Positions 1 through 64,000 of a stretch of DNA of 64,000 nt are shown piece by piece. The stretch is from assembly GCF_035084215.1 (NCBI RefSeq), contig NW_027139717.1, forward strand, positions 1 to 64,000, given 5' to 3'. The stretch is from Heptranchias perlo. Its lineage: Eukaryota. Numbering within the stretch: position 1 is the first letter of the stretch; the number at the start of each line of letters is the position of its first letter. Made by a program: the position numbers and the translations under genes. The notes under the pieces are model-generated. The model searched no databases. It was not told where the DNA came from and saw only the letters and a list, made by a program, of their open reading frames with translations.

Positions 1-12029: not shown

Positions 12030-13132
12030 TTGGATCCAAAATTGGCTCAGTGGCAGGAAGAAAAGGGTAATGATCAAGGGGTGTTTTTTTGACTGGAAGG
12101 CTGTTTCCAGTGGGGTTCCGCAGAGCTCAGTACTCGGTCCCTTGCTTTTTGTGATGTATATTAATGATTTGGACTTAAATGTAGGGGGCTTGATCAAGAA
12201 GTTTGCAGATGATACAAAATTGGCCGCATGGTTGATAGTGAGGAGGAAAGCTGTAGAGTGCAGGAAGATATCAATGGACTGGTCAGGTGGGCAGAAAAAT
12301 GGTAAATGGAATTTAATCCGGAGAAGTGTGAGGTAATGCATTTGGGGCCGGCAAATAAGGCAAGGGAGCACACAATAAATGGGAGGATACTGAAAGGTGT
12401 AGATGAAGTGAGGGACCTTGGAATACATGTCCACAGATCCCTGAAGGTAGCAGGACAGGTAGATAAGGTGGTTAACAAGGCAAATGGAATTCTTTCCTTT
12501 ATTAGACACGGCATAGAATATAAGAGCAGGGAGGTTATGCTGGAACTGTATAAAACAATGGTTAGGCCCCAACTTGAGTACTGTGTACAGTTCTGGTCAC
12601 CACATTACAGGAAGGGTGCAATTGCACGAGAGAGGGTGCAGGGGAGATTTACAAGGATGTTGCCAGGACTGGATAATTTTAGCTATGAGGAAAGATTGGA
12701 TAGGCTGGGATTGTTCTCTTTGAAACTGAGGAGGCTGAGGATTGATTTAATTGAGGTGTACAAAATTATGTGTGGCCGAGATAGGCTGGATAGGAAGGAC
12801 CGATTTCCCTTCGCAGAGAGGTCAATAAACAAGGGGCAGGGCATAGATTTAAAGTGATTGGTGGAAGGATTATTGAGGAGCTGAGGAAAACATTTTTCAC
12901 CCAGAGGCTGGTAGGTGTCTGGAACTCACTGCCTGAAAGGGTGGTAGAGGCAGAAACCCTCAACTCATTTAAAAGGTACCTGGATATGCACCTGAAGTGC
13001 CATGACCTACAAGGCTATGGACCAAGTGCTGGAAAGTGGGATTAGACTGGGTGGCTCATTTTCGGCTGGCGTGGACACAATGGACTGAATGGCCTCCTTC
13101 TGTGCTGTAAATTTTCTATGATTCTATGATTC
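12030..13132 (+). mobile_element. CR1 LINE 3' portion with (attctatg)n tail
   Basis: [48 protein letters not shown]; ends with ttctatgattctatgattc. Confidence 0.93.
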
Positions 13133-13489
13133 CAATTAACACTAAGCAGGGTAGTTCAGGGATCATGAGAACACTACTGAAGAAAAGTAACTGCTGGGAA
13201 CCAAGCAATGTGTCCTTGTAAACCACAGATTAGGGAACTTCCAGCTTCAGTGACAGAGATGGATCACAACAGGGTATAAAAGTGAGGGGATACTGATGTA
13301 AGGGGCAGTTGGGACTGGAGACACCGGAGATCAAGCTCAGGGAGTCCGTGGTTCCATCCAGAGGACTGATCTCGTCTACACGGGGGATTTGCATGTTTAG
13401 TCTGGTATGGGGGAGGAAAGAGAATTTGCTCATATATTTCTTAATGAGATATTAAAGTTGCTGACTCTCAGACTTGTTAATTAATAAGA

Positions 13490-14070
13490 CAATGCATTAT
13501 TTAGAACCTTCCATCCCTAAGTCTCTCTGCTGCTCTACTTTTAAACTTTCACCATTTAGTTTACATTTCATCTCATTTTTCTTCCTCTCAAAATGCAAAA
13601 CGTCACATTTCTCTGCATTAAATTTCACTTGGCCCATTTACTAACCCGTGGAGGTCACAGTGAAGTCACTGACTCCTCTTCACAGTTCCCCACGCTGCCA
13701 ATTTTGGCGTCATCTAGAAATTTTCACCTTGTGTCCCACAAACCCAAGCTCATATCATTCTCTACATTGAGATTAGCAATGGTCCCAACACTGACCCTGG
13801 GGCACACCAATGTTTACATCCCCCCAGTCTGAAGAAAATCTATTAACCACTGCTTTCTGTTTTCTGCCCTTTCAACAACTTCCTGTACACAATGCCTCAT
13901 TCCTTTTAATATGGTAAGTATTAATTTTATCAACAAGCCTCCTGTCCTGCATCTTACCAAAAACCCTTTCACAATCAATGTGCACAACATCCACTACATT
14001 TCCTTTATCAGTCGACTTGAGTTATCTCAAATGATCCATGTTGGCTGTTCTTAATTGATGTGTTTTTCTA
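13490..14070 (-). mobile_element. Old, degenerate CR1 fragment
   Basis: Remnants of ccccagggtcagtgttggga (PQGSVLG) and gaaatttaatgcagagaaatgtga (FNAEKC) on the minus strand. Confidence 0.65.
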
Positions 14071-14199
14071 ACAAATGTTGAAATGTTTGCTCCACCTCAT
14101 CTGGTTTGATCTGTTTCAAGACGCAACAGAAAGGTTGCGTTGTCTCCTGGAGTTAAAGATAAATTAGGTTTTAAAAATTATGTTTCAGACAATGAGGGA

Positions 14200-14930
14200 C
14201 ATCTGGGCTTAGACCCGCCCATTCTGTGCCGCACTCACACACTCCGATTCGTTGGAGGACCAACTCACCCCTCGCCCACACCTCCCGTCAATTTCCGCTC
14301 CTCCTATTGGTCCGGAACTCTCCTTAGTCACCAGGACGGGATTAGTGGTGAGACTGACATCCTGAGGTGCAGTTCGAAAATAAACATGAATTGAACCCGT
14401 CAGTTGCAACATTTAATAAAACGAAATTGATAAAAGTTACCGTAAAAAATATTTTCTGGATTTCACCAAAATGGGGGAGCGTCTGCGCTGTGTGTTTGTG
14501 CCGGTTTAAATGACACAAAGAGCTGGGGTTTCAGTTTATTTTATTTTCCTTGGTCCAAACGCGCTCTCCCTGCTTCCAATGTCTTTGTTTTTCGGCCTGA
14601 TATTATGATCATTAATGGCGGCTGCATCACCCAGCATGCAGCGCGGTACAGATTGTGCCCTATCTGAATCAGTGGAGCCCAGTGCGCAGGCGCAGTAGTG
14701 ACTCATTTCCGGTCAGTGTGTCCTGAGCATGCGCAACCAGTCGAGGCTGCGGGAGGAGCGCGTTCGGTGCAGGTCAGAGGATCGGAGCAAGAGGCTCAAT
14801 AAACCCCGGGGCCCGGGTCCGGGCTCAGGCCCAGGCTCAGGCTTTACAAACCCCGAGTGCGGCCCCAGACCCGAATATAAAACAGTGAACATTATCCCCC
14901 CCTCACTACCCGCCGGGAAATGAAGGGGAA
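14200..14930 (+). promoter_or_regulatory. CpG-rich putative promoter/first exon of ZNF copy 1
   Basis: GC box (cccgccc, about 14214), inverted CCAAT (attgg, about 14306), NRF1-like tgcgcaggcgca (about 14683) and gcatgcgca (about 14727), ETS-like atttccggt (about 14705); CpG-dense. Confidence 0.6.
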
Positions 14931-15484
14931 ATGGGGATCGGTCAGGGAGCGTCTGTAAATGAAGGGGAAATGGTGATCGGTCAGGGAGCGTCTGTAAATG
15001 AAGGAGAAATGGTGATCGGTCAGGGAGCGTCAGTAAATGAAGGAGAAATGGTGATCGGTCAGGGAGCGTCTGTAAATGAAGGAGAAATGGCGATCGGTCA
15101 GGGAGCGTCTGTAAATGAAGGAGAAATGGGGATCGGTCAGGGAGCGTCTGTAAATGAAGGGGAAATGGGGATCGGTCAGGGAGCGTCTGTAAATGAAGGA
15201 GAAATGGGGATCGGTCAGGTAGCGTCTGTAAATGAAGGGGAAATGGGGATCGGTCAGGGAGCGTCTGTAAATGAAGGAGAAATGGTGATCGGTCAGGGAG
15301 CGTCTGTAAATGAAGGGGAAATGGGGATCGGTCAGGGAGCGTCTGTAAATGAAGGAGAAATGTGATTGGTCAGGGAGCGTCTGTAAATGAAGGAGAAATC
15401 GTGATCGGTCAGGGAGCGTCTGTAAAAGGAGAAGAAATGGTGATGGGTCAGTGATCGTCTGTTAATGAAGGAGAAATGGTGATC
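14920..15484. repeat. 39-bp minisatellite (atggggatcggtcagggagcgtctgtaaatgaaggggaa), about 14 copies, between the ZNF promoter and the finger exon
   Basis: Direct tandem periodicity; gives the MGIGQGASVNEGE repeat ORF. Confidence 0.96.
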
Positions 15485-15775
15485 TTTATATCTTTATTCA
15501 TCCAGGGAGCTCGAGCTTTGGGTGCTGTTCCTTTCCTTCTCATTGGAATCTGTCCACTCTGTACCCAAACCAACTCCTCCTTGAAGGCCTCCCATTGTTC
15601 AATTACTGTTCTGCCTGCCAATTTTTGATTCCAATCCACACGGACAAGATCCCTTTTTAACTCACTGGAATTAGCTCTCCTCCAGTTCAGAATTTTCACA
15701 TTTGACTGTCCCTTGTCCTTTTCCATAACTGTTCTAAACCTAATGAGATTATGATCACTGCTGCCCCACTGAAAC
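15485..15775 (-). mobile_element. CR1 ORF2 fragment (endonuclease end/linker)
   Basis: GSSDHNLIRF..LNWRRANxxxLK..WEAFKEEL..APWMNKDIK. Confidence 0.8.
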
Positions 15776-16552
15776 ATGCTCCACCTGCCCCACTTCATTC
15801 TCCACACAGAGCCCACTGCTGTACTCACACTCACTCTCACACTCACATTTACTCTCTCACACTCACTCTCTCACACTCACTCTCTCACACTCACTCTCTC
15901 ACACTCACATTCACTCTCACACTCACATTCACTCTCATTCTCACTCACTCTCTCACTCTCGCATTCACTCTCTCGCACTCTCTCTCACCATTTCACTCAT
16001 GGTTTAGGGCCACTGAAAGATGATGTGATGAGTTTGGATTTCAGCACAGGGAAGAGGGAGAGTGTGTGGGATGGGGATTTGCAGCTTTGAGGCACAAGAG
16101 TGGAAAGAATGTTCCGTAGAAGCTAGAATTGTCTGTTCTGAATTTCTATCCTGTACTTACAGTGATTACTTTTATAAACTCCTTTACAGGGTATTAGAAG
16201 GGGAGGATTAGCAGAGGGAAACTCAAACCAAAGATCACGTCAAGATCTGACAGAGTCACTCGATTCATCAGGACCTGAATATCATCGGCCTTTGAATGTG
16301 GAAGGAGAAATGTTTGTCTGTTCCATCTGTGGGAGAAGATTTCAAACATCAGTGTGAGTGGAAAAGCACCGAGACACACACACCCGAGTGAGAGTGTTCC
16401 AGTGCACTGACTGTGGAAAGAGCTTTAACCAGTTACACAGCCAGAAAAAACACTGCACCATTCACAGCGGGGAGAAACCGTACACGTGTTCTCTGTGTGG
16501 ACGAGGCTTCAACTGATCGTCCAACCTGGAGAAACACAAGGACACCCGGACC

Positions 16553-17590
16553 ATGGAGAAACCGTGGAAATGTGGGGACTGTGGGAAGGGATTCAATTAC
16601 CCATCCAGGCTGGAAACTCATCGACGCAGTCACACTGGGGAGAGGCCGTTCACCTGCTCCGTGTGTGGGAAGGGATTCAATTACCCGTCCAGGCTGGAAA
16701 CTCATCGATGCAGTCACACTGGGGAGAGGCCGTTCTCCTGCTCCGTGTGTGGGAAGGGATTCACTATTTCATCCGACCTGCTGAAACACCAGCGAGTTCA
16801 CACTGGCGAGAGGCCGTTCTCCTGCTCCGTGTGTAAGAAGAGATTCACTCAGTCATCCACCCTGCTGGCACACCAGCGAGTTCACACTGGGGAGAGGCCG
16901 TTCACCTGCTCCGTGTGTGGGAAGAGATTCACTTGGTCATCACACCTGCTGTCACACCAGCGAGTTCACTCCGATGAGAGACCTTTTAAATGCTCTGACT
17001 GTGGGAAGAGCTTTAAAGGCAGAAATGAACTGCTGAGACATCAACGCAGTGACACCGGGGAGAGGCCGTTCACCTGCTCCGTGTGCGGAAAGAGATTCAC
17101 ACTGTCATCCACCCTGCTGGCACACCAGCGAGTTCACACTGGGGAGAGGCCGTTCACCTGCTCCGTGTGTAAGAAGAGATTCACTCATTCATCCTCCCTG
17201 CTGAAACATCAACTTGTTCACACTGATGGGAGACCTTTTAAATGTTCTGACTGTGAGAGGAGCTTTAAAAGCAAAATTGAACTGCTGCAACACCAACGCA
17301 CTCACACTGGGGAGAGACCGTTCATCTGCTCTGTCTGTAAGAAGAGATTTACTCGGTCATCCCACCTGCTGATACACCAGCGAGTTCACACTGGGGAGAG
17401 GCCGTTCTCCTGCTCCGTGTGTGGGAAGAAATTCACTCATTCTTCCACCCTGCTAACACACCAGCGAGTTCACTCCGATGAGAGACCTTTTAAATGTTCT
17501 GACTGTGAGAAGAGGTTTAAAAGCAAAAGGAATCTGCTGACACACCAACGCACTCACACTGGGGAGAGGCCGCTCACCTGCTCCGTGTGA
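16553..17590 (+). CDS. Tandem C2H2 zinc-finger protein (12 fingers, one with H>D); no KRAB/BTB/SCAN domain seen
   Basis: ATG in accATGg context, repeated CxxC-x12-HxxxH with TGERPF linkers. Splice acceptor at 16189. Degenerate in-frame fingers upstream (TGA at 16355 and 16514) and downstream to about 18143. Confidence 0.85.
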
Positions 17591-18217
17591 GGGAAGGGAT
17601 TCACTATTTCATCCAAACTGCTGACACACCAACTTGTTCAGACTGGGGAGAGACCTTTTTAATGTTCTGACTGCACGAAGAGCTCTAAATGCAGATACAA
17701 ATTGTGAAGACATCGACACACTCACGCCAGGGAGAGGCCGTTCACCTGCTCCCTGTGTAAGAAGAGATTTACTCGGTCATCACACCTGCTGAGACACCAG
17801 CGAGTTCACTCTGATAAGAGACCTCTGAAATGTTCTGACTGTGAGAAGGGCTTTAAAACAAATGATCTGAAACACCAACACACTGACACTGGGGAGAGAC
17901 TGTTCACCTGCTCCATGTGTGGGAAGGGATTCACGAATTCATCTCACCTTCTGAGACATCAACTTGTTCACACTATTGAGTGACCTTTTAATGCAGTAAC
18001 TTTGAGAAGAGCTTTGAAAGCAGAAATGAACTGCTGACACATCAACTCACGCACATTGTGGAGAGACTGTTCACCTGCTCCGTGTGTGGGAAGGGATTCA
18101 CTCAGTCATCACACGTGCTGAGACACCAGCGAGTTCACAAGTGACTGCAGGGGTTGGATTCTGCAGTTAATCCCATCCAGGACTGAACTCTGGTGTTTAG
18201 AGTCAGGAAGAACAACG

Positions 18218-20909
18218 TGTAAGGATTAACCCATTAACAGATAGAATTTCGTATAATTATAATCAATAGTAGAAGTAGAACAAAATGTACTGTGAATCTA
18301 TGTATCTATAAATGTAAACTGCACTGTGTATTAATATAGAATGAACCATGTAACGTGTGTTCAATAAGAAAGTGCTGGTGGGCCGAGAAGGATGCATGAT
18401 GGTTATTATAGTCAAGTTTGCAGTTAAAACTAAAAGGATGCTGACAACAGTAAAGTGGGAATTAACAGACCTAAGGGAGGAATGTGCTGTAATAGCATAA
18501 TGTCTAAAAGACATGCAGATAAAGGGACTGAAGGTTCATTAAATCAAGGAGTCACTCAGGCGTAGGCCTCTCTATCTCGAGCCTCCACAAGCCAGTCAGT
18601 AGAAGTCTGTTTATACAAACGGTTCTGTGAAGGCTGGCAATGTAAACTCTAAATAAGGTTCTGTTAAGTCTGTAACAACAAGGCACGGATGGGACCAGGA
18701 GTTATGCTTGGAATGTAACTTCTGAAGGTTGAGAGACATGAATAATGGTCAGGCTGAGAGATGTGGATGTGAGAGTGAACTGCTCATAAACTGAAAAAGG
18801 GAATAAGAAGAGACCTCAAAAGCTGAGGAAGGCGAACAAGATTCTGGCAAGGAAGAAGAGAACTTTTCAGTCAACAGAGAGAGAGAGAGAGACCNNNNNN
18901 NNNNNNNNNNNNNNNNNNNNNNNNNNNNNNNNNNNNNNNNNNNNNNNNNNNNNNNNNNNNNNNNNNNNNNNNNNNNNNNNNNNNNNNNNNNNNNNNNNNN
19001 NNNNNNNNNNNNNNNNNNNNNNNNNNNNNNNNNNNNNNNNNNNAGGGATAGAGAGAGAGAGAGACCGCACCGTAGTCACTTGGAGGGATAGAGAGAGAGA
19101 GAGAGACCGCACCGCAGTCACTTGGAGGGATAGAGAGAGAGAGACCGCACCGCAGTCACTTGGAGGGATAGAGAGAGAGAGAGAGAGACCGCACCGTAGT
19201 CACTTGGAGGGATAGAGAGAGAGAGAGAGACCGNNNNNNNNNNNNNNNNNNNNNNNNNNNNNNNNNNNNNNNNNNNNNNNNNNNNNNNNNNNNNNNNNNN
19301 NNNNNNNNNNNNNNNNNNNNNNNNNNNNNNNNNNNNNNNNNNNNNNNNNNNNNNNNNNNNNNNNNNNNNNNNNNNNNNNNNNNNNNNNNNNNNNNNNNNN
19401 NNNNNNNNNNNNNNNNNNNNNNNNNNNNNNNNNNNNNNNNNNNNNNNNNNNNNNNNNNNNNNNNNNNNNNNNNNNNNNNNNNNNNNNNNNNNNNNNNNNN
19501 NNNNNNNNCTTGGAGGGATAGAGAGAGAGAGAGAGAGACCGCACCGTAGTCACTTGGAGGGACAGAGAGAGAGAGAGACCGCACCGTAGTCACTTGGAGG
19601 GGGAGAGAGAGAGAGAGAGAGAGACCGCACCGTAGTCACTTGGAGGGATAGAGAGAGAGAGAGAGACCGCACCGTAGTCACTTGGAGGGATAGAGAGAGA
19701 GAGACCGNNNNNNNNNNNNNNNNNNNNNNNNNNNNNNNNNNNNNNNNNNNNNNNNNNNNNNNNNNNNNNNNNNNNNNNNNNNNNNNNNNNNNNNNNNNNN
19801 NNNNNNNNNNNNNNNNNNNNNNNNNNNNNNNNNNNNNNNNNNNNNNNNNNNNNNNNNAGGGATAGAGAGAGAGAGAGACCGCACCGTAGTCACTTGGAGG
19901 GATAGAGAGAGAGAGAGAGAGACCGCACCGTAGTCACTTGGAGGGATAGAGAGAGAGAGAGAGACCGNNNNNNNNNNNNNNNNNNNNNNNNNNNNNNNNN
20001 NNNNNNNNNNNNNNNNNNNNNNNNNNNNNNNNNNNNNNNNNNNNNNNNNNNNNNNNNNNNNNNNNNNNNNNNNNNNNNNNNNNNNNNNNNNNNNNNNNNN
20101 NNNNNNNNNNNNNNNNNNNNNNNNNNNNNNNNNNNNNNNNNNNNNNNNNNNNNNNNNNNNNNNNNNNNNNNNNNNNNNNNNNNNNNNNNNNNNNNNNNNN
20201 NNNNNNNNNNNNNNNNNNNNNNNNNNNNNNNNNNNNNNNNNNNNNNCTTGGAGGGATAGAGAGAGAGAGAGAGAGAGACCGCACTGTAGTCACTTGGAGG
20301 GATAGAGAGAGAGAGAGAGACCGCACCGCAGTCACTTGGAGGGACAGAGAGAGAGAGAGAGAGAGACCGCACCGTAGTCACTTGGAGGGACAGAGAGAGA
20401 GAGAGAGACCGNNNNNNNNNNNNNNNNNNNNNNNNNNNNNNNNNNNNNNNNNNNNNNNNNNNNNNNNNNNNNNNNNNNNNNNNNNNNNNNNNNNNNNNNN
20501 NNNNNNNNNNNNNNNNNNNNNNNNNNNNNNNNNNNNNNNNNNNNNNNNNNNNNNNNNNNNNNNNNNNNNNNNNNNNNNNNNNNNNNNNNNNNNNNNNNNN
20601 NNNNNNNNNNNNNNNNNNNNNNNNNNNNNNNNNNNNNNNNNNNNNNNNNNNNNNNNNNNNNNNNNNNNNNNNNNNNNNNNNNNNNNNNNNNNNNNNNNNN
20701 NNNNNNNAGGGACACTCCCGAGGTTTCAAGGAACACTCACTATTTCTCTTTGTTCAGTATCACCTTTTTGCACTAATTGTGATGTGATTAATAAATCGGT
20801 TTTGCCTTTAACCGTAATACCAGTACCAGTGGTGATCTTGTTGTTGTCAGGAACCAGTCCTGAGATTGGATCAGATTATAATCCTGAAAATAGTGGTTTA
20901 AATCCGACA
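18218..20909 (+). mobile_element. LTR (5' LTR of an ERV or LTR retrotransposon) containing an expanded minisatellite
   Basis: Starts TGTAAGGATTAACCC and ends GGTTTAAATCCGACA (TG..CA, imperfect inverted ends). AATAAA at 20790. Followed after 2 nt by a primer-binding site. Confidence 0.75.
18876..20712. repeat. Compound minisatellite ccgcaccgtagtcacttggagggata(ga)n with N gaps
   Basis: Constant core of about 26 nt plus a variable GA run, repeated across gapped sequence. Confidence 0.93.
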
Positions 20910-20911
20910 AT

Positions 20912-20929
20912 TGGCGACCACGAAGGGAC
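20912..20929 (+). promoter_or_regulatory. Primer-binding site complementary to the 3' end of tRNA-Arg(TCG)
   Basis: TGGCGACCACGAAGGGAC is the reverse complement of GUCCCUUCGUGGUCG-CCA, the vertebrate tRNA-Arg(UCG) 3' end (from memory). Confidence 0.85.
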
Positions 20930-20954
20930 TATTTCTGACAACAGCTGAAACCTG

Positions 20955-21328
20955 GTGGGGGATAGTTCCATAATATAAATTGATTATTTCTCCAGTAAAA
21001 TGCAGTGAGTGGGGGATAGTTACATAATATAAATTGATTATTTCTCCAGTAAAATGCAGTGAGTGGGGGATAGTTACATAATATAAATTGATTATTTCTC
21101 CAATAAAATGCAGTGAGTGGAGGATAGTTCCATAATATAAATTGATTATTTCTCCAGTAAAATGCAGTGAGTGGGGGATAGTTACATAATATAAATTGAT
21201 TATTTCTCCAGTAAAATGCAGTGAGTGGGGGATAGTTACATAAAATAAATTGATTATTTCTCCAGTAAAATGCAGTGAGCGGAGGATAGTTACATAATAT
21301 AAATTGATTATTTCTCCAGTAAAATGCA
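20955..21328. repeat. 54-bp AT-rich minisatellite, about 7 copies
   Basis: Unit gtgagtgggggatagttacataatataaattgattatttctccagtaaaatgca. Confidence 0.95.
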
Positions 21329-21413
21329 GAGTGGAGTGCACACCCACCACGGGTGGCCTCATAAAATGAGGACAATCAGTTTTTCTTTCCTTGGTGAGAG
21401 GTTTCTTTAATCT

Positions 21414-21486
21414 GGGGATTTAGTTCAGTGGTCGAGCGCATGTTTCGCATGTGTTGAGGTCCTGGGTTCAACTCCCAGCGTCTTCC
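21414..21486 (+). pseudogene. tRNA-Ala(CGC) pseudogene
   Basis: ggggatttagttcagtggtcgagcgcatgtttCGCatgtgttgaggtcctgggttcaactcccagcgtcttcc aligns to vertebrate tRNA-Ala(CGC) with several stem mismatches and a 1-nt insertion. Confidence 0.8.
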
Positions 21487-21983
21487 TCAATAGTTTTTCA
21501 CCAGAATTACCCACGGAAAGTTGAATGACGCTTTTTGAGCTCAGCGAGTTCCAACTTCTGAGGCTCCACAAGCATTAAATTGTCCCGGAGCGGGACTTCA
21601 TCTCACGGTCCCCTCAACAGCTCAACTCAAAGCAGCCGCCGACTGAGGGGAATGTGTGACGGTGCAATATCGAGCGAGCAGTCCCAGCTCTTGTTCCTGT
21701 TTGACGCTCTGTCATTCTTCCATCTCACTTTATGATTCAGAGGTTGGATTTCAGCCTTGTCACTGACCATTAGCGATTGGGTTTTTTTTATTTCCGCAGA
21801 CTTTTTTTTTGGAAAGTTCAAAGTAAAGAGGAGCAGAAACCCCGTGAACTGAAGCAGAGGTTGAACATTGTGAACACGCGGGACCGCTGGGCATCTCGAT
21901 GTCCTGGAGAGACGGAGCAGAAAGCTCACGGCTTCACTTCTAAAGTGTCTGCTTGTTTATTTCTCAGGTACCTTTTGACCCGT

Positions 21984-22055
21984 GGGAATGTCGCTCAGTG
22001 GAAGAGCGCATGCTTTGCATGTATGAGGTCCCGGGTTCAATCCCCGGCATCTCCA
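21984..22055 (+). tRNA. tRNA-Ala(TGC), near-intact (A4-C69 mismatch, A9>C)
   Basis: GGGAATGTCGCTCAGTGGAAGAGCGCATGCTTTGCATGTATGAGGTCCCGGGTTCAATCCCCGGCATCTCCA. The G3:U70 identity pair, anticodon arm and T arm are intact; TTTT lies about 20 nt downstream. Confidence 0.85.
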
Positions 22056-22387
22056 AACAAGTTACATTTCAAATTTTGGATTCAACTGTGAGAATATCAT
22101 CTGAGACTCGCCTCACATTCACACACAAGGAGAGACAAGAGTTTCTTCACCTTGCGAAAAACCGAACGCTCCGCACAGAATATAATTCAATGGGAGAGCG
22201 CCCACGGTGTTTCAATGGCTCCCATCTCATGGTTGAACAGCTTGCCCAGTGATAGATTATTTCCAGTTTCACAGATTGGGGGGAAGCAGCGGACCGGCGT
22301 TCCGACCACAAAGAGGGAAGAATAGTCTGGATGTTGGGAGCTTCTTCTTTTCCCAGAGAGGAGTGAGCATCTGGAATGCATTCCCGG

Positions 22388-23068
22388 CTGGTGCGGTGGG
22401 TGCTGACCCTCTCTGGTGTGGTGGGTGCTGACCCTCTCTGGTGCGGTGGGTGCTGACTCTCTCTGGTGTGGTGGGTGCTGACTCTCTCTGGTGCGGTGGG
22501 TGCTGACTCTGACCCTCTCTGGTGCGGTGGGTGCTGAGTCTGACTCTCTCTGTGCGGTGGGCGCTGACTCTCTCTGGTGCGGTGGGCGCTGACTCTGACC
22601 CTCTCTGGTGCGGTGGGTGCTGACTCTCTCTGGTGCGGTGGGTGCTGACTCTGACTCTCTCTGGTGCGGTGGGTGCTGACTCTGACCCTCTCTGGTGCGG
22701 TGGGTGCTGACTCTCTCTGGTGCGATGGGTGCTGACTCTCTCTGGTGCGGTGGGTGCTGACTCTCTCTGGTGCGGTGGGTGCTGACTCTCTCTGGTGCGA
22801 TGGGTGCTGACTCTCTCTGGTGCGGTGGGTGCTGACTCTCTCTGGTGCGGTGGGTGCTGTCCCTCTCTGGTGCGGTGGGTGCCGACTCTCTCTGGTGCGG
22901 TGGGTGCTGACTCTCTCTAGTGCGGTGGGTGCTGTCCCTCTCTGGTGCGGTGGGTGCCGACTCTCTCTGGTGCGGTGGGTGCTGACTCTCTCTGGTGCGG
23001 TGGGTGCTGACTCTCTCTGGTGCGGTGGGTGCTGTCCCTCTCTGGTGCGGTGGGTGCCGACTCTCTCT
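22388..23068. repeat. 25-bp minisatellite (ctggtgcggtgggtgctgactctct), about 26 copies, embedded in a CR1-like 3' fragment (about 22250-23400)
   Basis: Tandem units preceded by FFSQRGVSIWNAFP-coding sequence. Confidence 0.93.
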
Positions 23069-26000
23069 CCGCCTTCTCGAGGGATCTGGACTGGTTCTTG
23101 ACTGGGGCAGAGATGGAATCTTATAGAAGGTGAGTGGTTTTCCAGTTAACCAATGCATGGTCAGTGTGATCCACTGGACTCGATTCGATAGCCTGAGGGA
23201 GTCGGGGAGGAATTTCCCAGAATTTCTCCTCCTTATTGGCCCTGGATTTTTTTCTAGTTTGTCACCGCTCCCAGGAGATTCCATGTTCCCGGTGGGTGGG
23301 GCTGGTGGTGTGTGTGGGAAGTGTCCAGTCACGATGCTCCAGGCATGTGGGGCAGGATTGATGAACGAGCTGGTCATTTCCTGCCCGTCATGTCCGTCTG
23401 TAACCCCAGATCGTCAAGGTGTTTTTAGTGAAGTGATCTTTAAACACAAAACCCACACCTGGGACAAGTCCTGTGTCCGTCTATAGTGAAATGAGACTCA
23501 ATGCTGTCTGTGCCTCACCTTGTCCTCCTCCTTTTACATTATTGTATTGTCCGTTTGGTTAAGATGAAAATACAAATTATCCGCTCTGGGCTCCTCCAGT
23601 CTCTCTGTGTTTCTCTCTCTTCCTAAACTGACTGACTGTCAGATAATAGTAACTGGTGTCCTCTCCATCCCGTTCTCAACACTCAGACACGACTACTTAC
23701 TGAATAAATTCAACACTCACAGACAGTCCAGTGTCAGACAGTTACAGACGGTTTCTCTCCACCTTTCCTTACAGGACTGGCGAATGATGAATGCCCCGTC
23801 AGACCGGTTGATATACAGTAAAAGGGACAGTGACCGTCTCACCAATAGCACCGGAGGTTTGTTCACAGACACAGAATCAGTCTTTCCCTTTCTATCAGTG
23901 TGTCTATATTACGCTCAGTAACAGTATCCCGCCTCCTTGTATAGCACTGGGGAGAGAGAAAGACAGACAGACAGAGAGAGACACACAGACAAACAGACAC
24001 AGTATCAGTCTCACACTTCCCATCAGTGTGTCCGTTTCACACTCAGTAACAATATTCCACCTTCATGTACAGCGCTAGAGAGAGATAAAAACAGACAGGC
24101 ACAGTATCAGAATTACACTTCCTATCAGTGTCTCTGTATCACTCTCAGTAACAGTATCCCACCTTCATAATCTGTTCAAAAGAGAGAGAGAGAGAAACTG
24201 ACCTGTAATGTCCCGTTTTCACACAGTAACAAATTGGAAAATATTCCATTCCAATTGCTATTCCAAGGTGGAGTGACAGAAGATGCAGTCTCATCTCTCA
24301 CTGATATTATTTCAGAGACAGACACATTATTAATCCCACTCTCAGGGACAGTGTCACACATTTAACCCTCTCTTGCATGTTGTCCCCTCTGCAATCTTGC
24401 AGCTCAGGACCGCTCTGTATTACTCTCAGTGACCGAGAGTTTCACTCCGATTGAAATAAACTGGGACTGTTGCTGCCTGATATTAATCCTACACGGTCCC
24501 AGCAAATACACCAACTCCCACTTTCCTCCCCCGTTTCTCCAGGATTGGTTTGAGGAATCCTCCCTCCAGTTTCGGAGTCAAACGTTACTTTATCAGTAAG
24601 GGAGCCAAGAATGAACAGAACCCATTGGCTCATTCCACAGCCGCTCACTTTATCTCTGAAAGACTATTTCCCATCAAAAGAGCCCGAGAGAAACAGCAGG
24701 GATGGAAACCTCGAGTTTAATAGTTGGAGATTGTAAAGTCAGTCTGGATTCCAGCGTTAGGCACTGGTGGAATCCCATCTGTTTCCCATTCTGGTGCCTG
24801 TTCCTGCACTGCCTGTGGAGCCCATTCCCTCTGACCTTTCCCCCAGACCCACTTCCTTTGCTCAGACAGGCGGGAATGGAGAGATCACGGCCCCCGGGGG
24901 AAGGGAGCAAAGAGCAGCCTCGTTACAGCAGCTCATCGCTCCGGGACCGTGTCCGCAGATGGGCTCAGAGATCGGCATTGAGTCCGGGGGAAGGGCAGGG
25001 GGAGTCCGGGGGCTGTTTGTAAGAGGCGGAGTGGATCAGGAACTGGTCCCGGAACATGGAGTGAGAGGGGGGAAGGGAGAGGTCATTCTCGGGCTGGGTG
25101 TGGACAGGGTGTGTCCAGGGGAAGGGAGAGAGAATGGGAAGAACCTGCTATTAAAACCATTGCTGCTTTCTCTCCCCAAACCAGGAGTGAATGGTCCTGG
25201 TTTAGTTCCAGTCTCACCCTGTTTATTGTTATTGGACAGTGAAGAGTGGGAACAGAGCCGGACAGTAAGGATGTGGGGAGTTATACAAAGAGCATCTATT
25301 GCAGGCAGCAGGTGAGAAGTGTGAAGGACACAATTTAAACAGCGGCTGTTTATTTTCGGTTGAACGGTTAGTCCCATGGGAGAGGAGATTAGAAACCTGA
25401 CCTGGACAAAGGTCCCTGCCCCATCGGGTAGTCCCATTCATGGATCAGTGCAGGGGTTGGGTTGTGTCTGGATGTCACTAAATTGTTGTAAAACAGCCCA
25501 ACACACCTGGTGTGCAGAAGCTGAGTGCTGCAGTGGAGTCAGACACTGACACTGTTTGTATCACCGGTTTTCATTTGTGGATATTCTAAATGATCATTAG
25601 AGATATTAAACTGATAACTTTTCCATTTTCAACCTCACCATTTCTTGAGTTACAAGAGATCATTTTCTTTCCACAGGCGAATCCTTGAATGATCCAGAAT
25701 GAATGTGATGTTTCCTCCACCCGAGGCACAAGGAGGAGTGCAGCCAGCTCCTTCTCACACACAGGAGGTACATTATCACCCACAGAGCACAGAGACACAG
25801 ACAGGTCATCAGTTCCACAGTCTCAGACAGTAGAAGTCGTCAGTCCCACACTGATCCCAAGTTCCAGAGACACACTTTCAATCCAACAGTCAAACAGAGC
25901 GGGTCAGGCAGACACTGTTCCATTTGCCCCGAACTCAGTCCCGCTGACAGGTCGATACAAAAATCCCAGTCCAAAATCACACTCTCAGATTGAAAGGCAC

Positions 26001-26659
26001 TGTGTCAATCTCACAATAGGGCAACATAGCTACGAATTAAATACCAGAGAGAAATCACACATGGTACCCGATTGAAAGGGACAGAATGAATCCCAATAAT
26101 GTACCCGAGATTCCAATTGAATACTATCCCAGAACTCTCACACACATGACTTTAATACATGAAATATCCATTCGAAAAGTGTACCATTTGCTACAAATCC
26201 AAACCTCACGTACAGTATCGATTGAGAAATACTGAAAGATAGTAAACCTGAGAAGCAAATTAGATACCAGTTCAGACTGCACTCGCAGAATGAAATTTAA
26301 AGATAGAGTATCAATTCTATTAGTGCAGACTGAGATACACATTATATACCAGTCCAAAAATCTCATACAATATTAGACTGAAAGATACAGTATCAATTCC
26401 ATTTCTACAGACTGATCTACACATTACAAACCAATTAAAAAATGTCACCTTATCAGTTTGAAAGATTCATTATCATCCACAATTGTACTCAGATTTAATA
26501 GTAGTCCAAAAAGCACACAAATTATCTGATTAAAACCTCCAACATTAAATCCTAAAGTTCGTCCATATTTACAAATTAAATAAGGAGTAAAACTCTTCAA
26601 ACATTAAGATATTAAAGCTAAAGTATTGAACGCAATAATGTAATCTGAGAGAATAATTA

Positions 26660-27255
26660 CGTACAGATACAGAATGAATCTCACATTCAGATACAGTACC
26701 AGACACACAAACACAGAATGAATCCAACACTCACAGATACAGAAGGAATCCCAAACTCACATACAGTACTAGAGACTGACAGACACAGAGTTAATCCCAC
26801 ACTCTCATCAAGTACCAGGGAATGATAGGTACAGTATGAATCCCACACTAACATGCAGTATGAGTAACTGCATATTTAGGATGAATTCAACTCCCACATA
26901 CAGTCATGGGGACTGTATATAAAGAATGAGTCCCACACTCACATGGAGTACCAGAGACTGACAGATACCGAAAGAATCCCACACTAACACACAGTATGAG
27001 AGACTGCATATAAAGAATGAATCACAAACTCTCACACACAATGCTGACAAGATACAGAATCAATCCCAAGTTCACACACTGTACCAGAGACTGACAGATA
27101 CAGAATGAATCCCACACTCACACACAGCACCAGAGACTGACAGATACAGAATGAATCCCAGTAAACTATCAGGGAATCAGCACAGACCGGGGATCAGGGC
27201 CTTTACCCAGTAAACTATCAGAGAATCAGCACAGACCAGGGATCAGGGCCTTTCA
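26660..27255. repeat. Degenerate tandem repeat of about 45 bp (acagaatgaatcccacactcacacacagtaccagagactg..) followed by a duplication of about 49 bp
   Basis: Recurrent gaatcccacact/cagtaccagagact motifs; cccagtaaactatcag..gatcagggccttt occurs twice at 27157-27253. Confidence 0.75.
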
Positions 27256-27323
27256 CCTGTCAGAGAGAACATTGTATCACAGATCACATTCTGATTTACA
27301 GCCGTGCATAACAGATGTTTGTA

Positions 27324-27406
27324 GCTGCGATGGCCGAGTGGTTTAAGGCGTTGGACTCGAAATCCCCTGGGGATTTCCTGCGTACGTTCGAATCCTGTTC
27401 CCAGTG
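27324..27406 (+). pseudogene. tRNA-Ser(CGA) pseudogene
   Basis: gctgcgatggccgagtggtttaaggcgttggactCGAaatcc..gttcgaatcctg..cagtg matches tRNA-Ser(CGA), with mismatches in the anticodon, T and acceptor stems. Confidence 0.82.
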
Positions 27407-27910
27407 ATACTTCTTAAAGTTATTTTTACTGCTCAAATAACGATGAACTGGAGTTGACGAACCGCATTCCCTCTCTCAGAGAGACTCTCCAGCGCGGCTC
27501 ATGCTTTTAATTCGGAGCCCAATGGTCTCTTGCAAAATTGCGAGACACGTGAAGGAATCTCTCCCAAGCTCCATCTTAAATTCTGCCCGTTCGCAGAACT
27601 TGACATTGATCCTATTTCTTCCTGTACTTTGATCCCACCTTGTCTCTGTCTCTGACTCTCTGTGTTTTTCCCTCATGGACTCCTCAGGCTTCGTTGAACA
27701 GCCACGGATGATCGAACCTGGAACACCGGCAGTGAAGGGTAAAGATGGAAAGACTGAGACGGGGGGAGAAGCAAAGGTGCAACCCAGCTGATGAATTCGT
27801 AACTAATGTCCACACATTTATGTCTCTTCACCCTCACAGTGAAAAATCAGCAATTTGAGTCCAGTCCACTTATGGTAGAGTGGATAATATGCAGATGTTG
27901 AGACAGACAC

Positions 27911-27969
27911 CAATCGAACCGTTGCCGTGGTGATGAAAGCTCCGAATCCTAAACACTGGACCACAAGGA
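27911..27969 (-). pseudogene. tRNA-Glu(TTC) pseudogene, 3'-truncated
   Basis: Reverse complement reads tccttgtggtccagtgtttaggattcggagctTTCatcaccacggcaacggttcgatt. Confidence 0.72.
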
Positions 27970-28594
27970 AACGCTGAAAATTCTTTGCTGTGAACAAGCA
28001 GACCAACGCGGCCTTTCCCACTCGCCCCTTTGTAATTCAGGTCATTTTCGTGTCAGACAAGCTGCTCGCACAAAATGGCATTTTCTGTTCGAACGACTAT
28101 CGGGACAGAAGGTGATGTTCAGGCAATGACAGCACCAAGTGCAAGTAGGCATGGACATGGAATGGAAAGTGAGGGAAAATACTCCCACAAGCTGCTGATG
28201 GACATGTTTCCATTTCCAAAATTCACGCATCGAATCAATGCAGCTGCTGGGAAAACTCCAAGGCAACGCAGGTCTATCGGGCATCGTTTGAAGCAACTGG
28301 CAGTTTAAAGTGTCATCTCCTGCTGCTCCTGTGGGGAGTGAGGGAGAGACACTGTCGGTATCTGCGTACAGTTTGATTTTGTACAAAACTGTACAGAGAA
28401 AGAGCAAATATACCAGGGCTGTGAGATATTCTATATTATTCATATTTGACCAGAGGAATATCCGCAGTCAGAAGCTGAAAAGAAGGGAGAGATAAGAGGC
28501 CTGAGAATAAACACAGAGCTGAATGAATCACGGAAGAGTGAAAGAAAAATAAATGTTATCAGTTCCACTTTATCTCGTGCTCAATCCTGGGAGC

Positions 28595-28662
28595 TCCCCG
28601 ATGGACTGGTGGTTAAAATTCAGTGCTCCCATCACCGCGTGGTTCCATTCCCAGTCAGAGAA
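28595..28662 (+). pseudogene. Highly degenerate tRNA-Glu-derived pseudogene
   Basis: tccccgatggactggtggttaaaattcagtgctcccatcaccgcg..ggttccattcccagtcagagaa is colinear with tRNA-Glu(CTC). Confidence 0.65.
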
Positions 28663-29408
28663 TTAACTTTAACAAGAGTTATGAACTTAATAAATAATTA
28701 CATGAAGCTAATTAAACCCTGTTCGTAGTTGAATGACTGTTTTAATCACCATTAATCAACCAATAACGTTCTGTTTCAGACTGAAGGAGATGCCGACATG
28801 GTTACCGAGAGACAGACAGACAAAACTTGAATAAGATTTTTGTGCTTTGCATGTGATGAAATTTCATCATTTTACAGACTGGATCTTAAGAGTGGGATTA
28901 AAAGCTCAGTGCAGCCGTTGTTAAATTTAACATTAACAGGCAATTGTCGCCGTTTATCACAGGAACGCCCGAACCGGTTCTCCGATGAAGATGAAAGTAA
29001 CGCAACGAGGAACATCTGATCCAACACGAAAGGCATCGGGCTGTGATAAAAATCCCCACCGTTTTGCTTTTCCAAAATAAAGGGTGTGACATTTATTCTC
29101 TGAAAATAGAAACAGTCTGGTCTCACTCACTACAGTAATCTCTCTGTCACAGTGAACCAGCTCTCCTACTGCGAGTGTGACCTCCCTTCGGGCCTTTCGG
29201 GGGCTTGTCTCAAGATGAATTGTGATTTCCGTGAAGCCAATGTTCCATTCCTTTATATGATTCATGTGCCTGATTTCCGACCGCAGGGTAAATGGTGGAA
29301 TATCAGCCCTGCTCAGCTGGCAATGATCACAGTACATTTTCTTGCAGACAAAACACACATTGAAACCCTGGAATTTTGATACGATGAATCCTGAGGAAAA
29401 ATAAAATA

Positions 29409-29457
29409 AGGACTCGAATCATCAAACTTTTGTGCCAACCGATTGCGCCACCGAGTC
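29409..29457 (-). pseudogene. tRNA-Asn-derived remnant lacking the anticodon arm
   Basis: Reverse complement gactcggtggcgcaatcggttggcac/aaaagtttgatgattcgagtcc matches the 5' half and T arm of tRNA-Asn(GTT) with the middle deleted. Confidence 0.6.
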
Positions 29458-30360
29458 AGGTGGAAAAATCATCCGCTAAATCAGTAATTCACTGAGCTAA
29501 ACCTTGAGGCTGCAGTGACCAATATAACAGCTGTCTACTGTCAGTTTACTTTTACAAAATCAAGAGTTGGAGCTTGCAGGAGTGAAAATCCAACAAGCCG
29601 GTCTTCACTCTTAAAGCAGCAACTGTGAAGTTAAGAGAAACGTGCCGGAGAAATACTCGATTTCAGCGCGGTGACACTGGGCCAGAGTAAAGCTCAGTTA
29701 ATATGATCGTCGAGTGGCGAGAGGGTGGATTTGGAATTCCTGAGCATTTTCCAGATCTGCTTGGAGCACCAATCCCTTCAATTCATCACTTACAGGGACA
29801 ATTCGATTCGCGGTTTCTTTTCCCTGAGCTTGGCGAGATCTTAAAAATTGAAAGCGACTAATATCAAAGCGAACCTCGTCACCGACATGCTCACAGATAC
29901 AGAGCGGTCACACTCTGCTTCAGTGAGATGAAAGCCCAGAGCAGTTTCAATGTCGAATGTAATTGGAAGCAAAGCTCGTTCAATGAAAGTGCAGGTCATT
30001 GAGGTGCCTTTAAAGTCCTGATTGTTTGAACTGAATTTCTTTCAAAAGCGCTTGAGATTCAGGTGGAGTGATTTGGGGACTCCTTTTCCCTCTTCGCAAA
30101 ACTTTGAACCGCAGATCAAGATCCAAAGTCCAGGGCTAAATTAGGGTTTCTCCAGGGTATGAAACATCGAATCAAGAATTATACCCCGACCTCAACGAGC
30201 CCAGAAACAAGAACGTGTCACGGACACATTCTATGAGAGGGCTGTCTGTATGATGAAAAGGCATTTTTGAAAAGACCTCCTGATCAGTTCCGTGTTGGAT
30301 CCTGAACAAAACACAGCACTGTGTGCTTCTCAAATTCACTGAACACCATGAATTACACAA

Positions 30361-30434
30361 AGGCACCACTAGGAATTGAACACAGGATCTCCTGTTTACT
30401 AGACAGGTGCTTTAACCAACTAAGCCACGGTGCC
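30361..30434 (-). tRNA. tRNA-Thr(AGT), near-intact (one T-stem mismatch); possibly a pseudogene
   Basis: Reverse complement GGCACCGTGGCTTAGTTGGTTAAAGCACCTGTCTAGTAAACAGGAGATCCTGTGTTCAATTCCTAGTGGTGCCT. Confidence 0.85.
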
Positions 30435-30749
30435 AATTCATGGGAGCGTTTCGCACCTCCTCTCATTAATATCTATCAGCGACACGTCACATTCTGTTGA
30501 TGATTCAGACTGTTTTATCTTTGTCTCTTTCGCTTGCCAGTTTCCCTGTGAATCCCGATACTGACTGCGTTTCAGGCTGTGTTTATCTTTCTGTGTCCAT
30601 CAGTGCTTTGATAGACGAATGAATATGTGTGCTTGTGTTTGTTTGTTACTTTAAATAAATTAGGGATGGACAATTCTCGCTCTGACACTGAAGAACTAAT
30701 TGAGCAAATTTCACAGTGAAGTGTTGTTTATTGTGGTGCTGAAACGAAA

Positions 30750-32680
30750 AAAAAATCGTGAAAGGTGCAAAGAGGGAAAACGAGAAAAACTTGTGAGTGA
30801 AATTAAGGACAACTTTCAACGTTTTTACACGTATATTATGAGAAAGAAGGGTGACTAAGAGTAATGTGGGCCCCTTAAAGACAGATGGAGGTGATATTGG
30901 AATTGAAAATCAGGAAATGGCAGACTTGCTAAATACTCACAGAAAAGCATGAGGATAATAAACCAGAGACACGAGGAAAACTGAAAATAAATCAAGGGGA
31001 TTCAGTGTAAGTAAAATAATGGTAATGGAGAAAACAATTAGACTAAAGATAGACAAATCTCCAGGACCTGATGGTGACCATCCCAGGGGACGAAGGGGAA
31101 TAGGTGAGGAAATTGTACATGCTTTAGTCATGATCGTTCAAAACTCTCTTGATTCAGGAATTGTTCCATGGATTGAAAAAATTCAAATATCATTCCATTA
31201 ATTAGGAAGGGTAGGAGAGATAAAACAGGAAATTATAGACCTATTAGTCTGACGTCTGTTGTGGGGAAGTTACCAGAATCTGTTATTGGGGAAAGAATGA
31301 CTGAGCACTTGGATAAACATGAATTGATCAGAGAGAACCAGCATGGATTTGTAAAGGGTAAGACAAGTCTAACGAAAATAGTTGAACTTTTTGAAGATGT
31401 AACTAACGTGGTAAATAATGGAGTGTCTATGGGTGTTATGTGTATATTGACTTCCAGAGGGATTCGATAAGGTTTAACATCAGAGACTGTTAACAGAAAT
31501 GAGAACATGTGGAATTCAAAGCAACCCATTGACATGGGGAGGGAGTTGGTTTGGAGGTAGGAGACAGAGAGTAGGGTTAATGGGTATGTACTCAAATTGA
31601 CAGGATTTGATTAGTGGTGTCCCCCAGGGATCTGTATAAATGAGGCAGATAAAGGAATAGAGAGCGGTATATCCAGGTTTGTTGACGACACCAAGTTTGG
31701 GTGCACAGTGAGTTGTGTAGATGGGAGCATAAAGTTGTAAAAGGAAATTGATAGATTCAGTGAGTTGGTAAAACTGTGTCAGATGGAGCTTACATAGAAT
31801 TACATAGAATGCACATCACAGAAACAGGCAATTCGGCCCAACTAGACCATACCGGTGTTTATGCTGCAGACGAGCCTCCTCCAACCCCTCTTCATCTAAC
31901 CCTATGAGCAAACCCGAATATTCCTTTCTCCTCCATGTGTTTATCTCACTTCACCGTAAATGCATCCATGATATTCGCCTTAACTACTCCTTGTGGGAGC
32001 GAGCTGCACATTCTAACGCCTCTCTGGATAAATATGTTTCTCTTGAATGCCAGATTGGATTTATTGATGACTATTATATTCATGGCCCGAAGTTCTGACG
32101 TCCCCACTCCCAAAAGTACAAACACCTTATCTACATCTGACCGATCAAACCCTTGCATAATCTTAAAGTCCTGTATCAGGTCACCCTCAGCCTTCTCTTT
32201 TCTCGACAAAAGAGCCCCAGACTGTTCAAAGTTTCAATCTGGGGAAGTGTGAGACCATCCACTTTGGCGCGAAGCAAGATAAATCAGAGTATTTTCAAAA
32301 TGGTGAGAAGCCAGGAACTGTGGGTGAGCAGAGATACTTCGGGAAATCATGACGAGTTGGCAGACAGGTGCAAAAAATAATTAAAATGGCTAATGGAATG
32401 TCAGCCTTTATCTCAAGGGAACTGGAAATCAAAAGGGTGGAATTTATGTTAGAATTCTATAAACTCTGCTAAGGCCACATTTAGAGCACGGCATTCAGTC
32501 CTGGGCACCAGACCTCAGGAAGGATATATTGGCCTTGCAGGAGGTGCAGCGCAGAAAGACCAGAATGATACCGGGGCTAAAATGGTTACATTATGAGGGC
32601 AAGTTGCGTGGACAAGGTTTGTATTTCCTCGTGTATAGAGGATTAAGTGGTGATGTAATTCAGGTGTTGAAGGTGATTCA
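30750..32680. mobile_element. Nested CR1 fragments (+ strand RT at 30750-31790 and 32230-32680, interrupted by a - strand CR1 tail at about 31790-32230)
   Basis: KSPGPDG, YRPISLTSVVGK, QHGFVKGK and SGVPQGS on +; a catagaat tail and RGDLI-like sequence on -. Confidence 0.82.
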
Positions 32681-33715
32681 ATGATCCAATGGTGGGTGTG
32701 TGAGTTGGTGCTGAATCGGTCCCCTTCAGTGAAGAGAGGGTCAGCGGGCGCCTGACAGACACGGCTCGGAACGGGACTTGCTTCTCTCCGGCGGCAGCGG
32801 CTGGTTTAGAGAGATCTCTCTGTCTGCTGCTGTTACTCCGCCTCCCGCACTCTGGGAGAACCGCGGAGGTCGGTCCTCATTTTTCTCTTATGGATCCGGC
32901 TCCATCCGTTTACTGTTGACGGGAGTGCGTCTGATACCAAGTCAGTCAGAAGCGGGTGCAAATCACAACATAGGCACAGGCCCAAGGACTGGGGACTGGT
33001 TTGATATTGGGTCCTTTTTAAGGGATAGGCTGTAGAATGTTTGTATAATAATAATGATCAGAATTAACTTTGATACAATGAAGTTTTTTTCAGTTATTTC
33101 CCATTTCCACCCTCACCAGTTTTATACAGCAACAGGTAACAATGTTTGAGGGATGTGATGTCCAGTGTTGGTGGAATCAGTGTAATTTAACTTAATACAT
33201 TGAAGAATCTCTTGTCTATCCCAGGCTCTTACCTTCGGTTTAGACCCTCACCGAGTTTAAAATTGGCCACTCACTGATATAAATAAACCAGTAACAATCC
33301 CGAAACCTCAGCGGGGATATTTGTTCCGATACTTAATGACTGTCCCAATTTCCACTGAAATTCTCAATCAGCAAATCCCAGAGGCTGTTTCGGGTTTCAC
33401 AAACTGTGAAACAGATTGTTTTAAAAGCCGGAAAGAGGGAAAAACTGGTGGTTGATATGAAGTGTTATACATTATCTCTTTCTGTTTCAGATTTACAATT
33501 TCTCTTTGTGTGTTACTGGCAGGAGAGGCTATAACGGAGCCCAGTGACTGGGTAACGAGCTGCACTGAGTCATTGGCCTGTGTTACAGACCGGCTCGTTG
33601 GACCTGCTCATTTCGTGAACTCGCTGGTGTCTCAGCACGTGTGATGACTGAGTGAATCCCTTCCCACACACGGAGCAGGTGAAAAGTCTCTCCCCTGTGT
33701 GAGTGCGTCGATGTC

Positions 33716-34867
33716 TCAGCAGTTTGTTTGTGATTTTAAATCTCTTCCCACAGTCAGAACATTTAAAGGTCTCTCAGTGTGAACTTGCTGGTGTTTCAGC
33801 AGGGTGGATGACCGAGTGAATCTCTTCTTACACACGGAGCAGGAGAACGGCCTCTCCCCAGTGTGGGTGCATTGGTGTGTCAGCAGATTACATTTGCTTT
33901 TATACCTCTTCCCACAGTCAGAACATTTAAAAGGTCTCTCATCGGAGTGAACTTGCTGGTGTGTCAGGAGGTGAGATGACCGAGTGAATCTCTTCCCACA
34001 CACGGAGCAGGTGAATGGCCTCTCCCCCGTGTGGGTGCGTTGGTGGCTAAGCAGTTCAATTTTGCTTTTAAACCTCTTCTCACAGTCAGAACATTTAAAA
34101 GGTCTCACATCAGTGTGAACTCGCTGGTGTGTCAGGAGGTGAGATGACCGAGTGAATCCTTTCCCACACACAGAGCAGATGAACGGCCTATTCCCAGTGT
34201 GAGTGCGTTGGTGTTTCAGCAGTTCAATTTTGCTTTTAAACCTCTTCTCACAGTCAGAACATTTAAAAGGTCTCTCATCAGTGTGAACTCGCTGGTGTGT
34301 CAGAAGCTCAGATGACCGAGTGAATCCCTTCCCACACACGGAGCAGGTGAACGGGCTCTCCCCAGTGTGAACTCGCTGGTGTGTCAACAGGGTGGATGAC
34401 TGAGTGAATCCCTTCCCACACACGGAGCAGGTGAACGGCCTCTCCCCAGTGTGGGTACATTGGTGTGTCAGCAGATTCCTTTTGCATTTAAACCTTTTCT
34501 CACAGTCAGAACATTTAAACGGTCTCTCCCCAGTGTGAACTCGCTGGTGTGTCAACAGGGTGGATGACTGAGTGAATCCCTTCCCACACACGGAGCAGGT
34601 GAACGGCCTCTCCCCAGTGTGAGTGCGTTGGTGTGACAGCAGATTACTGTTGCTTTTAAACCTTTTCTCACAGTCAGAACATTTAAAAGGTCTCTCATCA
34701 GAGTGAGCTCGCAGGTGTGTCAGGAGGTGGGATGACCGAGTGAATCCCTTCCGACACACGGAGCAGGTGAACGGCCTCTCCCCAGTGTGACTGCGTCGAT
34801 GAGTTTCCAGCTCTGAAGGGGAATTGAATCCCTTCCCACAGTCCCCACATTTCCACGGTTTCTCCGT
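33716..34867 (-). CDS. Tandem C2H2 zinc-finger ORF, copy 2 (13 fingers); ATG replaced by ACG, so either a non-AUG start or a pseudogene
   Basis: Open frame from accACGg (34867) [10 protein letters not shown] to a frameshifted tail [21 protein letters not shown]. Upstream in-frame TGAs at 35063 and 34904. Confidence 0.7.
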
Positions 34868-35411
34868 GGTCCGGGTGTCCTTGTGTGTCTCCAGGTTGGA
34901 CGATCAGTTGAAGCCTCGTCCACACACAGAACACGTGTATGGTTTCTCCCCGCTGTGAATGGTGCGATATTTTTTCTGGCTGTGCAATTGGGGAAAGCTC
35001 TTTCCACAGTCAGTGCACTGGAACACTCTCACTCGGGTGTGTGTGTCTCGGTGCTTTTCCACTCACACTGATGTTTGAAATCTTCTCCCACAGATAGAAC
35101 AGACAAAAGTTTCTCCTTCCACATTCAAAGGTCGATGATATTCAGGTCCTGATGAATCGAGTGACTCTGTCAGATCTTGACGAGATCTTTGGTTTGAGTT
35201 TCCTTCTGCAAATCCTCCCCTGTAAATGGAGTTTATAAAAGTTATCACTGTAATTACAAGATAGAAATTCAGATCAGATAACTCTACTTTCTATGGAACA
35301 TTATTTCCTCTCTCATTACTCAAACCTGAAAATCCCCCGTCCCACACACTCTCCCTCCTCCCTGTGCTGAAATCCAAACCCATCGCATCATCTTTCAGTA
35401 GCCCTGAACCA

Positions 35412-35760
35412 TAAGTCGCTCCCCAACCGATCACCATTTCCCCTTCATTTACAGACGCTCCCCAACCGATCACCATTTCCCCTTCATTTACAGATGCTCC
35501 CTGACCGATCACCATTTCTCCTTCATTTACAGACGCTCCCTGACCGATCCCCATTTCTCCTTCATTTACAGACGCTCCCTGACCGATCACCATTTCCCCT
35601 TCATTTACAGATGCTCCCTGACTGATCACCATTTCTCCTTCATTTACAGACGCTCCCTGACCGATCAGCATTTCCCCTTCATTTACAGATGCTCCCTGAC
35701 TGATCACCATTTCTCCTTCATTTACAGACGCTCCCTGACCGATCCCCATTTCCCCTTCAT
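35412..35760. repeat. 39-bp minisatellite, about 9 copies (mirror of 14920-15484)
   Basis: Direct periodicity. Confidence 0.95.
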
Positions 35761-36480
35761 TTCCCGGCGGGTAGTGAGGGGGGGATAATGTTCACTGTTT
35801 TATATTCGGGTCTGGGGCCGCACTCGGGGTTTGTAAAGCCTGAGCCTGGGCCTGAGCCCGGACCCGGGCCCCGGGGTTTATTGAGCCTCTTGCTCCGATC
35901 CTCTGACCTGCACCGAACGCGCTCCTCCCGCAGCCTCGACTGGCCGCGCATGCTCAGGACACACTGACCGATAATGAGTCACTACTGCGCCTGCGCACTG
36001 GGCTCCACTGATTCAGATAGGGCACAATCTGCACCGCGATGCATGCTGGGTGATGCAGCCGCCATTGATGATCTTAATATCAGGCCGAAAAACAAAGACA
36101 TTGGAAGCAGGGAGAGCGCGTTTGGACCAAAGATAATAAAATAAACTGAAACCCCAGCTCTTCGTGCCATTTAAACCGGCACAAACACACAGCGCAGACG
36201 CTCCCCCATTTTGGTGAAATCCAGAAAATATTTTTTACGGTAACTTTTATTAATTTCGTTTTATTAAATGTTGCAACTGACGGGTTCAATTAATGTTTAT
36301 TTTCGAACTGCACCTCAGGATGTCAGTTTCACCTCTAATCCCGTCCTGGTGACTAAGGAGAGTTCCGGACCAATAGGAGGAGCGGAAATTGACTGGAGGG
36401 GTGGGCGGGTGAGGGGTGAGTTGGTCCTCCAACGAATCGGAGTGTGTGAGTGCGGCACAGAATGGGCGGGTCGAAGCCCA
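35757..36480 (-). promoter_or_regulatory. CpG-rich putative promoter of ZNF copy 2
   Basis: Inverted copy of 14200-14930 with NRF1-like, CCAAT and GC boxes. Confidence 0.58.
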
Positions 36481-49222: not shown

Positions 49223-50383
49223 ATATCTCAAAGGCTGAAGTGGAGAGCTCCCCGGGGGTAGGGGATGGCCGTGTGTCTCGTCCCAAACCCTCCCCAGGGG
49301 CGGGGACAATCTCTCAGTCTGCCGGGGTCCTCCAGCCTGTCCTGAGTGTATTTCTCCCTCTGTCTCTCTCCCAACTTTTCTCTCTCTTTAGCTTCTCTGG
49401 TTTGTAATCGGGATTTGTGTCTCAGTGTTGGGGCTGAGGGATTGTTGGTGTAACTGGGAGAGGGAGTGGGAGGGAGGGGGGAGAGAGAGGGGGAGGGGGT
49501 TGGGAGGGAGGGAGCTCTGGGCTCTTGCTGTGCCTTTTTAATCCCTTGCTTTTGTATTTTACTCAATTCCCCCTCTCTCTCTCTCCCTCTCTCCCCTCAG
49601 GAATCTTTTCGATGAAATGCTGCAAGGAGATGATCCAGAAAGAGACATTTTGTGAGAAGGAGGAGGATGAGGGGGAATCCTGGGCCAAGAATCGTTCTCT
49701 CCGCTGGGGACTGACTGACTGAGACCTTCACCGCAGCCTGGACCCGATGGGGGTCATGTGAGTAATGTCTGGGTTACTCTGGGGGATCACTGGGACATTC
49801 TGGGGACACTGGAGGATCACTGGGACATTCTGGGGACACTGGAGGATCACTGGGACATTGTACAGGAGCTGACACTGAGACACACACTGACCGTCTGACA
49901 GTGCAGCGCTCCCTCAGTACCGACCGTCCGACAGAATATCACCATCTGTTCGAGCCCAAATTCCTCCCTTCATTCATTGCAAGTGCAACTTTTCAGAAAT
50001 AACACAAAGTGGATCAAACTATTATTCAGAGGCTGACAATGTGACATATCTCGGGTCTTAATTGAAATTAAAAGCTCTTTCAGGGAGCGTCCTGCAGCAC
50101 GCAGAGGGCCGAAATGTGAAAACAGCCTCCAAATGTTTTCTTAAGTTTGAAGTTTAATTTTTGAAAAGGTCACTGACAACTCAGAAAGAAATCGTGTTAA
50201 TTCCGAAGCCATTTTGGGCCCCCATGTGAAATTGTATTGTAATGGAACCACACAGACACATGGGGAAGCTCGGGAGCAAACTGATTGGAATTTGAGATTT
50301 TAATCCCATATTCATTTGTGGCACAGCTCAGCTCAATTCAAACCCAATGTCTGTGCAAGGATCACGTGTCTCCTGACTGTACA

Positions 50384-50418
<35 letters not shown>

Positions 50419-50654
50419 TCAGTCTCACTGGTCCCATAACATAACTTTAAAGCAGTAAAATTAACCAGAACCTGCTCCAAAGACAAAACAGATCCAGATC
50501 TTGAAGGTGTGATGATTTCCTTCTCTCTGCTCTGTTGGTGGGAGGCTCATTTCCAGTCCCAGGTATTTGTCTATTCCCCATGTCTGATGGGTTGGTTCCT
50601 GTGAACAGTTTGTCAGAGAGTGTTTCACTGCCTCAGGGTGTTTACAGAGAGATG

Positions 50655-51106
50655 TGAGGAATCTTACAACACCAGGTTTTAGTCCAACAGTTTTATTTGA
50701 AAATCACAAGCTTTCGGAGGCTTTCTCCTTCGTCAGGTGAGTGTGGGATTCCATGAAAGGCACCGCTTTATAGTCAGAGCACAATGCCTGGTGATTACAG
50801 ATAATCTTTCCAACTGCAGGTTGTCAAGGCAATCAAAGGATTCGAATAACAGGATTGGTTTGACCAGGAGACCTGTCTGTTGGAATGAGCCACATTTCAA
50901 GGACCTATTTTACTGATTTGAAACCCTCACAGCCTGTCTCCCCCTCTTCCCTCACCCCAAACCGAGTCCCCCCTCCACACTCACCTGACAAAGGAGAAAG
51001 CCTCCGAAAGCTTGTGATTTTCAAATAAAACTGTTGGACTATAACCTGGTGTTGTAAGATTCCTTACATTTGTCCACCCCAGTCCATCACCGGCATCTCC
51101 ACATCA
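50655..51106. mobile_element. Fold-back Penelope-derived element with a captured central segment
   Basis: Inverted arms at 50655-50745 and 50976-51068 plus the tail; the centre (50850-50972) matches 321-443. Confidence 0.78.
50704..50740 (-). ncRNA. Minimal type I hammerhead ribozyme motif with intact core
   Basis: Minus-strand RNA reads UCAC-CUGACGA-A-GGAG-aaagc-CUCC-GAAAGCUU-GUGA: stem I UCAC/GUGA, stem II GGAG/CUCC, palindromic AAGCUU stem III. Confidence 0.65.
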
Positions 51107-52164
51107 TCTTTACAGAGAGAGAGAGAGAAGCAGCTCCCATCCTGGTCTGAAAGACCCAGTCAATGAGAGATTTATAAAAACAATCCAGCCCAGTGCAGTT
51201 AAACCTTGTCCCCTATTAATCCAAACACACCATATTGTGAGCAAAATTCAATATTTCACAGGGCCAGTGAGTCCCAGACACGGATTGTACCCACCTCCCT
51301 AAACTAAACTCAACTCCTTACTGGAAAAAGTGTCTGTCAAAACACAGCCCGTTTCGGGACTGAACCCCTCAAATAACCGTTACACTCAACATTGCAATCT
51401 CTCAGTGAATCGTTCCCTTTTACCCACTGTGTACTGTACATGTGCAGGAGCTGACACTGAGACACGGGCCGTACCGTACCTGAGTACTTTCCAAACAAGA
51501 GAAATTGAGAGAGACAACAGAGAGAGAGGGGCAGAGAGAGAGAAAAGCACAGAGAGAGAGGGGGCGAGTGGCAAAGAGAGGGAAGGGGAGAGAGAGAGAG
51601 AGAGAAAGTAAGAGCGGGGAGAGAGTCAGAGAGAGAGAGAGAGAGAGGTCGGGAGAGAGAGAGAGAGGAGGTGAGAGGCAGAGGGAGAGAGGGGGACAAA
51701 GAGAGTGAAAGACAGAGAGAGTGAGGTGGAGAGGCAGAGAGTGGCTTGGTCCTGCCTGGTGATTTACCCGATTCCTGCGAGCAGCCAGGCTTCTCTGGGC
51801 TGTTTAATGGCTTCTCACCAGCAAGGGGGGCCCCCATCTCCCACCTCGCAATAAACTCTTTCAATCAGATGCTTCCCCTCACCGTCACACATTACCACTG
51901 TTGCAAGCCGCACACGCACAACCCACAGGTCACACACACTGGCAGCTATTCAACCATGACAGGCACATCACCCAAACACCCTGCAGGACCCTCACTGACT
52001 CACGTCCCGCTTTCTGGCAGGAGACCCCCTCACACTCTCTCCCTCTCTCTCCGTTGCTGTCGCTCTATCCCTCTCTCCCCCTCTCTCTCTGTCACTCCCT
52101 CGCTTTCGCTGCCTCTCTACCCCTCTCCCGTTCTCGCCCTCTCCCGTTCTCGCCCGCTCCCTGA

Positions 52165-53748
52165 CGGGGGAGAGATTGAACAGGGAGAGGGGGGGGAGAG
52201 ATTGAACAGGGAGAGGGGGGGGAGAGATTGAACAGGGAGAGGGGGGGGGAGAGATTGAACAGGGAGAGGGGGGGGGAGAGATTGAACAGGGAGAGGGGGG
52301 AGAGATTGAACAGGGAGAGGGGGGGGAGAGATTGAACAGGGAGAGGGGGGAGAGATTGAACAGGGAGACGGGGGAGAGATTGAACAGGGAGAGGGGGGGA
52401 GAGATTGAACAGGGAGAGGGGGGGAGAGATTGAACAGGGAGAGGGGGGAGAGATTGAACAGGGAGAGGGGGGAGAGATTGAACAGGGAGAGGGGGGGAGA
52501 GATTGAACAGGGAGAGGGGGGGAGAGATTGAACAGGGAGAGGGGGGGGGAGAGATTGAACAGGGAGAGGGGGGGGAGAGATTGAACAGGGAGAGGGGGGA
52601 GAGATTGAACAGGGAGAGGGGGGAGAGATTGAACAGGGAGAGGGGGGAGAGAGATTGAACAGGGAGAGGGGGGGAGAGATTGAACAGGGAGAGGGGAGAG
52701 AGATTGAACAGGGAGAGGGGGGAGAGATTGAACAGGGAGAGGGGGGAGAGATTGAACAGGGAGAGGGGGGGGGAGAGATTGAACAGGAAGAGGGGGGGGA
52801 GAGATTGAACAGGGAGAGGGGGGGGAGAGATTGAACAGGGAGAGGGGGGGGAGAGATTGAACCGGGAGAGGGGGGGGGGGAGAGATTGAACAGAGAGAGG
52901 GGGGGGGGGGGAGAGATTGAACAGAGAGAGGGGGGAGAGATTGAACCGGGAGAGGGGGGGGGGAGAGATTGAACAGAGAGAGGGGGGAGAGATTGAACAG
53001 GGAGAGGGGGGGGGGGAGAGATTGAACAGGGAGAGGGGGGGGAGAGATTGAACAGGGAGAGGGGGGGGGGGGGGAGAGATTGAACAGGGAGAGGGGGGAG
53101 AGATTGAACCGGGAGAGGGGGGGGGGGAGAGATTGAACAGGGAGAGGGGGGGGAGAGATTGAACAGAGAGAGGGGGGAGAGATTGAACAGGGAGAGGGGG
53201 GGAGAGATTGAACAGGGAGAGGGGGGGAGAGATTGAACAGGGAGAGGGGGGGAGAGATTGAACAGGGAGAGGGGGGGAGAGATTGAACAGGGAGGGGGGG
53301 AGAGATTGAACAGGGAGAGGGGGGGAGAGATTGAACAGGGAGAGGGGGGGAGAGATTGAACAGGGAGAGGGGGGGAGAGATTGAACAGGGAGAGGGGGGG
53401 AGAGATTGAACAGGGAGAGAGGGGGAGAGATTGAACAGGGAGAGGGGGAGAGAGATTGAACAGGGAGGGGGGGAGAGATTGAACAGGGAGAGGGGGGGAG
53501 AGATTGAACAGGGAGAGGGGGGGAGAGATTGAACAGGGAGAGGGGGGGAGAGATTGAACAGGGAGAGGGGGGGAGAGATTGAACAGGGAGAGGGGGGGAG
53601 AGATTGAACAGGGAGAGGGGGGGAGAGATTGAACAGGGAGAGGGGGAGAGAGATTGAACAGGGAGGGGGGGAGAGATTGAACAGGGAGAGGGGGGGAGAG
53701 ATTGAACAGGGAGAGGGGGGGGGGAGAGATTGAACAGGGAGGGGGGGA
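52165..53748. repeat. Purine-rich minisatellite agagattgaacagggaga(g)n, units of about 24-31 bp, about 60 copies
   Basis: Constant core with a variable G run; explains ORF 52092..53924. Confidence 0.97.
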
Positions 53749-54709
53749 GCTGCTAATTCAAACAAGAGAAAACAGTAAAGCCCACATGGCAACAAACAGA
53801 ACAGAAGTTGCAACAAAGTCCAGAAATTGTGTCTCCGGGACCCAGGGACAGAAGAGAAAACAAACCCAGGGGAGGTTTGAACTCTGCAGCAAACACTGAG
53901 CAGCACAAACAGACAGACAGACACCTGTCAGGGGAATCAGAGGCAAAGCACCAGAGAAAAATCCTGCAAACTTGGATTCGGGAGAGAAGCGAGAGAGAGA
54001 GTTAGTGGGAGGGAGGGAGGGAGCTCTGGGCTCTTGCTGTGCCTTTTTAATCCCTTGCTTTTGTATTTTAATCAATTCCCTCTCTCTCTCTCCTCAGAAA
54101 TCTCTTCGAGAAATGCTGCAAGGAGATGATCCAGAAAGAGATATTTTGTGAGGAGGAGGAGGAGGAGGAATCCTGGGCCAAGAATCGTTCTCTCCGCTGG
54201 GGACTGACTGACTGAGACCTTCACCGCAGCCTGGACCCGATGGGGGTCACGTGAGTAATGTCTGGGTTACTCTGGGATCACTGGGATATTCTGGGGACAC
54301 TGGGGGGGGAGGTCACTGGGACATTGTTGTCGTTGGACCTGTTGTGCTGGTGGTCGAAACATACTTTTTCCAAGATGGTGGCCCCTGCTGTCCCCGTGCC
54401 ATAACACATAGAAATATATAAATACATTATTAATACATAGATAATATATATTATAAATACAAGTTGTTGTTGTGGTTGTGGCCCAAACACAAAGGCCGCC
54501 GCTCTGGCTGCACTCTGGGCTGACCGGCTGCACTCTGGGCTGACGGGCTGCACTCTGCCATCACTCTGGGGTCACTGCGGGATCACCGGGGGCACTCTGC
54601 CGGCCACTTGCCGCCATCTGATGATGCGGCGGTGGCCATTTTTTCCAAAATGGTGGCCGCGCTGGCTGCCATTTTGTCCAAGATGGCGTCTCGCCGGCCG
54701 CCATTTTGT

Positions 54710-55618
54710 TTAATTTATTATTTAAATAATTCAATTGTTTAAAATGTAATCTAAATAATTCAATAGTTTAATTCAATATAAAAATAATCAATTGCTTAAT
54801 TTATGATATAAAGAAGCCAATTGTTTAATTTATTATATCAATAATTATTTAATTTAATGTATAATTAGTTCACTAATTGTATAAATAATTCAATAGTTTA
54901 TATTATATAAATAATTCAATACATTAATTCATCATATAAATAATTCAATACATTAATTCATTATATAAATAATTCAACAGCTTAATTTATTACATAATAA
55001 TTCATGTGTCTAATTTATTATAAATAATCCAATAGTTTAATTTATAATGAATTGTTTAATTTATTGTGTGAATAATTCAAGTGTTTAATTTATTGTAAAA
55101 ATAATTCAATAGCTTAATTCATTCCATGAATAATACAAGTGTTAAATTTAGTATATAAAGAAACATTTGTTTAATTTATTGTATAAATAATTGAATTGAT
55201 CATTTGATTATCTAAATAATTCAATTGTTTAATTTATGATAGAAATAATTCAAGTGTTTAATTTATTATACAAATAATTCAATAGCTCAAATCATTATAT
55301 AAATAATACAAGTGTGAAATTTATTACATAAAGAAACAATTGTTTAATTTATCATGTAAATAATTCAAGTGTTTCATTCATCATATAAATAATTCAACTA
55401 AATATACAATTATTTATACAATAAATTAAACAAAGGAATATTTATTTCATGAATTAAACTATTGAATTATTTTTATGATTATTTATACAATAAATAAATA
55501 CTAATTGTTCATGTAATAAATTAAACAATTGATTATTTAATGAAATTATCCGTTCAATTATTTATGAAATGAATTGAACGATTGAATTATTTATATTATA
55601 ATTAAACACTTGAATTAT
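54710..55618. repeat. AT-rich degenerate satellite (taaataattcaatagtttaatttatta-like) that switches orientation near 55400
   Basis: aataattcaa motifs before about 55400 and ttgaattatt motifs after. Confidence 0.85.
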
Positions 55619-55619
55619 C

Positions 55620-55975
55620 TGCTTCCAATGTCTTTGTTTTTCGGCCTGGTATTAAGACCATCAATGGCGGCTGCATCACCCAGCATGCAGCGCGGTTCAG
55701 ATTGTGCCCTATCTGAATCAGTGGAGCCCAGCGCGCAGGCGCAGTATTCACTCATTATCGGTCAGTGTGTCCTGAGCATGCGCGGCCAGTCGAGGCTGCG
55801 GGAGGAGCGCGTTCGGTGCAGGTCAGAGGATCGGAGCAAGAGGCTCAATAAACCCCGGGGCCCGGGTCCGGGCTCAGGCCCAGGCTCAGGCTTTACAAAC
55901 CCCGAGTGCGGCCCCAGACCCGAATATAAAACAGTGAACATTATCCCCCCCTCACTACCCGCCGGGAAATGAAGG
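55620..55975 (+). promoter_or_regulatory. 5'-truncated CpG promoter/first exon of ZNF copy 3
   Basis: Matches 14571-14930 and 35757-36107; lacks the upstream CCAAT/GC-box part. Confidence 0.55.
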
Positions 55976-56260
55976 GGAAATGGGGATCGGTCAGGGAGCG
56001 TCTGTAAATGAAGGAGAAATGGTGATCGGTCAGGGAGCGTCTGGAAATGAAGGAGAAATGGTGATCGGTCAGGGAGCGTCTGTAAATGAAGGAGAAATGG
56101 TGATCGGTCAGGGAGCGTCTGTAAATGAAGGAGAAATGGTGATCGGTCAGGGAGCGTCTGTAAATGAAGGTGAAATTATGATCGGTCAGGGAGTGTCTGC
56201 AAATAAAGCAGAAATGGTGTTCGGTCGAGGAGCGTCTGTAAATGAAGGAGAAATGGGGAT
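55970..56260. repeat. 39-bp minisatellite, about 7 copies
   Basis: Same unit as 14920-15484. Confidence 0.94.
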
Positions 56261-57030
56261 CTCTATATCTTCACTCATCCAGGGAGCTCGAGCTTTGGAT
56301 GCTGTTCCTTTCCTCCTCGTGGGAATCTGTCCACTCTGTACCCAAACCAACTCCTCCTTGAAGGCCTCCCACTGTTCAATTACTCTTCTGCCTGCCAATT
56401 TTTGATTCCAATCCACACTCACTCTCTCACACTCACTCTCTCACACTCACTCTCTCACACTCACTCACTCTCTCACCCTTTCACTCATGGTTTCGGGCCA
56501 CTGAAAGATGATGCGATGGGTTTGGATTTCAGCACAGGGAGGAGGGAGAGTGTGTGGGACGGGGATTTACAGCTTTGAGGAATGAGAGAGGAAATAATGT
56601 TCCAGAGAAAGGAGAGTTATCTGATCTGAATTTCTATCCTGTAATTACAGTGATAACTTTTATAAACTCCTTTTACAGGGGAGGATTTGCAGAGGGAAAC
56701 TCAAATCAAAGATCACGTCAAGATCTGACAGAGTCACTCGATTCATCAGGACCTGAATATCATCGACCTTTGAATGTGGAAGGAGAAACATTTGTCTGTT
56801 CTATCTGTGGGAGAAGATTTCAAACATCAGTGTGAGTTGAAAAGCACCGAGACACACACACCCGAGTGAGAGTGTTCCAGTGCACTGACTGTGGAAAGAG
56901 CTTTAACCAGTTTCACAGCCTGAAAAAACATCGCACCGTTCACAGCGGGGAGAAACCGTGCACGTGTTCTCTGTGTGGACGAGGCTTCAACTGATCGTCC
57001 AACCTGGAGACACACAAGGACACCCGGACC

Positions 57031-58350
57031 ACGGAGAAACCGTGGAAATGTGGGGACTGTGGGAAGGGATTCAATTACCCTTCAGAGCTGGAAACTCATC
57101 GACGCAGTCACACTGGGGAGAGGCCGTTCACCTGCTCCGTGTGTGGGAAGGGATTCATTCGGTCATCCCACCTCCTGACACACCAGCGAGTTCACTCTGA
57201 TGAGAGACCTTTTAAATGTTCTGACTGTGAGATGAGGTTTAAAAGCAAAATTAATCTGCTGATACACCAACGCACTCACACTGGGGAGAGGCCGTTCACC
57301 TGCTCCGTGTGTGGGAAGGGATTCACTCAGTCATCCAGCCTCCAGACACACCAGCGAGTTCACACTGGGGAGAGACCTTTTAAATGTTCTGACTGTGAGA
57401 AAAGGTTTAAATGCAAAAGGAATCTGCTGACACACCAATGTACCCACACTGGGGAGAGGCCGTTCACCTGCTCTGTGTGTGGGAAAGGATTCACTCAGTC
57501 ATCCACCCTGCTGACACACCAGCGAGTTCACACTGCGGAGAGCCCGTTCACCTGCTCCGTGTGTGGGAAGGGATTCACTCAGTCATCCCACCTCCTGACA
57601 CACCAGCGAGTTCACACTGGGGAGAGCCCGTTCAGCTGCTCCGTGTGTGGGAAGAGATTCACTCGGTCATCCAACCTGCTGACACACCAGCGAGTTCACT
57701 CTGATGAGAGACCTTTTAAATGTTCTGACTGTGAGAAGAGGTTTAAAAGCAAATGTAATCTTCTGACACACCAATGCACCCACACTGGGGAGAGACCGTT
57801 CTCCTGCTCCGTGTGTAAGAAGAGATTCCCTCGGTCATCCACCCTGCTGAGACACCAGCAAGTTCACTCCGATGAGAGACCTTTTAAATGTTCTGACTGT
57901 GAGAAGAGGTTTAAAAGCAAATTTAATCTGCTGACACACCAACGCACTCACACTGGGGAGAGGCCGTTCTCCTGCTCTGTGTTTGGGAAGGGATTCACTG
58001 GGTCATCCACCCTGCTGAAACACCAGCGAGTTCACACTGGGGAGAGACCGTTCTCCTGCTCCGTGTGTGGGAAGAGATTCACTCGGTCATCCCACCTGCT
58101 GAGACACCAGCGAGTTCACTCCGATGAGAGACCTTTTAAATGTTCTGACTGTGAGAAGAGGTACAAAAGCAAATTTAATCTGCTGACACACCAACGCACT
58201 CACACTGGGGAGAGGCCGTTCACCTGCTCAGTGTGTGGGAAGGGATTCGCTTGGTCATCCTCCCTGCTGAAACACCAGCGAGTTCACACTGAGAGACCTT
58301 TAAATGTTCTGACTGTGGGAAGAGATTTAAAATCAGAAACGAACTGCTGA
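57031..58350 (+). CDS. Tandem C2H2 zinc-finger ORF, copy 3 (15 fingers, one with C>F); ACG in place of ATG
   Basis: Open from accACGg (57031) TEKPWKC to a frameshifted tail [21 protein letters not shown]. Acceptor at 56678; upstream TGAs at 56833 and 56992. Confidence 0.72.
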
Positions 58351-59544
58351 GACATCGACGCACTCACACTGGGGAGAGACTTTTCACCTGCTCCGTGTGT
58401 GGGAAGAGATTCACTCGATCATCCCACCTTCTGAAACATTAACTTGTTCACACTGTTGAGTCACCTTTTAATGCAGTGACTGTGAGACGAGCTTTGAAAG
58501 CAGAAATGAACTGCTGACACATCAACGCATGCCCATTGGTTGAGAGACTGTTCACCTGCTCCGTGTGTGGGAAGGGATTCACTCAGTCATCACACGTGCT
58601 GAGACACCAGCGAGTTCACGAAATGAGCAGGTCCAACGAGCCGGTCTGTAACACAGGCCAATGACTCAGTGCAGCTTGTTACCCAGTCACTGGGCTCCGT
58701 TATAGCCTCTCCTGTCAGTAACACACAAAGAGAAATTGTAAATCTGAAACAGAAAGAGATAATGTATAACACTTCATATCAACCACCAGTTTTTCCCTCT
58801 TTCCGGCTTTTAAAACAATCTGTTTCACAGTTTGTCAAACCCGAAACAGCCTCTGGGATTTGCTGATCGAGAATTTCAGTGGAAATTGGGACCGTCATTA
58901 AGTATCGGAACAAATATCCCCGCTGAGGTTTCGGGATTGTTACTGGTTTATTTATATCAGTGAGTGACCAATTTTAAACTAGGTGAGGGTCGAAACCTAA
59001 GGTAAGAGCCTGGGATAGACAAGAGATTCTTCAATGTATCAAGTTAAATTACACTGATTCCACCAACACTGGACATCACATCCCTCAAACATTGTTACCT
59101 GTTACTGTATAAAACTGGTGAGGGTGGAAATGGGAAATAACTGAAAAAAAATTCATTGTTTCAAAGTTAATTCTGATCACTATTATTGTACATTCTCCAA
59201 CCTATCCCTTAAAAAGGACCCAATATCAAACCAGTCCCCAGTCCTTGGGCCTGTGCCTATGTTGTGATTTGCACCCGCTTCTGACTGACTTGGTATCAGA
59301 CGCACTCCCGTCAACAGTAAACGGATGGAGCCGGATCCATAAGAGAAAAATGAGGACCGACCTCCACGGTTCTCCCAGAGTGCGGGAGGCGGAGTAACAG
59401 CAGCAGACAGAGAGATCTCTCGAAACCAGCCGCTGCCGCCGGAGAGAAGCGAGTCCCGTTCCGAGCCGTGTCTGTCAGGCGCCCGCTGACCCTCTCTTCA
59501 CTGAAGGGGACCGATTCAGCACCAACTCACACACCCACCATTGG

Positions 59545-61500
59545 ATCATTGAATCACCTTCAACACCTGAATTACATCACCACTTAATCCTCTATACACG
59601 AGGAAATACAAACCTTGTCCACGCAACTTGCCCTCATAATTTAACCATTTTAGCCCCGGTATCATTCTGGTGAAACTGCGCTGCATCCCCTCCACGGCCA
59701 ATATGTCTTTCCTGAGGGGTGTGCCCAGAACTGAATGCAATACTTTAAATGGGGTCTCACCAGAGCTTTCTATCTGGAACATATTTTCACGTCTTTGAAT
59801 TCCAGCTCCCTTGAGATAAAGGCCAACATCACATTAGACTTTCAAATTATTTTTTCAGCAGTCCACTGGCTTTTAGTGATTTCTGTACTTCGATCCCTAA
59901 ATCTCTCTGCTCCTCCATAGTTCTGAGCTTCTCACCATTCAGAAAATACTCTGATCTATATTGCTTCCGTCCAAAGTAGATGACCTTATACTTCCCCATA
60001 TTGAAAGTTTGAACAGGCTGGGGCTCTTCTGTATAGAAAAGAGGAGGCTGAGGGTGACCTGATATCGGGCTTTAAGATCATGTGAGGGCTTTATAGGTTA
60101 GGCATCGACAAGGTGTTCGTACTTGTGGGAGTGGGGACTCCAAAACATTGGGGCCATGAATATAATCCAGTCACTAATGTATCCAATCTGGCATTCAAGA
60201 GAAACAGACTTCCCCAGAGAGTCGTTAGAATGTTCAACTCACCACCACAAGGAGTAGTTCAGGCGAATAGAATGGATGCATTTACGGGGAAGCTGGATAA
60301 GCACATAGAGGAGAAGGGAATATTAGAGTTTGCTCATAGGGTTAGATGAAGAGGGGTTGGAGGAGGCTCGTCTGCAGCATAAACACCGGTATAGTCTAGT
60401 TGGGCCGAATTGCCTGTTTCTGTGATGTACATTCGATGTAATTCTATGTAAGCTCCATCTGACACAGTTTTACCAACTCACTGAATCTCTCAATTTCCCT
60501 TTGTAACTTTATGCTCCCATCTACACTACTCACTGCGCCTCCTAACTCGATGTCAGCGACAAACGTGAGTGTTCGGCTCTCTATTCCTTCATCTCCCTCA
60601 TTTATACGTATCGGAAAAAGCTGATGCTTTCATCACATCCGGCCAATTTGAGTACATCCCTTATTATCCCGGGCCTCTGCCTCCCACCTTCTAACCAACT
60701 CCCGACCCATTTCAATAGGTTGCCTTAAATTCCACGCACTCTCATTTTTGTTGACAGTCTCTTATGTGGTCCCTTATTGGATGCCTTTGGAAGTCAATGT
60801 CCATCTAACACCCAGAGACACTCCATTATCGAGCACGTTAGTTACATCTTCAAAAAGTTCAACGAGCTTTGTTAGACTTGACTTCCCCTTTACAAATCCA
60901 TGCTGGCTCTCTCTGATTACTCCATATTTATCCAAGTGCTCAGTCATTCTTTCCCCAATAACGGATACTGGTAACTTCCCCACAACAGGCGTCAGACTGA
61001 TAGGCCTAGAATTTCCAACTTTATCTCTCCGACCCATCCGAAATAATGGAGTGACATTGACAATGTTTCAATTAAAGCAACAATTCCTGAATCAAGAGAG
61101 TTTTGATCGATCATGAGTGAGCATGTAGAAGTTCCTTACCTATTCCTCTTATTCCCCTGGGATGGTAAACATCAGGTCCTGGAGATTTGACAATCTTCAA
61201 TCTCATTATTTTCTCCATTGCCATTATTTTATTTACACTGAATCCCCTTGATTTATTTACAGTTTTCCTCGTGTCTCTGCTATGTTCGCCTCATCCTTTT
61301 CTATGAAGACCGATGCAAAGTAAATATTTAGCAACTCTGCCATTTCCTGATTTTCAATTACAATATCACCTCCATCTGTCTTTAAGGGTCCCACATTACT
61401 CTTAGTCACCCTTCTTTCTCTCAATATACCTGTAAATACCTTAATTGTTGTCGTTATTTTCCCTCACAAGTTTTTGCTCCTTTTCCCTTTTTGGACCTCT
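59545..61500. mobile_element. Nested CR1 fragments (inverted paralog of 30750-32680)
   Basis: RPISLTPVVGK and QHGFVKGKS on -; an interrupting + strand tail at 60005-60450. Confidence 0.82.
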
Positions 61501-61885
61501 TCGGTTTTTTCGTTTCAGCACCACAATAAACAACACTTTGCTGTAAAGTTCGGCTCAATGATGGGCCGAAGGGCCTCTATCCGTGCTGTGTAACTCTATG
61601 ACTCAATAGTTCTCCAATGTCAGAGCGAGAATTGTCTGAACCCCGAATTGTCTGAACCCCGAATTTATTTAATGTAACAAACACAAGCACACTTAATCAT
61701 CGGTGTATCAACGCACTGATGGATACACAAAGATAAACACAGCGAGAAATGCAGGCAGTATCAGGATGCACAGGTAAACGGACAAGGGAAACAGACAAAG
61801 ATAAAACGGTCTGTGCCTCGAACAGACAGTAACGTGTCACTGATCGATATTAGTGAGACGAGGTGGGGAACAGGTGCTGTGAATT

Positions 61886-61959
61886 GGTGCTGTGGTTTAG
61901 TTGGTTAAAGCATCTGTCTTGTAAACAGGCGATCCTGGGTTCAACTCCCAGCAGTGTTT
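61886..61959 (+). pseudogene. tRNA-Thr(TGT), degenerate acceptor stem
   Basis: ggtgctgtggtttagttggttaaagcatctgtctTGTaaacaggcgatcctgggttcaactcccagcagtgttt. The T arm is intact; the acceptor stem has several G:U pairs. Confidence 0.8.
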
Positions 61960-62254
61960 TATGTAACTTATTATTTTTACCTAATTTGTGGAATTCAGCG
62001 ACAAAGTCACACTTTGGAATTGGTATTTGTTGAGGTTTGAGGAGGAAACCGATATCAGAATGACTGTTCAAAAACACCATTTCATCGCACAGACAGACCT
62101 CTCATAGAATGTGTCTGTAACACTTTAATTTAAGGACACATTCTTGTTTCTGGGCTTGTCGGGGTCAGGGTATAATTCACGATTTATGTCATTGAGGAGC
62201 GAATGGTTGTCTCCTCGACCTCCGGATAGCAGTGATAAAGTTCGAGGACACACA

Positions 62255-62490
62255 GAAGCGGACAGGGTGGTCGGGGTCTGGAACTCACTGTCTGAAAGGG
62301 TGGTCGAGGCAGAAAACCTCAACTCATTTCAAAAGTGCATGGATGTGCATTTGAAGTGCCGTAACCTACAGGGCTACGGACCAAGCCCTGGAAAGTGGGA
62401 TTAAGCTGGATAGCTCTTTTTCGGCCCTCACAGACACGATGGGCCGAATGGCTTCCTCTTGTGCTGTAGCTTTCTCTGATTCTATGATTC
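62255..62490 (+). mobile_element. CR1 3' tail
   Basis: RVVGVWNSLSERVVEAE, then a 3' UTR ending gattctatgattc. Confidence 0.85.
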
Positions 62491-62700
62491 CGTGTGTGGG
62501 AAGGGATTCACTCAGTCATCACACGTACTGAGACACCAGGGAGTTCAAAAGTGACTACAGGGGTTGGATTCTGCTGTTAATCCCATCCAGGACTGAACCA
62601 TGTTCATTCTGACAGTTGGGGTTTGTTTCTCCTGATGTTAATAAGCCCTATAACTGGGCTGGAGTTTAATATTCTGGATATGTTAAATAAATCAGCTTTG
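62490..62700 (+). pseudogene. Orphan 3' end of a ZNF gene (last finger plus 3' UTR)
   Basis: gtgtgtgggaagggattcactcagtcatcacacgtactgagacaccag..ggttggattctgc..catccaggactgaac matches 18082-18188; AATAAA at about 62686. Confidence 0.75.
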
Positions 62701-63233
62701 TTTTAAACCCTTGTTGTAGATTTTGGTCTTTCCCACCTGAGTGTTTAGCATCACCTGACTGGAGCTCAGAAAGGACAATCTGGGGGGAGGATCGTCCGGT
62801 GGGAACAGAACTTCAGCCTGGACACAGTCCTTCAGGGCCACACTGAGAGGGGCAAACGGCACTTTGGTCTTTCTCGTCTCTCTTCACTGATAGCAAAGTC
62901 ACCGTGCGGCGTCCAGTCTAAAAATGACCGTCGTAATTATTCTATGAAGATTTAACCTGTTTGTGTGACTGTCCTGAGTCTACCATTTAAGGCAGGCGTT
63001 AACTCATTTAAAATAAACCCGCTTAAAATAAATGGGTTATGAATTGTGATTTCCGTGAAGCCAATGTTCCATTCCTTTATATGATTCATGTGCCTGCTCT
63101 CCGACAACAGGGTAAATGGTGGAATATCAGCCCTGCTCAGCCGGCAATGATCACGGTACATTTTCTTGCAGACAAAACACACATTGAAACCCTGGAACTT
63201 TGAGGTGATGAATCCTGAGGGAAAATAAAATTA

Positions 63234-63281
63234 GGGCTCGAAACATCAAACTTTTGCGCCAACCGATAGCACCACCGAGAC
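63234..63281 (-). pseudogene. Second anticodon-armless tRNA-Asn remnant
   Basis: Lies inside the direct duplication 63037-64000 of 29215-30184 and has the same deletion. Confidence 0.58.
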
Positions 63282-64000
63282 AGGTGAAGAAGTCACTGAG
63301 CTGAACTTTTTGATTGCAGTGACCAATAGAACAGCTGTCTACTGTCAGTTTACTTTTCCAAAATGAATGGTTGAAACTTGCAGGAGTGAAAATCCAACGA
63401 GCTGGTCTTCACTCTTAAACCAGCAACTGTGAAGTTAAGAGAAACGTGCCGGAGAAATACTCGATTTCAGCGCGGTGTCACTGGGCCAGAGTAAAGCTCA
63501 GTTAATATGATCGCCGAGTGGCGAGAGGGTGGATTTGGAATTCCTGAGCGACCGCACTTTGAATTTTCCAGATCTGCTTGGAGCACCAATACCTTCAATT
63601 CATCACTTACAGGGACAATTTGATTCTCGGTTTCTTTTCCCTGAGCTTGGTGAACTTTTCAAAATTGAAAGCGACCAATATCAGAGCGAAACTCGTCACC
63701 AACATGCTCACAGATACAGAGCGGCCTCACTCTGCTTCAGTGAGATGAAAACCCAGAGCGGTTTCAAGGTCGAATGCAATTGCAAAGAAAGCTCGATCAA
63801 TGAAAGTGCAGGTCATTGAGGTGCCTTTAAAGTCCTGATTGTTTGAACTGAATTTCTTCCGAAAGCGCTTCAGATTCAGGTGGAGTGATTTGGGGACTTC
63901 CTTTCCCTCTTTGCAAAAGTTTGAACCGCAGCTCAAGATCAAAAGTCCCGGGCTAAATGAGGGATTCGCCGGGATATGAACCTCGCATCGAGAATTATAC

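Follow-up and report, generated by a model that had tools for sequence, protein, structure and literature searches.

Is the short motif at positions 50704 to 50740 a hammerhead ribozyme, and what kind of element has carried it into this locus? The question arises from a stretch of 64,000 nucleotides of the shark Heptranchias perlo (contig NW_027139717.1), here called the window, for which an original prediction had described an intact minimal hammerhead core within scattered, Penelope-derived fold-back elements.

The hammerhead motif and its conservation

The motif was read on the minus strand. The 5' side of stem I (UCAC, 50740-50737) is followed by CUGACGA (50736-50730), an additional A at 50729 between positions 9 and 10.1, stem II with its loop (GGAG-aaagc-CUCC, 50728-50716), GAAA (50715-50712), GCUU (50711-50708) and the 3' side of stem I (GUGA, 50707-50704). 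These are the letters of the predicted intact core, and a relaxed minimal-hammerhead descriptor has its sole match in the window at 50740-50704 (minus), where 0.045 matches are expected, this being the mean of 200 dinucleotide shuffles, none of which contained a palindromic stem III. The sequence features of the minimal type I hammerheads of metazoan Penelope-like elements (PLEs) are present, namely the core positions C3-A9 (CUGANGA), G12-A14, A15.1, U16.1 and H17, the stems I and II, the G10.1-C11.1 pair, the extra nucleotide between 9 and 10.1, the location in the pLTR of a PLE and a palindromic 15.1-16.1 segment that replaces stem III, which is AGCU here and ACGU in a distant repeat family. 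The self-complementary AAGCUU that had been proposed in the place of stem III is indeed a palindrome; its pairable part is limited to AGCU (A15.1-G-C-U16.1, 4 bp in a dimer), A14 and U17 being core positions. The stretch 50740-50704 (minus) thus reads as a minimal type I hammerhead. By the established hammerhead numbering, the cut would follow U17, between 50708 (U17) and 50707, which agrees with the predicted cut site after GAAAGCUU.

All 11 core positions are the same in 24/24 aligned natural variants, whose selection pattern already prescribes the larger part of the core, and N7, loop II and the stems vary. Across these variants 91% of the stem cells are paired, as opposed to 28-44% in slid controls, and 10 of the 13 pairs have changes on both sides. 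Four rows that belong to a single distant repeat family contribute most of these double changes, which amount to about one event per pair. In the motif's own family a both-sided change is found only at the fifth stem II pair, which is unpaired in 9/24 rows, including 50740-50704. Within the subfamily (49 copies, those with more than three differences excluded) the depletion of non-CpG changes in the core is weak, with one at 9 core sites vs 14 at 24 other sites. We infer that the ribozyme is under selection in the source elements. The distant repeat family, a second one with a minimal hammerhead (L023:539-579, L047:7624-7664, L160:380-420, L172:1643-1683), has fully compensated stems, stem I being AGUU/AACU, and an ACGU palindrome; tblastn matches to the PLE ORF lie elsewhere in those loci, and no parent element was found.

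That the repeat carries along a stem-loop which arose by chance or lacks catalytic function is highly improbable. The Rfam covariance models, named with the original prediction as a check, returned no hammerhead family at E<=1 in a scan of the window, only sub-threshold tRNA-like and miRNA hairpin matches, which would suit such a stem-loop, as would the U17 at the cleavage site, the slowest of the accepted bases; copy number alone is uninformative on function. However, the core is invariant while its surroundings vary, and the fit to the published minimal hammerheads is exact (9/10.1 extra nucleotide, G10.1-C11.1, palindromic 15.2-16.2).

Insertions in the window and their parent element

The five related motifs of the original prediction were all found, at 115, 39497, 49133 and 50981 (plus) and 48816 (minus). 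Sequence reading agreed with G8>A in four of them, accompanied by G12>A at 48816 and by A14>G at 49133, and the weakened stem II at 39497 is an A.C mismatch at the 10.1-11.1 pair. A seventh, 5'-truncated arm at 39418-39499 (minus) adds to the six listed motifs. These six do not represent six independent landings. They belong to three two-armed fold-back insertions (39419-39621, 48727-49222 and 50653-51108), each with its own target-site duplication (TSD), and to one segmental duplicate:

50704..50740, minus strand: minimal type I hammerhead motif with intact core (descriptor match and sequence reading)
50653..51108, no strand: entire fold-back insertion of short-ended arm (minus), captured spacer and long-tailed arm (plus), from the arm and TSD analysis
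50641..50652, plus strand: left TSD, 12 bp, identical to the right copy
51109..51120, plus strand: right TSD, 12 bp
50653..50848, minus strand: short-ended pLTR arm, 197 nt, containing the hammerhead motif
50766..50772, minus strand: TATA-like box, 36 nt upstream of C3
50850..50976, plus strand: 127 nt of host sequence matching the neighbour's 3' flank (48646-48520 minus, 98.4%; also 321-457)
50975..51108, plus strand: long-tailed arm with motif 50981-51017 (G8>A) and tail 51070-51108, which extends to just before the ORF start codon position of full elements
48727..49222, no strand: neighbouring fold-back insertion with 10-bp TSD and G8>A in both arms (48816-48852 minus, 49133-49169 plus)
39419..39621, no strand: fold-back insertion of a sister subfamily (stem II GGAGA-UAA-UCUCC) between 12-bp TSD copies that differ at one position; the right arm has the motif 39497-39533, and the left arm breaks off within the core
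8..241, plus strand: segmental-duplicate copy of the long-tailed arm of 48727-49222 (partner of 48726-48960), no independent insertion; motif 115-151, G8>A

The window is part of a heavily duplicated C2H2 zinc-finger cluster, and the insertion 50653-51108 recurs in five other contigs, in which G8 in the left arm and A8 in the right arm are kept. Three C2H2 zinc-finger arrays of 11-14 fingers (16517-17587 plus, 33719-34903 minus, 56995-58347 plus) sit within nested inverted segmental duplications of 95-97% identity. Interspersed with the zinc-finger units are sequences that match tRNAs or resemble them and exceed the gathering score of Rfam (21984-22055, 30361-30434, 61886-61959), with weaker ones at 21414-21486 and 27324-27406. 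A 50-bp C-rich minisatellite (340-1459 and 47193-48673) adjoins the long-tail end of the 48727-49222 element and of its duplicate.

The origin of the copy at 50653-51108 can be narrowed down by its spacer and its TATA-like box. The spacer 50850-50976 runs in the sense of the long-tailed arm and ends in one unit of the 50-bp minisatellite, the matching neighbour being 2 kb away. The TATA-like box, from which a start site at about 50742 is predicted, has a spelling that occurs in 41 copies, all in the duplicated cluster and none on the large contigs with dispersed copies. Because 50653-51108 has the neighbour's private variant and its flank, an ORF-less copy appears to have been mobilised in trans, with 48727-49222 as its likely source. 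To judge from this one case, a read-through transcript of the ORF-less neighbour probably served as template, with a jump between templates where CCAC matches. G8 is intact in the left arm, which requires that copying preceded fixation of the decay or that conversion took place afterwards.

In this copy the hammerhead is likely silent. For RNA that spans the entire insertion, a fold of -220 to -238 kcal/mol with the motif within the duplex is predicted, and ribozyme activity at 50653-51108 is unlikely because a read-through transcript would bury the motif in this way. A transcript from the copy's own TATA box would be a monomer without stem III. The predicted homodimer of minimum energy (-19.0 kcal/mol) pairs stem II between the molecules, compared with -14.3 for a one-core hammerhead dimer, therefore folding alone has no preference for the active dimer. 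For minimal hammerheads, monomers are described as inactive and dimers as weakly active (Cervera and de la Pena, 2014, PMC4209133).

The Penelope origin, part of the original prediction, is supported by an identity of 90.4% over 198 nt between the arm 50653-50848 and the 3' end of the reverse transcriptase (RT)-bearing copy L071, whose ORF matches RVT_1 (Pfam, E 7e-11). RVT_1 was found in 5/5 ORF pieces at E<=0.0065 and also in one 902-aa ORF, in agreement with a single ORF with RT. The pLTR repeat, which consists of the TATA-like box, the hammerhead and a 38-nt tail, is present after the ORF and directly before the start codon, in the motif's own subfamily as well (partial tandems). Between RT and endonuclease (EN), long copies have the linker CHGNLCKTC (CX4CxxC), which falls within the CX2-5CxxC pattern given as a mark of Neptune/Nematis (PMC8557442). 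Near the ORF C-terminus a VYLI...YIGET motif follows, from which, Pfam giving no GIY-YIG match, a putative endonuclease was read. In a sister subfamily, unbroken 902-aa ORFs with YIDD, CHGNLCKTC and YIGET lie between direct hammerheads about 3.08 kb apart, as in the direct tandems L169, L179, L194 and L196. Such ORFs were found in this sister subfamily and not in the motif's own, and they suggest recent activity of the former. The ORF of a near-full-length copy has received a 119-bp fold-back (L071:4006-4124), which belongs to the same family and is flanked by a duplication of its own.

The family is abundant. In the 3.25-Gb genome, exact copies number 7,367 for the 45 nt that follow downstream of the motif and 5,922 for the intact 35-nt core, and a looser core pattern gives 82,235 genome-wide matches vs 2 for the reversed control. 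G8>A was found in 297 copies (5%) and C7>T in 418. Since both are the two strands of one CpG, G8>A copies are regarded as decay; C7>T exceeds G8>A by no more than 418 to 297. A reading of G8>A as a shared functional state was rejected; it is one strand of CpG decay, multiplied by inverted arms and segmental duplication. Taken together, we conclude with good confidence that the motif belongs to the pLTR of an abundant, ORF-bearing Penelope-like retrotransposon and that this copy is one arm of a fold-back, likely a dead integration by-product.

Fold-back anatomy and the ends of the arms

After removal of 5 duplicate loci, a TSD score >=8 was obtained for 49/54 head-to-head pairs vs 3/300 shuffled pairings. 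The TSDs are 9-16 bp long, and set against the 8-10 bp of published EN+ PLE units (in the parts on unit structure) those here are about 10-14 bp. In 48/49 TSD-flanked insertions one end has the 38-nt tail and the other lacks it. Direct and inverted pLTRs, the one-sided tail and the TSD all occur here as in EN+ PLEs. The insertions range continuously from 119 to 3,526 bp, up to the 3-kb ORF-bearing copies. Arm-arm junctions often overlap by 1-5 nt. In L091, two adjacent fold-back units (2658-2988, 331 bp, and 3003-6528, 3.5 kb) apparently have one common TSD that occurs three times.

The original prediction had proposed a non-autonomous Penelope derivative that bears a ribozyme and is dispersed over the locus, and a distinct fold-back element copied as a unit by the Penelope machinery, similar to a retrozyme, might be expected from the 33/49 TSD-flanked insertions that are <=260 bp and ORF-less, from the neighbour's private TATA variant and flank in 50653-51108, and from the report of non-LTR retrozymes as non-autonomous PLE derivatives, including one chondrichthyan (Li, Clavereau, Pollet, 10.64898/2026.07.22.740005, as far as its account of these derivatives goes). 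We nevertheless consider it quite unlikely, as the 33 short insertions have 33 different junctions, their sizes are continuous with those of ORF-bearing copies, 3/35 pairs combine arms with loops of different subfamilies, not counting a pair whose loops differ by two substitutions, and the copies in the window form no short head-to-tail arrays, by which retrozymes are defined as tandem units. A fixed internal structure at independent sites, as in a discrete non-autonomous family, was not found, and the window itself holds three insertions and a duplicate. One point speaks for the proposal, in that 50653-51108 probably records at least one mobilisation of an ORF-less copy in trans. The fold-backs are best read as truncated insertions of the autonomous family, and a separate non-autonomous family is not supported.

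When arms were picked by tail alone, 69/150 end at -15..+9 of C3. From 205 non-reference arms, 66 were dropped (no validated end or beyond reach), and 105 of the remaining 139 validated 5' ends lie at -20..+8 of C3, compared with 3 within 2 nt of the predicted cut. Since the ends pile up before the core and seldom fall at the predicted cut, most of the RNA that was copied had apparently escaped cleavage, in line with the in vitro work on PLEs. Cleavage before reverse transcription, with the short copies as cDNAs of the cleaved product, is the role proposed for PLE hammerheads in the relevant part of PMC4209133 and would account for the 3/139 ends near the cut; it is very unlikely here, since there is no peak at the cut, the 105/139 upstream ends need an uncleaved template, and hammerhead mutants left in vitro insertion unchanged in the assays described in PMC11167929.

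The position of the pile can be compared with the TATA-like hexamer, which lies 34-47 nt before C3 in 88/89 arms reaching that far. The upstream edge of the pile moves with the TATA distance, from about -10 for distances of 34-38 nt to -17 to -19 for 46-47 nt. After 23/139 ends with an ambiguous TATA class were dropped, 20/116 ends fall at TATA+29..31 vs 12.7 after permutation (p=0.012), a modest excess, and single non-inverted arms start in the same region, three of them at TATA+30. We therefore lean slightly towards run-off at the RNA start as the origin of the arm ends. In 14 TSD-flanked single arms, the 5' ends showed no untemplated G of the kind that a cap would leave. In the literature, the rotifer PLE pLTR has a putative TATA and an Inr-like TCACT (PMC3846280, in its description of the pLTR), and the D. 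virilis Penelope promoter is TATA-less (PMC2377424).

Alternatively, the pile may be due to the hammerhead region itself, by RT pausing after its stems or by cDNA annealing at the micro-palindromes TCA/TGA and TCAC/GTGA. This is possible, if on the whole unlikely: many ends lie within the core (+1 to +8), junction overlaps of 1-5 nt are frequent, and anchoring on the TATA sharpens the peak little, the best 3-nt window holding 23 ends when anchored on TATA vs 21 when anchored on C3, with a regression slope of end position on TATA distance of -0.28 rather than -1 (Spearman p=0.09). However, the shift of the upstream edge with the TATA distance and the single non-inverted arms that start there, including the three at TATA+30, speak against it.

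Proposed insertion model, known systems and significance

With run-off at the RNA start, the following course of insertion may be proposed. The element protein would cut both target strands in a staggered manner, and cDNA synthesis would begin on each strand from one of two internal sites, which lie downstream of C3 at distances of about 85 and 123 nt. The template would be uncleaved RNA, on which the RT would often run off the 5' end just before the hammerhead, and the two cDNAs would then be joined head to head, anew at each landing. The hammerhead would cleave only as a dimer or with the help of protein. Going further, we tentatively raise a rather unlikely reading, in which the thousands of 200-bp fold-backs would be fossil 'strong-stop' products and the hammerhead would lie in the first 40 nt of the Penelope mRNA, uncut in the insertion RNAs, with AGCU pairing two RNAs within a dimer of the protein, by which both strands of the cut would be primed, one from each start site. 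If this were true, cleavage would serve to decap and retire the message and not to process the template. A jump from the 5' end of the RNA to a 3' end would build pLTRs or capture host flank, as at 50850-50976. A search of titles and abstracts, which covered few subscription journals, found no twin-priming or strong-stop model of PLEs, although one may have been published elsewhere.

Minimal hammerheads in PLE pLTRs, as well as the layout of inverted pLTR, single tail and TSD, are already published. The sections of PMC4209133 on minimal hammerheads, found in the fish elements Xena, Poseidon and Neptune, describe the same type I fold with short stem I, unpaired 9/10.1 nucleotide, G10.1-C11.1, palindromic 15.2-16.2 and no loop III, in thousands per genome, with tandem pairs about 3 kb apart around an ORF and opposite-strand pairs 100-700 bp apart. 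Differences are stem II, with 4-5 bp here and 7-8 bp in Schistosoma, the U at N17, and a far higher copy number, with 82,235 pattern matches here vs about 9,000 in Xenopus. Those sections make no mention of sharks.

The EN+ PLE insertion unit is described with an inverted 5'-truncated pLTR, a 30-40-bp tail at one end and a TSD in the relevant parts of Arkhipova (2013, PMC3846280) and Craig (2021, PMC8557442), and the head-to-head pLTRs, single tail, putative TATA and Inr-like TCACT, linker and capture of host DNA between pLTRs agree with those parts. In contrast to the units described there, most units here measure only some 200 bp, with ends that gather at one fixed position; the same parts contain no such census of ends and favour self-priming on an antisense template.

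In the biochemical part of the work on Anolis Poseidon (Frangieh, 2024, PMC11167929), the PAc protein nicks both strands and extends them, the tail is defined by two internal sites of RT start, unprocessed RNA serves as template in vitro, and the hammerhead cleaves only with protein. The hammerhead at the pLTR-ORF junction is common to PAc and the present family, and the fold-back anatomy fits two start sites and an uncleaved template. The PAc ORF begins within stem II and encloses the tail, whereas here the hammerhead precedes the ATG by about 125 nt and the tail ends at the ATG. With non-LTR retrozymes (10.64898/2026.07.22.740005, as they are characterised there), the fold-backs have in common that they are ORF-less, derived from a PLE pLTR and equipped with a type I hammerhead. 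Retrozymes, however, are head-to-tail tandem units, and the fold-backs here are head-to-head, each with its own junction and TSD; short head-to-tail units are missing, the direct repeats being about 3.08 kb apart with an ORF between them.

The motif itself is ordinary. Both its ribozyme type and the layout of its element have been published, and it has tens of thousands of sister copies. Its value lies in the copy population, which is a countable, genome-scale record of cDNA stops, of non-stops at the cut and of arms from mixed subfamilies. The intact 902-aa relatives make the insertion model testable in vitro, and the record bears on the origin of the inverted repeats and one-sided tail of PLEs and on the role of their hammerheads, which the PLE literature, in the parts considered here, poses as open questions.
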